From Actinomycetes bacterium (GTDB lineage Bacteria; Actinomycetota; Acidimicrobiia; Acidimicrobiales; Bog-793), in contig JAKBPI010000007.1 of NCBI GenBank assembly GCA_021829645.1, forward strand, positions 2,073 to 66,072: 64,000 nucleotides of DNA. The letters are read 5' to 3'. The notes below the pieces were generated by a model, which ran no database searches, was not told where the DNA came from, and saw only the letters and a list, made by a program, of their open reading frames with translations. This document shows, piece by piece, positions 1 through 64,000 of the stretch. Each line of letters begins with the position of its first letter. Positions within the stretch are counted from its first letter, which is position 1. The position numbers were made by a program, and so were the translations under genes.

Positions 1-962
1 TTCTGAGCCCCTATTGCTTTCCTTATACCAATTTCACGCGTACGTTCCGTGACCGTAACAAGCATGATGTTCATAACACCTATACCGCCGACAAGGAGAG
101 AGATCGCTGCTACGGCAGCCAACAAGAACGTGAATGTACTGGATGTTGTAGCAGCGGTAGAGAGTAAGCTGGCTTGATTGACAATAGTGAAAGGTAAAGT
201 ACTAACCGTCGTAGCGGTATTAGTAGCCAAGATATTTTCTATTTCACTCTCAGCCAAGTTCAGTGTTGCTGAAGATTTCCCTGCAACCAACAATTCAGAA
301 AACGTCGATGCTTCTCCTGTCAACTGATCCTGCACAGCCGTATAAGGGGCAATAATGACATCGTTTTCATTGCTGGTACCGGAAGTTCCTTTGTTAGCCA
401 GCACACCCACAATCTTAAAACTTGAAGATCCAAGTAAGACGGTTTGTCCTATAGGGTTTTGTCCCCCTGAAAATAAATCCGATACGACGGTCTGTCCTAT
501 CAATACAACCCTGGCTCGCGTCGTAATATCAGAAGAGGTAAGAGTACTGCCCGCTTCCACGGTATAGTCTTCTGCTGTCAAATATGACGGCGTGCTCCCA
601 ATAACGCTTGCCGTGCCAGACGAACTGGCATAGGTAGCCGTAACTGAAGTAGTTATTACGGGAGACACCGAAAGCACGTCGGGGGCCAGTGTTTTGTTTT
701 CCATCTCCGTGACATCTTGCAGTGTTAAATTGGTGAACTGAGTTTGTACGCCGGCCGAAGATCCCCCCTGAAGTACAGTCAGCGTATTGGTACCCAATGC
801 ATTTATACTGTTCTCTACGGCCTGTGAAGAACCTGTTCCCACGGCCACTAGAATAATAACCGCTGCCACACCTATTAAAATACCAAGCGTTGTGAGTGAG
901 GAACGAAGCTTATTGGTCTGAATACCTCTAAAAGAAATTCTTATCCCGTCTAAAAGATTCAT
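1..962 (-). CDS. ABC transporter permease, MacB/FtsX type (3' end of the gene lies outside the window)
   Basis: I translated the minus strand from the ATG at 960-962. It reads [45 protein letters not shown]... and runs to ...[31 protein letters not shown] at the window edge. This is the MacB periplasmic-domain plus FtsX pattern. The start overlaps the upstream ATPase stop as ATGA. It is absent from the ORF track because it runs off the window. Confidence 0.8.
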
Positions 963-1867
963 ACGCCGCGCCCACCGATGTTACGAGCTCCCAAAGGACC
1001 TGCTGTTTGAGCAACGGCGCTTTTTTGAAGTTCGGAAGGGTTTGTGGCATGTGATTTTCGTATCCAATGGTCATCGGTTATAGCCTCATCGCTTACCAGA
1101 TGTCCGTCACTTATTCTAATAAGACGGTTGGCATACGCCGCTATATCTGCTTCATGGGTAATCAAAACTATTGTCCTGCCAGCCATATGAAACTCTGAAA
1201 GCAATTTCATAACTTCGTGACTTGAGTGAGTATCCAGATTGCCTGTCGGTTCGTCTGCCAGAATTAGGGAGGGATTAGTGGCTATGGCTCTGGCAACGGC
1301 CACGCGTTGCTGTTGTCCTCCGGAAAGCTTACTGGGAACATGGTCGCCCCTATCAGAAAGTCCTACCAAATCAAGAGCACGCATGGCAATTTTACGACGT
1401 TGTTTTGGCTTAACCCCGGCATAGGCCAAGGGTAGTTCCACATTTGCCAACGCCGAGGTACGCGGTATAAGATTAAAAGACTGAAATACAAACCCTATTT
1501 TTTTGTTGCGTATAATTGCAAGTTGTGTTTCATTGAGTTCTTTTACGTTGATACCATCCAGGTAGTATTCACCGCTCGTCGGCATATCCAAACAGCCTAT
1601 TATGCCCATCAGAGTAGATTTTCCTGAACCAGAGCTACCCATAATGGCCACAAAATCGCCTTTTTCTACTTCCAGGTTCAGTTGACGCAAAGCTAACACA
1701 TTTAGCTCTCCCGTCTGATAAATCTTATAAATATTTTCCAAGCGTATGACAGGTCGACGGGGATCCGGAGTATTGACTTTCTTAGTTTCTTTGATTATAT
1801 GTTCAGCTTTAAGCATTCTTCTTAGCTTTTTATCTCCGAGAAGCTTACCCACCGAAGGCTCCCCCAC
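959..1867 (-). CDS. ABC transporter ATP-binding protein (MacB/LolD-like)
   Basis: Walker A is GSSGSGKST, the signature is LSGGQQQR and Walker B is LILADEPT. The start is uncertain: candidates are GTG at 1867, GTG near 1852 preceded by GGGGAG, and ATG at 1816. Confidence 0.9.
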
Positions 1868-3962
1868 CGCCGAATCCGCCGCCTAATCTCGCTAACCTGC
1901 CGCCGAATCCGCCAGTGGAGGTAACCCCGGAAGAAGCTTTTACTACAGGGAGTACAACTGTTTCACCGGCCTGTAAACCGGATATTATCTGTGTCGTTGA
2001 ACTTCCCACAAGTCCTGTTTTGACGTTAATGACTTTATCGCTCCCGTTTTCGTCAACGGTAACCGTAGAAGTGGAGCCATTCGTTGTTACGGCGGCACTC
2101 GGGACAGTCAATACGTTAGACACAGAACCCGTCACGATAGAAATATCGGCTGTCATACCGTCTTTGACGGAAGACGGCGGGTTGCTGACAGCTATTGTCA
2201 CGTCATAAGTCACGACGCTGGAACTGGTAGTAGGGATATCTGATACATATGTCACTTTACCGGTTGCCGTAACATTTGTCAGAGCCGGAAAAGTAATTGA
2301 AGCCGACTGTCCTACTTTGATAGAAGAAATATCAGCTTCAGCGAAACCGGCAATAATTTCAAAATTATTTAAGTTAGTAATTGTCGCAAAACCGCTACCG
2401 GATGCAGAAGAGGAGGAGGAAGCCCCCTTACCGGAGTTAGTGGCAAAAGTTGATCCTCCGGTCGCAGAAGAACTCGAAGAAGCCGAGCTAGCCCCTGAGT
2501 ATGCTGCAACTGTTTCCCCCACCGCACCATTAAGAGAAGTTATTGTGCCTGAAATAGGGGCCACTAAGGTAGTTTCTTGCAGGTCCTTTTGGTCGGCGGT
2601 AACGTTTGCCTGATCTTGGGCTACCGTTGCTTCATCGGTTGCCACAGTAACGTTGTTACTTTGATTTGACTGCGCTATGGAAGCCTCCGCCGTACTCAGT
2701 GTCTCTTTAGCATTTTGAACAGTGGCTTCTTGCTTGGCAATCGCTGTTTTATCTTCTGAAATAACAGTTTTTTCTTCCGCGCAGGAGGATGAAGCCGTGG
2801 TAAACAATTGCATGGAGCCCTTGCTGATACCTTGCGAGTTCTGTGCTATCAGTTGAAATAGGTAATTCGTATCTGCCTTGAGCCCCGTAATGACAGCTGA
2901 AACCTGAGAAGTTCCGGAGGTATTCACTAGAGTTTCTGTCGGAGTGACCTGACCCAATTTATCTGTTGCTCCCCAGGCAAAGTAGTAAGAAGTGGTTGTG
3001 TTGCCTGGCGTAACGCTACCAGAAAGGTTTACTTCATTAGTCGCTATGCTGCTTGCGCTGCCGGTAACAGCAACGGGAGCCACCGGCGCAAGAGTCGTCG
3101 TCGTGGTGCTCGTAGTCGTAATTTGTACCGGAGAAGATGTTGTAGAGACAGGACCAGAAGTCGGAGCAGAGTCCGTAATAATACCACTGGTTATAAAGCT
3201 TTTTGTAGTCTGCAGGACTGCATCAGGTAAATATAAACTTTCAGAAAGAACCGTAGAATATTTGCTTGCAAAAAGGTTTTCTCGCAACACCGAAGCGCTA
3301 AATTTTCCTCCCGTTGTTGTGGAACCGCTGTTGGCTGTGGCATTTGTACCCTGAGAACTGCCGCCGGTTATCGAGGAGGCAGAACCCGTCGAAGCTCCGC
3401 CTATCGCACTTGTCACTGTGGAACTTCCGGCTGCCGGGCAAGCCAAATTCTCATCTGTGCTCAGCTGTTGCTTGGCAGTTACCAGGTCAGCTTCGTCAGT
3501 CGTCAGTTGCTCTTCATCGTTTGTGATAGCCGATTCGTCATTTGTAATGGTAAGTTGATTAGATAGCTTGTTAGCCGTAGAGCCTCCCTGTTCGGCAGTA
3601 GTCAAGTTCTGTTCGGCGGCAGACAGAGATGCTTCGGCGGCACTCAATGCTGTCTGGGCGCTAGAGGGACTGATTTTTGCTATCACTTGACCGGCGCTAA
3701 CCCGTGAACCCAGCGTCACATTTACCGCCGTTAAAGTACCGCTTATGGGAAATCCGACCGTGGCAGTGGAGGCTGATTGAATATTGCCGGTAGCTGTCTG
3801 AGAGGTTTCAACATTTCCGGCGGTAACAGATGCTGTCCTCACCGAGGCGGCAGATGCCGAGTTAGGCATGTAGACATAGGCAACGGCAAAACCTGCCAAA
3901 GAGAGCACCGCCGCCGTCAATATTGCGTAAGCAATAGCGGATCTTATTTTTTTGCTTCCCAT
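1845..3962 (-). CDS. HlyD/MacA-family membrane-fusion (periplasmic adaptor) protein with a large insertion containing an FN3-like domain
   Basis: It has an N-terminal TM helix, a lipoyl-like segment (FPISGTLTAVNVTLGSRVSAGQVIAKI) and two coiled-coil halves. It also has a second lipoyl half (LVAPISGTITSL), a beta-barrel/MP region and a Gly-rich tail. The insert between Cys175 and Cys394 ends in an FN3-like stretch (...YYFAWGATDKLG...GLKADTNYLFQLIAQNSQG...). Confidence 0.75.
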   Translation of the reverse strand: MGSKKIRSAIAYAILTAAVLSLAGFAVAYVYMPNSASAASVRTASVTAGNVETSQTATGNIQSASTATVGFPISGTLTAVNVTLGSRVSAGQVIAKISPSSAQTALSAAEASLSAAEQNLTTAEQGGSTANKLSNQLTITNDESAITNDEEQLTTDEADLVTAKQQLSTDENLACPAAGSSTVTSAIGGASTGSASSITGGSSQGTNATANSGSTTTGGKFSASVLRENLFASKYSTVLSESLYLPDAVLQTTKSFITSGIITDSAPTSGPVSTTSSPVQITTTSTTTTTLAPVAPVAVTGSASSIATNEVNLSGSVTPGNTTTSYYFAWGATDKLGQVTPTETLVNTSGTSQVSAVITGLKADTNYLFQLIAQNSQGISKGSMQLFTTASSSCAEEKTVISEDKTAIAKQEATVQNAKETLSTAEASIAQSNQSNNVTVATDEATVAQDQANVTADQKDLQETTLVAPISGTITSLNGAVGETVAAYSGASSASSSSSATGGSTFATNSGKGASSSSSASGSGFATITNLNNFEIIAGFAEADISSIKVGQSASITFPALTNVTATGKVTYVSDIPTTSSSVVTYDVTIAVSNPPSSVKDGMTADISIVTGSVSNVLTVPSAAVTTNGSTSTVTVDENGSDKVINVKTGLVGSSTTQIISGLQAGETVVLPVVKASSGVTSTGGFGGRLARLGGGFGGGGAFGG

Positions 3963-3963
3963 G

Positions 3964-4620
3964 TTACGATCCTTTTACTGTAGTAGCGGTCGAGGAAGAG
4001 CTCTTATGGACCAAAGATAGACATTCGCCGATAATCTTGCGGTCGGCAGCAGAAATAGCCGGTCTTTTGCCTGATGCAGGTCTAAGATCGGAAAGCGAAA
4101 GCCCGTTCACCTGCAGACAGTCTTGGAACGCCTTATTTTGTACAGAAGAAGAAAACCCTCCGCCACCGGGAAAACCTCTGAACCCGCCTTTTGGCCTGAG
4201 GGAGGCACAAGCGCTCAAAGCGGCTTTATATTTGGGGTTGGAAGAAAAAAATCCGCCTGTTCCGGAAGCACCGCGTGGAAACCCGCCGACTCCCGTACCG
4301 GAGGATCCGGAGCGAAATCTTCTAAATCCGGAGCTTCCTGCGAACCCAGCCCTCCTACCAGAAAAACCGGGTAGCGTCAGCCCATGTTTTGCCAGACAAT
4401 CTCTGTATGCGGTAAACGAACTTGTGGCGGCAGAGGCCCCTTTGGCGGTAGAAGTCGTCGTTTTACCGCTTGTTGATGTGACAGTCGAAGAGGCATCCGA
4501 AGTCCCGCCACAGGCAGCAAACAGCAAAGCAACGACACTCAGTACCGAAAGAATCAAAAATTGTCCAGAAAGTCGCTGCTCGGTTATTTTTTTCTTATAA
4601 GTAATGGCGTTCATATACAA
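3964..4620 (-). CDS. Putative lipoprotein, Gly/Arg/Phe-rich, first gene of the ABC efflux operon
   Basis: It has a signal sequence with a lipobox-like LLFAAC. A Cys-containing motif repeats (AYRDCLAKHGLTLP and AFQDCLQVNGLSLS). GGF/RGF low-complexity tracts are present. Its stop lies 1 nt before the adaptor start. Confidence 0.6.
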   Translation of the reverse strand: MYMNAITYKKKITEQRLSGQFLILSVLSVVALLFAACGGTSDASSTVTSTSGKTTTSTAKGASAATSSFTAYRDCLAKHGLTLPGFSGRRAGFAGSSGFRRFRSGSSGTGVGGFPRGASGTGGFFSSNPKYKAALSACASLRPKGGFRGFPGGGGFSSSVQNKAFQDCLQVNGLSLSDLRPASGKRPAISAADRKIIGECLSLVHKSSSSTATTVKGS

Positions 4621-4700
4621 ACAGTGACATACATTCCTGAGAAAATGTTAAGAAATATCTGTTGATTTGTTATGAATCAGATAAGTGCGCAGTAGCCACC

Positions 4701-4931
4701 TCAAAACGGCAGATCGTCATCTGCATCGTTCAGCAACCTGATAACCCGTAAAATCTGAGAGCGACACTTAGTTAACTTTTTGTCAGCTTCGGAACGCTTG
4801 GTACTGCCTTGTGAAACCGCAGTCCTCACCGCATCTAAAACCAGTTCGTCGAGCCTGTCAGCTATCTTTTGCAACTCCACAACAATGTCTGTCAGTGCTT
4901 CTTCTGCACGAGAGTCGTCGTTTGTCTTCAT
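4701..4931 (-). CDS. Small (76 aa) helical acidic protein ending in DDDLPF
   Basis: This is the internal ATG of ORF 4701..5042, 26 nt downstream of the gltD stop. It reads MKTNDDSRAEEALTDIVVELQKIADRLDELVL...LLNDADDDLPF. There is no clear SD, so its coding status is not proven. Confidence 0.45.
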   Translation of the reverse strand: MKTNDDSRAEEALTDIVVELQKIADRLDELVLDAVRTAVSQGSTKRSEADKKLTKCRSQILRVIRLLNDADDDLPF

Positions 4932-4957
4932 AAACCAAGAATAGCAACGGCTGGCTG

Positions 4958-6457
4958 TTATGCCAACGCCATTTGACCGGGTGCGATTGGTGCCGGCAAA
5001 TAAGTCTCTCCCATTAGGTAGGCATCCACTTTGGAAGCGCATGCCCTGCCCTCAGCGATGGCCCACACCACCAGACTCTGACCCCGAGAGGCATCTCCGC
5101 AGGCAAAAACGCCGTCGGTGTTGGTCATGAAATTGGCATCGACGGCAATATTGGAACGCTCAGTGAGTTTTAGCCCCAGAGGAGCGACAAGTCCGTTTTT
5201 TTCAGGACCGACAAAGCCCATAGCCAGAAGCACCAGTTGGGTATCCAGGATGACTTTATTGTCATCCGTATGCTTCGCGATTCCTGATACATCTGCGCTT
5301 TTATCTAATAACTCAACTTCCAGACCGGTAAGTCTGTTTTCGGGATCTGCCAGAAACCGTGTCGTAGTGATCGAAAACATCTGTGAGCCGCCTTCTTCGT
5401 GAGCCGAAGAAACCCTAAAAATACGCGGCCACGTTGGCCAGGGGTTGTCATCGCGTCTCGCCTGTGGGGGACGGGGCATGATTTCCAGTTGGACAACAGA
5501 TTTTGCCCCTTGCCTATGTGCAGTTCCCAGACAGTCGGCACCCGTATCGCCGCCGCCTATGATGATCACATCTTTACCTTTAGCGCTGACCGATGGCGCA
5601 TCAAGCACTCCTTCACAGACCAGATTTGCCTGCTTCAAGTAATCCATAGCAAACAAAATCCCGTCTGCATTGCGACCCTCTATCCCTAAATCACGCGGTA
5701 ATGTCGATCCCGTACATAAAATAATGGCGTCATAATCGTCTTGCAGGGCTCCGACAGAAATGACGGAAGCACCAGGGGCTGATGCCCCAGGAACCTCGCT
5801 GCTCACCTCGCCTACGGAGGTATTGGTAACAAATTTTGTACCCTCTTGTTCCATTTGCAGGATCCGTTGATCCAAAACGCTTTTTTCCAGTTTGAACTCA
5901 GGAATCCCGTAGCGGAGCAAGCCACCTATTTTTTCCGCTCTCTCCAACACAACTACACTGTGTCCGGCCCTAGTCAACTGCTGGGCACATGCCAGTCCAG
6001 CCGGTCCAGAGCCCACGACAGCTACTTTCTTGTTCGTTTTACGAGATGCCAAAACCGGTTCGAGACCGCGCTCTGATGCCGCTTTGGAAATTTCAAATTC
6101 GATTTGTTTAATCGAAACCGGATCATCGGCAATTCCCAGAACGCATGACCCTTCACAGGGTGCCGGACATATTCTGCCAGTAAAATCTGGGAAATTATTG
6201 GTGGCGTGAAGACGATTTATGGCTGCATCGACTTCTCCGCGTCGCATCAGGTCATTCCACTCCGGGATGAGGTTAGCCAAAGGACAGCCTTCATGACAAA
6301 AAGGTATGCCGCAGTCCATACACCTGGTCGCCTGAACCTTTAGTTTATCCTTGTCAAAGTCGCGATAAACTTCTTTCCAGTCGTGTATTCGTTCTTCTGC
6401 GGCTCGCCTCGCAGGATTTTCCCTCTTGTAGTTCAAAAAGCCTCTGGGGTCAGCCAT
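4958..6457 (-). CDS. gltD: Glutamate synthase (NADPH) small subunit
   Basis: Fe-S cysteines are present (CMDCGIPFC and CPAPCEGSC). There are two dinucleotide folds ([14 protein letters not shown] and [12 protein letters not shown]). It overlaps the gltB stop by 8 nt. Confidence 0.9.
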
Positions 6458-9400
6458 GACTGGCCGCCATAATAGCCTCGAGCGGGTCCGCTCCTGACAA
6501 TTCCGCTTGTTTCATAATGTCGGTTACCCTCTTATAGTCCAACGGCATGACTTTCACAAAACTCCTGAGTGCATTGGTAAAGTCGCCCAAGACGGCTAAT
6601 GCCCTCCGGGAGTCCGTTAAGTCATAGTGTCTTTTACAGATATCTTCCAGAAATGATGCGTCTTCACCGGACAGTTCGTCAATTGTCACCATCTCTTTGT
6701 TCAAGTTACTCTCAAAATCGCCGTTTTCGTCAAAAACATAGGCTATGCCTCCAGACATACCGGCGGCAAAATTGCGACCGGTCTGACCCAGAATAACGAC
6801 ACGTCCTCCCGTCATATATTCACAGCCATGATCGCCTATCCCTTCCGCCACGGCCGTCACGCCTGAGTTCCTGACACAGAACCTCTCCCCCACGACACCG
6901 GAAATAAACAATTCCCCAGCCGTTGCCCCATAGGCACAGACATTACCGGCAATGATATTCGTAGAAGAATCAAAAGTCGCTTCCAGTGGGGGTCTTACGA
7001 TGATTCTCCCCCCGGAGAGACCTTTTGCCAAGTAGTCGTTGGAGTCTCCAAATAACTTTATTTCTATCCCACGGGGTAAAAAGGCTCCCAAGCTTTGTCC
7101 GGCAGATCCAGATAGCCGGATGCTTATCGTAGAGTCCGGCAGACCTTCCATACCGTATTTGGATGTCACCACTGAACCGAGCATGGTGCCGAGGCTTCTG
7201 TTGGTGTTGTGTACCGGCACCTCTATCGATACCGGTTTGCCATTCTCAATGGCCGGAGCGGCCAACCTGATCAATTCTCTGTCCAAAATATTATCCAAAC
7301 CGTGCTCTTGTGGCTTAGTGTTCCTTCTGGCACCAGAGCCAAACTCGGAACTCTCTACCACCAAGAGGGGAGAAAGATCGATACCAGAGGCCTTGTAGTG
7401 TGTAAGGGCGGGGGCAAAATCCAGACTTTCCACATTGCCTATGGCTTCTTCCAAACCGTGAAAACCAAGTGCCGCCAAGTACTCGCGTACCTCTTCAGCG
7501 ATAAAAAGAAAGAAGTTTTCCACAAATTCCGGTTTTCCGGTAAAGCGCTTTCTGAGTTCGGGGTTTTGTGTGGCTATACCCACAGGGCAGGTGTCTAAGT
7601 GACACACCCTCATCATGACGCAACCGGAAACCACCAAAGCAGCCGTGGCAAAACCGAATTCCTCGGCACCCAGGAGAGCGGCTATGATAACGTCACGACC
7701 TGTTTTCATCTGCCCGTCCACTTGGACAACTATTCTATCCCGCAGTCCGTTTTTCATCAGTGTCTGCTGAGTCTCCGCCAGACCAAGTTCCCAAGGTGCT
7801 CCGGCGTGTTTTACCGAAGTCAAGGGCGCAGCTCCGGTGCCGCCGTCATGTCCGGAAATCAGTACCACGTCGGCATGTGCTTTGGCCACGCCTGCGGCAA
7901 CCGTTCCGATACCGATTTCAGACACCAGCTTGACGTGTATTCTGGCTTTTGAATTGGCATTCTTTAAGTCGTAGATAAGTTGTGCTAAGTCCTCGATCGA
8001 ATAGATGTCGTGGTGCGGAGGAGGAGATATCAACCCTACCCCCGGTGTGGAGTATCTGGTTTTGGCAATCCATGGATAGACTTTGTGTCCGGGCAATTGA
8101 CCGCCTTCTCCGGGCTTTGCCCCTTGAGCCATTTTTATTTGAATGTCGTCAGCGTTGATGAGATAGTAACTAGTAACGCCGAATCTGCCGGATGCCACCT
8201 GCTTAACGGCACTACGTCTGAGATCTCCGTTTTCATCCGGGAAAAATCTTTCCGGATCTTCTCCGCCTTCACCCGTGTTGGATTTTCCACCTAACCTATT
8301 CATAGCGATGGCCAAAGTTTCGTGAGCTTCTTTGGAAATAGAACCGTAGCTCATGGCACCGGTGGCAAACCGCTTGACTATTTCCGAAGCCGGTTCCACT
8401 TCTTCTATTGGTATTGGAGGTCTCAGCGATTTTTCGCCGACACGCAAATCAAATAGTCCTCGCAGCGTAGCCAACTGTCTGCTTTTCTCATCTATGGCGT
8501 TGGTATATTCTTTGAAAATTGAGTACTGCTTGGAACGAGTTGAGTGTTGCAATTTGAACACCGTTTTAGGATCAAAAAGGTGCACTTCACCTTCTCTGCG
8601 CCATTGATATTCGCCGCCTATTTCAGTTTCGCGATAAGCCAATTCAGATTTAGGGGCAAAATAGGCAAGTCTGTGTCGGTGCGCAACGTCTTGAGCGAGG
8701 CTGTCTATGTTGGCACCGCCCAAGTGAGAAGCAGTGTTGGTAAAGTAGCGGTTCAGAAAACTCTTTTCCAAACCAACCGCTTCAAACACGTGCGCCCCGG
8801 TGTAAGAAGCAATAGTGGAAATGCCCATCTTGGACATGACCTTGAGAATACCTTTACCTGCCGCTTTAATGTAGTTCTTGACAGCTTGGCGCTCTGTCAC
8901 GTCGCTTATTTCACCGGAACGAACCATATCAACTATGGACTCTAAGGCCAGATAAGGATTGACAGCGACTGCGCCGTAACCGATCAAGAGAGCCATATGA
9001 TGTACCTCTCTGGCGTCACCCGCTTCGACTATTAAACCTGCTCTGGTTCTCGCGCGTTCTCTTACCAAATGGTTATGCACGGAGGCTGTCAAAAGAAGGG
9101 AGGGAATCGGTGCCATCTCTTTGCTTGAGTTTCTGTCAGAGAGGATAATGACATTGGCCCCTCTCCTGACGGCACTTATGATCTCATCGAGAATACGCTC
9201 GATGGCCTGTGCCATACCGGCTCCGCCTTTTGCTACTTCATACAGGCCATCAATGGTAAAAGCTTTAAAGCCGGGGGTCTCACCATTCTCGTTGATGTAC
9301 ATCAACTTGGCCAACTCAGCGTTGTCGATAATAGGAAATTCTATGGCTATTTGCCTGGCTGATTCAGGCGTGGGTTGTAGTAAATTGCCTTCCGGACCGA

Positions 9401-11015
9401 TGGTATTGGAAAGAGAAGTAACCATCTCCTCTCGAATCGCATCCAGAGGAGGATTGGTAACCTGGGCAAAAATTTGATTGAAGTAATCGAACAACAACTT
9501 GGGTCTCCGGGAAAGAACTGCGATAGGAGTATCAGAACCCATAGAACCTATCGGTTCGGCAGCGTTTTTAGCCATGGGCGTGAGAAGGATCCTCAACTCT
9601 TCTTCGGTAAAGCCAAAGAGTCTTTGACGGGTAACGACCGTAGCATGTTGAGGTGTCAACATAAATCTGGGGGGCAGTTCTGAAAGGTTGATCATATTTT
9701 CGGCTACCCAGTCGCCGTAAGGGTGAGCTTTGGCCAGTTCCTCTTTGAGCTCCGCGTCGTTTAAGACTTTTTTTGCTTCCGTGTCCACCAAAAACATTCT
9801 TCCGGGCTGCAAACGACCTTTTTTCTCGATATCGGCCGGCGGTATCTCCAAAACGCCGACTTCGGAAGCCAGAACCACAAGTCCGTCTTTGGTTATCCAA
9901 TAGCGGGCGGGCCGTAAACCGTTCCTGTCGAGAAGCGCTCCGACGATGGTACCATCCGTAAAGGCCACGGCAGCCGGTCCGTCCCAAGGCTCCATGATAC
10001 AGGAGTGAAATTTAAAAAACGACTTGAGCTCTTGTGACATCTTGTCATTATGCTGCCATGCTTCTGGAATCATCATCAAAACGGCGTGGGGCAAAGACCT
10101 CCCGAAAAGATGCAGGAGTTCCAATGTCTCGTCAAAGGATGCCGAGTCCGAGGATCCTTCTGCCAGAATAGGCAAAATTCTTTCAAAACCTTTAGGCAAT
10201 GCGTCAGAAGCCAGCATAGACTCTCTGGCTCGCATCCAGTTTCTATTACCGTTGACCGTATTAATTTCTCCGTTGTGTGCTATCACCCTGTAGGGATGTG
10301 CCAGCGGCCACGAAGGAAATGTGTTAGTAGAAAATCTGGAGTGCACCAAGGATATAGAGCTTTCGCAGAGAGGATTGGTTAAATCCTGATAGAAACTCTC
10401 CAATTGCTCACTCGCCAACATTCCCTTATAGACAAAAGTTCTACAAGACAGAGAGGGGAAATACACGCCCGGAACTGCGTGTTCCACGCGCTTTCGCACG
10501 ACAAACAACAGGCGATCAAGCCCTATTCCCGAGATATCGGCGTATTGCCCGGAGACATCAGGCGCCATAAATACTTGTGTAAAAACCGGAGCCGTCGTAA
10601 GAGCAGACTTACCGGCAAAGTTCAGATCGACAGGAATATCCCTCCATCCGAGTACACTCACGCCTTCTTCGGCTGCTATAGCCTCTATCGCTGCTTTTAC
10701 AACTGATTGGTCAGAAGCATCTTTTGGCAAAAAACACACTCCGGAACCGTAAAAACCTTTTGGCGGAAGTTCAAAAGAGACTGAGGACCTGAAGAGCTTG
10801 TCCGGCATTTGGATCATGATGCCTGCTCCGTCACCAGTCTCCGGGTCGGCGCCGTATGCTCCCCTGTGACGTAAATTACAGAGAGCCTGTATACCCAACT
10901 GAACGGTTTTATGACTCGGCGGGTTTGCTATATCGGCCACAAAAGCCACACCACAGGCATCGTGTTCAAAACGTGAGTCGTAGAGACCAGTTAGTTTAGT
11001 TTCTTTATTCATCAT
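6450..11015 (-). CDS. gltB: Glutamate synthase large subunit
   Basis: The protein is 1521 aa. It has an N-terminal amidotransferase CGVAFVA, an FMN/3Fe-4S central domain and a C-terminal GXGXG beta-helix ([11 protein letters not shown]). Confidence 0.95.
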
Positions 11016-11212
11016 CCCTCAAATATTTCTAGAGTCAAAATACAAACACATATTTTACCCAAAAAGGGACGACACTGGCCCAAAAGTATTGTATCACTTT
11101 CACAGCCGGAAAACGTCGGTATCCCAAATAGCGATCGGGTAAATCTGTATTGAAAAAACGCCAATTGTTGTCTTGGAACTTTTGAAAAGCACGCCGGAAG
11201 TCCGGGAAGTAC

Positions 11213-12424
11213 CTAGACGTATTCCGGCGCTCCAAAAGGTAGCAAAACGGGCGGAACGCCAACTCGTCCTTTTTCGTCCTGAAAATTCTCCAGTAAGGCA
11301 ACCATAAACCTTGCTGTCATGGCAGTTCCATTGAGAGTGTGCAGATAGTTGGTACCACTTTCATATCTGCTTCTGATCTGCAGACGTCTGGCCTGATAAG
11401 AGGTTGTATTAGAACAGGAGGTTATCTCCCTATATTTACCCTGAGAGGGTACCCAGGCTTCAATATCGTATTTTTTGGCAGCCGAAGGACCGAGATCCCC
11501 GGCAGCGGTAAGGACAACACGATAAGGTATGCCCAAACCTCGTACTATTTCTTCTTCAATTCCCAAAATATAGGAATGAATTGCATCCGATTCTTCGGGA
11601 TGGCAATAGATAAACATCTCCACTTTGTCAAATTGGTGTAAGCGGACAATACCTCTGGTATCCTTGCCTGCCGCCCCGGCTTCCCTGCGGAAACACGTAG
11701 AATAGCCGGCATATTTTAAAGGTAAACTTTCTGGATCCAGAATTTCACCTTGATGCAATCCTGCCAGAGCCACCTCAGAAGTGCCCGTCAAAAAAAGACC
11801 GTCCGGTTCCACCTTGTAGAGATTGCTTTCCTCTGTGGGCAAGAAGCCGGTTCCATACATAGCTTCCTCCCTTACCATCACGGGGGGTAGCACCAAAGTA
11901 AAACCTTTGGAAACCAGAGTATCTATGGCATAGCGATATAGAGCCAGTTCCAATAATGCTGACTTACCGCAGCGGTAAGTAAAACGCGCACCTGAGAGCT
12001 TGGCTCCGCGTTCCATATCGAAGTTGCCGAGTTCTAAATGATCTTTGGGAGTAAAAGAAAAAGTAGTCTTTTCGCCAACTTCTTTTACAACAAGGGCATC
12101 TTCGTCGCTCACGCCATCAGGCACATTATCGTCAGGAGGATTTGGAACTTTGGCAAGCAGTAAATCTCTCTCTGAAGTGAGTTTTGCCAATTCTACTTCG
12201 GCAGCTTGTAACTCCAGCTTCTTTTGCTGCAACTGTGCCAACATGGCGTCATCAGGGCGACCTTTTGGCTTTGTTTCTGATCTCAGAAGGTCGACTTTAG
12301 CTTGTAACTCACGCCAAGCGTCGTCTGCGGAAAGTAGATGTAAAAAAACTTCTTCCGCATTTTTTCTGGCGAGCTTGCGTTGAAATTCCGTTGGATTGGC
12401 CCTAGCGGCTTTCAGATCAATCAG
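11213..12424 (-). CDS. serS: Seryl-tRNA synthetase (non-canonical start codon inferred)
   Basis: Class II motifs are present (FRREAGAAGKDTRGIVRLHQFDKVEMF and GTAMTARFMVALLENFQ). The conserved N-terminus IDLKAARANPTEFQRKL... is encoded upstream of the first ATG at 12244. That stretch has no in-frame ATG, GTG or TTG. See the serS finding. Confidence 0.85.
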   Translation of the reverse strand: MIDLKAARANPTEFQRKLARKNAEEVFLHLLSADDAWRELQAKVDLLRSETKPKGRPDDAMLAQLQQKKLELQAAEVELAKLTSERDLLLAKVPNPPDDNVPDGVSDEDALVVKEVGEKTTFSFTPKDHLELGNFDMERGAKLSGARFTYRCGKSALLELALYRYAIDTLVSKGFTLVLPPVMVREEAMYGTGFLPTEESNLYKVEPDGLFLTGTSEVALAGLHQGEILDPESLPLKYAGYSTCFRREAGAAGKDTRGIVRLHQFDKVEMFIYCHPEESDAIHSYILGIEEEIVRGLGIPYRVVLTAAGDLGPSAAKKYDIEAWVPSQGKYREITSCSNTTSYQARRLQIRSRYESGTNYLHTLNGTAMTARFMVALLENFQDEKGRVGVPPVLLPFGAPEYV

Positions 12425-14088
12425 CGCTGCCTGCCTTTGCGTCTGGACCTTGCGGAAGCTTTCGGTCGATAAATTTGGTTTTGCGATGGTTTGGGAGAGG
12501 CTGATTTGGAGGATGACTCCCGTTGGCCCGACGCTTCTCCCGTCCCGGTACCTTTCGAGACACTACGACCGGATGCGTTAGCAGCCACACGTGTCGTTGG
12601 ACGACTTGGTCTCACACGACCTGGCTGATCGGCAACCAAAAGACCTTTTGCCACGGCAGAAGCAGAATACACCTGTCTGTCGAGTCCTCTGGCCTGCAGT
12701 CTTTCCCTGACGGTTCTGTACTTGGGTTCTTTTTCTTTCAATAGAGCAACTATTGGAGATGCGATGAAAATAGATGAATATGCACCGGAGAGAAGACCGA
12801 TGAGAAGAGCCCACCCAAAGTACTGCAGGGTTTGGGCACCAAGGATATCGGCACCCAAGATAAGAACAGAGAGAATAGGCAAGATGGCCACCAGAGAAGT
12901 GTTGATAGATCTGGCCAATGTCTGGTTCATGGAGAGGTTGACGATGTCGGATATACTTAGGCGTCCCGTAGAACCGATGTGGGATACATTATCTCGTACC
13001 CTGTCGAATACTACTATCGTATCATAGAGGGAATAACCCAAAATAGTCAAAATGGCGACAACCGTATCCGGTGTTACCTGCAATCCCGTCAAAGAGTAAA
13101 TTCCTATTACCACCATGACGTCGTGGATAACCGCTAGAACAGCAGCCATTGCCATTCTCCATTCAAAGAATATGGAGATATAGAGAGATACGACGATAAA
13201 AAATACTATCAGGGCTTCAATGGCTTTATCGGTAACAGAACTTCCCCAAGAAGGACCTACGCTATCGACACCAACGGCTTCCGGATTCACGCCCGCCAAC
13301 CTGGCCAACGTATCCGTAACCCTAGCCACCTGAGTCTGATTTGGGCTTTGACCATTGCCCAGTTTGGCTTCGACTTGAAGAGTTTTGGTGGCAGCATTGC
13401 TACCCAGAACTGTAATCGTAGCCCCTGCATAGCCGAGTGGAGAAAGCGCCGTTCTGGCTTCTGCCGGAGTAACAGTAGCCGTTCTCACCTGCCAAGAGGT
13501 TCCTCCGGAAAAATCTATACCCAGATTTAATCCTCTGGTAGAGAGGGAAATAATTCCGGAAAATATCACAATAAGAGAGATGGCAAACCAGATTCTTCTC
13601 CGTCTGACAAAATCTATTCTTGTCCTGCCATAATAAAGTTTGTGATAAAAACCCTCTCGCTTGGCATGTGACGACGATGCCTCTTCGGAGTCAGAAAAAA
13701 TTACGCTTTCTTGGACTAAAGAAGCTTCTGTGTCTTTGCTCTTTTTGGCTTTTGGCACAGCAGGGGACACAAAGGAGGGAACTTTCTCCGAAGTAACTTC
13801 ATTTCCTCCGACCCGTGAGTCCCCCTCATCTTCGTTTAACTCGGAGTCAGAAAAGAAATCGTCCTGTTCTGTGCCATCCGGTTCGTCATCTGCATCCAAA
13901 GAGTTTTCCTCTTCGTCGACAAAATCTTCTTCGTCTACAGAAGATGTAAATTCAATTTCTTCGTCGTATTCTGACTCCAAAGAATCGGATGCAGATGAGA
14001 CATCCGGCTCTTCGTTGCTTTCGTCATTACCGGAATCCTCGGAACGGCGCCTGGCAGCGTCTCCCGGTCTTATGATGTCGGGGCTCAT
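12421..14088 (-). CDS. secF: Protein translocase subunit SecF with an acidic N-terminal and a basic C-terminal extension
   Basis: The SecF core runs from RIWFAISLIVIFSGIISL... to ...IFIASPIV. The start overlaps the secD stop as ATGA. Confidence 0.85.
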   Translation of the reverse strand: MSPDIIRPGDAARRRSEDSGNDESNEEPDVSSASDSLESEYDEEIEFTSSVDEEDFVDEEENSLDADDEPDGTEQDDFFSDSELNEDEGDSRVGGNEVTSEKVPSFVSPAVPKAKKSKDTEASLVQESVIFSDSEEASSSHAKREGFYHKLYYGRTRIDFVRRRRIWFAISLIVIFSGIISLSTRGLNLGIDFSGGTSWQVRTATVTPAEARTALSPLGYAGATITVLGSNAATKTLQVEAKLGNGQSPNQTQVARVTDTLARLAGVNPEAVGVDSVGPSWGSSVTDKAIEALIVFFIVVSLYISIFFEWRMAMAAVLAVIHDVMVVIGIYSLTGLQVTPDTVVAILTILGYSLYDTIVVFDRVRDNVSHIGSTGRLSISDIVNLSMNQTLARSINTSLVAILPILSVLILGADILGAQTLQYFGWALLIGLLSGAYSSIFIASPIVALLKEKEPKYRTVRERLQARGLDRQVYSASAVAKGLLVADQPGRVRPSRPTTRVAANASGRSVSKGTGTGEASGQRESSSKSASPKPSQNQIYRPKASARSRRKGRQR

Positions 14089-15641
14089 GAAACAACTCCT
14101 GACTTGACAGTTTTATCATTGTTTTTATACGCTGCAAGACCTCTGGCAACACCGACCCAACGGGCTTCTGTAAAGAAACGATTCGATCCCAAAAGGATGA
14201 CCAAAGGACGGGTAAAGAAATAGGATGTCAGCACGTCAATAAGCGTCGAAAGTCCCAGCATAAAAGCGAATCCTTTGACGGCACCGACGGAGAGAATCCA
14301 AAGTATCAAAGCAGCCAAGAAAGAAACGGCGTCGGCAGATAAAATAGTGCGATACGCACTCTTGAAGCTTTTGTCGACAGAAGCCCTAATAGATTTACCG
14401 GCTCTGACTTCGTCTTTCAGTCTTTCAAAATACACCACATAAGAGTCAACTGTGATACCGATAGAAACTATCAAACCGGTTACCCCAGAGAGGTCCAAAG
14501 TCAAACCAAAGGAAGTGTTGCCCAGAATACTGACCAAACCGTAAATCAAGGCTGCCGTTGTGGCAAGACCCACCAAAACTACTATACCAAGAGCACGATA
14601 GTAAATAATGGTATAGATCATGACCAAGAGCAAACCCAAGATTCCGGCAAAAAGACCCGCCGTCAGTGACGAGCTGCCCAAAGAGGGCGAAACGGTCTGC
14701 GCCGTTTCCTGTACCAATCTCACCGGAAGAGAACCGTAGTTGAGGTCAAGGGCTAAGTTACTTGCCTCTTGAGAAGTAAAGTTACCGGTTATCTGACCCG
14801 AACCGTTGAAGTGAGATGCCTCAATAATCGGAGCGGAAATAACTTGGCCGTCCAAGTCGTCGGCAACTAAAGTCTTGTAATATTTACTGGCCAGATCGTT
14901 AAATATTGTGCCGCCACTTGAAGAAAGAGTGAACTGAACAATCCATTGACCCGTCTGATTGACTGCGGCTGTTGCCGAAGAAATTATCTGTCCGTCTGCC
15001 TCTTGCCCGTTGATATATGCAGGACCAAGTATCATGCGAGGAGCGGCAATCTGACCGTTGGAAGGCAGGATGACGTTTTGACTGGGATTGTCGTTATTAT
15101 TGGAGGTAGTAGGATAATCGGCATATATCGGATCTTCCACATCAGTGGCGGGCGGGCTATAAGTAGCGTTTCCGCTTGACCCAGTCGAATAATATGCAGA
15201 GCTATACAAATATCCACCCGCAGGCGTAGGTGGAACTTTATATGCCACCTTGGGTGCCGAATGACCTTTGGTTGCCTTAGGCGGCGTGTAAGCGGGGGCT
15301 CCCCCCAATACAGGCCTGAAAAACAGCTGAGCAGTGGTACCGATAACTTTCAGTGTTTCCTGAGGATTTTTGATACCCGGCAACTGTACAACGATTTGAT
15401 TTCCCTCGGTTGTGACATTAGGTTGTGCCACGCCAAGCCCGTTCAATCTGTTATCCATTACATTGACGGCTGTCTGCAACTCAGACTGCGGCACCGGGTG
15501 GGCCGGCACAAAGACTACAGAGAGACCTCCTGCTAGGTCAAGACCTAACTTTGGACGCCAATTGGCAGCCAAAACACCCCCCAAAGAGGCCAGACATATT
15601 ACTGTAGTTATAACTACACTGAAAATTAATTTTCGGCGCAT
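14085..15641 (-). CDS. secD: Protein translocase subunit SecD
   Basis: It has an N-terminal TM helix, a large periplasmic domain and a C-terminal six-TM SecD/F core (LGLDLAGG... and GLTLDLSGVTGLIVSIGITVDSYVVYFERLKDE). Confidence 0.9.
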   Translation of the reverse strand: MRRKLIFSVVITTVICLASLGGVLAANWRPKLGLDLAGGLSVVFVPAHPVPQSELQTAVNVMDNRLNGLGVAQPNVTTEGNQIVVQLPGIKNPQETLKVIGTTAQLFFRPVLGGAPAYTPPKATKGHSAPKVAYKVPPTPAGGYLYSSAYYSTGSSGNATYSPPATDVEDPIYADYPTTSNNNDNPSQNVILPSNGQIAAPRMILGPAYINGQEADGQIISSATAAVNQTGQWIVQFTLSSSGGTIFNDLASKYYKTLVADDLDGQVISAPIIEASHFNGSGQITGNFTSQEASNLALDLNYGSLPVRLVQETAQTVSPSLGSSSLTAGLFAGILGLLLVMIYTIIYYRALGIVVLVGLATTAALIYGLVSILGNTSFGLTLDLSGVTGLIVSIGITVDSYVVYFERLKDEVRAGKSIRASVDKSFKSAYRTILSADAVSFLAALILWILSVGAVKGFAFMLGLSTLIDVLTSYFFTRPLVILLGSNRFFTEARWVGVARGLAAYKNNDKTVKSGVVS

Positions 15642-15689
15642 ATCTTATTTTGTCTCCGCGCTCATTTCTTATCAGATCCCCCGTATAGA

Positions 15690-16238
15690 TTACGACAGTT
15701 CTTCATTTGTGTTGTCATCATCCGAAAAACTATTGTCTAGCTTAGCTTGAAATTTAGTCGTTTCTTCATTTAAATCCGATTTTGGCGAATCGTAGTTCTC
15801 CGACTCCGAGTAAGCGGACGCGCTTTGATCCCCGGAGTAATGTTCGTCGGGTGTCAGCGTACGGGCTACTGCATGTCTGAGCACACTTACCACAACCCCG
15901 GGAGCTATTTCTAAATCAACTTTATTATCATCCGTAATGTCAATTACTTTTCCGATCAGCCCGAATGAAGTGGCGACGACGTCACCTATCAAAAACTGAT
16001 TTCCCTGATTCCTGGCATAAGGACTGTTGGAACCGGCCATTGATTTGGCGCGCATTCTTCTGGAGAAAACAAAAAAACCTATCATCAATACAATAAGTAA
16101 ATAAAAAATCAGCACGGAACTGTTGGAAGTGGTGGTTTTCTTGGTTGAAGTCTTGGCCAAGAGAATTATAGCCGGACTCAACTTGGTGCTTAGTGAATTC
16201 AATCCGCCCTGTACGGCGGCAGTTAAGTGATAAATCAT
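15690..16238 (-). CDS. yajC: Preprotein translocase subunit YajC (with extended tails)
   Basis: The YajC core is LLIVLMIGFFVFSRRMRAK...GDVVATSFGLIGKVIDITDDNKVDLEIAPGVVVSVLRHAV. GAGGA lies 6 nt upstream of the ATG. Confidence 0.7.
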   Translation of the reverse strand: MIYHLTAAVQGGLNSLSTKLSPAIILLAKTSTKKTTTSNSSVLIFYLLIVLMIGFFVFSRRMRAKSMAGSNSPYARNQGNQFLIGDVVATSFGLIGKVIDITDDNKVDLEIAPGVVVSVLRHAVARTLTPDEHYSGDQSASAYSESENYDSPKSDLNEETTKFQAKLDNSFSDDDNTNEELS

Positions 16239-16411
16239 TAAAAATCCTCAGTCTATCTAAAATGGTTATGTCCGTTTGCGCGTTACTTAGCATAGCTTAT
16301 ACGCGAAATCGTGCGGTAAACCATTATAGTTTATGCCATAACCGACACCGGCACGTAGCACCCAAAAAATATGGTTCTCATCCTCCGGAACCCAAGTCTT
16401 CAGCTACCGAG

Positions 16412-17698
16412 TCAGTTGGCTTCGGTCAAGCTTTGCTGTCCACCGGTTTGTGTGTCAGAATCTTCAAGGATATAGGGCAACTGGGATTGCGGAGGCTCAA
16501 TGCCCAAGTGTCTCCATGCCGCCAAAGAAGGTACCCGACCTCTCGGCGTGCGTAAAATCAAACCTGCCCTCAGCAAATAGGGCTCGTAGACGTCTTCCAA
16601 AGTATCCGGCTCTTCTCCCAGACTTACCGCCAAGGTGGACAACCCTACGGGTCTTCCTTCAAAACGCAGACAGAGAACTTCTAAAATTTGGCGATCCAAA
16701 TGATCAAGACCCAATTTGTCGACACCAAATATTTCACAGCCCTGCATGGCTGATTCTTCCGTTATGACACCTTGTCCCCTGACCTGCACAAAATCCCTAA
16801 CGCGCCTCAGAAGACGGATAGCAAGCCTCGGCGTACCCCGTGATCTTTTAGCTATCTCCCAAGCCCCTTCTTCGTCTATTTCCACATCTAAGATCCTTGC
16901 CGTTCTAAAAACTATGGAACGCAACTCATCGATACCGTAATGGTCCAAACGGGCCACAAAACCGAAACGATCGCGCAACGGTCCGGTGACAAGACCTGTT
17001 CTGGTTGTAGCCCCCACCAGAGTAAAGGAAGGCAAAGTAAGCCTGATGGCCTGTGCGGAGGGACCCTTACCTATCACAATATCGATGGCTTGGTCCTCCA
17101 TAGCCGGATAAAGAACTTCCTCAACCGCCCTAGAAAGTCTGTGAATTTCGTCTATAAAAAGCACGTCCCCGGGGGCCAAACCGCTCAAAATAGCCGCTAG
17201 GTCTCCCCCGCGCGCCAATACCGGACCGGAGGTAACCTGTATTTTAGTACCCATCTCATTGGCCACGATAGAGGCCAATGTCGTCTTACCAAGACCGGGT
17301 GGGCCGGCAAATAAGATATGATCAACCGACTGCGACCTCTGTCTAGCAGCCTCAATTAAAATCGAAAGGTGTTCTCGAAGTGCGCTCTGTCCAACAAAAT
17401 CACCGAGGTATCTGGGTCTTATTCCGGCTTCCAAAGCCTCCTCCGGCATGTCGGCCAGAGGAGATACACTACGCTCAGTTTCTTTGCGGAAAAGATCCGG
17501 AGAAGATGTGTTGAGTGTCGAATTGGGCTTTTTACTGCCGGAAAAGTTTTTATCTCTCAGTACATCATTATTCCCATCCGCATCTTGATTTTCATCGGAT
17601 GAGAGAGAGAATTCCACATCGGCTGATAAGTTATGACTACCGTCTCCCATGAAAGAGGAGGACTCTGTATTATTGATGATTTCTCTTCTCGGACTCAT
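16412..17698 (-). CDS. ruvB: Holliday junction branch migration ATPase RuvB (about 85-aa low-complexity N-terminal extension)
   Basis: It contains [23 protein letters not shown] and an arginine-finger region. I chose the ATG at 17698 because it overlaps the ruvA stop as ATGA. The longer ORF-track start would lie inside ruvA. Confidence 0.9.
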
Positions 17699-18369
17699 TT
17701 GCGTTTCGCCAAACTTTGTAAAGATACTCTCAGCATATCTTCCGTGCTGAGCAAAGACAACTCCTCCTCGTCGAAGGCAGCGAGAACGGCCAAAGCTTCT
17801 TTTATCTCGATATCGCCGTAGCCAAGGGATCTGAGAGCTTCTGCCACCAAAAAGGCTCCTCCTGAAATAGGCGTTGCGCTCGTCAAAGGGGAGACATAGC
17901 CACCCGGTATCAAAGTGCCAAAGTTGGCATCGACAGATGTCAGCCAAGAGGTCTTAGCCAGCTTTTCACCCAATTCAATCACCAGACGTTGCGCCGTCTT
18001 TTTTCCAACTCCCGGAATTTTTGTCAGAACATCTAGGTCAGAATTGACGAGGGCAGAAATCAGACTGGGGAGGTCACCTAAAGCCAGGAAGGACATCGCC
18101 AGAGAAGGCCCCACCCCATTGGCCGTCAGCAGCAGCTCAAAAAATGCTCTTTCCTCTGAAGTAATAAATCCGTAAAGCGAAAATACCGCTTCTCTGATAT
18201 GGGTGTATATCTTCAGATGTACTTCCGATTCGGGACGGGAGAGATAGTCTAAAGTCCTTTTGGAAACGGTCACCCGATAGCCCACCCCATTGACTGCCAG
18301 CGAGATTTGTGCCGTCGTATCGGCTACCGAGACGATTTCTTCCAAATGGCCGCTGAGAGAAGCAATCAT
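17695..18369 (-). CDS. ruvA: Holliday junction DNA helicase RuvA
   Basis: It begins [12 protein letters not shown]...VNGVGYRV and has HhH motifs ([12 protein letters not shown] and [12 protein letters not shown]). The start directly abuts the ruvC stop. Confidence 0.9.
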
Positions 18370-18893
18370 CTTACATCTGCCGATGACTGACTTCTGGACA
18401 TATGGAACTTCGTCGCATGTGCGATACGTCTGGAGGCAAGATGACAATAGGCAAGGGCCAGAGCATCGGCCACATCCGGAGGGCTTGGCATACTGTCAAG
18501 CCCCAACAATGTCATCATCATTTTTTGTACCTGGACTTTCGATGCACCGCCATAGCCGGCAACTGCCAACTTGACTTCGTTGGAAGTGTACTCGGCTATT
18601 TCCAAGTTGAATTCAGAAGCGGTCAGCAAAGCCACGCCGCTGGCTTGTCCTACTGCCATGGCTGTTTTAGCATTGGTTTGAAAGAAAACTCTTTCCACTA
18701 CCACCGTATCCAATTGTTGCTCTTGCAACAGTTTACGCAGTTCAAGCCGCAATTCGGCTAACCTGTCAGGAACGGGTAAGGCTGGATCAGTAGTAATGAG
18801 TCCGGCTTTGATCACTGTCGTAACGTTATTGCTGCGCAACAGGAGTCCGTAACCACAACGGGACAGTCCGGGGTCTATGCCTAAAACAAACAT
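18366..18893 (-). CDS. ruvC: Crossover junction endodeoxyribonuclease RuvC
   Basis: It has the MFVLGIDPGLSRCGYG catalytic N-terminus and the C-terminal PPDVADALALAYCH. Confidence 0.9.
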   Translation of the reverse strand: MFVLGIDPGLSRCGYGLLLRSNNVTTVIKAGLITTDPALPVPDRLAELRLELRKLLQEQQLDTVVVERVFFQTNAKTAMAVGQASGVALLTASEFNLEIAEYTSNEVKLAVAGYGGASKVQVQKMMMTLLGLDSMPSPPDVADALALAYCHLASRRIAHATKFHMSRSQSSADVR

Positions 18894-18962
18894 ATGTTCG
18901 ATACTAGTACACCCGACAGACAAATAAAGCATACTCATCTGTCTTTATTGTAATTTCAATCT

Positions 18963-19712
18963 TTACGCTGTAATGGCAGCCAAGAGTTCATCCGGAACGA
19001 CCAAATTAGACCACACGTTCTGCACATCGTCGTTTTCCTCCAAAAGGTCGATCACATGCAGAACTTTTTTCGCCATGGCTTCATCCGTTACTTCAGCCTG
19101 GTTCGAGGACACCATGAGTAGATCAGCTGACTCATATTTAATTCCGTTTTGCTCCAAAGCATCCCTGATACGGTTAAAGTCAGAGGGGTTACAGGTGATC
19201 ACCCAAGAGTTGTCTTCCAAAACGATATCTTCTGCCCCGAGTTCAATAGAAAGAGCCATGGCGTCATCTTCGGACATCGAAGCCGGAATCATAATGACAC
19301 CTTTTCTCTCAAATTGCCAAGCCACTGCCCCGGGCTCAGCCATAGAGCCGCCGTTCCTAGAAAAAATCGTTCTCACTTCCGCACTGGTACGATTCCTGTT
19401 GTCTGTCAGACACTCTACTATTAGAGCTACCCCGCCGGGTGCATATCCTTCATAACTGATGGCCTCGTAGCGCACGCCTTCCAGTTCGCCGGTACCGCGC
19501 TTGATAGCGCGTTCTATGGTTTCCATGGGTACAGAGGCGTCTCTGGCCTTTTGGAACATAGTCCGCAAAGTTGCATTGGCGTTAATATCACCGCCGCCTT
19601 CCCTGGCAGCTACTTCAACCTGGCGTATCAATTTGGCAAACAACTTGGATCTGGCTTTGTCTTTAGCACCTTTTTGATGCTTGGTAGTCGCCCATTTTGA
19701 ATGACCGGACAA
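18963..19712 (-). CDS. YebC/PmpR-family DNA-binding regulatory protein
   Basis: The N-terminus MSGHSKWATTKHQKGAKDKARSKLFAKL is the hallmark of this family. Confidence 0.9.
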   Translation of the reverse strand: MSGHSKWATTKHQKGAKDKARSKLFAKLIRQVEVAAREGGGDINANATLRTMFQKARDASVPMETIERAIKRGTGELEGVRYEAISYEGYAPGGVALIVECLTDNRNRTSAEVRTIFSRNGGSMAEPGAVAWQFERKGVIMIPASMSEDDAMALSIELGAEDIVLEDNSWVITCNPSDFNRIRDALEQNGIKYESADLLMVSSNQAEVTDEAMAKKVLHVIDLLEENDDVQNVWSNLVVPDELLAAITA

Positions 19713-19805
19713 TGGTTTCCTCCCGTTATGAAAAGTAATTTCAGATTACTAAAATTTTATTTAAAAAGCTATTTCAAACGGATAAAAATCCGTTATGTCA
19801 AATTC

Positions 19806-20612
19806 TCACATTTCTGTCATGACTTGCATTCTACTCTCTGGACTCCATGTAGAGGTACCGGACTGTGATTTGGAAGCCGGTACAAACCAAAGAGAGCCGG
19901 TAAGCATAAGGCTCGGGGCATTGAGGCGTTTGGGCAGGGACGGCGCCGAGGAAGCTTTTTTGAGAGCGCCATAGAGGCCGGGGGGGTATTTTGTCAGCAA
20001 AATAGCTGTTTGATCGATAAAAAAAGATCTGTCAATCCCCGTAAGTCTAAGTACCAAAGACGATGTGGAAGGCCAAAGACGGGTCGGTATCGCCATAAGC
20101 TTGATAGCTAAGATAGCCGTTCTTTCTTCCTTGCGTCTTAGGGCAGCCACCTGAGAGGCCACAACGGCTTCCAACTCTATTCTGTCCAAAGAAGAGAGAA
20201 CTCCTGTAGTAAAAACCAATGCCGACTTTTTACTTGATAGAGCAAGCGCCAAGCCATTGATGCATACGTCGTCATCGGTTGTATAAACTTCCGGTATCCC
20301 AACTCCGGCAACCAAACATAAGTTTTCCAACACACCGAAGAGTCTTGGTTCTATTTTAGAATTCAACTTGATAGCTCCGATTTGCCTGAGAATGCGTCTG
20401 CCGGATCCCAAAAAGACCGAGACACCAAACAGGAGCAAAAAAACGACCAATAAACCAACAGCAGACAAAATACCCACAAAAAGACCGATAAAAGAACAGA
20501 GCAAAACAGCAACGACGACCAGGAGCGTCACGACTGCTTTAGGGGCTTTGGAAGTCGGAGGAAATTGTGTCAGATAATCAAAAACTGAGTCTGTATTGTA
20601 TTTTGTCGGCAT
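19806..20612 (-). CDS. Membrane protein with an HtpX/M48-like layout but no HExxH motif
   Basis: Two N-terminal TM helices are followed by IEPRLFGVLENLCLVAGVGIPEVYTTDDD...ALVFTTGVLSSLDRIELEAVVASQVAALRRKE. This parallels the HtpX region ending in ELEGVLAHExxH. Here the metal-binding HExxH position reads ASQVA. Confidence 0.5.
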   Translation of the reverse strand: MPTKYNTDSVFDYLTQFPPTSKAPKAVVTLLVVVAVLLCSFIGLFVGILSAVGLLVVFLLLFGVSVFLGSGRRILRQIGAIKLNSKIEPRLFGVLENLCLVAGVGIPEVYTTDDDVCINGLALALSSKKSALVFTTGVLSSLDRIELEAVVASQVAALRRKEERTAILAIKLMAIPTRLWPSTSSLVLRLTGIDRSFFIDQTAILLTKYPPGLYGALKKASSAPSLPKRLNAPSLMLTGSLWFVPASKSQSGTSTWSPESRMQVMTEM

Positions 20613-20764
20613 GTGTATCCAAATTGTCTAATATACTTTATTGAATTATAACAGCGTTACCACAGTAAAAGCGAAAAAACTCCCTTCCACCCTTTCTCAA
20701 ACTAAGCTACTTCGTATCCACAAAAGAGAGGAAATATAGGGAAATCATATAGATAGCTTATCTT

Positions 20765-22105
20765 CTACTGCGTAACGCTTGTCTTCCCGAGATCGCTCAA
20801 GGCGCCGTAAAAGTCTTGCAAATATCTATCTGCCAAGTTAGAAACAGACATTTGCTCCGCACGTAAAATACCTTTAGCGACGAGTTTTCCCCGCAAATCG
20901 GCATCTTTGATCAGCGTTGACATTGCTTTTCGCAAGGCCATGTGGTCGTTGGGGGCAACGAAAAAAGCGGCATCGCCTGCAGAGGCACGATACCCGGGTA
21001 TGTTAGAGCACACGACGGGCACCGAAAGAGCCATCGCCTCCAAAACAACTATGCCAAAGGATTCTCCGGTAAGAGCCGGAGCCACTAGCAAATCGGCTGC
21101 TTTCATGCGGGCATACTTTTCCCCGTCCGACACTCTCCCCAACCAAAAAATATTTTCCAAAGTCGAATATTCAGCCTGTAATCTGGCCATTTCTGCTCCG
21201 GTCCCCAAAATGTTGACACGTACTTGATCTTCTAAGTCAACGAGAGCCTTTAGCAAGACCTCAAGACCTTTGCGCGGTTCCAGCCTGCCGACAAAACATA
21301 TTTCAAATACGCTTTTGTCGCCAAGTACGTATCGATCACGGTAAGGCTTTACTGTGCTCAGGTATCCGAAGTCAATTCCGTTAAAAACCACGGAAGCCTT
21401 TTGAGAATTTCTTACCCCTATCACCTTGGCTAAAGTATGCTGTGCCGACTTAGAAACCGCATAGCAGAGATCTAGTTTCGCATAAACCGTCCTGAGGGTC
21501 ACCCCGGCTGCTTTATATGCGTGTCCGGCGCCACTTCGATGAAACGTGGCGGCCATCACTACTTGATTCCCGCTCCTCTTTTTCCGAACTCGCCAAGAGG
21601 CTCCGAGAGACAGAACGGGTGTAAAGGGTTCGTGAACATGAACGACATCGGGAGACCATCCCCGAATAGTTTTGAGCATATCGTTGGCTGCCTTCAACGA
21701 CAATGTTACCGGCGCCACAGAACCGTTGGCCGGAACCGCCGCGGACTTTCCCACGGTATAGAAAACAATCATTCCGGAATGCACGGGCGTTTTTGATTCA
21801 ACGGAGGTGCTTAGAGAATCGCCTGTTTCTCCCGTTTCTTCTGACTCTGTATTGCCGGCACGCCAAAAACGTAAGCGAGAGAGAAAGTTCCCGTATTTAC
21901 CTCTTTGCCAATTGCGGGCCATACCACGATAGGCATTGTCTTTCCCTTGATACGTCTCGTAAGGTACTTCAATTGGCATTTCACCAGGTGCTATCAAAAG
22001 CACATCGTGACCTCTAGCGATAAATTGCTGTGAGAGCAGAATTGATTGATTTTGGACCCCGCCCGGCATAGACAAACTATAAGGACAGACAACGCATATT
22101 TTCAT
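20765..22105 (-). CDS. pimA: GT4 glycosyltransferase, probable phosphatidylinositol alpha-mannosyltransferase
   Basis: It has a GT4 N-terminus (MKICVVCPYSLSMPGGVQNQ) and a C-terminal EX7E region (ESFGIVVLEAMA). Its position follows the PIM acyltransferase with a 4-nt overlap, as in mycobacteria. It carries an internal insertion of about 70 aa. Confidence 0.75.
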   Translation of the reverse strand: MKICVVCPYSLSMPGGVQNQSILLSQQFIARGHDVLLIAPGEMPIEVPYETYQGKDNAYRGMARNWQRGKYGNFLSRLRFWRAGNTESEETGETGDSLSTSVESKTPVHSGMIVFYTVGKSAAVPANGSVAPVTLSLKAANDMLKTIRGWSPDVVHVHEPFTPVLSLGASWRVRKKRSGNQVVMAATFHRSGAGHAYKAAGVTLRTVYAKLDLCYAVSKSAQHTLAKVIGVRNSQKASVVFNGIDFGYLSTVKPYRDRYVLGDKSVFEICFVGRLEPRKGLEVLLKALVDLEDQVRVNILGTGAEMARLQAEYSTLENIFWLGRVSDGEKYARMKAADLLVAPALTGESFGIVVLEAMALSVPVVCSNIPGYRASAGDAAFFVAPNDHMALRKAMSTLIKDADLRGKLVAKGILRAEQMSVSNLADRYLQDFYGALSDLGKTSVTQ

Positions 22106-23049
22106 ACGTCAATAGCGCTTTCCTGAAGGCCGTTACCACCGCTGTCTGCGGCGGGACTTTCTTCCAGAAAAATAGGTTGAAATACGTGCCACTGGGAAGG
22201 TGCTTTCTGAATAAGAGTTTCAAAATTGCGTGCCAGTTCCTGCGTAACCCTGATTACGTCTTGCTTGATACCCGCATATCTTTTGGTATCGATCGGCGGT
22301 AGGATAACACCGTGTGCTTTGCCATTAGGGTGCTGGTAAACGGCACAGGGCAAAAGAGTGGCGTCGTTGTGTAAAGCCAGTAGGGCCGGTCCGCCGGGAA
22401 GTTTGGCTCGGCGTCCAAAAAATTCCACTTCTATGCCGCCGCCCGATATATCTCTGTCGGCTACCAAAGCTACCATACCTTTATTTTTCAGCACTTTGGC
22501 CAACGATGGGCTTGCATCCGGAGAAAGTGGGATGATTCGCAAACCCAACTTCTCGCGTTTTTGCTTAAACCATTCAAATAGCGACGGGGGCTGGATGGCC
22601 TCGGCCACGGTAGTCACCTGCCAACCCTGCCTGGCAAACCAAAGCGCTCCGATCTCCCAGGAGCCCAAATGCGGTAAAGCCAAAATAACTTTCCCGTTGG
22701 TCTCCAGGGCCTCCGCGAGAAACTGTTCGCCTTCGATGGACCAATATTTTTCTAAAGCGGCAATTGACCGAGAAGTGAGTCCTGCGACCTCCGCCCAGTA
22801 CCTTCCATAGTCCTTATAAGCCTGGTAAACGGCTTTTTGCAACTCTTCTTGGTTTTTTTGACTCAAGACAGCTTGTAGATTATTTTTTACGGTAGCAAAC
22901 TGCGCCGGAGATCTGTCAGCCAAACGCATGGATACGGATTCTGCCAAATAGATAGAGAGTTTTCTTGGCATTAAAGATAAAAACAAAGCTATCGCTCGAT
23001 AAAGCAAATAGGCCTTTTTCAGCCTCATGGCTTCACTTTTGGAGTTCAT
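22102..23049 (-). CDS. Lysophospholipid (LpxL/HtrB-family) acyltransferase, probable PIM acyltransferase
   Basis: It has the family motif ALPHLGSWE. It sits between the pgsA1-like and pimA-like genes, syntenic with M. tuberculosis Rv2611c. Confidence 0.7.
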   Translation of the reverse strand: MNSKSEAMRLKKAYLLYRAIALFLSLMPRKLSIYLAESVSMRLADRSPAQFATVKNNLQAVLSQKNQEELQKAVYQAYKDYGRYWAEVAGLTSRSIAALEKYWSIEGEQFLAEALETNGKVILALPHLGSWEIGALWFARQGWQVTTVAEAIQPPSLFEWFKQKREKLGLRIIPLSPDASPSLAKVLKNKGMVALVADRDISGGGIEVEFFGRRAKLPGGPALLALHNDATLLPCAVYQHPNGKAHGVILPPIDTKRYAGIKQDVIRVTQELARNFETLIQKAPSQWHVFQPIFLEESPAADSGGNGLQESAIDV

Positions 23050-23211
23050 ATATACAACACCCGCTTATCGTGGTCCTATGATCCGAAAATAAATGGAATG
23101 AGAACCATATCCGTTGATCAGATACTAGCAACAATTGACAAAATATAGATGGCTTTGTCAGTATTTATAGCACTGCAAATGTCATACCTAATCCATACGA
23201 TAAGGGGTATT

Positions 23212-24153
23212 TTACTTGTCCCGCTTTTCTCTGCGAACTTTTTTTCTCTCAGCAAAAAGACTTTGTCCTTCGCCAAAGTGGAATAGAGCTTCGCCCCCTG
23301 TCATGCGTATACGGTTCGCACGCTTACCAGAAGAGCGTGAGGAAATATTGGCTTTGCGCCTCGGCTTATAATAACTTGCCGGCCATACTCCGTCACGAGA
23401 AGCCGGAGCGCCGCGACGGGAGCGCCAAATTGAGTAGACTTTCGGATTTTTCCATTCCCCGAGTTGCTTGGTGTAATCGACTTGGGGTATCTGCATCCAA
23501 ACTCTGTAAAATCTACCTATAGCCGTGGCAATACACAACACCAGGAGCGCCAACAGCATTTCAATCAACACGATATGAAGTACCATGGCCACACCTAAGA
23601 AAATGAGTCTTTCGGCGCGCTCCATTAGGCCGCCGTTGGCTTTCAAACCGAGAGTTTCGGCCTTGGCTCTTTCATAGGAAATAATTTGGGCCACAACCAA
23701 AATTGCCAAAGGTACCAATGCATATTTTGGATGAGAACCGTTGAGAAAGTAAAATACGACGCCCGAGAAAATGATGGCATCCGATACCCTGTCGACGACG
23801 GAATCCAGAAAAGCCCCCCTAACAGAAACCGTATTGGCGGCTTTAGCTACGGAACCGTCCAAAAAGTCCATCAGACCGCCCATGGTCAACAAGACGACGG
23901 AAATATAAAAGTAGCCTTTGGCGACCAAAAGAGCAGTAGCAACCGCCAGACAAAGACCTATAACGGTAATAAAATTGGCTCTGACGCCGTGGGCCGCCAA
24001 CAGAGGTCCGAGTTGGTACCACTTATATTTTTTACCGGAAGAGAAAACGGGAGACTCCAATTGCAAACTGTCATCAACTGATAGCTGCTCCGGTTGTTGT
24101 GTATTTACGGAATCCGCAAGTGAACTTTGCTTTTTTCGATTTCCGTCGATCAT
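23212..24153 (-). CDS. pgsA: CDP-alcohol phosphatidyltransferase, probable phosphatidylinositol-phosphate synthase
   Basis: The CDP-OH motif is DFLDGSVAKAANTVSVRGAFLDSVVDRVSD. It lies in the conserved thrS-HIT-pgsA1 context. It has a basic C-terminal tail of about 90 aa. Confidence 0.75.
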   Translation of the reverse strand: MIDGNRKKQSSLADSVNTQQPEQLSVDDSLQLESPVFSSGKKYKWYQLGPLLAAHGVRANFITVIGLCLAVATALLVAKGYFYISVVLLTMGGLMDFLDGSVAKAANTVSVRGAFLDSVVDRVSDAIIFSGVVFYFLNGSHPKYALVPLAILVVAQIISYERAKAETLGLKANGGLMERAERLIFLGVAMVLHIVLIEMLLALLVLCIATAIGRFYRVWMQIPQVDYTKQLGEWKNPKVYSIWRSRRGAPASRDGVWPASYYKPRRKANISSRSSGKRANRIRMTGGEALFHFGEGQSLFAERKKVRREKRDK

Positions 24154-24273
24154 ATGATCTCCTATTGTAATGAATTAAATGTCGCTTTTCAAAATACCGA
24201 CTGTTTCAATTCATATTTCATCTTATCAGAACCTTACTCTGTCATCATGCTTACCAAAGCACTATTGTTTCTC

Positions 24274-24897
24274 TTAAGACTCGATAAGTGATCCGGGCCA
24301 ACAGGCCGTAATCTTTTCAAAAGTTACGTCAAGTGACTCCGGCAATACCCGTGTTGAAGCAACTGCTGTCATAAAACTCGTATCTCCGGCCCAGCGCGGC
24401 AAGGCGTGCAGGTGTAGGTGTTCCGGAATACCTGCTCCGGCCGCTCTGCCCAGGTTGGCGCCTATATTAAATCCGTCCGGATCGTAAGCTCTGCGCAAAG
24501 CGCTCACCGCCGATTTGAGTACCTTCCAGATATCTGTGTACTCTTCTTCGCTGAGTTCGTCAATATCGCCAACGTGACGAATCGGCATGATCAGCATGTG
24601 TCCGGTACCATATGGGTAAGCATTGAGAAGCGCCATACTGTAGCGTCCAAAATAAATTAAATGACTTTCTATACTGGGCTTTTCACCGGCTGCAATGTGG
24701 CAAAAAACACACTTTTTCGTGGCAATGCCACTCAAATTCTCCTTAGTTACACCGGAAGCACTTTCTCCTTCGGTGTTGATGGTATGTTTTGCCTCCGGAG
24801 AAGAAAACTTTGAAGACATCGGGTCCCTTTTTTCTTCGGCAGCGACTTTATTCACGTACTCAGAACGCCACCCGGCCCAGAGCTGATCAAAGCTCAC
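24274..24897 (-). CDS. HIT-family nucleotide hydrolase/phosphorylase
   Basis: The histidine triad is PEHLHLHALPRW. The GTG start overlaps the thrS stop by 1 nt (TAGTG). The context is the same as M. tuberculosis Rv2613c. Confidence 0.8.
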   Translation of the reverse strand: MSFDQLWAGWRSEYVNKVAAEEKRDPMSSKFSSPEAKHTINTEGESASGVTKENLSGIATKKCVFCHIAAGEKPSIESHLIYFGRYSMALLNAYPYGTGHMLIMPIRHVGDIDELSEEEYTDIWKVLKSAVSALRRAYDPDGFNIGANLGRAAGAGIPEHLHLHALPRWAGDTSFMTAVASTRVLPESLDVTFEKITACWPGSLIES

Positions 24898-26966
24898 TAG
24901 GATAATTCCTTTTCAACGCGGACAGCGGACGGGTTGTCAATGGCAAAACCCTCCGTCGGATTCGACCAGTGCTTTTGAATATCTTCTTTGATTTTGGCGA
25001 TGAAGTCCTCTTTTTGAACGGCTCTGATCGGGTCTTTCACACCGCGTAGGTTGATACCTACCGTACCGGAGGCGACATCTTCATCCCCTACGGCAAGAAT
25101 ATAAGGTATCTTTTCTAGTTTGGCTTGGCGAATCCTCGCTCCGAGAGGTTCTTTTGCCTGCATATACTCAATTCTAATACCTTCAGCTGCCAATAATTCC
25201 TTTAGCTGTAAACAATACTCTTCATGGGTGTCTCTGATAGGCAAAATTTTGACCTGTACCGGAGACAACCAAGTCGGCAGAGCACCGGCGTAGTGTTCCA
25301 GCAACACGCCAAAAAAGCGTTCCACTGTACCAAAAAGCGCCCGGTGAATCATGACAGGCCGGTGCTTGGTATTGTCGGAGCCAATATAGGATATGTCAAA
25401 TCTCTGCGGCAGCTGAAAATCGAGTTGGACAGTAGACATCTGCCACGTACGACCTATGGCATCTTTGGCTTGAACAGAAATTTTAGGACCGTAAAACGCT
25501 CCGCCGCCTTCGTCTAAAACCAAAGGTATATTCATGGCATTAGCCGTATCGTGCAGGGCTGTAGTAGCCTCTTCCCATTCTTGATCCGAGCCCACTGCTT
25601 TCCCCTCGGGACGGGTAGACAACTCCAAATAGAAATCATTCAGTCCGAATTCGCGCAGCAAATCCAACACAAAAGTCAGGATCGACTTCAGTTCTCCGGT
25701 CATCTGCTCTCTGGTGCAAAAGATGTGCGAGTCGTCCTGAGTCATACCCCTAACTCTGGTAAGACCGTGAATCACGCCCGATTTTTCATACCTATACACA
25801 GTGCCGAATTCAAATAGTCGCAAAGGCAACTCTCTGTATGAGCGCTGTTTGGAACGGAAAATTAAAATGTGGAAAGGACAGTTCATGGGTTTTAGGTAAT
25901 ATTTGTTTTCTCCGTCAATTTCCATAGGCGGAAAAATATTTTCCCCAAACCAATTCAGGTGTCCGGATATTTCAAAAAGGTCGCCTTTGGTGATATGCGG
26001 AGAATAGACGAATTGGTACCCTTCCTGCTCATGGCGCATCCGGGAATAATCCTCCATAATTTTTCTGACCAGGCCGCCTTTGGGATGGAAAACAGCTAAT
26101 CCGGAACCAATCTCGTCAGGAAACGAAAAGAGATCCAGTTCTAAACCAAGTTTGCGGTGGTCACGACGTTCTGCTTCAAGCAAACGATTCAGATGTTCGT
26201 TCAGCATTTTTTCTGATTCAAATGCCGTGCCATAAATCCTTTGCAATTGCTGCTTTTTCTCATCCCCGCGCCAATACGCCCCCGCCACTTTGAGTAGCTT
26301 GAAATGTCCGAGTCTACCTGTGTGAGGGACGTGGGGACCTCTGCATAAATCTACAAACCACTCGCTATTGCGATAGGCACTGACTTTGGAGGCGTTTGGA
26401 GCCGCCTCGGTGGCAATTTCCGCGGCAATCTCCCCGGAAGAGGAACCGGTACTAGCGATGTTCTCTATTATTTCTGTCTTGAAAGGCTGGTCAGAAAAGA
26501 TACAGAGTGCCTCTTGCGGTTCATACTCCTCTCTTAAAAAGGGTTGTCGTGCGGCAATAATTTTTCTCATCTCCGCTTCGATCCGTTCTATATCGGCTTC
26601 TGTGAAATGCTTACCGTCCGGAAGGAAGAAGTCATAATAAAAGCCGTCTTCAATCGCCGGCCCGATGGCAAAATATGCCCCCGGCCACAGAGATGTCACA
26701 GCTTGGGCCATCACATGGGCGGTAGAGTGTCTGAGAATATGTCTTCCCTGCGCGCTGTCGGAGTCGATCAACTCGAGTTGATCAGCATCTTCCAAAGCAT
26801 AGGTAAGGTCTTTTTCTTCTCCGTTGACCTCTGCTGCTATGACATTTTGGACAAGCTTTTTATCTAAATGTGTGAGCAAATCCAGAATCGTCGACCCCAC
26901 ATCAAGAGTTATGCTTGTTTCGTTCCCCACATGAACGGTAATAAGTTCATTGACTTCCGCTCCCAC
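24897..26966 (-). CDS. thrS: Threonyl-tRNA synthetase
   Basis: The protein is 689 aa with TGS, editing, class II core and anticodon-binding regions (HSTAHVMAQAV and FEFGTVYRYEKSG). The GTG start is preceded by AAGGAG. Confidence 0.95.
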   Translation of the reverse strand: MGAEVNELITVHVGNETSITLDVGSTILDLLTHLDKKLVQNVIAAEVNGEEKDLTYALEDADQLELIDSDSAQGRHILRHSTAHVMAQAVTSLWPGAYFAIGPAIEDGFYYDFFLPDGKHFTEADIERIEAEMRKIIAARQPFLREEYEPQEALCIFSDQPFKTEIIENIASTGSSSGEIAAEIATEAAPNASKVSAYRNSEWFVDLCRGPHVPHTGRLGHFKLLKVAGAYWRGDEKKQQLQRIYGTAFESEKMLNEHLNRLLEAERRDHRKLGLELDLFSFPDEIGSGLAVFHPKGGLVRKIMEDYSRMRHEQEGYQFVYSPHITKGDLFEISGHLNWFGENIFPPMEIDGENKYYLKPMNCPFHILIFRSKQRSYRELPLRLFEFGTVYRYEKSGVIHGLTRVRGMTQDDSHIFCTREQMTGELKSILTFVLDLLREFGLNDFYLELSTRPEGKAVGSDQEWEEATTALHDTANAMNIPLVLDEGGGAFYGPKISVQAKDAIGRTWQMSTVQLDFQLPQRFDISYIGSDNTKHRPVMIHRALFGTVERFFGVLLEHYAGALPTWLSPVQVKILPIRDTHEEYCLQLKELLAAEGIRIEYMQAKEPLGARIRQAKLEKIPYILAVGDEDVASGTVGINLRGVKDPIRAVQKEDFIAKIKEDIQKHWSNPTEGFAIDNPSAVRVEKELS

Positions 26967-27220
26967 TAAGACTCCTTATACGCTATCGGCGCTCTTGAAA
27001 CGATTTTATTTATTTGAAATGTTAGCATTACATAGACATGGGATAACATTGAAATAGACCAAAATGATCCTGCAAGATACCTGGCTAATTCCAAAGACCA
27101 AGAAATACGTTGGTAACCGAGAGGATAACTCGCAAAACCCTCCTCTCACTCACAAAGAATTATCTGGTAAAAATATTAGGAGCTATTGTTATTCTTACCA
27201 TGTCGTGCATTTAATGGCTG

Positions 27221-27259
27221 CCTCTATCTTGGAATTAGCAAGATAGAGGCTCTTTTCCC
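27221..27259 (+). terminator. Orphan terminator-like hairpin in a roughly 600-bp AT-rich intergenic region
   Basis: GCCTCTATCTT-ggaattagc-AAGATAGAGGC is a perfect 11-bp stem, followed by TCTTTTCC on the + strand. No convincing + strand gene lies upstream. Confidence 0.35.
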
Positions 27260-27571
27260 ATAACCGATAGCGATGGCAGAGGACAAAAAGACGGTTTCCG
27301 TAAAGACACTAAGTAAGCACCCATTTAAAATATGACGATATGATCTGGGGTATTTTCCATCACTTCAGTGATGGTAAAATCTCTGGCCTTGCCAACAGCT
27401 ATTAACTAAAATGGCTTTCATATCATCTATAAAATTTACTTTTCGAATTGTAGTAATGAAAAAAATGCGAATTCTGACCTATGTATACACAGCTATGTAA
27501 AAGATGTTTTTCTAAAAAAGCATGGCAGTTAAATAGTGAAAGAAAAGTAGTACATACAAGACTTACCGGAG

Positions 27572-28771
27572 TTAGCTACTTAAATCAACACCCAGTAAAG
27601 CAGCCGTTTGTACAACATTATAGCCAGAGTGAGCAGCTTCGTCTATCACCAGCAATGCTGAGGGTACGTCAAGATCATCATCCAGATATTGTCGCACCTG
27701 TTTTGCAAAAGAAGTGCTGCCGTCTGAGTCAGTGACTTTACCCAACGAAGACTTTTTCCAAAGATCCAGTCTTTCCTCAGCCGTGTCCATCATGGCAGAG
27801 CTCCAATCGATGGAGTCTCTGTAGTGTCTGGAAAGCAATGCCAGTCTTATGGCAGCGGCCGAATGATCTTTTAGCAGATCTGATACGAAAACAAGATTAC
27901 CAAGAGACTTGGACATTTTCTCGCCTTCGTATCTCAGCATGGCTACATGCATCCAATGTTTGGCAAACTGCTTTTTTGTGACACTTTCAGATTGAGCCGT
28001 TTCACATTCGTGGTGAGGAAAAATAAGATCGGTTCCACCCCCATGGATGTCTATAGATTCCCCTAATTCTCGCAAAGCAAGGGCAGAACATTCTATATGC
28101 CAGCCCGGTCGCCCCGGTCCCCATAGGGAATCCCAACTCGGTTCATCCTCCAGTGATGGCTGCCATAAGACAAAATCCAATGGATCTTCTTTGTAAGGGT
28201 CTTCAGGATGCCCGCCGCGCTCTTTGGCCAAGTCCAGCATTTCTTCTCTTGAAAGGTGACTGATCTGGCCAAATTGGGCAAAACTGGAAACGTCAAAGTA
28301 AACAGAGCCGCCTCGAGTATAGGCATAGCCGGCTTCTAACACCATGGCAATAAAACCCAAAATGTCATGGATTGCCGAAGTTGCTCTGGGTTCTCCGTAA
28401 CAGGGAAGTAAGCCCAATGCTTTCATATCGCGCTGAAACTTGGCTATTTCTCTCGCTGCCAAATCCAGATAATTGACTTCCAGCTGTCTTGCCTTGGCCA
28501 AGAGGTCATCGTCGACATCGGTTATATTTCTTACACACCTTGTCTCATAACCTTTGTCACGTAAGTGTCTTTGGAGTACGTCATAAGTGAGATAAGTTGC
28601 CGCATGACCCAAATGAGCCGAATCATAAGGTGTAATCCCGCATGTGTATAGCTTGACAACTTTTTTTGGGGCAAAATCTTTATTCTCTTGCGTAGCTGTG
28701 TCATAAATGCGCATAGCAACAGGGGGCGCTGCTTCATTTTTGTTCATGCAATACAGAACTTTCTGTTCCAA
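27572..28771 (-). CDS. mshC: L-cysteine:1D-myo-inositol 2-amino-2-deoxy-alpha-D-glucopyranoside ligase (mycothiol ligase)
   Basis: It is CysRS-like but about 400 aa. It matches mycobacterial MshC as I remember it (CGITPYDSAHLGHAATY, ERGGHPEDP...DFVLWQ, WGPGRPGWHIECSA, KMSKSLGN, VRQYLDDDLD). The start is uncertain among 28771, 28747 and 28714. Confidence 0.85.
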   Translation of the reverse strand: MEQKVLYCMNKNEAAPPVAMRIYDTATQENKDFAPKKVVKLYTCGITPYDSAHLGHAATYLTYDVLQRHLRDKGYETRCVRNITDVDDDLLAKARQLEVNYLDLAAREIAKFQRDMKALGLLPCYGEPRATSAIHDILGFIAMVLEAGYAYTRGGSVYFDVSSFAQFGQISHLSREEMLDLAKERGGHPEDPYKEDPLDFVLWQPSLEDEPSWDSLWGPGRPGWHIECSALALRELGESIDIHGGGTDLIFPHHECETAQSESVTKKQFAKHWMHVAMLRYEGEKMSKSLGNLVFVSDLLKDHSAAAIRLALLSRHYRDSIDWSSAMMDTAEERLDLWKKSSLGKVTDSDGSTSFAKQVRQYLDDDLDVPSALLVIDEAAHSGYNVVQTAALLGVDLSS

Positions 28772-28789
28772 CGTTGGATTATTTTCTTT

Positions 28790-29440
28790 TTACAATCCTA
28801 GTATGCCGAGAGTGACATGTGACTTGTATATGATATTTAAATTGACCAGCACGGCGGTCATTTGCTCGATGGGACCGGCGTTAGCAAGTCCGCCACAATT
28901 CAAGGCTCGCAATCCCGTAACTTTTTCCACCATGGCCATGGTTGCATTTCTTGCTGTCACGTCATCGGCACACACCAACACATCGGCAGTTAGGGTACTC
29001 GCTATATCGGCTACTTTGCCTGCCGGCAAGTGCTGAAATGCTATCGACACTTTTGTTTTCGGCAATAGGGCTTGCATTTCTGCGGCCATAGAACCTCTGG
29101 CCGGAATCCAAGGGTGCAGTTGTTTACCGGCCAAAAACATTGCGTTAACCATTGACACCAGCACCTTTTCTTCCAAGAGATTCCTTAGCTTATAAAGAAC
29201 GTCCAAACAGGCCTCGGCAGGTGCCGCACAAATTACCAATTCGTTGTCACAGGCTTGCTCATTGGTGGCCGGAAGCAAAGCTAAGTTCTTGTCAGACCAC
29301 TCCTCCAGGAGAGCAGATACGATCTGCTGACTCTTCTCCAAAGACCTGGATCCAACCTGCACCTCGATTCCGGAGGCTGCCAAGCGAAGAGCTACCGCTT
29401 GCCCGGCGGGACCGGTGGCACTTATTATACCTACACGCAT
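28790..29440 (-). CDS. NADPH-dependent F420 reductase-like (NpdG / ProC-family Rossmann) oxidoreductase
   Basis: It begins MRVGIISATGPAGQAVALRLAASGIEVQVGSRS. I chose the ATG at 29440 because AAGGAG lies upstream. The ORF-track N-terminal extension overlaps the next gene and looks spurious. Confidence 0.6.
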   Translation of the reverse strand: MRVGIISATGPAGQAVALRLAASGIEVQVGSRSLEKSQQIVSALLEEWSDKNLALLPATNEQACDNELVICAAPAEACLDVLYKLRNLLEEKVLVSMVNAMFLAGKQLHPWIPARGSMAAEMQALLPKTKVSIAFQHLPAGKVADIASTLTADVLVCADDVTARNATMAMVEKVTGLRALNCGGLANAGPIEQMTAVLVNLNIIYKSHVTLGILGL

Positions 29441-29594
29441 AAGAACTCCTTTTTGGATTGCGGCAACAGGAATACCTACCAAAACCAGATGTTGATAAAA
29501 TGTCTGTGACAAAGACATTTTAGTCTCAGTCACCGGAGAAAAGATAGTTTTGTTTAGCAAAACTATTATTTCGATAAATACCGATCGGCAGAAT

Positions 29595-30665
29595 TCACAA
29601 CTTGTCCGATAACCAGCTTTGTGAAGCAGAAAATAACAAGATTTTTTCTTCTTTTCGCCTAGTGGAGATCTGTTGTCTGCGAAACAAAGTAGCAAATATA
29701 AAAAGCACTGTCGCTGGCAGCAGGAGCAGAGCGGGTCCTCCGCTTTTATAGGCATACTCCACCGAGACCATCCAAATGGTGATAGCAATAGCCACTTTCA
29801 AAATCCTGTTTGACATCTTACGCGAGAGCATCCAACCGCAGATCATCCCCGGAATCCCCATCAGAGTAAGGAGTAAGAACAGTTCCATATCAAAGCTGGC
29901 AAACCAGAGTTGACCCGCGGCGGCAAAAATAGCCAAGGGTGCCGCCTGCAGTAAATCAATGGCCACCAAATCCTGCGAAGACATTTCCGGGAAGATCAAG
30001 CTCAAAAACGACACCGTTAGAGAACCGGAGCCTATAGAAGTCAGACCAAACAAGAAGCCTGAGGCAATTCCCAGAATTAGCACGGCTACTTTTTTGTATG
30101 CAGACACTCCGGAAAATCCATCAGCGTTTTCTTGTACTTCTGCGCCCCTGACGCCACGGTATACACTGCTTAGCGGTAACCAACGTCTTGTCTGCCCAAA
30201 AGTTTGACTGCTTGGATGTCCTCTTGTTGGGTTCTTTCCGGCTACTCTTGAGGCGTCCCGGTATTCTGTGTATAAGCGTCTATTTTGATAAACCGATGTC
30301 TTGTAAATACTAGCCATGAGAGCTGCGGCACAGACACTCAGCAAAACCGCAAAAGCATAGTTCCAATACGCATGAAAAGCTTTTTCGTTGATAATTTTTG
30401 AAAATACCCATGTGCCCAAAAGAGCAGCCGGAAGCGAACCTAGCAGCAAAAACCGGATTATACCCGAATTGAGCTTTTTGCCTCTCGTATGCAGTGCGGC
30501 AGTCGCCGGTTTCAGGAAAGCTGAAGAGAGAATACCGGCGGTAATGATTTTCGAGAGTTTAAGACCGGAAAATAGGTTAAGAAGCGGCACCAACAGTGCA
30601 TTGGCCCCCGTACCGCCCATACCGAGCAATACGCCGGCCAAAAACGCAAGTAGGGCTACTGTCAT
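29595..30665 (-). CDS. TSUP (TauE/SafE) family anion exporter-like membrane protein with a long central loop
   Basis: It has two 4-TM halves (LLAFLAGVLLGMGGTGANALLVPLL... and LILGIASGFLFGLTSIGSGSL...). A hydrophilic loop of about 70 aa separates them. Confidence 0.7.
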   Translation of the reverse strand: MTVALLAFLAGVLLGMGGTGANALLVPLLNLFSGLKLSKIITAGILSSAFLKPATAALHTRGKKLNSGIIRFLLLGSLPAALLGTWVFSKIINEKAFHAYWNYAFAVLLSVCAAALMASIYKTSVYQNRRLYTEYRDASRVAGKNPTRGHPSSQTFGQTRRWLPLSSVYRGVRGAEVQENADGFSGVSAYKKVAVLILGIASGFLFGLTSIGSGSLTVSFLSLIFPEMSSQDLVAIDLLQAAPLAIFAAAGQLWFASFDMELFLLLTLMGIPGMICGWMLSRKMSNRILKVAIAITIWMVSVEYAYKSGGPALLLLPATVLFIFATLFRRQQISTRRKEEKILLFSASQSWLSDKL

Positions 30666-30810
30666 CTACAACCTCGACTTTGTGCAATTTCTTAATTATG
30701 ACTAAATATATCATCATTGTCTGAATACTATGAATAAATTGACTTTTTATTCAAGAAATTCTCACAAAGCCTACAGGGTAAAAAATTATTTATACGCTGT
30801 GATCACGATT

Positions 30811-32097
30811 TTAATCACCGATACCTACAGGCAGCGCAATTCCGGTTTCACCGCCATGTTCCAGATCATCGCCATAGGACAACTCAGAACGGACTTTTAC
30901 ATAGTGTCTCTCAGCAACAAGGCTAATGCCCAGAGCCAGATAGCACGCAAGCGCGCCTGCTAAAGCGGCATTCCTGGCACCAAAATGAGCTGCCAGCCAG
31001 CCGATGAAAGGACCGCCGATCGGAGTGGTACCCATAAAGGCAATAGCCCAAAAAGCCATCACCCTACCCCTCATCTCAGGAGAAGCCGCCAGTTGCAGTG
31101 TGGAATTGCCCATTGCCAGAAAACTCACGCTCCCAAAGCCGACAAAAAACAGGGCTACGTACTCAACTCCGAGGTTGCCTGCCAATGCCGAGGCCAAAAC
31201 GGCCAACCCAAAAGCAGAAACCGAGATTTGCAGTGCTCTCGTCCCCGACTTACCCTTGGCTGCTACGAGCAGTCCGCCAATAACGGCTCCAATGCCCATC
31301 ACGGCTGTCATTACGCCAAAAGTCTCTGAGCCATGTCGGAAAGTATCTTTGGCCAACACGGGAAGGGTGACCTGAAATTCATAAGTGAATGTTCCGATAA
31401 TTCCCATCATTATCAGCGGAACAAGAAGTTCGGGTACTCCTCTGACATAGCGAAAACCTTCTAACAGTTGCCCTTTGGCCTTTTTCACTTCTCCAACCGG
31501 TTGCAGCTCTGCTACGTCCATCCGAAACAAAGAGGTTGCCACCGGAATAAAGCTGACGGCATTGAGAGCAAAGCACCAGCTCTCTCCGGCGGATGCAATG
31601 ATGATGCCGGCAAAGGCCGGTCCGATGGCTCTGGCAACATTGATAAAGGTAGAATTGAGACTAATAGCATTGCGTACCTGCTCTCGTCCAACCATTTCCA
31701 GGACAAAAGCCTGTCTGGCAGGGTTTTCAAAGCAATTGTTGAGCCCCAAGACAAGAGACATCACCAATATTTCCGTATACGTCGTTGAGCCTGTAAATGT
31801 GGAAAATGCCAGTACTGCTGCCTGTATACCCATAAGAATTTGTAGCCAAAACAGCAATTTTCTTTTGTCAACGCGATCAGCCACCAGGCCGGCGTAAGGA
31901 CCGAGTAGTAAAGTAGGCAGTGTCTGTAGCGCCACCGTGATACCCAGGTCAGTAGCAGAATGGGTAAGCACCAGCACCAGCCATGATTGAGCAGTCCCCT
32001 GCATCCAAGATCCGATCATAGAGAGCAGTTGGGAAAAAGCATATCGTCTATAGTTCCTAATAGACAGAGATGAAAATGTTGTATTTATCAGTTGCAT
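30811..32097 (-). CDS. MFS transporter (EntS/MFS_3-like)
   Basis: It has 12 predicted TM segments. The N-terminus is typical: FSSLSIRNYRRYAFSQLLSMIGSWMQGTAQSWLVL and GLVADRVDKRKLL. Confidence 0.8.
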   Translation of the reverse strand: MQLINTTFSSLSIRNYRRYAFSQLLSMIGSWMQGTAQSWLVLVLTHSATDLGITVALQTLPTLLLGPYAGLVADRVDKRKLLFWLQILMGIQAAVLAFSTFTGSTTYTEILVMSLVLGLNNCFENPARQAFVLEMVGREQVRNAISLNSTFINVARAIGPAFAGIIIASAGESWCFALNAVSFIPVATSLFRMDVAELQPVGEVKKAKGQLLEGFRYVRGVPELLVPLIMMGIIGTFTYEFQVTLPVLAKDTFRHGSETFGVMTAVMGIGAVIGGLLVAAKGKSGTRALQISVSAFGLAVLASALAGNLGVEYVALFFVGFGSVSFLAMGNSTLQLAASPEMRGRVMAFWAIAFMGTTPIGGPFIGWLAAHFGARNAALAGALACYLALGISLVAERHYVKVRSELSYGDDLEHGGETGIALPVGIGD

Positions 32098-32280
32098 GGC
32101 GATTCATTCATTAAAAAACTCTTTAGCTATTCTAACGATTTTATCCCTGTATGTATTCCGTATATACTTACGACCTTTACAAGCATTTCCGCTGATACCT
32201 TAAAAAAGAAGGTGGTATCTCGCAACAGAAAATAATTGTTTATCCTATATGATTACTTACACACAAGAACGGGATCATAG

Positions 32281-33234
32281 GTGAGTCAAAACATCATTAT
32301 CGAAACGGTAGAACTGACAAAAGTATACTCGCAGATGTCAAAACCCGCCGTCAATCAATTGAATTTGGAAGTCGCCCAAGGCGCCATTTTCGGCCTCTTG
32401 GGACCAAACGGCGCCGGGAAAACCACTACGGCCGGCATGTTGACAACAAGAATCATTCCCACTTCCGGTGCTGCGCATGTAGCCGGAATAGATGTCCTTA
32501 CTCACCCAAGTTTAGCCAAACAAATGATGGGCATCGTTTCACAACAAAATACTCTAGACAGAGCCCTCACGGTCAAAGAAAACTTATACTTTCACGGACT
32601 TTTGTTCGGGATGGGAAAGCAAGAAGCCGGCCAAGAAGCTGCCAGATTGCTCGAAGAGTTTCAACTCGCCAACTGGCAGGACAAAAGCGTCTTTGCCCTC
32701 TCCGGCGGCATGGCTCAACGCCTGATGGTAGCGCGTGCCATAATGCATAGACCGGCTGTTTTGTTTATGGACGAACCTACTACCGGCTTGGATCCCCAAA
32801 GCAGGCTGGTACTGTGGGACATCTTACAAGAACTCAACAACGAAGGACAGACTATCTTTTTGACAACCCATTACATGGAAGAGGCCGAAAAGTTGTGCGG
32901 ACGAGTTGCCATTATGGACCACGGCATAATTATTGCCAACGATACCCCCTCTAATCTCAAAAAGTCAATAGGCATAGACACAGTTGTCAGACTGGAAATT
33001 AAGAACGACATTGACAAGATGAAAAATAATATTGCGCAATACTTACCACAAATTATTTCCACGCGCTCACAGCAAAATACTTTGGAATTACAAATCTCAA
33101 AAACAGACAATTTACTGCCAAAAATAGTTAACGCTTCGGAAGCAATAGGTGTAGAAATCACAAATGTGACCATATCTGATCCGACTTTGGAAACGGTATT
33201 CATCACCCTTACCGGAAGAGAACTAAGGGAATAA
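32281..33234 (+). CDS. ABC transporter ATP-binding protein (DrrA/ABC-2 type)
   Basis: Walker A is GPNGAGKTT, the signature is LSGGMAQRL and Walker B is LFMDEPTTGLD. The start is GTG. Confidence 0.9.
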   Translation: MSQNIIIETVELTKVYSQMSKPAVNQLNLEVAQGAIFGLLGPNGAGKTTTAGMLTTRIIPTSGAAHVAGIDVLTHPSLAKQMMGIVSQQNTLDRALTVKENLYFHGLLFGMGKQEAGQEAARLLEEFQLANWQDKSVFALSGGMAQRLMVARAIMHRPAVLFMDEPTTGLDPQSRLVLWDILQELNNEGQTIFLTTHYMEEAEKLCGRVAIMDHGIIIANDTPSNLKKSIGIDTVVRLEIKNDIDKMKNNIAQYLPQIISTRSQQNTLELQISKTDNLLPKIVNASEAIGVEITNVTISDPTLETVFITLTGRELRE

Positions 33235-33238
33235 AACA

Positions 33239-34120
33239 ATGGAAATTAAAACACCGCAGACTTTGGAAGAAAAGCATATAGTCACAACTGCCCAAATGAC
33301 AGTGACACTAGCCAGCAGAAAAGCTTTTTTTGCTTTGGTAAAGCGTGACCTGACGGTTTTGAAAAAAAACATTTGGGAATTCATCCTGCGCACGATTATC
33401 CAGCCATTTTTGCTTGTCTTCGTCTTTTTGTATGTATTTCCTTCTATCGGACAGGGCATAGGTGGCGGTACAGGAAGGACAGAATCGGCATTTGCCACCG
33501 TACTGGTGCCCGGCGTGGTGGGGATATCTATCATGTTCCAGGGAATTCAATCCGTTGCTTTACAACTGGCTACTGAGTTTGGTTACACACGTAAAATCGA
33601 AGATAGGGTGCAGGCTCCCTGCTCTATTTATTTGGTAGCTTTGGCCAAAGTCCTTTCTGGTGCCATCCAGGGACTCATCGCCGCCCTGATCGTGTTTCCC
33701 ATAGCCGACGTCGTGCATGCCAACTTCGTTACCCCGCATCTCAATGTGGACTGGCCCATAGTCGTCACCCTCATTCCAATTGTCTGTATAGCCATGTCAT
33801 CTCTTGGACTTTTGCTCGGCACTACCTTTGAACCCCGCAACATAGGTTTGATGTTCGGCTTTGTTATACTGCCTATCACTTTTTTGGGCGGTACTTATTA
33901 TCAGTGGACCAGGCTGGCACCTGTCAAAATAGGTTCTTTTCACTGGCTGCAAACCCTGGTGCTGATCAATCCTTTGATCTATGTCAACGAAGGGTTGAGG
34001 GCGGGATTAACCACCGCCGGCCATATGAGTCTTTATGCCGTATATCCGGTTTTGACAGGATTTCTTGTAGTATTTTTATCACTTGGGCTGAAGCAATTCA
34101 AAAAGCGTGTTCTGTCTTGA
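33239..34120 (+). CDS. ABC-2 type transporter permease
   Basis: It has six predicted TM segments and starts 4 nt after the ATPase stop. Confidence 0.8.
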   Translation: MEIKTPQTLEEKHIVTTAQMTVTLASRKAFFALVKRDLTVLKKNIWEFILRTIIQPFLLVFVFLYVFPSIGQGIGGGTGRTESAFATVLVPGVVGISIMFQGIQSVALQLATEFGYTRKIEDRVQAPCSIYLVALAKVLSGAIQGLIAALIVFPIADVVHANFVTPHLNVDWPIVVTLIPIVCIAMSSLGLLLGTTFEPRNIGLMFGFVILPITFLGGTYYQWTRLAPVKIGSFHWLQTLVLINPLIYVNEGLRAGLTTAGHMSLYAVYPVLTGFLVVFLSLGLKQFKKRVLS

Positions 34121-34144
34121 TTTCTATGGGTCAAAAGTAGCAAC

Positions 34145-37100
34145 TTATGCTTGACCTTCGGCTGCCATGTTGCCGATAAGAAGTTCTGTACTGGCGTGAT
34201 CCAGCGGTCTGCCGAGTAGAAATCCTTGGGCCCCGTTACAACCGACTTCTGCTACGACACTGAGTTGGCTTTCCAACTCCACCCCTTCGGCTACCACTTC
34301 CAGATCCAGAGTCCTGCCAAGAGCTACTAAGGTTTGCACCACAGAAACATCTTCGGCAGATTCAGCTAGTGACATGATGAAAGACCTGTCAATTTTCAGC
34401 ACGTCAACAGGAAAACGGCGTAAATAAGCCAAAGAAGAGTACCCTGTTCCGAAGTCATCTATAGCAATGCGCACACCAAGACTCTTGAGTTTGGCCATCC
34501 TACCCACAACCGCTTCTGCATCGTGCATCATAGCTGTTTCCGTTATTTCCAACACCAGATGCTTTGGATCCAGCCCGGTGGTGGAGAGCACTTCGGATAT
34601 TGTCATGATAATTTCATCCGACTCTACCTGCCGAGCGGAGAGGTTGACGGCTATGTCAAGATTCGCCCCCGCTCTATTCCAACCGGCGGTGGTCTCACAG
34701 GCTTCGTTTAGTACGTACCTACCTATGTCGATGATCAATCTTCCGGACTCTTCTGCCACCGGAATAAAGTCTCCGGGTTGTATGAGACCTTTTGTGGGGT
34801 GCTGCCATCTCACTAAAGCTTCCATGCCTATCATCTCACGCTTGTCCACCTTGAAAATGGGTTGATAGTAGACACGAAGCTGATGCATGGCAAGCGCATC
34901 TGCCAAATCCATTTCAATTTCCAAACGCTGGTGTGCATTTCTTTGCATACTCGGCGCAAAGCGCACATATTTGTTTTTGCCAAGAGTCTTGGCTTGATAC
35001 ATAGCAACGTCTGCATCCTGCAGGAGGCCTTCGGCTGACCTCTCCCCACTGGTTGCTATCCCGATGCTGGCACTGACTAAATAGTCGCGCCCCAGTATGT
35101 GAAACGGAGCCCGTAATACGTCTTGTACTCTTTCAGCGAGCAGTTCGGCTACGCCCACAGAGTCACCGTTGTCAACCAAAATGGTAAACTCGTCTCCGGC
35201 CAGTCTCCCTACTGTGTCCGTTTCCCTGGCTACCCTGCGCAACCTGGCCGCTACCGCCAAAAGGAGTTCGTCACCTACACTATGCCCATATGCATCGTTT
35301 ACTTCTTTGAAGTTGTCCAAGTCGATGAAGAGAATCGAGACAGAAGTATGGTTACGCTTCCCCATCGCGATCATCTGTTCAGCCCTGTCAACAATAAGCA
35401 GTCTATTCGGCAACCCAGTAAGATCGTCGTGCAATGCCTGATGACGCAGTTGATCTTCTAAGTTTCTCCGTTCCGTGATATCGGCTATGGAACCCAACAA
35501 GCGCTTTTGATTACTCTGAGGATCCATGGTCACAACGCCTTGAACGTGAAACCACCTATAATTGCCGTCTTGACAAGAGAGTCTGTGTATGGATTCCAAC
35601 TTATCCGAAACACCGCCGACACAGGCTGCTATGCCTGCCTCTAAGGCCACATAGTCGTCCAAGTGAACCTTGTTGAGCCAGTCACTCATCGCATAATCTT
35701 GATCGGCAATACCCAAGACATCCAGCCACCTGTCAGAGAAATAGACTTCGGATGTCTCTAAGTTATAGTCAAATATTCCATCCGTGGTAGCTTGAGAAAT
35801 GATCTGATAGCGGTTTTTACTGTAAGTGAGTTCCTTTTCGCGTTCCATCAGAGATTCCATAAGTCTTCTCTGCTCCAAGGCAACGGAAATCAGGATGGAG
35901 GCTTGGAAATAAAAGTCCCTGCCGGTAATCATCGTCAAACTTACTTGACTGACAAGTGCCAGAAGCCCCCAATAGGTTTCTTTTGTTTTGATCGGTAAAA
36001 CTAAAGTGATTTCCCTATCAGAGGAATCGGCCAAATCTATTAGTTGACGGGGAGGAAACAGGGATACCGGAACCTTTTTCGTATCAGAGATAACAGCATA
36101 CTCCTGCGGATAGCACTGATCTATCAACAAATTATGTACATTAGAACCTGACTTTGTTTCCTGTCCCTTTTCTGCGGAACAGCTGATGCCCCCGGTGGGA
36201 AATATTGGGATTACGTTGGAGAGATTTTTGGCATCACAGACTTTATCGGCTTCATACGATATACCGTAACCATTTTCCCAGATACCGAGCACGGCTGCTT
36301 TGGTCTTGGAGTCTCGCAGGAAGGGTAAATCGATGATACCTTCGATCGGACTCTTCAGAAGAGCCAAAGAAAGATCGTACTCCCGCCTCAGCACGTCATA
36401 TAAATCTGTTCTTGCCAAATCTTGTGTTCTGATGTAACTCTGCGTAAAGAGCTCAACGACATCGCTACAACGCAATTTGTATTGATACTCTTCATTCAAA
36501 TTAGTAGAGATAGAGTTAATATAAAGATTGATGGCATTTCTGATAGCCTCAAGAATTTCATAGCGGAAAGATACCTTCCACAGGGAATCTGCAGTTGCCA
36601 AAATACTGTCTTTGAGATCACAAAAAACTTCTTCAGTCATAGTGATGGCATCGGCGATAAGCAGTGCTACCGATTCTGAAACTTCTGTAGCTTTCCTTTC
36701 GTTTCTGGAGTACTGCTTTACGGCCAGGCCTATTCTTTCCGCTAAATCGGCATAAGGATCGCTAATCTCTTCTGCCATGGAGGAAAGATAAGTTTTTTGT
36801 GTCGGATTACAGCCACAGGATCTCCTCACTACGAGTGAGGTATCGATAAAGTATTCCCCAGAGGAAACTTCTCCTCCGTTAATTCTGCTCACTAAAAGCT
36901 GAGCTGCTTTGCTGCCGAGTTCGATAAAGTTTTGCCGCACGCTCGTCAAAGAGGGCCTGGCCAAGAAGCACTGTTCTATGTCATCAAAACCTACTACAAC
37001 TTGATCTTTCGGAAAGACATATCCCTGTTTACCTAGTTCTTTCATGAGTCCGATGGCGATAAAGTCGGTGGCACAGATCAGCGCCGTGGTAGAGATACCG

Positions 37101-37690
37101 CGTTCGAGAAGTATTTTTGCCCCCTCTATTCCGGCGTCTTCAATCAGACTGCCGACTTTGACAATCATTTGATCATCTATCGGCAAGGAGTGAGCTGCCA
37201 TGGCAGATTTATACGCCGCCAACCGCTCTTTGATGTCGTTTTGCTCAAAGCAGCCGACAAAGCCTATTTTGCTATGTCCGTGACTCACCAAATGTTCTAC
37301 CAGTTGGGACACTCCGGATTTATTATCAGAAGAGACGCTGGGGCAAACCAATTGGTTACTTTTATGGCTTACCAAAACTATAGGTATACCCAAGTCGTTT
37401 TGATAATGGGCAAGTAAATTATCCGGTAACGCATTAGCAAAAGATATTAAGCCATTGACCTCACCTATCGCTATCTCGTCTTCTATACAAAAATAAGCGT
37501 CCCTGGGATCGGTACTGATGGCGTCATGGGTCTGGATGCCTATCACGTTGCCTCCGTAATAAGCAATTTCTTCCACGGCACCAAACAGCACTTCGCTGAA
37601 AAACGACGACGCCAACAGAGGGGAAAGTACCCCTATCAGCAGTTGAGAAGAGGGATCCCGGCGAGCATTTATGGGAATTTGATTATCCAT
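34145..37690 (-). CDS. Multidomain c-di-GMP turnover protein: LacI-type ligand-binding domain (no HTH), middle region, PAS, GGDEF, EAL
   Basis: The N-terminus LIGVLSPLLASSFFSEVLFGAVEEIAYYGG...VGFDDI matches the Peripla_BP_3 pattern. A PAS region follows (TDGIFDYNLET...GNYRWFHVQG). The GGDEF domain has an RETD I-site and GRLAGDEF. The EAL domain has MEALVRWQHP...DDFGTGYSSL. Confidence 0.85.
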   Translation of the reverse strand: MDNQIPINARRDPSSQLLIGVLSPLLASSFFSEVLFGAVEEIAYYGGNVIGIQTHDAISTDPRDAYFCIEDEIAIGEVNGLISFANALPDNLLAHYQNDLGIPIVLVSHKSNQLVCPSVSSDNKSGVSQLVEHLVSHGHSKIGFVGCFEQNDIKERLAAYKSAMAAHSLPIDDQMIVKVGSLIEDAGIEGAKILLERGISTTALICATDFIAIGLMKELGKQGYVFPKDQVVVGFDDIEQCFLARPSLTSVRQNFIELGSKAAQLLVSRINGGEVSSGEYFIDTSLVVRRSCGCNPTQKTYLSSMAEEISDPYADLAERIGLAVKQYSRNERKATEVSESVALLIADAITMTEEVFCDLKDSILATADSLWKVSFRYEILEAIRNAINLYINSISTNLNEEYQYKLRCSDVVELFTQSYIRTQDLARTDLYDVLRREYDLSLALLKSPIEGIIDLPFLRDSKTKAAVLGIWENGYGISYEADKVCDAKNLSNVIPIFPTGGISCSAEKGQETKSGSNVHNLLIDQCYPQEYAVISDTKKVPVSLFPPRQLIDLADSSDREITLVLPIKTKETYWGLLALVSQVSLTMITGRDFYFQASILISVALEQRRLMESLMEREKELTYSKNRYQIISQATTDGIFDYNLETSEVYFSDRWLDVLGIADQDYAMSDWLNKVHLDDYVALEAGIAACVGGVSDKLESIHRLSCQDGNYRWFHVQGVVTMDPQSNQKRLLGSIADITERRNLEDQLRHQALHDDLTGLPNRLLIVDRAEQMIAMGKRNHTSVSILFIDLDNFKEVNDAYGHSVGDELLLAVAARLRRVARETDTVGRLAGDEFTILVDNGDSVGVAELLAERVQDVLRAPFHILGRDYLVSASIGIATSGERSAEGLLQDADVAMYQAKTLGKNKYVRFAPSMQRNAHQRLEIEMDLADALAMHQLRVYYQPIFKVDKREMIGMEALVRWQHPTKGLIQPGDFIPVAEESGRLIIDIGRYVLNEACETTAGWNRAGANLDIAVNLSARQVESDEIIMTISEVLSTTGLDPKHLVLEITETAMMHDAEAVVGRMAKLKSLGVRIAIDDFGTGYSSLAYLRRFPVDVLKIDRSFIMSLAESAEDVSVVQTLVALGRTLDLEVVAEGVELESQLSVVAEVGCNGAQGFLLGRPLDHASTELLIGNMAAEGQA

Positions 37691-37896
37691 ATCTGCTCCA
37701 ACGGATTAATTTCAGAAAAGTTATTGCCCTATACAAGGAATTTTATAAAATATTAGATTTTTGTTATATATCCATCTTATCCACTATACCGGTTCAGGTA
37801 ATTCTCCAAGGCAAACCGTTTCCATGGCGAAAGTCAAGAGAATAGCCACTGGGCAAGGCCTTCCTTGATCTTGCAAAAACAGTAACCGTTCTGTTT

Positions 37897-39123
37897 CTAC
37901 GGTCTGAGGGCAATACCCACGAAAGTAACAGAGGACATATAGACCAAAAGGAGAACCGCTACAGACAGGTAAATCCTGTAAGCTCTGGTTGAAAACTTAT
38001 AGGCAGCGACGATCAAAAGTGGGAATGCCGTCAGTAGAAGTCTGGGGTTGGGGGGAGTTTTAGCTGAGGTAAGTGCGAAAAAAGATATCCCCAGCGTCCA
38101 AACCAAAGCTGGGATGGATATGTATAGCTTGGGTCTTATGATATGGTATAAAAACACCACGAGATAAAGGGCTCCCAGCAAGGCTACCACGTAATTCAAA
38201 TTTATAGAAGAAAAGCGAAAATGACTAAAGGATACTTCGTGAGCCAGTATCTTGCCTTGATAGTAAAGCGCCAAAGGAGTGGTGGTCTCTTTCCAGCCGT
38301 AGCGTTGAGCATCATAAGAAGCAAGCGGCGTTCCGGTCCAAATCCAGAGAAAAATTCCAAAAGAGGCAATTCCACCCAGACTCAGCAGAGTGCCGATAAA
38401 AGCCTGGCTGGCTTTTCTAAGAGATTTTTCATAACGTTTCAATTCATAGAGGAAAGCTACAAATAATACCGGTGTCAACGCTAAAGCGTCCGGGGCGGTA
38501 GCGGTGGCAAAAAAAGCCAAGATACCTGCCGCAATATAGCGCCTCTTTTGAACCAAGAGAATACAGCCCATGACCAGAGGTATGGTAATACCTTCTGAGT
38601 AGACCATAGAAAATATGACAGTGCCGGGAAAGAGGTTGTAGACGACAACCGCACGACGGGCAGCTGTGTCATTAGTCCAGTTCTGCATCAATTTAAAAAG
38701 TAAAACGCTTGATACAAAGCCGCCGATAAAATTGATTGTCAGGCCAGATATCAACAAATTGCCAGCGAGCACACGCGCCAAAGCCCACATCACCATCGAA
38801 TAAAAAGGGAAAAATCCAAGCGTGGTCTGGAAATGAACAGGATGGTGTAGGTAGCCTCTGGAGGCCAAGCGTATATACCAGACGCCGTCCCAATTGGATA
38901 GTTCACTGGCAAGGTTAGAATGCTGCAAGATGGTGTTTACGTATGCCACTAATAGGATGAATATCCTGGAGAGTAAGTAGACCTTTACGATAAAGCTGTT
39001 GTCAGTAAAAAAACTCCTTGCACGGACGTATGCATCGGATATATTACGGCTCAAGGTGATTTTTTTCCCATCAACAAGGGATTTATCGTTAGTATCTTTC
39101 AAAGTGGGGCTGTCAGTCAACAT
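37897..39123 (-). CDS. GT-C fold membrane glycosyltransferase, PIG-V-like mannosyltransferase family
   Basis: It is polytopic, with about 9-10 TM segments. NWDGVWYIRLASRGY resembles the WDxxW(Y/F)xxIAxxGY motif of PIG-V-type mannosyltransferases. Confidence 0.55.
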   Translation of the reverse strand: MLTDSPTLKDTNDKSLVDGKKITLSRNISDAYVRARSFFTDNSFIVKVYLLSRIFILLVAYVNTILQHSNLASELSNWDGVWYIRLASRGYLHHPVHFQTTLGFFPFYSMVMWALARVLAGNLLISGLTINFIGGFVSSVLLFKLMQNWTNDTAARRAVVVYNLFPGTVIFSMVYSEGITIPLVMGCILLVQKRRYIAAGILAFFATATAPDALALTPVLFVAFLYELKRYEKSLRKASQAFIGTLLSLGGIASFGIFLWIWTGTPLASYDAQRYGWKETTTPLALYYQGKILAHEVSFSHFRFSSINLNYVVALLGALYLVVFLYHIIRPKLYISIPALVWTLGISFFALTSAKTPPNPRLLLTAFPLLIVAAYKFSTRAYRIYLSVAVLLLVYMSSVTFVGIALRP

Positions 39124-39297
39124 TAAATATGTACTATTTCAGATTGGGAAAAATCACAAACAATAACCTATTCCATATGCCGGGCAGGCAGAACCCCAGA
39201 CGCGATGATCATACAAAGCATCCGAGATATTCTGAGCTTGCCATACAAATCAGTTACAACTCTATTTTATCAGGAAGGGAAAAAAATCAAAAACTTT

Positions 39298-40794
39298 TTA
39301 AGATTCTGTTATATCTGCTCTTGAAAAACTCCGTTTCCCAAAGATGCCCGAGTGGTAAAAGTGCCAAACAGCCAGAATAGTGAGTATCGCCAAAACAGCA
39401 GGGGCGTATTGTGAAGGAATCGACAAAATGCCATTTGGCTTAATCAACACAGATATCGCCATGATCGCTAAAGGTGTTACCAAAGATTGCAGATAATGTC
39501 TCTGCGTCACCAGAAAGACTATTCCCCAGGTAAAGTACCAAGGCCAAGTGGCCGGACCCAAAAAAACGGAGATGATAAAAAGCAAAGCCAAATTATGAGT
39601 CAGGTTATCCCAGCGCGTTTTTAGAACAAAATACACAATTGACAAGACGAAAATGGCCAAATTGATTTTGGAAAATAAAGACGACATGTGAACAAAGGAA
39701 AAATACGACGACAATCCGGAGAGAATATCCCTGAACGAAAAAGCCAACTCTACGGAAAGAGTGGTGGCGATATGGACTTTACCGGGAGCGGACAAAATAT
39801 TTGTACTCACCCAGTCGAGACCCACCCCCAATAAAGCACTGAGCGCCCCTAACAGCACTCCGTCCATGCCTACAAGAGCCACTATCCTTTCTTTTCGCTT
39901 TGGTATTTGACTTCTCGCAACCGCCGCTACGATCAACAAAGCCGCCAATGCCGCCGGGGCTTTGACCATTACGGCAATACCTAAAATAAGAAAAGCCCAC
40001 CACAGGTGATTCTTTTTGGCAAGGAAAATGCCCAATACAACTAGACCGACCATCAAGGCGTCGTTGTGTCCGGCAGCAATGAGCTCGAACAACACAAGAG
40101 GACTTCCGATACCAAGCCAGAGCGCCAGCGAAGCTTCCTGCCTGTCCTCTCCTGTCAAGCGTATGAGGAAAAATCCCCCCAGTGCCACGCCCACACATTC
40201 CGCCAAGCGCATCAGAATGACAGCCGTGGTGAGGTTCTGACCGGCAACATCATAAATATAACCGGCCATCGCCACGAAAAGAGGTCCGTAGGGGGAAGTG
40301 GTGTGCCTCCAAAAAGGTGAGACGGCACCGAGGAGTGATGTTTGATGAAAACGGAGTAGCGTCGTGGGTGGGGAAAGATAAGGATTTTGACCAAGTCGCC
40401 ATAGTTCCCCCTGTGCCAAATAGCTATACATGTCTTGACTAAAGAGAGAAGGTCCGAGAACAAGCGGTAATGCCCAAAGTGCTATTACAAAACAAATTAC
40501 TCTTACCCTAAGACTTGCCTCCTCGTTGACGCTTGACTTAGTGACAACGAGACGCCGCAGTTTGAGAGCATGTCTCAACCAAGATAGACACAGCAGGAAT
40601 ACACTCACATAAAAGAGGGCTTCCCGCAGAGAAAGAGATCCCGGCCAAGAGTCGTGATACCACCAAGCAGGTGTATTTTTTGCCAGCAAAGCGCTGCCAA
40701 AGTATGCAACAGCTGCTGAGGCCAAAAAACCGGCTATCGTCCACGGAGAAAAGAGAAACTCTTTTTCCGCTTTAGTCAGTAAGTGTTTGTTCAT
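39298..40794 (-). CDS. GT-C fold membrane glycosyltransferase, MptA/MptB-like polyprenol-phosphate-mannose-dependent mannosyltransferase
   Basis: It is polytopic. It has an early Asp-containing loop (FSQDMYSYLAQGE), and AAGHNDALMVGLVVLG resembles the HNDALM motif of actinobacterial alpha-1,6-mannosyltransferases. Confidence 0.5.
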   Translation of the reverse strand: MNKHLLTKAEKEFLFSPWTIAGFLASAAVAYFGSALLAKNTPAWWYHDSWPGSLSLREALFYVSVFLLCLSWLRHALKLRRLVVTKSSVNEEASLRVRVICFVIALWALPLVLGPSLFSQDMYSYLAQGELWRLGQNPYLSPPTTLLRFHQTSLLGAVSPFWRHTTSPYGPLFVAMAGYIYDVAGQNLTTAVILMRLAECVGVALGGFFLIRLTGEDRQEASLALWLGIGSPLVLFELIAAGHNDALMVGLVVLGIFLAKKNHLWWAFLILGIAVMVKAPAALAALLIVAAVARSQIPKRKERIVALVGMDGVLLGALSALLGVGLDWVSTNILSAPGKVHIATTLSVELAFSFRDILSGLSSYFSFVHMSSLFSKINLAIFVLSIVYFVLKTRWDNLTHNLALLFIISVFLGPATWPWYFTWGIVFLVTQRHYLQSLVTPLAIMAISVLIKPNGILSIPSQYAPAVLAILTILAVWHFYHSGIFGKRSFSRADITES

Positions 40795-41134
40795 GATTTT
40801 TGTGCCGGCAGTAAAGGTTTATACCATGCGATAACCGCCTGATTAGTCTAGCACACCCCGAGACACCTCAACTAAGGAACAGGATGTTATCAGGGACTGC
40901 TTATCGCCCCATCGGAAAAAATGCAACTGCCGTAAACCGCGACTTTTACGACACTAGCTGTGATGACGAAACCATATTTGGACAGAATTTACACTCGATA
41001 GAAGATTGTGACTTCATGAAATATTATGAAAATATAGTAGTTATTTTCTGAAATTGAAAAAACAGCTCAGCGCGAACTTGTCGAAAGGGGCTTTGCCTGC
41101 TATAACTTTATAAAAGCTTACCTAGGAGGGGAAA

Positions 41135-41962
41135 ATGAATAACCGCAAAACAGGCTTTTCCGCACGTAAATTACCGCTTATTTTACTTTTTACAGCTGTC
41201 ATCACCTTACTTGCCCCAACTGCTGTCTTTGCAGCTGTTAGCAATAACTCTCACAAACCAACCGTGGTAACACATAAAAAAACAACCACAAAGAAAACCA
41301 CAAAGCGTAAGAAACCGGTAACAAAAAAGAAGGCGGCTGCCCCTTCTCTCTACTCCACCTACTGCCCTACGATAGGTACTCCGATATCATCATATGCCTC
41401 TCAGTATCGCCTGCCTGGAGTAGGCAGGGTATGCTTTGACAATTTTGGCTACCCCCACTTTACAGAAGTCCTACAACCCCCCGTTGAACTCAATATAGGC
41501 CGTGGACAGAGATTGGCCCTTATACCCTATAGTGTGGTCGGCTCTCCCTCGCTCAGTCTAGCCAACTATGTAGCGGTTTTATGGGTTCCCAAAAGAGGAA
41601 ACGTCAAACTGACACAAATGCTTTTACTCGGTTTTCCCCTGAATCCTCAGGACAAAACCCTTCACCTAAAGCAACGTATTTCCGTGGGACTAGACGCATC
41701 GTATCTAAAAAACATGATACCCACCGTACCAATCACGCTTCTCAACAACTGGATTCCCGCAGATAACTCTTTTGTGGTCACAAAAAACTCAACCGTAGCC
41801 GCCTGTGCCATATCTCAGTACACCAACACGATACCTTCCTCGAATAGACCTTACGCAGAATACAAATTCATCTTCACACGCCAGGGAACACACTTCAAAA
41901 TCAGTCACATTATCGCCAAGCATATTCTCAACGGAAAGTACCTTACCTGCAATAAGCTTTGA
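41135..41962 (+). CDS. Secreted hypothetical protein with a Lys/Thr-rich linker
   Basis: GGAGGGG lies upstream of the ATG. The signal peptide ends in AVFA-AV. A KKTTTKKTTKRKKPVTKKK tract follows. The mature part has four Cys. Confidence 0.6.
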   Translation: MNNRKTGFSARKLPLILLFTAVITLLAPTAVFAAVSNNSHKPTVVTHKKTTTKKTTKRKKPVTKKKAAAPSLYSTYCPTIGTPISSYASQYRLPGVGRVCFDNFGYPHFTEVLQPPVELNIGRGQRLALIPYSVVGSPSLSLANYVAVLWVPKRGNVKLTQMLLLGFPLNPQDKTLHLKQRISVGLDASYLKNMIPTVPITLLNNWIPADNSFVVTKNSTVAACAISQYTNTIPSSNRPYAEYKFIFTRQGTHFKISHIIAKHILNGKYLTCNKL

Positions 41963-42065
41963 TATAGGTGATCAAAGAACTTTTACAAAGTTTTGGTCAA
42001 CAAAAACATCGACTTGTGAAATGAGCTCTTTTCAGGCACGGCAGTATTGCCTCAAAAAGCTTGCC

Positions 42066-43832
42066 CTAGTCCTGCATCTTGGAGTCGTTCTCAAGCAATA
42101 ACAGTGACTGTTTGGTTTTCTTATCGAGTTGAGATGCCGCCACGGCTTTAAAAAATCTGAGCTTTGTCAAAGGATTGGATGAACCGGACATCTCCTTTAG
42201 TATGGCGCCTACCAATGTCGTACCCATATTAGCGTTACCCAATATAAAAGATTTCTTAGCTGATTTTTTATGCTTTTTTTTACCTATCCCGACAAGCGGA
42301 ATCGATATTTCACTTCTGAGGCGTTTATATGCCTTGGAATGCGATCTTAGATTTTGATCGCTTTTTGCACCCTTTGTAGATACGATCTCTTTGTAAAAAT
42401 TACCTACGGAAAACGGGGAAGATAAAATGTTTACAGTTACAGTCGAGGGGGGAATGACAGACGGCACTCCCCCGGACGGGGTGGTGGTAGCTTTGGGCTG
42501 CTCGCTTTCATCCATTGAATCAGGCTGATACATAACAGCTCTGATTTCATCACTTTTTGGCAATAGGTAGCCGCCGCCAGACATCGAACCAAGACTAGTG
42601 TCCTTACCACCGGAAACACCCCAAATAGCTCCCGATAACGTTCCGGAATTCCTCCTTGTCAGATGAGGCTGTGAAGGGTTTGGAACGTGAAAAACATGAT
42701 CATAGGCATCTTTTGGTGTTAACTTTAGATTATGCAGATGACTCGGCATATGACTGATGGTCGTAGGAGGTAATTGGGTAGTACTAGAAGGAGGACTGAC
42801 AACTGCCTGCCAAGTCGTGGGAACCCAACGGGGAAATGTTATGGTTTTAGTTTTCAATGTTGCTAAATCAGTCGAAGACAATTGTGTTCCCAAGGCTGGC
42901 CCGAGCACACCACTTTTTAGCAATTGATCACCTGTACGCGTGAAATCATCACCAGAATAGCTCACCGTGACTTTGTAGTTAAATGTTTGAGCACTCATGA
43001 GATTTTCCGGAATGGATTCCCAGCCACGCATGAGACCTTGATTGAAGTGTTTATTCTCCTGTGGAGCTATATTTCCGTGGACGTCGGCATTTTTACCTTC
43101 CAACAGAGTGTGCTCTACCAAGTGTCCGCCGTCATAGGTATTTCCCAAATCCTGTCTGTTGAAAACAGATCTCTCCATAGCCCCAAAATGGCCGTATGGA
43201 CCGATAACTGTGTTGTCACGGTCTTTACTATCGACTTTGGAAAGTGAAGTTGGATCGATCGAAGCTGAGACCTCACCGGCACGTTTGTATGTGTTTGTAG
43301 CGTATTCACTAGGTTGTTTAGTCCCCAAGCCGTGAAACTTATATTGCTCAAGCAGAGAGGCGGCTTTAAAGAAAGGTTCGAGGTTGTTGTGCAACACTTC
43401 TATAGGAGATTCAACTTTCTTATCAGGAGTCATCGAATTGATGACCGATTTACGCTGCAAGAGCAGATCCTGTAACGGATCTTTTGTGTCCCTAGTGTCT
43501 TTTGCAGATTGAGGAACTGAGTTGGAGGATACACTAGCGGAATTCCTTTTTCCTGTCGAACTTTTCACGGAAGCTTTTTTAGACGAAGTATTGCGATGTA
43601 AAAAATCTCTTTGCATAAACCACGGAGCGCCGTTTTCATCACCCGACAAAGACGCGGCAATGAGCTTTTGGGTATTTTTATTACCGAGAATACGCTGCAT
43701 ATTGAGAAGATGATGAGCAGGTGAAGCGGGAGTATGGAAAGAATCTACCCCGGAAGATCCGACTTGCCGAGAACTTTGCGATCCATGTCTAGGCAAAGAG
43801 ACAGCAGAATCTGATTTTTTACACTCACCCAC
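42066..43832 (-). CDS. Hypothetical protein with an LQRxxGN-type N-terminal leader and a DNA/RNA non-specific endonuclease (beta-beta-alpha-Me) motif
   Basis: Near the N-terminus it reads HLLNMQRILGNKNTQKLIAAS. Centrally it reads YDGGHLVEHTLLEGKNADVHGNIAPQENKHFNQGLMRGWE. This parallels the Serratia nuclease pattern DRGH...N(I/L)xPQxxxxNQGxWxxxE. Confidence 0.6.
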   Translation of the reverse strand: MGECKKSDSAVSLPRHGSQSSRQVGSSGVDSFHTPASPAHHLLNMQRILGNKNTQKLIAASLSGDENGAPWFMQRDFLHRNTSSKKASVKSSTGKRNSASVSSNSVPQSAKDTRDTKDPLQDLLLQRKSVINSMTPDKKVESPIEVLHNNLEPFFKAASLLEQYKFHGLGTKQPSEYATNTYKRAGEVSASIDPTSLSKVDSKDRDNTVIGPYGHFGAMERSVFNRQDLGNTYDGGHLVEHTLLEGKNADVHGNIAPQENKHFNQGLMRGWESIPENLMSAQTFNYKVTVSYSGDDFTRTGDQLLKSGVLGPALGTQLSSTDLATLKTKTITFPRWVPTTWQAVVSPPSSTTQLPPTTISHMPSHLHNLKLTPKDAYDHVFHVPNPSQPHLTRRNSGTLSGAIWGVSGGKDTSLGSMSGGGYLLPKSDEIRAVMYQPDSMDESEQPKATTTPSGGVPSVIPPSTVTVNILSSPFSVGNFYKEIVSTKGAKSDQNLRSHSKAYKRLRSEISIPLVGIGKKKHKKSAKKSFILGNANMGTTLVGAILKEMSGSSNPLTKLRFFKAVAASQLDKKTKQSLLLLENDSKMQD

Positions 43833-44072
43833 ACGGATATGCTAACAGCAAAGACCAAAACCCGCAACTGCCAAAGAAGGCATTTCGAACCCACACCACG
43901 ATTCCAAATACGCTACTTGTCAAAAGTATCCTGTTCACCTGTTTTCACAACCAAGGATATGAAGGAAACATCTCATACTCATCCTAATGTGAACATCTCG
44001 AAGAAATGCAAATCCCTTACATAGTGATTTTAAAACCACCCAAAAAGAAATCTTTCGAAAAACCTGACTTAG

Positions 44073-44089
44073 GCATTGTCCGACAATGC
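44073..44089. repeat. 17-bp palindrome GCATTGTC-c-GACAATGC
   Basis: It is a perfect 8-bp inverted repeat around one central base. It lies in the intergenic region between bglX-like and the upstream region of the toxin-like gene. Confidence 0.5.
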
Positions 44090-44106
44090 TTCAAAAAATA
44101 TTTATC

Positions 44107-44130
44107 CCGTTGCTAAATCCGTTGCTAAAT
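44107..44130. repeat. Perfect tandem duplication of the 12-mer CCGTTGCTAAAT
   Basis: I read it directly. The two copies sit head to tail, about 30 nt downstream of the GH3 gene stop. Confidence 0.6.
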
Positions 44131-44158
44131 AAAGAGGCAAATTCCCGAGATAAAGGTT

Positions 44159-46411
44159 TTATTCGACTATCTCCTGATCAAAATCAAGCCCTATATCCGG
44201 TGGTAAAAATTCGTCCCGTTCAACCAAGACTTTATGGGAGTATACAATATCAGCCGAAGAAAAACCTATACAGATTTCGTATTCCCCACTGTCTACATAC
44301 CAACCGGGTTTTTCCCTATGGGAAACCTCAGGAAGTTCACCACCGTGTGAATACAAAAAAGGCGAATTCTGAGCTTTCAGGCTTTCCCATTCCGCGTCCC
44401 CTGGATCATAGTAGGCAAAGTCTCTTTTGGAAAAACTAAAACTGCGCTTAGTTTCTTGAAAGGCATCAAGAGACACTTTTGCAAAACGTTTTAGTTCCTT
44501 TAGGGGTCTTGGTAAGCGGATGGGAGACGCTGAGTTGTTGGGTTTTATATACGCCTGTACGCAAGCACTCCCCCTCCGTGATGAAATATTGCGTACCGAA
44601 AAGCTCAAAGCAAACATAAAGCCGGGCTCAGGTAAGAGTACTGCTGGATCTTCAATAGCAAAACTTGCATAGGAAAGTCCATAACCAAAGGGGTAAAGTG
44701 GTTCAATGGCTCTTTTTTCATACCATCTATACCCCATGAAAATTCCCTCTCGGTAGTCGACTTTTCCGTTTACCGGGAAAAAATTACAAAATGCTGGAGT
44801 ATCCTCCATGCGCTGTGGAACAGTCACCGGTAATCTCCCGCCAGGATCTGCTTCTCCCAGTAAAATATCGCAAAGTGCCTTTGGCATTTCCATGCCACCA
44901 AAAAACGCCTGTAATAAAGCGGGACACTTTTTTGCCCACGGCATCAAATAAGGAGTTCCCGAGTTGACGACAATGACGGTATTTTTATTGACCTCTAAAA
45001 TCTCCGTTGCCAACTTGTCTTGACCACCGGGGAGATAAAGGCTTTTCTTGTCATAACCTTCACTTTCTATTTTGTTATCAGTTCCTAAAATAAGTAAAAC
45101 ATATTGAGAATTTTGTGCAATATGTTTACACTCACTTATATATTCATCGGATACGCTAGCAACAGCAGCGTCATTTAGACTAGCCTTGCAGTGATGTACT
45201 TTAGCATTGGGCAAAGATTTCCGCATGAGTTCAACAAATGAATACTCCTGATGAGTAACGACTCCGGCAGAACCTCCTCCCATAATTGATAAGTAGTCAC
45301 TGCGTAGCCCCATAATCGCGAGAGATGAAATATCGTTTTTAGAAAGAGGCAACAAAGATTTATTTTCAAGTAATACAACTGCCGATGCGGCAAGCTTATA
45401 TTGTATTTCCCTGTCCTCCACACAGTCAACGGGGTGTTCTTCCATCAAAGGAGTATCTGATGAAGCATTTTTAGTGGTGGCAGTTGACTCTTTAGATAAT
45501 GAGCGTTGTCGCAATAAGTCATCTATGCGTTCAATATCGACAATACCCACTCTGGACAGGGAAAAGATAATGTGAAAAACTTTTTGATCTAATACTTCTT
45601 CTGATAACGAACCATCCATTATCTGATCTTTCAGATTAGAAGAAAAATATCTGGCCGGACCGGGCATTTCCACATCAAGACCTGCTTTAAATGAAGACTG
45701 AGCGTTGAAATTGGCATACCAATCACTCATCACAAAACCATCAAATCCCCATTCTTTGCGTAGGATTTCGCTTAGGTAATAGGATTGATCCGGGACAAAT
45801 GCACCATTCAAGCGTGGGTAGCCAGTCATTACGGAAGCCACTTTTCCTTTTTTCACCGCATATTCGAAAGGAAGTAAATAAATCTCGCGCAATGTCTGCT
45901 CGTCTATTTCAGAAGATGCGTTGTAACGTTCCGTTTCAGACTCGTTACCTACGTAGTGCTTGGCTGTGGCGATGACATTTTCTGACTGCACGCCGGCAAT
46001 GAAGGCTGCACCCAGATAACCGGCATGGGTGGGGTCTTCGGAAAAAGTCTCAAAACAGCGTCCCCAAAGTAAATGCCTTGCCAGATTGAGCGTAGGAGCA
46101 AGAAGCACACTTATCCCTTTTTCTTTTGCCTGTACAGCTAGAATTCTTCCCCCTTCACGAAGCAATTCTTCGTCAAAACTGGCACCAAGTCCCATGGCAC
46201 AGGGAATACAAAGAGAAGGTGTGATGCTCACATGATCTCTTGTGGCTCCACGCACGCCGTTTGGCCCGTCGCTCACCTTTATGGGAGCTATGCCGATTCT
46301 TTCACAGCCACCCATGTGCCAAGTGTCGATACCTGCGGTAAAGGAAAGTTTTTCGTCTAAGGTGAGATCTTGAATAACGTTGTGTATTTTTTCTCGTAAA
46401 TTCACTTTCAA
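44159..46411 (-). CDS. Glycoside hydrolase family 3 beta-glucosidase
   Basis: The GH3 N-domain has KVSDGPNGVRG and the nucleophile region GFVMSDW. A C-terminal alpha/beta domain and an FnIII-like tail are also present. Confidence 0.9.
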   Translation of the reverse strand: MKVNLREKIHNVIQDLTLDEKLSFTAGIDTWHMGGCERIGIAPIKVSDGPNGVRGATRDHVSITPSLCIPCAMGLGASFDEELLREGGRILAVQAKEKGISVLLAPTLNLARHLLWGRCFETFSEDPTHAGYLGAAFIAGVQSENVIATAKHYVGNESETERYNASSEIDEQTLREIYLLPFEYAVKKGKVASVMTGYPRLNGAFVPDQSYYLSEILRKEWGFDGFVMSDWYANFNAQSSFKAGLDVEMPGPARYFSSNLKDQIMDGSLSEEVLDQKVFHIIFSLSRVGIVDIERIDDLLRQRSLSKESTATTKNASSDTPLMEEHPVDCVEDREIQYKLAASAVVLLENKSLLPLSKNDISSLAIMGLRSDYLSIMGGGSAGVVTHQEYSFVELMRKSLPNAKVHHCKASLNDAAVASVSDEYISECKHIAQNSQYVLLILGTDNKIESEGYDKKSLYLPGGQDKLATEILEVNKNTVIVVNSGTPYLMPWAKKCPALLQAFFGGMEMPKALCDILLGEADPGGRLPVTVPQRMEDTPAFCNFFPVNGKVDYREGIFMGYRWYEKRAIEPLYPFGYGLSYASFAIEDPAVLLPEPGFMFALSFSVRNISSRRGSACVQAYIKPNNSASPIRLPRPLKELKRFAKVSLDAFQETKRSFSFSKRDFAYYDPGDAEWESLKAQNSPFLYSHGGELPEVSHREKPGWYVDSGEYEICIGFSSADIVYSHKVLVERDEFLPPDIGLDFDQEIVE

Positions 46412-46687
46412 GTCCTCAGCTTTGCTACCTTGATATATTACCCCTTATCTAATGCAGCCGGCATAATCTGCTTCTATATTATGGTTTCCCCACCAAGAAG
46501 CATCTCTAGTCAACGATAAGTACAGCCAAGATGTTTCAGAAAATACAATAAGCCGGAATAAGCACGATAAAGAAGTATAGCTTGACTGATTACACTATTT
46601 TTATTAACTTTTTCTTGATCCAAATAAGCACTGCTGAATTCTCAAAATAAATGCTACTTCCTTACGGTAACTATAGCAAAGGCTCTA

Positions 46688-47105
46688 TTACATATTATTT
46701 ATACGAGCTTTAGTTGTTAAATAGCGTTGATATTTTTTGCGTGCGCTTTTTGATATTTCATTCCATCCTACAATCAAGGCATGGGCAGCATTGCGAGGGT
46801 GGTATTCGTCTTGTATTCCTTGTGGCCAAGGGTCATCTCGCACACCTATACAAGATCTGACATTTTGTACTTGTATACCTAAGACGACTTCAGTCGGCTT
46901 TAATAAAATATCTTTAGGTACTAAATTAAAATTTTATAAAATTTTTTCCCCATACACAGACACCCGTCGTCTTGATAGCAAATGCAGCACTAGATGCTCG
47001 CTTTTCGCCTGTGGTAGAATCTACCTTCCACATATTTGGGTTTTTTGTACTTACTCTTCGCAAAAGAATTTCTTCACTTAATATATTTGTATTATCAAGC
47101 ATCAT
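46688..47105 (-). pseudogene. Frameshifted small gene of unknown family (59-aa N-part plus roughly 79-aa C-part)
   Basis: I translated it by eye. The first part is MMLDNTNILSEEILLRRVSTKNPNMWKVDSTTGEKRASSAAFAIKTTGVCVWGKNFIKF, ending at the stop at 46926-46928. In the +1 frame it continues NLVPKDILLKPTEVVLGIQVQNVRSCIGVRDDPWPQGIQDEYHPRNAAHALIVGWNEISKSARKKYQRYLTTKARINNM. Confidence 0.4.
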
Positions 47106-47146
47106 AGAGTTCTTTATGATATCATTACGGCAAGTTTTCTTACTTC

Positions 47147-47527
47147 TTAGGCTATTTTTCCTATCATATGAAGATCTCTCAATTGAAATTCTCCTTCAAA
47201 TTTTATATCTCCAGAATCGTCAACAAATACTACAAAAGCGTTACCATTTTCATCAATTTCAATTTCAAGCTGATTCCCGCCTACGAATAACTCAATCTGC
47301 ATTCCACCGGCTACCAATGGAAAAAACTGAACCAACTCGATATAATCCTTAGCTATAGCATAAGTAATATATGCTGCTTTGCTGGCAGCTTCTCTGGATA
47401 CGGGTTTAGCATATTCGCCATCCCAACCTTCAGGGAGCTGATACAAGTTTTGAATCTTAGATTTTATCTGATCACTTTTTCCATTATCTTTTTCTTCACC
47501 ACTCAATAATGACTTTTGATGATCCAA
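47147..47527 (-). CDS. Hypothetical 126-aa protein (LPEGWDGEYAKPVS motif)
   Basis: This is an ORF-track entry with a TTG start, and it looks like a real globular sequence. It sits 41 nt upstream of the frameshifted gene on the same strand. Confidence 0.5.
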   Translation of the reverse strand: MDHQKSLLSGEEKDNGKSDQIKSKIQNLYQLPEGWDGEYAKPVSREAASKAAYITYAIAKDYIELVQFFPLVAGGMQIELFVGGNQLEIEIDENGNAFVVFVDDSGDIKFEGEFQLRDLHMIGKIA

Positions 47528-47621
47528 GTATTTATTACTATTATATGTAAAAACATTGTGGTATCCATAGGATCAGGATTGATGAATTGACCTTTTAATA
47601 CTAAGGTATCTGTCAGTATCG

Positions 47622-47762
47622 TCATATTACTTTTCCCCGTTTCTCGTGTATCTCACCAAGTGTCAATCCGTCAAAGTTCCTAACTATATCTTCATATACT
47701 TCATCCAGCAATTCTAATGCAGATTCAAAATTTTCACTTCTTGGAGTAGTCAATACTCTCAT
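47622..47762 (-). CDS. Possible 46-aa acidic small protein
   Basis: I translated it by eye as MRVLTTPRSENFESALELLDEVYEDIVRNFDGLTLGEIHEKRGKVI. It lies below the ORF-track size cut-off and has no strong SD. Confidence 0.25.
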   Translation of the reverse strand: MRVLTTPRSENFESALELLDEVYEDIVRNFDGLTLGEIHEKRGKVI

Positions 47763-47841
47763 CTTCAATATGTCAAACCATTGGGAGAGAATCCTTTATA
47801 CCTAAAATAAGCCCCAGACATCTTTTGCGCAAGACTTAACC

Positions 47842-48256
47842 TCACTTCTCCAGTGCTTCTTTTCTGAGAGTCCTTAGGGTGTCCGGAGTACCATGATCGA
47901 TACAATTCGCAAATGAGATATTCAACCTTCCAACCTGCAAGAAATACAGATGCACGAACTTGTCGTCAGAAGACAGTGTCCTCGGTTCTTCTATAGAAAC
48001 TCATATACCGATCCGGGCTTTATCGGCTTGGCACAAAATGCTTCGGTATCTGTAAGACTGGTTGACTCCCTAGATTCCCAATATATAAATATTTTACCTA
48101 ACCAGAATAAAGGCTGCTTTGAGTGCACCGGAAGGCTCCAAACAGAAGCCAGTAATTTCCAAATAGGAACCACGTATTATTTAGTAGGCTACTAGGCATA
48201 TGACCGGTCAGGTTGATCTCTTTTATATTCTGAACTGTATTTATTCCAGTACCCAT
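47842..48256 (-). pseudogene. Degraded gene of unknown family (three pieces in different frames)
   Basis: The ATG at 48256 follows GGAGAAAAGG and opens MGTGINTVQNIKEINLTGHMPSSLLNNTWFLFGNYW.... The pieces continue in other frames as ...WLGKIFIYWESRESTSLTDTEAFCAKPIKPGSVYEFL and EEPRTLSSDDKFVHLYFLQVGRLNISFANCIDHGTPDTLRTLRKEALEK. Confidence 0.3.
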
Positions 48257-48451
48257 TGCCTTTTCTCCTTTTTTGAATCATAGGATTCTCTTGTTAGTTG
48301 TTTCAATTATGGGACCAGGGCAGTCAAAAGATTAACCAAGTTAGTAAGCAACTTTCTTACATATACATCTATGATATACATTGTAAATATTTTTACCAAA
48401 TAGAGCATACTTGCAAAGCTGCTCTTCCTCTGAAGCTAAACGACCCAAATA

Positions 48452-48814
48452 TCAGCCGTCGTGAGAAAGAACGTTTTGTATTTTTTGATAGACGCCTTCA
48501 GGGTCTTTGCAGCCTATAACCCAAGCGTCATACGGTCCCGCTGAAAAAGATATTTTTAATCCGCGAGGAGTATTTTGGTGTACGGCTGCAAAAAGCTTCT
48601 CATCGGCTGTATGGATAGATCCGACTTCTACTACCCCAGGGAGACGCTCACCGACCTTGAATCCCATATCAACCGGAGTATGTGCATCTTCTAGAATCTC
48701 TACGGAAGTAATTTGGTTCAACTTGGCATTTGGCTCTCTGTGTACACCAAGGATCTTTTCTCCAAAAGTTAGGTGTAAGTGAATAGTATCTTCTTTAATA
48801 ACGACTTCTGCCAT
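48452..48814 (-). CDS. Hypothetical 120-aa protein, divergent partner of the ArsR-family regulator
   Basis: This is a clean ORF (MAEVVIKEDTIHLHLTFGEKILGVHREPNAKLNQITSVEIL...). I do not recognise the family. Confidence 0.6.
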   Translation of the reverse strand: MAEVVIKEDTIHLHLTFGEKILGVHREPNAKLNQITSVEILEDAHTPVDMGFKVGERLPGVVEVGSIHTADEKLFAAVHQNTPRGLKISFSAGPYDAWVIGCKDPEGVYQKIQNVLSHDG

Positions 48815-48841
48815 TTTTTTGCCTCAGTATCTCTTGCCTGA

Positions 48842-48863
48842 TTATTATTAAATTTAATAATAA
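48842..48863. promoter_or_regulatory. Perfect 22-bp palindrome TTATTATTAAATTTAATAATAA, candidate operator
   Basis: I verified by hand that it is self-complementary. It lies in the 100-bp divergent intergenic region between 48814 and 48915. Confidence 0.5.
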
Positions 48864-48914
48864 CCTAATAGCTAACAATAATCTGAGTAAGCAAAATACA
48901 AATAGAATTATCCG

Positions 48915-49436
48915 ATGAAACAAGTAGATTTACTATTGCACCCCGTTCGCATGAGAATTATTCAGGCATTTTTAGGCGAAAAGAGCCTCACCACAAGTCA
49001 ACTTGCAGACGATCTTACAGACATCCCCAAAGGAAGCCTTTACCGCCATGTTGGACTGCTTAAAAAAGCGGGAGTCCTTCGGATCGTTAGCGAAAAAAGG
49101 GTACGGGCAACCATAGAGCGGACATATATGCTGAGCTTGGCTTCTGCCAGACTCAGCCCGAAAGATATATCCGATTTAACGCCACATGACTTATTGGAAG
49201 GATTCCTCGCCTATGTGTCATCACTGATTGCAGAAGGCGAGCATTACTTGAGCAATCCGGCAGCCGAACCAGTCGTCGACGGTTTTGGATTTCGGGTAGC
49301 CGGAGTGTGGCTGAGCGATGAAGAATATGCTTCTTTTTCTCGCAAGTTAGCAGATGTCTATCAAGAAGCCATCATAAAACAGTCAGGTGAGAACAAGAAG
49401 CGAAGGGTTATTTATACAGTGATAATCCCTGGATAG
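48915..49436 (+). CDS. ArsR-family (winged HTH) transcriptional regulator
   Basis: LLHPVRMRIIQAFLGEKSLTTSQLADDLTDIPKGSLYRHVGLLKKAGVLRIV is a typical HTH_20/ArsR pattern. Confidence 0.8.
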   Translation: MKQVDLLLHPVRMRIIQAFLGEKSLTTSQLADDLTDIPKGSLYRHVGLLKKAGVLRIVSEKRVRATIERTYMLSLASARLSPKDISDLTPHDLLEGFLAYVSSLIAEGEHYLSNPAAEPVVDGFGFRVAGVWLSDEEYASFSRKLADVYQEAIIKQSGENKKRRVIYTVIIPG

Positions 49437-49569
49437 CTCCGGATGACAACAAGCAAATCTTAGATTGGACTACACAGATGGGCAAAATCAGCAATTCACA
49501 ACCAAGCTTGAAGGAAGAACGCTGTGATCAGGCACTTCTACTGCTTGGGTACCGATTCTACAACAATAT

Positions 49570-49919
49570 AGTCGGCATTAATTCAACAATGCGAAACCGC
49601 TGAGGCTCTCGCAAAACGGCTCGTATGGGAGTGGTTGACACAATACATGTTTAAAGATTGCGACGATAGCCATATGAGAGCAGAAAAGGTTGCCGACTAC
49701 TTTGCCGATTATAAAATACACCAATCGCACAGCCTTGTTATAGACCGCCAACAGACACGTGAACAAGGAGTGGTCGTCGAAGATCTTGAATCGGATCAAT
49801 ACCTTCAAAATGCCGCCCTAACGGTTCATCATGCCACAATGCATACTTTCTATGGATCGGCAGTCAAAATTGTAGAAAACCATCTCGGACAGACATTCGC
49901 GAAACCGGTTAACCAATGA
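49570..49919 (+). pseudogene. C-terminal fragment of an SDH-type (ClpP-fold, S49-like) serine protease
   Basis: ...AKRLVWEWLTQYMFKDCDDSHMRAEKVADYFADYKIHQSHSLVIDRQQTREQGVVVEDLESDQYLQNAALTVHHATMHTF resembles the C-terminal third of serine dehydrogenase proteinase family members. The reading frame is closed by a stop at about 49569, and no N-terminal catalytic part is present. Confidence 0.45.
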
Positions 49920-50211
49920 TTGTATTGATACCTATGCTCGGAATAGAATCTATCGATGTACCCCTTTCAACTGTTACCTCTCCACACCATGAGAAGGATC
50001 AGCCGACGTTACCGACACGTAAATAGTTCAGATAGTTAAAAAAACAACCGCACTGGTTCTAAAAATCTCATGCACTCATGTAGATCGCATCAAGGCAACC
50101 GCACAGCCACGTACCAGACCAAAGGCCTTACCAATCCGGGAAATTACTCGCATTGTCAGACATCAAGACTACATAAGTACCAACAGAAGCGCTCACTCAT
50201 ATAATGGAGAC

Positions 50212-50916
50212 ATGAGCCAGTTAGACGAATTCACAACCAAACTACATCGATTTGGTTCGCCGGAAAAGGCCAGGAACGCAACCCGCTTCTTTAAAACCGG
50301 GGTCGGCGACTATGGTGAAGGAGATATCTTTATAGGCGCTTCCCTGCCGGAAATCAGAAAGCTGATAAAATCCTATACCGAGTTACCGCTTTCTGATATC
50401 GAGATACTAATTACCAGTCATATACACGAAGAGAGATTGGCTGCTCTTATCATGTTAGTAAACCAATTCAGAAGCGGGAACGAAAAAACTCAAGCAGCTA
50501 TTTATGATTTTTACATAACGCATACGAAGTGGATAAACAATTGGGATCTTGTGGATGTTTCTGCAGAATTCATCGTAGGGGCATGGCTGGAAAATAAGGA
50601 TAGTAAAGTCTTGGAGGAATTGGCTCATTCGCCACTTATCTGGGAAAGGCGTATCGCCGTAATTTCTACTTTTTATTACATCAAAAAGGGTAATCCAAAT
50701 AAAGCGCTGGAAATTATTACAATTCTCCTCTACGACAAACAAGACCTTATACAAAAAGCAAACGGTTGGATGCTAAGGGAAATAGGTAAAAGGTGCTCAG
50801 TAGAAGTCGAGCGTTCATTCTTGGATACGCACTACAAAACGATGCCGCGCACGACACTACGCTACGCCATTGAGAGATTTCCTATCGCTATACGAACGCA
50901 CTATCTTTCAAAATAA
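50212..50916 (+). CDS. DNA alkylation repair protein (AlkD-like HEAT-repeat family)
   Basis: It contains ATRFFKTGVGDYGEGDIFIGASLPEIRKL, NNWDLVD and WMLREIGK, the typical DNA_alkylation family pattern. Confidence 0.8.
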   Translation: MSQLDEFTTKLHRFGSPEKARNATRFFKTGVGDYGEGDIFIGASLPEIRKLIKSYTELPLSDIEILITSHIHEERLAALIMLVNQFRSGNEKTQAAIYDFYITHTKWINNWDLVDVSAEFIVGAWLENKDSKVLEELAHSPLIWERRIAVISTFYYIKKGNPNKALEIITILLYDKQDLIQKANGWMLREIGKRCSVEVERSFLDTHYKTMPRTTLRYAIERFPIAIRTHYLSK

Positions 50917-51004
50917 CCCGAATAAAGACTGCCACTTTCCCGCCTCGTCTTAGTAACTTCTAACGCTTTTCACAACAAAGAACCTAAAACTACGCCAATC
51001 TAGG

Positions 51005-51031
51005 TACTTAAGAGAAATTTTCTCTTAAGTA
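51005..51031. repeat. 27-bp perfect palindrome TACTTAAGAGAAA-t-TTTCTCTTAAGTA
   Basis: I verified by hand 13-bp arms around one base. It lies between the alkylation-repair gene and the IS remnant. Confidence 0.6.
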
Positions 51032-51099
51032 TTCGCTCATTTATACAACCCCCCTATGTCAGGAAAGTTATCGCATTAGAATGTTAGAAAAAGGGTGAG

Positions 51100-52545
51100 A
51101 ATTGGACTAATGATGAATTATGACTATTTACCCAAAAGAACGAAGGCTAAGGCGTTGGATGCTTTAAAAGCAGCTTGAATCAGGCAGGAGTGCTGCTCCG
51201 TGAGATGAAAGAACTGTCTGAAGAGTTCAATATCTCTACTTACACTCTGTATAACCGGAAAGTCGGACTAAAAAGGAAGCTTGATAATACCGATGTAGAA
51301 GTCGACAAGTTCGATATTATTTTGCAGACTTGTGCTTTGAGTGAATTGGAACTTGATTCTTAGATCAAAACTGCCGGAGACTCATCTAAAAGCCAAAAGA
51401 GTCAAATATCAAATGACATCCCAGTAGTCGAGAAATGACGAAACTCAAAGGCAGAACTAAGACGAAGGAAAAGGCACTTGCAGAAACTACAGCTCTCTTG
51501 GTGCTTTCAAAAAAAGCACAAGTGATCCGGGGAGAAGGTAACGATTAATCCCCTCCTGGATCGCCAAAGAGCAGTTGAACTTATAGTTGAAGCACATGAA
51601 GGTGGTGCACGTTATCAAAGGACATGTGAGGCAGTTGGCATATCAGAAGACATTGCTGCGATGGAAATCCGATGTAGATGCACTAACGGACAAACGATTG
51701 GGATCACATCTAAATAAGCCATTGTAGATGCATCTCTAAAAAGTAGTACTCATCCCTACTCAAATAGTGACCAAACTAGCTGATAATGGAGAGTGCTTAA
51801 GAAGTCTAAGTTGAATGCCAAAAGAGAGAAAGAATCACCCTGCATCTGAACTTGTAGTCATTCAGTCAAATGACATTTGGAGATAGATATAACTTATCTG
51901 CCCGGAGTCATTAAGGGACTCTTCTACTGCCTCTATGTCGTAATCGATGTGTATTCCAGAAAAATAGTGGGCTTTGAAAGTTTATGACGAACAATCAGAA
52001 ATTCACATGAAGAGCCTCAGGATTATTACTTCCCTCAAAGGAATAACACCAAATATCTTGCATTCAGACAACGGAACCCTGATAAAAGGAGAACCTTACT
52101 TGATTTCTCTACTCTTTGGTAATCACTAAGACCTTTTCAAGGCCAAGGGTTAAAAATGGCAATGCTCACATTGAATCATTTTTCAGAACCCTTAAGTACT
52201 TCCCGGCTTATCCTACAAAGGATTCGGTGACATGATGAGGCACGGAGATGGGTAAGTGACTTTGTATGTCATTACAACAACCACCGTCTCCACAGCGATA
52301 TTTCATTTGTAACCCCCGAACAGAAATACAGTGCTCAAGATATCGCAGTACTGGCAAATAGAAAGGAGTGTACGAGGAAGCAGGACTTAGAAATCCACAA
52401 CGTTGATCAAAGGTCAAAATCAAATCATTTGAGCCAACTAAGGAAGTAAGTTTAGGATGTAAACCCAACAGATTAGTCAATCAACAATTACTAAGAAGTA
52501 AGCTAAGCAATGCGACAACTTTTCTGACGGTCACCTCATAGCAGT
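51100..52545 (+). mobile_element. Degenerate IS3-family insertion sequence (transposase destroyed by many stops and frameshifts)
   Basis: There are OrfA-like pieces (LREMKELSEEFNISTYTLYNRK and KALAETTALLVLSKKAQVI). There are also rve-integrase pieces (DITYLPGVIKGLFYCLYVVIDVYSRKIVGF, RPRVKNGNAHIESFFRTLKY, HRLHSDISFVTPEQKY and a tail ...NATTFLTVTS). The pieces are spread over all three + frames. Confidence 0.7.
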
Positions 52546-52612
52546 CCAATAAGCTGGTATTATATAAAATATTACCTACCAAAAATGTTGGATTTATGAA
52601 AAAGCGCCGGAG

Positions 52613-53245
52613 ATGGGAAGAAGGTACATCGTGAGAGACGTTGTTCTACAACAGTACGCGGTTTCACTCGACGGATTTAGTTGTGCTGACGATTCAGATT
52701 TCCAAAGATACGTATTTGAGCTAGGAGACCAAGAGTATGACAGTTTCTTCCTCGAAACACTCGGTCGAGCAGGAACGCATATCATGGGGAAAAATACTTA
52801 CTTGGATATGGCTCGATACTGGCCTTCCCTCTCGATCCCAATCGCAAATATCATGAATGATATTCCAAAAGTCGTTTTTTCCCGTACGCTGCAACAAGCT
52901 GATTGGGCCGAATCACGTATCGCAAGTGGCGATACAGCAGAAGAAATTGCAAAACTCAAAGCAGAACCAGGCGGTGAAATTGTCGCCCACGGAGGCTTTA
53001 GCTTCGTGCAATCACTCATAAAACTGGGGCTTGCAGATGAAATTCGCCTTTACGTCTTCCCAGTTGCCCTGGGAGAGGGAGTATCTATTTTTGGCACTCT
53101 CGATCGCTTAACCCAATATGACATCACTTCGCTTCGTCGGTTTCCATCCGGTATAGTTCTTAAAACTCTACGCCCGCTACGATCTGATACTACCGAAAAT
53201 CTCATCACCGCTGATGAAGCACAGCAAGAAGAATTTCTCACATAA
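52613..53245 (+). CDS. Dihydrofolate reductase-like protein (RibD C-terminal domain family)
   Basis: It contains AVSLDGF, GTHIMGKNTYLDMARYWP, PKVVFSRTL, GGEIVAHGGFSFVQSLIKLGLADEIRLYVFPVALGEG. Confidence 0.8.
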   Translation: MGRRYIVRDVVLQQYAVSLDGFSCADDSDFQRYVFELGDQEYDSFFLETLGRAGTHIMGKNTYLDMARYWPSLSIPIANIMNDIPKVVFSRTLQQADWAESRIASGDTAEEIAKLKAEPGGEIVAHGGFSFVQSLIKLGLADEIRLYVFPVALGEGVSIFGTLDRLTQYDITSLRRFPSGIVLKTLRPLRSDTTENLITADEAQQEEFLT

Positions 53246-53567
53246 TAAATACTTAGATGAATCGCATATAAAACAAATACGATAACATAGATAGTTGTGT
53301 ATCAGCAGGTGAATACCGTTCGCCAAACAGGACTTTGCAATTCTTTTGCCTTTACACTTAAATCAGTTCCGCTTGACCATGATACAAATCTCAAACTTAA
53401 AGCAATATCAAAGGAGCTTTACCTCAGGATAATTAGACGTAATCACAGATCGTCTACCTAGTTTACATCCTAGTTGGTGTCAAATATTGTATTACAATAC
53501 ATGTCAACAAGCAGCTACCTTACCTTAGTGTGATGTCTTGATAAATAGCTACACCCGTACGGAATCC

Positions 53568-54059
53568 CTATTGAGTCTGATCGCAATTCTTGGCGATGGC
53601 ACCAAGATAGCCGCAAGTGAGATAACAGAATAGCGCAAGGGCAAAAAGACCTGCCATAATCATGGAACTGAAATTTTCTCCATAATTGATAAAACTGATA
53701 CCGTTGAAGGCAGCACCAAGAATTGCAAAAGCCCCGAGTGTAGCTAAAACCGTATAAATTTTACGGCCGATTTGCGAAGCGAGCACGATATTAACAAACG
53801 AAGCAATAATTAAAACAAATCCAAACAAGATATGCAATATCAACCAAAAAGACTCCTGTGATACCGCCCATGTAATACCAGATGCTACTCCTGCAAAAAA
53901 GTTCTTGGCATGAGATCCGGGGTGATGATCCGGAATTGTAACAAATAGGTTCACAACCATTCCAAGTAAAAATTGGACGACGAGGGCAAGACATGCCAAA
54001 AAGTTGATATTAATAGAGCGTGCGATAGTTTCTTTTTGTACTTTGGTTTCCACAATCAC
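53568..54059 (-). CDS. Hypothetical four-TM membrane protein
   Basis: This is an ORF-track entry with four hydrophobic segments. I do not recognise the family. Confidence 0.55.
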   Translation of the reverse strand: MIVETKVQKETIARSININFLACLALVVQFLLGMVVNLFVTIPDHHPGSHAKNFFAGVASGITWAVSQESFWLILHILFGFVLIIASFVNIVLASQIGRKIYTVLATLGAFAILGAAFNGISFINYGENFSSMIMAGLFALALFCYLTCGYLGAIAKNCDQTQ

Positions 54060-54315
54060 CCCACTTGCACAATGCCTATTTTAATTTGCTCAATGTACAC
54101 AAAACATATTTATCGATATAGAAAAACGGCTTACTTGGTGATATTTCATATTTTTTACCAGTACCAATAGTAGTAATACCATAGTACCATGCCATCAATA
54201 ACAGAGGGTCGTTAATAAGTTTACTCATCGCTTACGCACTGTTCGACACTCAATATATCTGCGGTAATTAAAGTCAACGATTTATGATTAGGAGCATTTC
54301 TTGAATTATAAAGTG

Positions 54316-56508
54316 TTATTTAGATTGAACTTTTTCTCCGAACTGAACCTCGATAGCTGTCAGTAAAACAGCGACAGAGATATGTGACCTACCGATAAAA
54401 AACCGTGATGCCCTGGAAAGAATACTTTCGGCGACCGGAATCGACGGCGAGTTTTGCAACTCTTCTGCCCTCCTCCCTTGCCACGCATATATGTCGTGTT
54501 CTTGCAGAAGGCGTACGACAGCTTCGACGCACGTATTATGTTCAATTGCCAGATAGTAGGCAAGCGCAGCTTTTTGTCCTGGACTCATTTTTAGGTTTTG
54601 GACATCATCTGAAATATCTTGCTCACTCTCTATGGCATACCATGCTCTAACCCCTATTGCATTGACATCTTCTTTAAGTACGGCAGTTTCGGCGGCTTTA
54701 CTAATACCATTAAGCACATTGTAAAAAGTTGACCCATTTTCGGAAGCTGTCGCAATCGCCTCATCGGCAGCCGTTCCACTCCGAAGAGCCAGCAGATACG
54801 GGGTAAGTATTCCGCTTGTTACGATATCTGCACCGATCAACAACGCCCCCGCCGCCGCCGTCTTTCCTGCAGACAACCAATTCTCAATACTGTCAAGAAA
54901 AGCTGCTGTCGGCGCTGCGATCGCCATATTCATATTTGCCAGCGGTACCACCCATTCGGCTATATCGGTAGGGTCAGAAACTGACGGTGCGGGACTATTG
55001 GCCAAAAACCACGAAGTCATGGAGGCCGTAGCATTTTCCCGCCCGCTGTTATCTCTTACCGCTCCGTACATAAGACCGGTAAGTTCGTTCGGACTAAGAG
55101 GCCCTGGGTATGCGGCATAGTTTGCATATCCCGGCCAGCTCTCTGCCAAAGCCGTATCGCTCATCTGCTCGAATAAGCCGTCTGAACCAAACAAACCCTG
55201 ATCCGCCTGTGACCAAGATTTTATTTCCGACTCACTCAACCCGCTTAAAAAATCAATAACGGCATACGGATGCGGGATCAGGTCGGTAAGCAAGCCTTTT
55301 TCGGCACCGGATACTACACGATAAGAATACAATGCTCCGGCAAGATTGGTTGTCGCATCGTTTGTCTCGTATGCATTGACAACAATTCGATCCAACAAAG
55401 CGCTTTGTATGTCACCGCCGATCATGGCGGCAAGTACAGCCACGCTGGACGCGTCCAGCCCATTTATAAACCCAAGTGCTGCATCAGGATTTGCAGCACA
55501 GGACCGCAAATCGGTAAGCATCGATTTTGTCAAAATAGACTTTGCAAGCGGAGATTTGATCACCGATGTACCGTTCCTAACCACGGTCAAAACTGTGCCG
55601 GGAGAAGGAACTTCACTATAGGCTTGTTTAAGTATGGCGGTATCGTCATTAAAATTCAAAGCTACCTGTTGCCTACATTGCGTGACAAGAGGCGTTGATG
55701 TAATACTTGCGGCGACCTTGGTTCGATATGTCGCTGGTCTCGATCCCGGTTCAGAAACTTCAAAAATAAGGTTATCACCCGGTTCAAGCTCATGTCCCCC
55801 ACTTCCGTTGTCATAACCCCCTGCGAAACCGGATATGACAATATAGTCACTTCCCCAACTTCGCACACGGATCATGATATTACCACTGACAGAAGAAGCG
55901 TTCCAGCCATGGCTGTCAATCATGACGAGTTGGTGTTGAACATCCTTGCTATCAGAAGATTCATTTAAACAATGACCACTAATGGTGATTGACTGAGTTT
56001 TTAATGGTTTAACTATACCTACTGATTCAATACTTGGAGTACATGTCGATGAAGAGTTTGCAGTGGCATGTGAAACATAACAAGACCAGCTATAGGCATT
56101 GTTGATATTACTCACAACAGCCACAGCGTTATCATGAGGATACGTCCACTGACAAGCGGCATTCATATTGGTAGGTTTCGAACCGCATACCCATTTTTTT
56201 GCAGCGTCAGGTGCATTGACGGGACTTAGAAGCGTGGATGACTCACCAAGTGACGAACAATACGCCTGGAGATTCATACCGCCGAGATCCGTCCCTGGTT
56301 TCGGCGGCGGCGAAATAGCTCCTGCTATAGGCGAAACTGTCTGGATACCAACCAATAACAAGACCGTTAACATAATAAAAGAACAGAGAAAACGTATCGA
56401 AATACAATATCTGTGATTATACCCAGAGGGAAGAAGATGATCAGAGGAATCACCTGTCGTTGATTGACCTATTCTGGGTTTGGTTTTCATAGCTACCCAT
56501 TCCCTCAA
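54316..56508 (-). CDS. Large secreted or membrane-anchored hypothetical protein (730 aa)
   Basis: It has an N-terminal signal/anchor (FIMLTVLLLVGIQTVSPIAGA). A Cys-containing domain follows (NLQAYC...WVCG...AACQWTY...AYSWSCY), then a beta-rich middle and an Ala-rich helical C-terminal half. The start may be the internal MKTKPRIG. Confidence 0.6.
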   Translation of the reverse strand: MREWVAMKTKPRIGQSTTGDSSDHLLPSGYNHRYCISIRFLCSFIMLTVLLLVGIQTVSPIAGAISPPPKPGTDLGGMNLQAYCSSLGESSTLLSPVNAPDAAKKWVCGSKPTNMNAACQWTYPHDNAVAVVSNINNAYSWSCYVSHATANSSSTCTPSIESVGIVKPLKTQSITISGHCLNESSDSKDVQHQLVMIDSHGWNASSVSGNIMIRVRSWGSDYIVISGFAGGYDNGSGGHELEPGDNLIFEVSEPGSRPATYRTKVAASITSTPLVTQCRQQVALNFNDDTAILKQAYSEVPSPGTVLTVVRNGTSVIKSPLAKSILTKSMLTDLRSCAANPDAALGFINGLDASSVAVLAAMIGGDIQSALLDRIVVNAYETNDATTNLAGALYSYRVVSGAEKGLLTDLIPHPYAVIDFLSGLSESEIKSWSQADQGLFGSDGLFEQMSDTALAESWPGYANYAAYPGPLSPNELTGLMYGAVRDNSGRENATASMTSWFLANSPAPSVSDPTDIAEWVVPLANMNMAIAAPTAAFLDSIENWLSAGKTAAAGALLIGADIVTSGILTPYLLALRSGTAADEAIATASENGSTFYNVLNGISKAAETAVLKEDVNAIGVRAWYAIESEQDISDDVQNLKMSPGQKAALAYYLAIEHNTCVEAVVRLLQEHDIYAWQGRRAEELQNSPSIPVAESILSRASRFFIGRSHISVAVLLTAIEVQFGEKVQSK

Positions 56509-56559
56509 TTTTGCGAGATTTTGTACACGACATCAATAAGCCAACTTTTGGCAAGCAGA

Positions 56560-57260
56560 TATAAGTCCTATTATATAAGATATCGAGCATGCGTTGTCAA
56601 AAGATCATATAGCCCAACAATCTCGATCCAGTCCGGAGAGGCAAATGTTGGCGCTCGTGTATGTACGGCGTTGATAGTAGCCATAAGAGGGTAACCTCCG
56701 GATGAATGCCGAAGAAGAGCTCGTCGGGCTCACTCAAGACCTTCGACAATCTCCTGTCTGCTCACTGAGCCCTGTCTTGATCGGCGAGTAGAACAAGGTT
56801 GCTTTTTGTATCTGTCCGTGTTGAACGGTGGGCGTTACTCAACAAAATAAGAGCCGGAAGACCTTCTGCATCCGGCTCGTCTGGAAGGAGAGAGACCAAC
56901 ATGCGCGATAAATCAATGGAACGCTCAATAAGGTCAAGACGGGTAAGGTTGTCTCCAGAAGGAGCCGGGTATCCAGTGGTAAATAAAAGACGAATTACTT
57001 CAAGAACACCGTCGAGTCTTTCCGGCAGCTCATCGATATGTCGCCATACTCATCGACGAAGACGCGAAGGCAAAACAACGATGCGCTTTAGCCCCACCTG
57101 CATCAAGGCAATCCTGAGAAATAAGATCCGCAACTACTGCAGAAACCGCTTTATCGTCTACACGACGTCTCTTCTCCCCCTCATCTTTATAGCAGCTCCA
57201 ATAGCCCAACTTTTTACGCTCAACGTCGTGACAATCGGTAGTAACTCCAATAACCAATCG
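56560..57260 (-). pseudogene. Broken ECF-type sigma factor gene of the COG4941 class (sigma factor with a C-terminal helical extension)
   Basis: I translated it by eye. One frame reads ELPERLDGVLEVIRLLFTTGYPAPSGDNLTRLDLIERSIDLSRMLVSLLPDEPDAEGLPALILLSNAHRSTRTDTKSNLVLLADQDRAQ followed by a stop. Another frame then reads GGYPLMATINAVHTRAPTFASPDWIEIVGLYDLL. This matches the family pattern LLFNEGY...LLPDEPE..GLLALMLL...DQDRS.W...YQLQAAIAAVH...DW..I..LYD.L. Confidence 0.5.
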
Positions 57261-57376
57261 GAGTTCGGCTTCTCTGGACGTTGATTTTACCGGCCATTAT
57301 CCATTCCGTCCTCGCCGCATACTCTGTTATAGGTGAACGCGAACAGGGCACACTTGAACCCATTCTCACCAACCTG

Positions 57377-58066
57377 TCAAGCCGAAGAATTCCTTATCGC
57401 CAATAGCTTTGCTTCCGATCGACAGGCCCGACGCACCGCTGCGCGCCGTTGAGAATCTCTGAGGTCATCCTGGAGATTTCGACCACCCTCGCTCTGTTTT
57501 CGAATAAACCCAACGAAGAGAGTGACCGCCTCAGCGATGGAATAACCCGACTCGCAGAGTACTTCGCACCATTCGTGACACAGGTCTGTTTCTTCAAGCA
57601 AGTGAGCGAACGCTTCTTGAATTTGAAACGTCGGCACTTCGATTCTAGCCATATACCAAATTAAGCGTTGCTCTAAAAGATTCACTCCAACGGCAGATAG
57701 ACAGGCCAGGCGCTTAGAAGCAATTGTTGCTGTGGGCGCGGCGCTCATGGCGTTGAAATCACCAACGTAGAAATTCGCGCAGTCCAACATAGGGAGAGGA
57801 GTCAGCGCAAAATAACCGCTTTCCCACAACTTGGAGTTCAGACTTTCATGTTGGCGAACTGCTGCAGCAGTGTTGTGTTATTAAGTACTCCGTTCTTCCT
57901 CGCATGGAAAAGGATGAGAAATCACTATGGCCAGACCGCCTTCTTGAATGCCGGGAATAGTTACGTCGCTAACCACATCGCCAGTGAAGAGCGGACGATA
58001 TTCACTTACCTCTGTGCCGCGAGCAAAATATAGTTCCGAAGGATCTCCAAATGTCTCCAGGCTCAA
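57377..58066 (-). pseudogene. Third gene of the cassette: unknown family, interrupted by tandem in-frame TAA TAA (57878-57883)
   Basis: The TTG start overlaps the upstream stop as TTGA. The N-part reads ...SEYRPLFTGDVVSDVTIPGIQEGGLAIVISHPFPCEEERST**. The same frame continues HNTAAAVRQHESLNSKLWESGYFALTPLPMLDC... to 57377. ORFs 57881..58066 and 57377..57829 are in the same frame. Confidence 0.55.
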
Positions 58067-58704
58067 GTATTTCCCTTTCCGGGTAACCGGAATCCAAACT
58101 CGCCGTCATCTGCCTCAAATACTTCAACTGTCGACTTGTATCGCCTCTTCCAATCAGGGCTCAACCTGTCAAGAACTTCACCCGGTACGACTTGTTCGCC
58201 AGCGAGCTCAATTACATCCACAAGGTGACCCTCCTTTATTAAATCGATCGGTCTTACCGGAGCTTCTGGAACAAGGTGCATCTCCATCCAGACGGCTACA
58301 TCGGCCACAAGGTGATCTTTTTCTAAAATGTCAATTAATCCAAGCAAACGGGCTAGTGCAAGGGAATTCTCACCGGTTGGAGCTTCGCCCGACCGCCACC
58401 TCCTAAGTGCCGGCACGGACACACTAAGCATCGAGGCTATGTCTCTCCATGCAAATCCCTTATGTGACAATCTCTCTAACATCTCCGACACTGAAGCTTT
58501 CGCAATCGATCGACCCCTTGCGTTGATTTGTGCTTCAATGGCTTGATGGTGGAGTTCTCCAAGGTCACGGTCAATAATTTGGGTTACATGACGCAAGTAT
58601 CCTGCATTTTCAACCACATCATCGATAGTTTGAGTACGATCCAATACTTTGCCGACGGAGTCGGCACTTGTTCTCGTCCGATCCGATGAGATCAGGTCAA
58701 CCAT
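58063..58704 (-). CDS. HTH protein with a C-terminal region resembling the Xre/MbcA/ParS antitoxin toxin-binding domain
   Basis: The HTH-like segment is GFAWRDIASMLSVSVPALRRWRSGEAP. The C-terminal WMEMHLVPEAPVRPIDLIKEGHLVDVIELA resembles the W...P..L.G..P.DL...G....V pattern. It overlaps the upstream gene by 8 nt. Confidence 0.65.
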   Translation of the reverse strand: MVDLISSDRTRTSADSVGKVLDRTQTIDDVVENAGYLRHVTQIIDRDLGELHHQAIEAQINARGRSIAKASVSEMLERLSHKGFAWRDIASMLSVSVPALRRWRSGEAPTGENSLALARLLGLIDILEKDHLVADVAVWMEMHLVPEAPVRPIDLIKEGHLVDVIELAGEQVVPGEVLDRLSPDWKRRYKSTVEVFEADDGEFGFRLPGKGNT

Positions 58705-59533
58705 TTCTACCTTCTTTCATAAACTCAGCCTTTAGCTGCTCCGTAGTCAAGATATCGAACAGAGTCCGAATCGGGCGTCGAAGTTCGTCGCATGTCGAAA
58801 CCACAACGGCAGGATCAAACTCAGGAATATCCGATGGCGTCCAGAAGCAGTCAAAATCCCACATAAACACAGGCCTCATAGGCGGAGGTGAAGTTCGCTT
58901 GGGCTCACCGTCAGGGTTCACCACATAACTAGGGCGAGGACCGTATCTGAAAACAAGATATCGGTCCTCGCCGACATCGAATTGCACGGCGCCGTCCCAG
59001 GCAGAACACGTATAACCCGAATTAGCCATAGAAGTCAGCTTTGGAGCAACTAAAGAGGGGTCCAGCCATTTGGCCCAACTCGGAATGTCGCTTACTCTCG
59101 TTACTTCAGGAACTCGAATTTCATCTATATAGCGCATACCGATCCGTGAAATCCCATCCGGTCTGACAACTTGCGTCGTGGCGTCAACTGCGGCTTCAAT
59201 GATCTCCCTAAATTGAGGGTAATGATGGTACTCGGTTGCTTCCACCGTCACGCTGTTGCCTGTCAAGGCAATAGCCATCGTTCTGTCTCGAATCGTAAAC
59301 TTAGGCACTGTCGTCGTCGGCTGTGACTCAAGAAATGGACCAGAAGCATTGAACGAGACGACCTGCGACTGGACCTTCCGAGTCTCGATCACCCAGTCTT
59401 GACCAAGGACTTCACGGAAAGCCCTCCATAAATTCACTGGATAGGAACTACTTTTCGTTCCATCGAGAAACCGTATCTCCACGGCAACCAGGGCCAACGG
59501 AGCGTTCGGAAGAACTTCGTGGGAATCGGACAA
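58697..59533 (-). CDS. TIGR04255-like uncharacterised protein
   Basis: I moved the start to the TTG at 59531-59533, 6 nt after a perfect AGGAGG. The N-terminus is then MSDSHEVLPNAPLALVAVEIRF, and ISRIGMRYIDEI and FMWDFDCF follow later. This fits my recollection of the TIGR04255 family. The longer ORF-track N-terminus runs through an AT-rich promoter-like sequence. Confidence 0.65.
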   Translation of the reverse strand: MSDSHEVLPNAPLALVAVEIRFLDGTKSSSYPVNLWRAFREVLGQDWVIETRKVQSQVVSFNASGPFLESQPTTTVPKFTIRDRTMAIALTGNSVTVEATEYHHYPQFREIIEAAVDATTQVVRPDGISRIGMRYIDEIRVPEVTRVSDIPSWAKWLDPSLVAPKLTSMANSGYTCSAWDGAVQFDVGEDRYLVFRYGPRPSYVVNPDGEPKRTSPPPMRPVFMWDFDCFWTPSDIPEFDPAVVVSTCDELRRPIRTLFDILTTEQLKAEFMKEGRNG

Positions 59534-59849
59534 ATGCGACCTCCTAATAATGATACTAATACTAAAATCAATACTGTAAGTAATATTATAAGTCTTTATT
59601 GTAATTGAGATTGCGCCGAAAGTCCGGCTGGCACATACCCGAAGAGTCTCTAATGAAATAAGGTGCACACAGCAGATCGAAGAAACGACCCAAGCCAAGG
59701 ACCATATGTTCGCAGCCCCGTTGGTGAAATCGAACCACGTTCAAGAACCCGAAAGGGGACATGGCGGAGGAAGCGGAGCGACGTCAGGCCCAATAAACGA
59801 AAATAACCGAAAACTCACAAATCAGGTTTACCTGCCAGAATGTCAGCAC

Positions 59850-59951
59850 TCATGGCGTCCGATCGCCTGACGGCCTTTTCAAGGATTCGCCATTTTCTTC
59901 AGCGATGGTGAGAAATACCTTGCGAAGGTCTCATGAAGGATGTAAACCACA
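59850..59951 (-). pseudogene. Possible remnant of a tyrosine recombinase (integrase) C-terminus
   Basis: I translated it by eye as CGLHPS*DLRKVFLTIAEENGESLKRPSGDRTP*. This resembles the box II region hPHDLRhTFaT.a.eaG.sl. It lies directly downstream of tRNA-Val in the same orientation. The match is weak and short. Confidence 0.3.
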
Positions 59952-60171
59952 CATTGAGGGGGATCACATTTTGGATACACGCCAGTCATCCACCAGTCAT
60001 ACGGAAAAGATCAGTAACTGATTCCCTAGATCACTTCTAGAGGTAACCAACGACTTATGATCACGAATACAGGAGCTTTTTGAAATATTGTTAAATGTTT
60101 TCAAGCCTACAATAAAGAAAACACAATTCTCCGAAAACGCTATGCCGAGCTGACAAGCACAACATTCCGTT

Positions 60172-60248
60172 TGGTGGGCACTAGAGGACTCGAACCTCCG
60201 ACCTCAGCCGTGTGAAGGCTGCGCTCTAACCAACTGAGCTAAATGCCC
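60172..60248 (-). tRNA. tRNA-Val (anticodon CAC), CCA encoded
   Basis: I folded the reverse complement by hand: GGGCATT TA GCTC AGTTGGTTA GAGC G CAGCC TTCACAC GGCTG AGGTC GGAGG TTCGAGT CCTCT AGTGCCC A CCA. All four stems pair, and the anticodon loop TT-CAC-AC is in register. Confidence 0.95.
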
Positions 60249-60491
60249 GATTACATAAGTTTATCTCAAAAATAATAACAGCAATTTTCCGACACAGGTC
60301 AATACATTGTCACCAATACCTTCTTGGCATACAAAACATTGTCCTCTCTGAATTGGCTCCCACTGGTAAAAAGATGAACTCAATAACTTATCAAATGATC
60401 AAAGACTCAACACCGTATAAAATATTCTATAGAACCGCGAAAGTTCATATCTCAATCGTTTCTGCTCTGTTAAATTTAGAAATCCGCACAA

Positions 60492-61190
60492 TTGCGATCA
60501 CTTTTAACAACTAACCTAGTAAGAGTGGCAAAAGAAAATAGCACCCTAAGTCCAGATTCCAACAACACGGACCACCAAGAAAATGTCTCTCTTGGTACAA
60601 GACTAAAACAAACAGCTTCTGATCTTTGGCATCAAAAACCGGGTGTAAGAGAAAAGGCACTCAAAAAAGATGCTGATTTAGCCACCCTATCCACAAAACA
60701 GCTTGTGGATGGCCTGTCAAAACAGGAAATGACTTTTGCTTTAGCGGCCACCATCTTAGAACTCGCCCTTACCATCATCGGTTGGCACATAGATCAAACT
60801 TCCAAACAGGAAATATATCGAAGAGTAGCGGAATCCCTTCTCATAGCCGGACTGGTGGCTACCGGTATTTTAGGATTAGGTGCTTTCTTCAAAAGAAGAG
60901 CCTTGCTAGGATTTGGTGCTTTTCTGACCGGCATGGAACTCATCAGTTCCGGCAACATTGTCGGCATTATCGGCATAGTCTATCTTTTCTTTGGAGGTTG
61001 GCTAATAGTTCGGGCGATGAAAAAACAGCACCTGGACAGAGCACTGGGAAAACCGGATACACCCATAGATCAAGGGTTTTCAAGAAGATCCTCAAAGCGT
61101 GCCGATACCCAAGACCTCGGCTACCAAACACCTTCGCCTTCCAAGCGCTACACTCCGCCTAGGAGAAAAGTTAAAAAACCAGTCAAGTAG
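60492..61190 (+). CDS. Hypothetical membrane protein (three TM segments, basic C-terminal tail)
   Basis: This is an ORF-track entry with a TTG start. The hydrophobic segments are FALAATILELALTIIGW, LLIAGLVATGILGLGAFF and IVGIIGIVYLFFGGWLIV. Confidence 0.55.
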   Translation: MRSLLTTNLVRVAKENSTLSPDSNNTDHQENVSLGTRLKQTASDLWHQKPGVREKALKKDADLATLSTKQLVDGLSKQEMTFALAATILELALTIIGWHIDQTSKQEIYRRVAESLLIAGLVATGILGLGAFFKRRALLGFGAFLTGMELISSGNIVGIIGIVYLFFGGWLIVRAMKKQHLDRALGKPDTPIDQGFSRRSSKRADTQDLGYQTPSPSKRYTPPRRKVKKPVK

Positions 61191-61382
61191 CACCACTCTG
61201 CAAAGATAAAAATCTAAACAAAAAAATCTCTTCAAAACTCAAGTTGTCTCTCAATTCGACAATGATCAATCCATACCAATTGCTTTTGCCATGCCTAAAG
61301 CTTCACAAATCTATGTATTTGTGCCAAATATTGCCGTAACGGCTGTCTTGGATGTAAACTAAAACAGAAAAAACCCTATCAA

Positions 61383-63755
61383 ATGATAAAAGAACAGCTC
61401 AAAAACAAAAAAATAGCCATTACCGGCTCAACGGGATTCCTGGGAACGGCACTCACAGAGAGACTACTGCGTTCTGTGCCGGAATGTCAGCTCATCCTTT
61501 TAGTCCGCCCAACCAGAAGACTTTCTGCACAGCAGAGAGTCGAAAAGGAAATTCTCAAAAACGACTGTTTTGATAAGTTAAGAAAAGAACTCGGTTCCAA
61601 ATTTGACGAGATAACAAAATCCAGAATAACGGCTATAGCCGGAGACGTCTCTGTAGATGGCTTAGGGTTGGATCAAAAGGATGCCAAAATCTTGGCCTCC
61701 TGTGATATTTTTATCCACTCAGCTGCCTCGGTAAGCTTTGACTCCCCCTTAGACTCTGCCGTAAACGTCAACTTACTGGGTCCGGTGAGAGTAGCCGAAA
61801 CACTCAAATCCCTGAGTCAAGAACACAAAAAACCGTTGCCTCACCTGATCGCAGTGTCGACTGCGTACGTAGGAGCCGGACATCACGGACTTTCCCCGGA
61901 GGTTTTGGTAACGGAAAGCAAACATATGTGTCTGCCCGACTGGCGTGAAGAGGTAGCGGCAGCCAAAAGAATGCGTTCTGACACGGATACTCTCAGCAGG
62001 TCAGTAGAGAACTTGGCAAAATTTGCCAAAATGGCCAGAGAAGATCTGGGGGCTCCCGGCACGTCCTTACTTGCCGAAAGAGCGGAAAAACACCGTCAAG
62101 ACTTCATAGAAGACACCTTAGTGGAACTGGGACGCAAAAGAGCACAGGCACTCGGCTGGCCGGATGCCTATGCCTACACTAAATCCCTAGGCGAAGCAGC
62201 CCTTTGTGAAAGCAAAGGGGACCTCAGGGTTTCTTTCATAAGACCTTCCATTGTGGAATCTTCCTTAGAATCCCCCCATGCCGGCTGGATCAGAGGCTTT
62301 CGCATGGCAGAACCGGTCATCATCAGTTATGCCCGCAACATGTTAAAACAATTTCCCGGTGTACCGGAAGGTGTCATAGACGTCATTCCGGTGGATCTGG
62401 TGACTTCGGCGATCATCACTGTAGCCGCAGTCGGTCCCGAGAAAAACGACAAACCTGCCGTCTACCAAGTCTCTTCATCGGTAAGGAATCCTTTCCGTTA
62501 CGGCACATTGGTCAACTTATGCGAAGACTACTTCACAAAAAATCCCCTCTACGACAACAAGGGGCAACCCATTGCCGTACCCACATGGACGTTTCCGGGT
62601 CGTGGCAAAGTCCAAGCCCAATTGTCCCAGACGGTCAATATCTTGGAATTTGCAGAGAAAATACTCACGAAAGTTCCCCTGCGCGGTGAAATGGCCGAAT
62701 TCTCAGCAGACATCGAAGAAAAAAGATCTCTGGCAGAAAGAGCTCTCTCCTACGTAGAGCTTTACGGTTCATATTCGGAAACCGAAGCCAGATTCCCCAT
62801 GGACAACTCCGTCAAACTCTACGAAAGTCTTCCCGATGAGGACAAAAAAGAGTTCTGCTTTGACCCCTTGACAATAGACTGGCCCTATTACGTTACCCAC
62901 GTTCATCTGCCTTCCGTCGTCAAGCACGCCAGAGCCAAAACGACTCCGGGGAAATCCGTCTCTTTGTCCAGGGAAGAACGGGCCAGAAAAATTATCCTGA
63001 ACCCTGAACCAAAGCTCGCGGTATTTGACTTAGAACAGACCATTATCAACTCCAATGTCGTGGAATCCTATGCCTGGCTGGCCACAAGACACTTGGGCAC
63101 TGGACCAAAAACAAGGCTTGCCATGGGTCTTTTTGCCGAAGGTATGGAGTTGCTCAAAATTGACAGAAGAGACCGAAGTGACTTCCTGCGTTACTTCTAT
63201 AGACGCTATGAAGGTGCTCCGGCGGCACAGGTCAAAAAGGACGCTTGGGAACTGTTCAGCGATCTTTTTATCACGAGGTCATATCCGAAAGCCATCGCAC
63301 GCATCAGAGAACACAAAAAGCTCGGTCACAAAACAGTGCTGATCACGGGAGCTCTGGACTTCATTGTGGAGCCGCTACGACCATTATTTGACGAAATCGT
63401 GGCCGTGTCACTGGGTGAGGAAAACGGCAAATTCAACGGCGAGATACTCACCACTCCTCCAATCGGAGAAGCCAGGGCGATCATTATGGAAGAAATGGCG
63501 GCAAAACTTTCCCTGGATAAAGACCATATAGTAGCTTATGCCGACTCCACCAGTGACTTACCCATGTTGGAAGCGGCCGGAATACCGGTTGCAGTCAATC
63601 CGGAACCCAAATTGGCTGCCATGGCCAGGAAGCGGGGTTGGCCCATAGAGAGATGGCCGAGAGTTCCCGGAGGACCCAAATATCTACTTGCCGTCTCCAG
63701 AAGACAACTCGGCGCCAGCACTATTTTACCGACTCTTGACATCAAGGCCGAATAA
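61383..63755 (+). CDS. Fusion protein: fatty acyl-CoA/acyl-ACP reductase (NAD_binding_4, SDR-type) plus HAD-IB phosphatase-like domain
   Basis: The N-terminus ITGSTGFLGTAL and YAYTKSLGE (YxxxK) give the reductase pattern. The C-terminus LAVFDLEQTII, VLITGALDF and AYADSTSDLPML give HAD-IB motifs. Confidence 0.8.
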   Translation: MIKEQLKNKKIAITGSTGFLGTALTERLLRSVPECQLILLVRPTRRLSAQQRVEKEILKNDCFDKLRKELGSKFDEITKSRITAIAGDVSVDGLGLDQKDAKILASCDIFIHSAASVSFDSPLDSAVNVNLLGPVRVAETLKSLSQEHKKPLPHLIAVSTAYVGAGHHGLSPEVLVTESKHMCLPDWREEVAAAKRMRSDTDTLSRSVENLAKFAKMAREDLGAPGTSLLAERAEKHRQDFIEDTLVELGRKRAQALGWPDAYAYTKSLGEAALCESKGDLRVSFIRPSIVESSLESPHAGWIRGFRMAEPVIISYARNMLKQFPGVPEGVIDVIPVDLVTSAIITVAAVGPEKNDKPAVYQVSSSVRNPFRYGTLVNLCEDYFTKNPLYDNKGQPIAVPTWTFPGRGKVQAQLSQTVNILEFAEKILTKVPLRGEMAEFSADIEEKRSLAERALSYVELYGSYSETEARFPMDNSVKLYESLPDEDKKEFCFDPLTIDWPYYVTHVHLPSVVKHARAKTTPGKSVSLSREERARKIILNPEPKLAVFDLEQTIINSNVVESYAWLATRHLGTGPKTRLAMGLFAEGMELLKIDRRDRSDFLRYFYRRYEGAPAAQVKKDAWELFSDLFITRSYPKAIARIREHKKLGHKTVLITGALDFIVEPLRPLFDEIVAVSLGEENGKFNGEILTTPPIGEARAIIMEEMAAKLSLDKDHIVAYADSTSDLPMLEAAGIPVAVNPEPKLAAMARKRGWPIERWPRVPGGPKYLLAVSRRQLGASTILPTLDIKAE

Positions 63756-63792
63756 GCAGAGGTCTCTTATATGATCACGAATAATATTTTTT

Positions 63793-64000
63793 TTACTTCA
63801 GATCTCCACAGCCTCGGCCGAAAAGCACGGCTGCGTGGCGATACTTCCAGGTGTTTGCCCAGTAGAAACAGCGAGAAAATATGAAATCTCTGCAGGTAGA
63901 ACTCAACTTAGCGCGCTTTGCCTCGACAAAACTCATCAATTCCTTTTCCGGCAAAAGCGGTTTCATGCCCGCTTCCCCTCTTTTACTAAAAGACACAGAA
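63793..64000 (-). CDS. Unidentified ORF at the window edge (probably the C-terminal end of a gene that starts outside the window)
   Basis: The ORF-track entry is 63793..63996. The reading frame stays open to the window edge. I do not recognise the family. Confidence 0.3.
   Translation of the reverse strand, partial: SVSFSKRGEAGMKPLLPEKELMSFVEAKRAKLSSTCRDFIFSRCFYWANTWKYRHAAVLFGRGCGDLK

What the first reader, a model, noticed from the sequence alone, without database searches (positions are those of the whole stretch)
42066..43832. Orphan 588-aa protein combining an LQRxxGN-type leader with a Serratia-nuclease-like active-site motif
Residues near the N-terminus read HLLNMQRILGNKNTQKLIAAS. This matches the L.LQR.xGN.A...L leader that I recall at the start of many DUF4157-type or contractile-injection-system-associated and polymorphic toxin proteins.

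The centre reads GGHLVEHTLLEGKNADVHGNIAPQENKHFNQGLMRGWE. It lines up residue for residue with the DRGH...N-I-x-PQ....NQG.W...E catalytic core of DNA/RNA non-specific endonucleases. There is no signal peptide and no recognisable DUF4157 metallopeptidase core.

The roughly 270-aa C-terminal part is unassigned. No same-strand immunity gene follows it. The next gene (41135..41962) is convergent and secreted. A nuclease effector with no obvious immunity or secretion partner in a small low-GC actinobacterial genome deserves a closer look.
Basis: partly seen in the sequence, partly recalled or inferred. Interest (0 to 1): 0.65.

Follow-up and report, generated by a model that had tools for sequence, protein, structure and literature searches.

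The report
Injection-system-type nuclease toxin missing one domain
This gene encodes a DNA/RNA-cutting toxin from a rare but already annotated family that other bacteria load into phage-tail-like injection machines; this copy has lost one optional domain and sits alone among housekeeping genes, so it is a modest variant, not an orphan.

Summary
The 588-aa ORF at 42066..43832(-) is real, intact and under purifying selection.

- The centre is a His-Me finger nuclease. Pfam PF13930 scores 37 bits against a cut-off of 27. A ββα-metal core is predicted, and Foldseek hits only EndoG/Serratia-type nucleases.
- The N-terminus carries a diverged LQRxxGN leader (E = 0.002 with a profile built from unrelated DUF4157 proteins).

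- It is not an orphan. About 33 full-length family clusters exist. Most carry a DUF4157 ("eCIS core") domain between leader and nuclease.
- Three homologues lie inside contractile-injection-system (CIS) loci (Sorangium, Minicystis, Anaerolineae).
- The C-terminal ~290 aa are conserved across the whole family. They match no known sequence family or fold.

**This copy**
- The window's clade has lost the DUF4157 core but keeps the leader and the ΦQR marks that flank that domain elsewhere.
- The gene is vertically inherited in an uncultured actinobacterial lineage (Acidimicrobiales are the nearest named relatives).
- No CIS or immunity gene is visible within 64 kb.

**Verdict:** new member of a known kind (CIS cargo nucleases such as Tme and Pne1). 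Whether this genome has a CIS could not be tested.

The parts
42066..43832 (-). Whole gene: 588-aa leader + nuclease + family-specific C-terminal module (stop codon at 42066-42068)
   Evidence: ORF list. Full-length homologues at 31-65 % identity. Purifying selection.
43725..43832 (-). Residues 1-36: disordered, fast-evolving N-terminal tail
   Evidence: pLDDT about 30. 5/24 residues identical to P0002. The start position is supported by the ATG of orthologue L004.
43647..43724 (-). Residues 37-62: LQRxxGN-type leader (LLNMQRILGNKNTQKLIAAS), predicted helical hairpin; contains the first ΦQR mark (M45-Q-R)
   Evidence: Extended leader HMM from 103 non-nuclease DUF4157 proteins: 12.8 bits, E = 0.002 (Z = 362), 0/5000 shuffles. 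16/26 residues identical to P0002, against 21-25 % in the flanks. Helices 38-49 and 51-62, pLDDT about 76.
43464..43646 (-). Residues 63-123: disordered linker that replaces the DUF4157 metallopeptidase core; keeps the upstream boundary mark FMQRDFLH (M73-Q-R)
   Evidence: Alignment gap where relatives have the HExxH domain. pLDDT 30-44. The ΦQR spacing of 28 residues matches the leader-to-domain-start spacing of about 30 in 120 DUF4157 proteins. In P0002 the leader profile aligns through this second ΦQR.
42540..43463 (-). Residues 124-431: nuclease module, starting at the invariant LQRKS (third ΦQR, L125-Q-R-K128-S129). Pfam PF13930 match at residues 176-298 (nt 42939-43307). A conserved alpha/beta extension runs to about residue 431
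   Evidence: Pfam 37.1 bits against a cut-off of 27. pLDDT 72-97 for residues 131-380, 64-89 further on. Foldseek hits EndoG and Serratia nuclease, probability 0.99. Distant relatives match up to profile position about 450.
42996..43136 (-). Residues 233-279: predicted ββα-metal catalytic core, YDGGH237...GN254IAPQ...FN264QGLMRGWE272
   Evidence: Translation. DSSP strand-strand-helix pattern. D234, G235, G236, H237, N254, P257, Q258, N264, Q265, R269, W271 and E272 are invariant in 36 sequences. The match to Serratia H89/N119/E127 is from my own recollection of that sequence.
42447..42539 (-). Residues 432-462: conserved extended linear motif AVMYQPDSMDESEQPKATTTPSGGVPSVIPP, function unknown
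   Evidence: M434, Q436, P437, Q445 and P457 are invariant or nearly so. Lowest pN of the gene, 0.09. Low pLDDT of 53-67, meaning not a folded domain.
42069..42446 (-). Residues 463-588: family-specific helical C-terminal module ending in LLLLENDxKMQ. Includes a clade-specific poly-lysine loop at residues 513-526 (nt 42255-42296)
   Evidence: Six helices, pLDDT about 80-87. Found only in the core family or fragments of it among 1.84 billion representatives. No PDB or BFVD fold match. The basic loop is an insertion in the window clade and in P0010/P0011.

Best explanation
The gene encodes a cargo-type toxin of the DUF4157 ('eCIS core') effector class, with three parts.

1. **N-terminal loading region.** It is disordered and carries an LQRxxGN helical leader.
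2. **Nuclease.** A Mg-dependent His-Me finger (Serratia/EndoG-like, PF13930) non-specific nuclease. H237 is the likely general base, and N264 and E272 hold the metal.
3. **C-terminal module.** About 160 residues found only in this family, of unknown role.

The ancestor had a DUF4157 metallopeptidase domain between leader and nuclease. This actinobacterial clade deleted its core but kept the leader and the flanking ΦQR marks.

**Shown here:** family membership, an intact active site, the loss of DUF4157, CIS linkage of homologues, and vertical inheritance.

**Inferred:** the protein is recognised through its N-terminal region and packed into a contractile injection system encoded elsewhere in the genome. 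It would then degrade nucleic acid in a target cell or, as proposed for Streptomyces CIS, in the producer's own dying cells. The producer would be protected by timing or sequestration, not by an adjacent immunity protein.
For: **Nuclease**
- PF13930 scores 37.1 bits against a cut-off of 27.
- The catalytic residues are invariant in 36 homologues.
- A ββα topology is predicted with pLDDT 72-85.
- Foldseek hits only EndoG, Serratia nuclease, EXOG and NucA, with probability up to 0.99.
- pN is 0.15 against pS 0.77.

**Family**
- Full-length homologues in Streptomyces, Solirubrobacteraceae, Undibacterium, Sorangium, Minicystis, Anaerolineae and Heteroscytonema mostly carry PF13699 plus PF13930.
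- 24 of 59 more distant nuclease relatives also carry PF13699.

**CIS linkage**
- P0033 lies inside a Minicystis CIS locus with CIS_TMP, Pvc16_N, two sheath genes, gp19-type tube genes and CIS_tube.
- P0031 follows CIS_TMP in Sorangium.
- P0034 lies beside an AAA ATPase, another eCIS_core gene, XisH/XisI and CIS_TMP in an Anaerolineae genome.
- The same block of a 663-aa gene, a 525-aa gene and CIS_TMP precedes the nuclease in all three.

**Leader**
- 100 of 120 non-nuclease DUF4157 proteins have the motif about 45 residues from the N-terminus.
- The profile hits the window at E = 0.002 and clade relatives at 23-33 bits.
- The leader is an island of conservation inside a diverged N-terminal region.

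**Literature**
- In AlgoCIS the disordered N-terminal domain is required for cargo loading and DUF4157 is dispensable (bioRxiv 10.64898/2026.05.27.728243).
- DUF4157 marks eCIS toxins, and many of them lack immunity genes (PMC8213781; PMC11297309).
- Characterised CIS nuclease effectors exist: Tme (DUF4157 plus an EndA-like nuclease, PMC11126660) and Pne1 (PF13930, bioRxiv 10.1101/543298).
Against: - No CIS gene was found in the 64-kb window. None was found within 10 kb of any member of the window's own clade.
- Whether the genome has a CIS at all is unknown.
- Most family loci (11 of 14 genomic ones) are not next to a CIS.
- The window's leader is the most eroded in the family: 5.6 bits with the short profile, against 19-39 bits in relatives.
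- The N-terminal region as a whole evolves almost neutrally (pN/pS about 0.8; dN/dS about 0.6).
- Structural similarity to solved nucleases is modest (TM 0.39, E 6e-3). No solved structure is detectable by sequence.
- Nuclease activity, loading and the target were not tested.
Confidence: 0.6

Rival explanations
1. Domesticated ex-cargo. The lineage has no CIS. The nuclease is a former effector now used without injection, for example as an intracellular DNA-degrading enzyme in regulated cell death, stress or nutrient scavenging, or released on lysis. The leader would be a decaying relic or would have a new role.
For: - No CIS gene lies in 64 kb or near any clade member.
- DUF4157 has been lost.
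- The leader is eroded in the window and P0002, at 5.6-6.2 bits against 19-27 bits in P0003-P0007.
- The gene has a stable syntenic chromosomal position among housekeeping genes.
- There is no immunity gene.
Against: - The leader helices are still far better conserved than their flanks: 62 % against 21-25 % identity to P0002.
- An unregulated cytoplasmic non-specific nuclease with an intact active site and no inhibitor would be hard to tolerate.
- Stand-alone family members also occur in genomes that do have a CIS. Minicystis has both P0032 (stand-alone) and P0033 (in the CIS locus).
Confidence: 0.25
2. Polymorphic toxin of another export route, such as a type VII secretion LXG/WXG substrate like EsaD or YeeF, or an Rhs/T6SS toxin. 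These also use PF13930 nucleases.
For: PF13930 is the toxin domain of EsaD/EssD, YeeF and Dickeya RhsA (PMC9990079). The host is a Gram-positive-type actinobacterium.
Against: - There is no LXG, WXG100, Rhs or PAAR domain.
- The nuclease is central, not C-terminal.
- No DUF600-type immunity neighbour exists.
- Full-length homologues occur in Proteobacteria, Myxococcota, Chloroflexota and Cyanobacteria, and are fused to the eCIS core domain.
Confidence: 0.05
3. Anti-phage defence nuclease, or a decaying or non-functional gene.
For: It is a stand-alone nuclease with no partner. A nearby 126-aa ORF has a weak PADLOC hit.
Against: - The nuclease has no PADLOC or PHROG match.
- Strong purifying selection acts on the nuclease and the C-terminal module, and the frame is intact in several species.
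- The PADLOC-hit ORF is 3 kb away, beyond the GH3 gene, and is not syntenic in relatives.
Confidence: 0.05

Closest known systems
DUF4157/eCIS-core nuclease proteins annotated in genomes, e.g. Undibacterium macrobrachii and U. baiyunense (P0008, P0009) and Streptomyces spp. (P0012-P0020)
   Same: They are homologous over the leader (Streptomyces and Solirubrobacteraceae members), the whole nuclease, the MYQP...ATTTP motif and the C-terminal helical module. Identity is 35-42 % over 80-96 % of the query.
   Different: They carry a ~100-130-aa HExxH DUF4157 domain between leader and nuclease. The window's clade lacks it. None has been characterised experimentally as far as I found.
Tme of Streptomyces davawensis (BN159_7576; PMC11126660)
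   Same: It is an actinobacterial CIS effector with an N-terminal DUF4157-type region and a C-terminal His-Me (EndA-like) nuclease. Its catalytic His is required for toxicity, and it degrades DNA.
   Different: Tme is 2247 aa, with tape-measure-like coiled coils and transmembrane helices. It is encoded inside the CIS cluster and keeps DUF4157. No sequence comparison with the window protein was possible here.
Pne1 of Pseudoalteromonas luteoviolacea MACs (bioRxiv 10.1101/543298)
   Same: It is a CIS-delivered effector of about 500 aa with the same Pfam nuclease family (PF13930) and no DUF4157. It has a disordered N-terminal region and a basic NLS-like segment.
   Different: It comes from a different lineage and has a different leader. 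It is encoded next to the MAC cluster and is shown to kill eukaryotic cells. No homology outside the nuclease core is known.
AlgoCIS cargo Cgo1/Cgo2 (bioRxiv 10.64898/2026.05.27.728243; PMC8894135)
   Same: The architecture is a disordered N-terminal loading sequence, an optional DUF4157 and a C-terminal effector. Engineered constructs lacking DUF4157 still load. The window protein looks like a natural equivalent.
   Different: The N-terminal sequences are system-specific and unrelated, and the effector domains differ.
EsaD/EssD (S. aureus), YeeF (B. subtilis), RhsA (Dickeya): PF13930 toxins of T7SS or Rhs systems (PMC9990079)
   Same: They share the same Pfam nuclease family used as an interbacterial toxin.
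   Different: Their nuclease is C-terminal and follows LXG, WXG or Rhs delivery domains. They have dedicated adjacent immunity proteins. Neither feature is present here.

Membership tests
Endonuclea_NS_2 (PF13930) / His-Me finger non-specific nucleases | Profile HMM score above the curated gathering cut-off | tested here: met
   37.1 bits against 27, residues 176-298. 52 of 59 distant relatives also match.
Endonuclea_NS_2 (PF13930) / His-Me finger non-specific nucleases | Catalytic His in D-x-G-H, the metal-binding Asn and the downstream Glu are present and conserved | tested here: met
   D234, G235, G236, H237, N254, N264, Q265 and E272 are invariant in 36 homologues. The sequence was verified. 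The mapping onto Serratia H89/N119/E127 is from my own knowledge.
Endonuclea_NS_2 (PF13930) / His-Me finger non-specific nucleases | ββα-metal fold | tested here: met
   The AF2 model has strands at 233-237 and 255-259 and a helix at 260-279, with pLDDT 72-85. All Foldseek top hits are EndoG, Serratia nuclease, EXOG or NucA, with probability up to 0.99. The scores are modest (E 6e-3, TM 0.39).
Endonuclea_NS_2 (PF13930) / His-Me finger non-specific nucleases | Mg-dependent DNase/RNase activity | not testable with these tools
   Needs purified protein with H237A and N264A controls.
DUF4157 / eCIS_core (PF13699) | Profile HMM match and the HExxH zinc motif | tested here: not met
   There is no PF13699 hit at E<=1 and no HExxH. 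The alignment shows a gap where relatives have the domain. Only the flanking ΦQR marks remain. The protein is not a member of PF13699, although it is homologous to members elsewhere along its length.
CIS cargo / eCIS-associated toxin (EAT) | Disordered N-terminal loading region | tested here: met
   pLDDT is below 50 for residues 1-36 and 68-127, flanking a short helical leader. This matches the architecture described for CIS cargo.
CIS cargo / eCIS-associated toxin (EAT) | Leader shared with DUF4157-type cargo of the same system type | tested here: met
   The extended leader profile from 103 non-nuclease DUF4157 proteins gives E = 0.002 (Z = 362), and 0 of 5000 shuffles reach it. The short profile alone is not significant (E = 0.24). 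Clade relatives score 19-27 bits with the short profile and 23-33 bits with the extended profile.
CIS cargo / eCIS-associated toxin (EAT) | Encoded within about ten genes of a CIS operon or next to a DUF4157 gene | tested here: not met
   No CIS or DUF4157 gene is in the window or near clade members. The feature is met for homologues P0031, P0033 and P0034.
CIS cargo / eCIS-associated toxin (EAT) | A CIS is present in the same genome, and the protein is found in particles | not testable with these tools
T7SS LXG/WXG or Rhs polymorphic toxins (EsaD, YeeF, RhsA) | N-terminal LXG, WXG100, Rhs or PAAR delivery domain, a C-terminal toxin and an adjacent immunity gene | tested here: not met
   There are no such Pfam domains. 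The nuclease is central. The neighbours are a GH3 gene and a convergent exported protein with no immunity-family hit.
Secreted Serratia/EndA-type nucleases | N-terminal Sec signal peptide or membrane anchor | tested here: not met
   Residues 1-36 are hydrophilic and predicted to be disordered. This is by inspection only; no signal-peptide predictor was run.

The most novel reading that the evidence does not exclude
The window's clade may be a CIS-independent descendant of an injection-system toxin. It would be an intact non-specific nuclease with no immunity partner, kept for a long time in a lineage that has no CIS.

In that reading, the retained LQRxxGN leader and the three ΦQR marks form a recognition or processing code. 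ΦQR would be a cleavage or docking site used in trans by a separate DUF4157 peptidase or by another machine. The fold-less MYQP...ATTTP motif and the unique C-terminal helical module would keep the nuclease silent until it is released.

This would give DUF4157 and the ΦQR marks a defined function, which the literature still lacks.
Probability: 0.15. Interest if true: 0.6.

Novelty: new member of a known kind. Interest (0 to 1): 0.35.

Why it matters
**Annotation.** The result turns a supposed orphan into an interpretable gene. It also corrects the truncated public gene call.

**Biology.**
- The family is a natural experiment on the DUF4157 'eCIS core' domain, whose role is still unknown. The domain has been lost at least four times while the leader and the nuclease were kept. 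This agrees with recent engineering data that DUF4157 is dispensable for cargo loading.
- The sharp placement of ΦQR motifs at the leader and at both edges of DUF4157 is a concrete, testable lead for how these cargos are recognised or processed. There are 285 occurrences against 26 expected.
- If the lineage turns out to lack a CIS, the gene would be an example of effector domestication.

None of this changes the basic picture of CIS toxins.

Tried and rejected
- **Sequence searches against solved structures.** The single protein and the family profile both gave 0 hits. Residue-level mapping onto a solved nuclease could therefore not be computed.
- **NCBIfam.** Nothing was found for the nuclease.
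- **PADLOC and PHROGs.** Nothing was found for the nuclease, so defence-system or phage membership was rejected.
- **C-terminal half (residues 300-588).** It was modelled separately and searched against PDB and BFVD. The best hits were E = 1.4 and E = 0.05, both weak jelly-roll fragments of rotavirus VP6 type, treated as noise.
- **Short 30-residue leader profile.** It ranked the ORF first of 362 but was not significant (E = 0.24). It was replaced by a longer profile.
- **CIS structural genes.** phmmer searches with Minicystis and Anaerolineae proteins found nothing in the window or in 21 other loci. Sensitivity for divergent actinobacterial CIS proteins is limited.
- **Metagenome scan for more clade members.** It gave only 4 loci and no CIS context.
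- **Promoter, terminator and hairpin scans around the gene.** Nothing was above chance.
- **Convergent 275-aa gene as an immunity candidate.** Rejected: it has an export signal and no family, and it is absent beside P0004.
- **Poly-lysine loop as a family-wide nuclear localisation signal.** Not supported: it is an insertion specific to the window clade and P0010/P0011. Other members have basic clusters elsewhere or none at that site.
Full report
**1.

The ORF 42066..43832(-) encodes 588 aa from a GTG start.

The identical protein in public data is called from M45 (544 aa, P0001). The orthologue in MAG WH2.bin4 starts with ATG at the position of the window's GTG (MGFCKKS against VGECKKS). More distant relatives have 40-50 residues before the motif and no Met inside it. 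The long form is therefore the better call.

Against syntenic orthologues the nuclease has pN 0.15 while pS is saturated at 0.77. The N-terminal region is much more relaxed, with pN 0.46 against pS 0.59. The gene is functional.

**2. The nuclease is real**

- Pfam gives PF13930 Endonuclea_NS_2 at 37.1 bits against a cut-off of 27, for residues 176-298.
- In a 36-sequence family alignment D234, G235, G236, H237, N254, P257, Q258, N264, Q265, R269, W271 and E272 are invariant.
- The AlphaFold2 model (pLDDT 73 overall, above 90 for parts of the nuclease) places these residues on a strand-strand-helix unit: strands 233-237 and 255-259, helix 260-279.
- The top Foldseek PDB hits are all EndoG, Serratia nuclease, EXOG or Anabaena NucA, followed by the nuclease-like domains of autotaxin and NPP3. 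Probability reaches 0.99, but scores are modest (E 6e-3, TM 0.39).
- No solved structure is detectable by sequence, even with a family profile.
- From my own recollection of the Serratia sequence, DRGH89, N119 in LNQG and E127 correspond to DGGH237, N264 in FNQG and E272.

**3. It is not an orphan**

The word-index search found 37 homologues. The exhaustive search of 1.84 billion representatives found 100, about 33 of them full length. The family is rare but spread across several phyla:

- Actinomycetota MAGs
- Streptomyces
- Solirubrobacteraceae
- Undibacterium
- Sorangium and Minicystis
- Anaerolineae
- the cyanobacterium Heteroscytonema

NCBI already names members 'eCIS core domain-containing protein' or 'DNA/RNA non-specific endonuclease'. 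Most carry PF13699 (DUF4157) between the leader and the nuclease. Among 59 more distant nuclease relatives, 52 have PF13930 and 24 have PF13699.

**4. Link to contractile injection systems (CIS)**

| Homologue | Organism | Context |
|---|---|---|
| P0033 | Minicystis rosea | Between two CIS_TMP genes and Pvc16_N, two sheath genes, two gp19-type tube genes and CIS_tube/LysM |
| P0031 | Sorangium So ce134 | Directly after CIS_TMP |
| P0034 | Anaerolineae chromosome | Beside an AAA ATPase, another eCIS_core gene, XisH/XisI and CIS_TMP |

The same block of a 663-aa gene, a 525-aa gene and CIS_TMP precedes the nuclease in all three.

The other loci have no CIS gene within 10 kb. These are five Streptomyces loci, two Undibacterium loci, the Solirubrobacteraceae and Heteroscytonema loci, the second Minicystis copy and every member of the window's clade. 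The window itself has none in 64 kb.

The window holds actinobacterial housekeeping genes: ruvCAB, yajC-secDF, gltBD, thrS-HIT-pgsA-htrB-pimA and an mshC-like gene. ThrS is closest to unnamed MAG proteins (74-82 %). Among named records it is closest to Acidimicrobiales and Actinomycetota MAGs, at about 65 %.

**5. The leader**

In 120 DUF4157 proteins without a nuclease, 100 have [LQRxxGNxAV] upstream of HExxH. The GN is a median of 44.5 residues from the N-terminus and about 102 residues before HExxH.

| Profile | Target | Result |
|---|---|---|
| 30-residue leader profile | Window ORF | Ranked first of 362 window ORFs; 5.6 bits, E = 0.24 |
| 30-residue leader profile | DUF4157-less relatives P0003, P0004, P0005, P0007, P0018, P0022 | 19-27 bits |
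| 30-residue leader profile | DUF4157-bearing family members that carry the leader | 25.9-39 bits |
| Extended profile (leader to the VQRS boundary, 103 proteins) | Window ORF | 12.8 bits, E = 0.002 at Z = 362; 0 of 5000 shuffles reach it |

The leader is predicted as a helical hairpin (residues 38-62) between disordered stretches. It is an island of conservation: 16 of 26 residues are identical to P0002, against 5 of 24 and 15 of 60 in the flanks.

The Undibacterium, Sorangium and Minicystis members lack this leader. This fits the report that CIS loading sequences are system-specific.

**6. DUF4157 was lost, not merely absent**

The alignment shows a clean gap where relatives have the HExxH domain. 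ΦQR motifs are strongly over-represented in DUF4157 proteins: 285 observed against 26 expected in the 120 non-nuclease proteins, and 68 against 15 in the nuclease family.

They sit at three fixed places relative to HExxH:

- about 110 residues before (the leader);
- about 80 residues before (the domain start, 105 of 120 proteins);
- 50-70 residues after (the domain end).

The window protein has three ΦQR motifs against 0.2 expected:

- M45-QR, in the leader;
- M73-QR (FMQRDFLH, compare HVQRSAVH), 28 residues further on, which matches the canonical leader-to-domain-start spacing;
- L125-QRKS, the invariant start of the nuclease module.

Both edge marks of DUF4157 therefore survive around a 50-residue disordered linker.

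On a neighbour-joining tree of the shared region, DUF4157-less members form at least four separate groups next to DUF4157-bearing sisters. The window's clade is one such group, and its sister P0010/P0011 has both the domain and the leader. Some basal DUF4157-less sequences may be truncated gene calls.

**7. The C-terminal half**

- **Residues 301-431** belong with the nuclease. Distant relatives align up to profile position about 450.
- **Residues 432-462** are a strongly conserved, non-globular motif, MYQPxxxDxxxQPxATTTPxGxxPxVxP. It has the lowest pN of the gene, and its pLDDT is 53-67.
- **Residues 463-588** form a helical module found only in the core family. It has no match in PDB or BFVD. 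Its poly-lysine loop (residues 513-526) is an insertion restricted to the window clade and P0010/P0011.

The function of this half is unknown. Autoinhibition, target-cell trafficking and nucleic-acid binding are all open.

**8. Genomic status**

The window is colinear with MAG WH2.bin4.

| Gene | Identity to WH2.bin4 |
|---|---|
| GH3 | 70 % |
| Nuclease | 62 % |
| Convergent 275-aa gene | 76 % |
| MptA/B-family gene | 65 % |
| 408-aa gene | 73 % |
| GGDEF/EAL gene | 83 % |
| MFS gene | 81 % |

The gene is therefore vertically inherited, not a recent island. There is no candidate immunity gene, and no conserved neighbour exists across family loci. The CIS literature notes that many such toxins lack immunity genes. 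It suggests protection by late expression, by sequestration, or through DUF4157 itself (PMC8213781).

**9. Comparison and verdict**

The closest characterised systems are:

- Tme of S. davawensis, which combines DUF4157 with an EndA-like nuclease and is CIS-loaded;
- Pne1 of the MACs, a PF13930 effector without DUF4157;
- the AlgoCIS cargo rules, where the N-terminal domain is needed for loading and DUF4157 is dispensable.

The protein meets the definition of PF13930. It fails that of PF13699. It meets the intrinsic features of CIS cargo but not the genomic-context criterion. I file it as a new member of a known kind.

The delivery step is inferred, not shown. The main rival is a domesticated, CIS-independent nuclease, and it is not excluded because the rest of the genome could not be examined.

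Noticed in passing
window 43608-43616, 43452-43460, 43692-43700; proteins P0038-P0157: ΦQR ([LIVMF]-Q-R) motifs are about 11-fold over-represented in DUF4157 proteins (285 observed against 26 expected). They sit at three fixed positions: in the leader, at the start of DUF4157, and 50-70 residues after HExxH. I found no description of this in the papers I read. They could be processing or docking sites.
   Followed up: partly
window 47147-47527 (-): This 126-aa ORF has no Pfam or PHROG hit but matches the C-terminal ~100 residues of the PADLOC candidate defence protein PDC-M32A (E = 1.2e-6). It is not syntenic in the related MAG.
   Followed up: no
window 41135-41962 (+): The convergent 275-aa protein has a signal-like N-terminus and a Lys/Thr-rich linker (TTTKKTTKRKKPVTKKK). 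It has no family in Pfam, NCBIfam, PADLOC or PHROGs, but is conserved at 76 % in the related MAG.
   Followed up: partly
window 43700 (M45); public protein P0001: The public gene call of the identical protein starts at M45 (544 aa). This removes the disordered N-terminal tail and puts MQRILGN at the very N-terminus. Orthologues support the 588-aa form.
   Followed up: yes
L025 10001-11629 and L026 10001-11782 (Minicystis rosea CP016211): One genome carries two paralogues. P0033 has DUF4157 and lies inside the CIS locus. P0032 lacks the HExxH core and stands alone 6.5 Mb away. Stand-alone DUF4157-less copies can therefore coexist with a CIS.
   Followed up: partly
window 54316-56508 (-) and 37897-39123 (-): These large ORFs (730 aa and 408 aa, the latter a multi-pass membrane protein) have no Pfam match. 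The 730-aa ORF gave a weak chance-level hit to the leader profile (4.8 bits).
   Followed up: no
window 42255-42296 (-), residues 513-526: The poly-lysine loop GIGKKKHKKSAKK is inserted between C-terminal helices only in the window clade and P0010/P0011. Streptomyces members instead have KKRKRP about 25 residues earlier. It resembles a nuclear localisation signal, as reported for Pne1, but it could equally bind nucleic acid.
   Followed up: partly
L019 14522-15991 and L027 14187-15749: In Undibacterium and in the Anaerolineae genome a second, unrelated DUF4157 (eCIS_core) protein is encoded 2-4 kb from the nuclease gene. This suggests small effector islands away from or beside the CIS.
   Followed up: no

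Follow-up and report, generated by a model that had tools for sequence, protein, structure and literature searches.

Two questions are raised by the minus strand between positions 59533 and 57377 of the 64,000-nt stretch analysed here (the window): to what kind of system do its three overlapping genes, read in the order g1, g2, g3, belong, and what has happened to the third of them, which is interrupted by TAA TAA? The features on which the analysis is based are the following.

58697 to 59533, minus strand: g1, TIGR04255-family protein, TTG start, 278 aa, intact.
58063 to 58704, minus strand: g2, HTH protein, ATG start, 213 aa, intact.
57377 to 58066, minus strand: g3 pseudogene, TTG start, in a single frame from end to end but for the TAA TAA; the intact form found elsewhere has 230 aa.
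57865 to 57910, minus strand: cluster of lesions within g3, located by DNA alignment and pairwise comparison.
59534 to 59610, minus strand: AT-rich operon leader, described from the sequence and an alignment of six alleles.
60172 to 60248, minus strand: tRNA-Val (anticodon CAC), identified by ARAGORN and by Rfam RF00005 (69.9 bits).

The tight packing reported in the preliminary description was reproduced by ORF mapping, with overlaps of 8 nt between g1 and g2 (ATGGTTGA) and of 4 nt between g2 and g3 (TTGA). Co-directional genes, a conserved stop/start overlap and an HTH partner upstream of g3 are found together, as in the layout of toxin-antitoxin (TA) systems of type II. The leader had been called promoter-like, and this stands in part: it is AT-rich and contains a perfect TATAAT (59590-59585) and a Shine-Dalgarno AGGAGG (59545-59540), located 6 nt 5' of the g1 start, but a simple sigma-70 consensus scan 5' of g1 gave no promoter match. 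A search of the leader for inverted-repeat operators returned nothing convincing. The hexamer TTAGTA is repeated twice in tandem at 59565-59554, and is present as a single copy in two of the six aligned alleles (L044 and L001).

The assignment of g1 to TIGR04255 is supported by the NCBIfam model, which is matched over positions 2-251 of 252 with 117.6 bits (E 7.9e-34), against a family cut-off of 30 bits. No match was obtained for g1 in Pfam (E<=1), PADLOC, PDB or PHROG, a broader g1 profile again detected no relative of known function or structure, and a test for internal duplication was negative. The invariant charged residues of the protein are E98, R130, R134, R196 and the pair D226-x-D228. 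A link to the triphosphate-tunnel (CYTH) enzymes, suggested by alternating charged residues on predicted strands, was considered and is not claimed, the Pfam search of g1 having returned no family. No SecB or chaperone signature, such as would place the cassette among the TAC systems, was found in g1 by Pfam and NCBIfam.

The g2 protein begins with a variable part, continues with an Xre-type HTH at about aa 75-125 and ends in a conserved domain of about 90 aa. Its HTH nature had been proposed and holds: HTH_3 (PF01381) is matched at aa 78-125 with 24.0 bits, by a small margin over the cut-off of 23, and among 23 homologues all match HTH_23 and 19 match HTH_3. The proposed resemblance of the C-terminus to the MbcA/ParS/Xre antitoxins had to be abandoned, as PF09722 was matched by none of the 23 homologues at E<=1. 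In a profile search of PDB with g2, chains of MbcA, ParS or Xre-RES were likewise absent at E<=10, and the C-terminal domain matched no known toxin-binding domain or solved antitoxin. When the g1 and g2 profiles were compared with PDB, the only matches were generic HTH proteins at E of about 1 and 9hnh, a designed repeat protein, which was regarded as noise. We regard g2 as a candidate repressor and antitoxin. In having an Xre-type HTH joined to a further conserved domain, directly upstream of a putative toxin, it resembles the antitoxins of the Xre-RES/ParST/MbcTA, HigBA and HipBA systems; the cassette differs from these in that g3 is not a RES, RelE-like or HipA protein, and in that the g2 C-terminal domain is unlike Xre_MbcA_ParS_C or any solved antitoxin.

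The fold of g3 was analyzed by using an AlphaFold model of high confidence (pLDDT 95.7, pTM 0.90); an earlier model, built from 12 sequences, reached a pLDDT of 64.6 and was left out of the fold search. In the model, the N-terminal domain (about aa 1-125) is an SH3-like barrel of the MazF/PemK/CcdB type, and the C-terminal half is a helical domain of about 100 aa. Among the top 50 Foldseek matches in PDB, 49 are MazF/PemK-type toxins (MazF, MoxT and others) and one is CcdB; probabilities are 1.0, E values go down to 4.5e-5, and target-normalised TM scores range between 0.6 and 0.79 over about 120 aligned columns (0.68-0.79, also normalised by target, for matches to MazF). Phage PemK-like proteins from BFVD also match the model. 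The PemK-like N-terminus and helical C-terminal half that had been read from the letters are thus recovered in the predicted structure, in a protein longer than the roughly 210 aa first estimated, intact alleles having 230 aa.

None of this likeness is visible at the level of sequence. Searches with g3 in Pfam, NCBIfam, PADLOC, PDB and PHROGs returned nothing; PemK_toxin (PF02452) was matched by 0 of 93 family members at E<=0.1, and no CcdB model was matched either. The hhalign comparison with MazF sequences was not significant; in its non-significant alignment with B. subtilis MazF, the sites of the catalytic Arg (beta1-beta2 loop) and Thr/Ser face g3 residues that are neither Arg nor Thr. 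The g3 family conserves D30, H51-P52-C53, R56, R120, R142 and E160, the HPC motif having an invariant Cys. Classical MazF proteins cleave RNA without a metal. Because no MazF/PemK sequence match is found and other residues are conserved, the chemistry of g3 may differ from this cleavage. We regard g3 as a candidate toxic effector.

The cassette shares with MazEF, PemIK (Kid-Kis) and CcdAB the SH3-like barrel, which forms the N-terminal half of g3, a DNA-binding partner encoded upstream and overlapping g3 by 4 nt, carriage on mobile elements and decay of the toxin gene. It departs from them in several respects: g3 is twice as long, with its helical domain of about 100 aa, has an invariant HPC motif peculiar to its family, and lacks a PF02452 or CcdB sequence match; the place of the MazE/AbrB or CcdA antitoxin is taken by a 213-aa Xre-type HTH protein; and a third obligatory gene, encoding the TIGR04255 protein, precedes the pair. 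Three co-transcribed genes, with one partner outside the classical toxin and antitoxin types, are also the arrangement of TAC, CmdTAC and HipBST, but g1 is unrelated by sequence to SecB-type chaperones and stands first, not last, in the operon. The third component of CmdTAC is reported to be tied to phage sensing (PMC11618068). Type II Gabija consists of GajB and the MazF-like GajC, the latter being the presumed effector (PMC13069673). The likeness lies in a MazF-like fold with a helical elaboration as presumed anti-phage effector, whereas the partner of GajC is a UvrD helicase, and the helical insert of GajC lies within the MazF domain (PMC13069673). In the cassette the partners are TIGR04255 and HTH proteins, and the helical domain of g3 is C-terminal.

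The same module was found well beyond the source genome, as the preliminary description had asked to be checked. Besides Rhodococcus plasmids, gene order and overlaps are kept in about 30 genomes at species level, at 80 metagenome loci and on 6 viral contigs. Of 30 GTDB species loci, about 26 show this order with equally close packing, and the cassette is present in all 6 viral contigs; at metagenome loci retrieved through g1 alone, g2 follows in 64 of 65, and g3 comes next wherever there is room. Across phyla, g1 is the best conserved partner and the one most constantly present; it always holds the first position. Each of the more distant TIGR04255 genes, drawn from four phyla, precedes an HTH gene resembling g2 and a Cys-bearing third gene, which is probably homologous to g3. 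The distribution is patchy and crosses phyla. Intact alleles occur in the cultured species Ferrimicrobium acidiphilum, Microbacterium maritypicum, Rhodococcus pyridinivorans and Streptomyces cocklensis.

That no described system has this composition is supported from two sides. No model of a described or candidate system in PADLOC-DB 2.0.0 matches g1, g2 or g3, and a full-text literature search for TIGR04255 and CHP04255 found no paper mentioning either name. The distant plasmid versions gave a single weak PADLOC match (Type I specificity subunit, E 0.0029, to the third protein of locus L135), which was read as chance.

The damage in the window is limited to g3, which three 1-nt deletions have inactivated; neither g1 and g2 nor the leader is affected. 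Sibling assemblies 99.6% identical to the window carry an intact 230-aa g3 (L044, L045), which reads ...HPCSMRGKNGVLNNTTLLAAVRQH... across the lesion stretch. Compared with these alleles, that of the window has lost single nucleotides at three separate places and carries two substitutions, all within 46 nt. The first deletion removes a G from the codon of the invariant Cys53 of the HPC motif (before 57909) and is accompanied by a C>T change; the second removes a C before 57900 and is accompanied by G>A; the third removes a G before 57865 and creates a perfect palindrome at 57858-57871. The resulting out-of-frame stretch holds the TAA TAA (57883-57878). Inactivation by indels had been suspected from an alternative frame running across the stops (KNGVLNNTTLL); the alignment bears this out, and the intact alleles identify that frame as the ancestral one. 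A repair of g3 assuming two deletions and reading SMRGRTEYLITQH proved wrong, since the intact alleles give SMRGKNGVLNNTTLL and three deletions. Another allele (L001) has two of the three deletions, only the third being absent. The broken allele is identical in four further assemblies, obtained from NCBI, JGI and Logan (L043, L046, L047 and L048); an assembly error is therefore very unlikely. Over g1 and g2 together, 0 differences separate the window from the strains with intact g3.

Loss of g3 is not confined to this lineage. Of 50 loci, 16 (32%) have a disrupted or missing g3, compared with 2 of 65 (3%) for g2 (Fisher p = 3e-5), although some of the genes that look split in nanopore-based MAGs may reflect errors of sequencing; after de-duplication at 95%, g3 is affected in 10 of 34 lineages. 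Single lineages contain independent lesions, g3 is interrupted by an IS on pRaL13e, and where g3 is broken g1 is nearly always intact. In nature g3 alone is recurrently inactivated, as would be expected of the toxin in a toxin-antitoxin or anti-phage system. This natural "knock-out series" points to g3 as the costly partner.

The genomic context was analyzed both in the window and elsewhere. The tRNA-Val lies about 640 nt upstream of the cassette, with its 3' end toward it, and had been taken as the mark of a tRNA-linked island. This could not be upheld: no integrase was found among the scanned ORFs at 42-61 kb, and no att-like direct repeat of the tRNA 3' end within 40000-60300. GC content is lower at 44-54 kb, and no island boundary can be defined. 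No defence genes were found among the scanned neighbours in the window. In other genomes the cassette often lies among defence or mobile-element genes, the other association to be checked, and its neighbours are frequently type I restriction-modification (R-M), Gabija, SIR2/Mrr or prophage genes. At one locus, which also has a serine recombinase, type I R-M directly abuts the cassette; one cassette lies inside a Streptomyces prophage, and on Rhodococcus plasmids the cassette adjoins a MobF relaxase. Individually identified neighbours are SIR2 and Mrr together with an MmeI-like methyltransferase and a PLD-SNF2 helicase, as well as GajA, HsdR and an IetS-like protein. About half of the sampled neighbourhoods consist of ordinary housekeeping genes.

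The reading we prefer, with a probability of roughly 0.6, is that the window holds a decayed copy of a mobile TA-like operon, serving abortive-infection defence and/or the maintenance of mobile elements. The growth-inhibiting effector would be g3. By its HTH, g2 would bind the operator, and by its conserved C-terminal domain it would neutralise g3, which would be freed on infection or on loss of the operon. As the obligatory third partner, g1 might act as a sensor or trigger, or as a helper of g2; this is a guess. The lineage of the window would have lost the costly effector, leaving g1-g2 as an orphan pair. A bolder version, advanced only tentatively, makes TIGR04255 the mark of an unrecognised three-component immune or TA system spread over several phyla (Actinomycetota, Cyanobacteriota and Alpha-, Beta- and Gammaproteobacteria, including Acinetobacter baumannii, with their phages and plasmids), in which g1 would be the infection sensor, the HTH protein both repressor and antitoxin, and g3 a MazF-fold effector using its invariant Cys, and hence a chemistry other than the metal-free cleavage of RNA by classical MazF.

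It is rather unlikely that the cassette serves plain plasmid or prophage addiction by post-segregational killing, with no part in phage defence and with g1 as an accessory regulator or chaperone of g2, comparable to SecB, which is the antitoxin chaperone of TAC systems. Its position beside a relaxase on mobilisable Rhodococcus plasmids, its presence in a prophage and next to recombinases, and the antitoxin-then-toxin order with a 4-nt overlap would all suit such a role, but the genes immediately next to it are often known defence genes, among them the abutting type I R-M, and g1 lacks a SecB or chaperone signature. Addiction and defence are not mutually exclusive.

We consider it improbable that g1 is the true effector or enzyme and g3 a MazF-fold adaptor, inhibitor or sensor, whose loss switches the system off. 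The constancy of g1 across phyla and its invariant charged residues would fit, and MazF/CcdB folds double as binding modules. If g3 restrained a toxic g1, however, the two should be lost together, yet g1 remains intact at almost every locus where g3 is broken, and in the window it is identical to the g1 of strains with intact g3; the sole recognisable toxin fold, moreover, is that of g3.

Still less probable is an ordinary cellular operon, for stress response or metabolism, controlled by an Xre-type regulator and unrelated to conflict. It would agree with the several housekeeping neighbourhoods and with the annotation of all three proteins as hypothetical only, but not with the patchy cross-phylum distribution, the occurrence on plasmids, in prophages and in viral contigs, the toxin fold of g3 or the recurrent decay of one gene alone.

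It is barely credible that g3 is in truth intact and that errors of sequencing or assembly produced the TAA TAA and the frame changes: 1-nt deletions are a common error type and several of the matching assemblies may stem from overlapping read sets, but the allele recurs in four other assemblies, its distinct two-deletion intermediate comes from another run (L001), the intact alleles were produced by the same kinds of pipeline, and two substitutions stand alongside the deletions.

TIGR04255 is a curated family, used by NCBI to name proteins across bacterial genomes, and is now tied to a fixed three-gene module, its partners there being an HTH and a MazF-fold protein. Intact alleles in cultured strains make testing straightforward. 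If the TA-like reading is confirmed, the module would represent a new TA or anti-phage family that includes a new partner protein; the MazF scaffold might then carry a new activity, and several hundred to a few thousand genes now called "hypothetical" would gain a functional name.

The cassette consists of three closely packed genes: g1, which encodes a TIGR04255 protein, g2, which encodes an HTH protein, and g3, which encodes a protein of MazF-like fold and is interrupted in the window. The positions of the three minus-strand ORFs in the preliminary description were borne out by the ORF coordinates. The features are as follows.

59533-58697, minus strand: g1, TTG start, 278 aa
58704-58063, minus strand: g2, ATG start, 213 aa
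58066 (TTG) to 57377, minus strand: g3, a single frame overall, with TAA TAA at 57883-57878
59590-59585: perfect TATAAT, within the AT-rich leader of g1
6 nt 5' of the g1 start: AGGAGG sequence
60172-60248: tRNA-Val(CAC)

The overlap is 8 nt (ATGGTTGA) between g1 and g2, and 4 nt (TTGA) between g2 and g3. A simple sigma-70 scanner produced 0 matches over the g1 leader, and the promoter predicted there is therefore graded as plausible only. A tandem hexamer, TTAGTA-TTAGTA, is found at 59554-59565, between the TATAAT and the Shine-Dalgarno sequence. Two copies are present in the window, in L045 (a sibling assembly with intact g3) and in L046 and L048 (both with the broken allele), and one copy in L044 (also a sibling with intact g3) and in L001, from another sequencing run. 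Copy number, the sole difference between the leaders of the window and of the intact-g3 strains, is independent of the state of g3; the tandem could be part of an operator, or mere slippage.

The cassette had been placed within a tRNA-linked island, a view not sustained in the window, where neither integrase nor att repeat was found around it; no defence genes are present among the flanking genes. GC content is 0.38-0.44 at about 44-54 kb of the window, versus 0.46-0.50 elsewhere, and few long ORFs are found at 46.4-48.9 kb and 50.9-52.6 kb. The 870 nt from g3 to the next gene (56509-57376) contain no notable ORF, and differ from L044 at 7 sites. Both the low-GC region and this interval may be further decayed or foreign DNA. 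Just downstream of the cassette, 54316-56508 encodes a 730-aa ORF that lacks a Pfam match and is hydrophobic over a stretch near its N-terminus. A 588-aa ORF at 42066-43832 contains an Endonuclea_NS_2 domain (E 4e-9), and the appearance of both is that of secreted or surface proteins.

The operon architecture is conserved well beyond this genome. A g3-based scan of one genome per GTDB species identified 30 loci, mostly from Acidimicrobiia and Thermoleophilia MAGs, but also from Ferrimicrobium acidiphilum and one Betaproteobacteria MAG. Where upstream sequence sufficed, tblastn placed the three genes compactly and in the order g1, g2, g3, with few exceptions, three of which retain no more than a g3 remnant; overlaps of 8 nt or 4 nt are widely kept. 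An independent g1-based metagenome scan returned over 500 relatives: among the best 80, 64 of the 65 loci with room have g2 after g1, and g3 comes next. The full triad is also present in all IMG/VR viral contigs with a g3 relative (6/6), in Microbacterium maritypicum, Streptomyces cocklensis and Pauljensenia genomes, and on a Rhodococcus pyridinivorans plasmid. That the three families might fail to co-occur outside this genome is thus clearly contradicted, by GTDB, metagenome, viral and plasmid loci alike. Near-identical proteins of the window organism are labelled 'MAG: Firmicutes/Bacillota bacterium' in NCBI cluster names, whereas the closest cassette relatives (about 50% identity) belong to Actinomycetota such as F. 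acidiphilum, which suggests that the cassette moved horizontally between phyla, perhaps between organisms of similar habitats.

The g3 protein was assigned to no family in any of the libraries searched. A profile search run exhaustively over 1.84 billion representative proteins yielded 741 relatives, of which 558 score E<=1e-10; almost all relatives have 215-260 aa. The AlphaFold model, based on a 93-sequence alignment (pLDDT 95.7, pTM 0.90), features a beta-rich N-terminal domain, up to about residue 125, followed by four to five C-terminal helices. Its fold is of the toxin type: the top 50 Foldseek matches in PDB are 49 MazF/PemK-type toxins (MazF, MoxT and alike) and one CcdB, all with probability 1.0 and TM 0.60-0.79, normalised by target, over about 120 columns; the best is 4MZM (E 4.5e-5). 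BFVD matches are phage 'PemK-like' proteins. The PemK-like N-terminus and helical C-terminus read earlier from the sequence were therefore right, although by sequence the family shows no membership of PemK/MazF. The invariant residues are D30, H51-P52-C53, R56, W82, R120, R135, R142, E160, W167 and R213, a set not known to correspond to the MazF catalytic residues.

The TIGR04255 model is matched by g1 with 117.6 bits (cut-off 30); no match was found in Pfam, PADLOC, PHROGs or PDB, a broad profile included. Residues conserved in the alignment of the g1 family (E19/R21, R82/R84, E98/T100/Y102, R130/G132/R134/Y135, R196, D226/D228) are mostly charged, with i/i+2 spacing on what, from the sequence pattern, appear to be beta-strands, and with an invariant D-x-D. 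The pattern suggests a strand-lined pocket or tunnel, which may bind a charged ligand.

HTH_3 is narrowly passed by g2 (24.0 bits, cut-off 23), and HTH models are matched by 23/23 homologues from related loci. The proposed Xre/MbcA/ParS-like C-terminus was not confirmed, as none of these 23 matches Xre_MbcA_ParS_C at E<=1, and the g2 profile retrieved no MbcA, ParS or Xre-RES chain among solved structures. In P0143, a 479-aa representative from the profile search, an apparent g2-like HTH region at the N-terminus ('...VGVSPTAVRKWRRGGALTPESRARLARLVAF...') precedes a complete g3-like domain (residues 229-436). This would be either a genuine g2-g3 fusion, in support of a physical interaction of the two, or a frameshifted gene call.

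The lesion in g3 was analyzed by comparison of alleles. A word-indexed search found only 14 relatives; those of full length measure 219-296 aa (219-244 aa with one exception), and their HPC motif is conserved at the exact point where the window sequence fails. The exact g2 protein was found in seven places. Four assemblies (L043, L046, L047, L048) are 100% identical to the window, and the two siblings L044 and L045, at 99.6% identity, carry an uninterrupted 230-aa g3 reading ...ISHPCSMRGKNGVLNNTTLLAAVRQHE... instead. Relative to these, the window has lost the G of the Cys53 codon, before 57909 (with an adjacent C>T), a C before 57900 (with an adjacent G>A) and a G before 57865. The three deletions lie within 46 nt, and since the net loss is 3 nt, the N- and C-terminal parts share a common frame, while the stretch between runs out of frame into TAA TAA. 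The 'alternative frame' reported earlier (KNGVLNNTTLL) represents the original frame for the stretch from deletion 2 to deletion 3. Through deletion 3, a perfect 14-nt palindrome, ACTGCTGCAGCAGT (57858-57871), has replaced the quasi-palindrome ACTGCTGGCAGCAGT seen in the intact allele, a change characteristic of template-switch mutation (quasi-palindrome correction). L001 has the first two deletions and lacks the third, and thus represents an intermediate state. All five changes are clustered in the 46 nt, with only 1-2 differing sites in the rest of g3 and 0 differences in g1 and g2 between the window and the intact-g3 strains. The identity of g1 and g2, together with the broken, intermediate and intact alleles, therefore marks the window g3 as a genuine pseudogene of recent origin, within a population that is polymorphic.

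The loss of g3 is selective. In 50 metagenome loci with room, g3 is intact in 34, split or truncated in 14 and absent in 2; the same criteria give 2/65 affected loci for g2 and at most 6/71 for g1 (Fisher p = 3e-5, g3 versus g2). When loci are collapsed at 95% g1 identity, g3 is disrupted in 10 of 34 lineages, two of which contain both intact and broken alleles. Lesions differ within one lineage (deletion, shared breakpoint, 7-nt insertion, rearrangement), and in pRaL13e g3 is cut by an ISL3 element after about 69 codons. This is what is expected of a costly or toxic g3, with g1-g2 harmless or useful alone, and the window g3 is one more instance. A rare counter-example is the Acidimicrobiales MAG locus L008 (6703-8780), where the degraded gene is g1 (in two pieces, of 109 and 68 aa) rather than g3; its g3, 296 aa as called, has a C-terminal extension of about 70 aa.

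At other loci, the cassette is associated with mobile elements and defence islands. It is adjoined in L007 by SIR2, Mrr, an MmeI-like methyltransferase and a PLD-SNF2 helicase; it lies after the MobF relaxase on Rhodococcus plasmids, and within a prophage in S. cocklensis, where early genes flank it on one side and structural genes on the other. In M. maritypicum (L130/L131, 10711-16849), a serine recombinase is upstream, and the start of hsdM, followed by hsdS and hsdR, overlaps the g3 stop by 4 nt, so that cassette and complete type I R-M system may be co-transcribed; two more ORFs beyond, of 224 and 962 aa, were assigned no identity. Among the largest neighbours at nine additional metagenome loci are GajA (E 8e-144), a type I restriction subunit (E 2e-101) and an IetS-like subtilase (E 6e-33); the others are housekeeping genes.

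Distant TIGR04255 genes were found on plasmids of Sinorhizobium, Rhizobium, Sphingomonas, Chroococcidiopsis, Gloeocapsa, Acinetobacter baumannii, Kocuria and Paenarthrobacter. In 8/8 distant loci examined, the next ORF, some 200 aa long, has a g2-like HTH, and the one after it encodes a 254-326-aa protein. These third proteins form one family, with an invariant Cys in an SQTCD motif preceded by QGD. They had no Pfam match and, like the other proteins of the distant modules, none in PADLOC, save one weak match read as chance. Profile-profile comparison with g3 gave 57.6% probability (E 1e-4, 122 columns), with HPCSMR aligned to QTCDI; because gene order is identical, remote homology is judged likely. 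TIGR04255 looks like the marker of a three-gene module across at least four phyla.

In the reading we prefer, held as a whole at a probability of about 0.6, g3 would be a growth-arresting effector, g2 would repress the operon and neutralise g3 through its conserved C-terminal domain, and g1 would be an obligatory third partner, sensor or helper; phage infection or loss of the element would set g3 free. The use of a MazF-like effector in a defence system is not without precedent: type II Gabija (PMC13069673) is a published case. A pure addiction module is a distinctly weaker proposal. It is unlikely that g1 is the real effector: the selective loss of g3 argues against g3 as the antitoxin restraining a toxic g1. 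A function unrelated to conflict is more doubtful still, and sequencing artefacts as the source of the g3 lesions are very improbable, given the alleles compared.

The g1-g2-g3 composition is not described in the libraries or literature searched. By kind, the cassette falls among the known toxin-antitoxin or abortive-infection modules in which the toxin has a MazF fold, but differs from them in its unrecognised g3 family, its uncharacterised obligatory TIGR04255 partner and the unfamiliar type of its antitoxin domain. The window copy is dead, and so of lower direct value; through it, however, intact alleles were reached both within its own population and among cultured strains.
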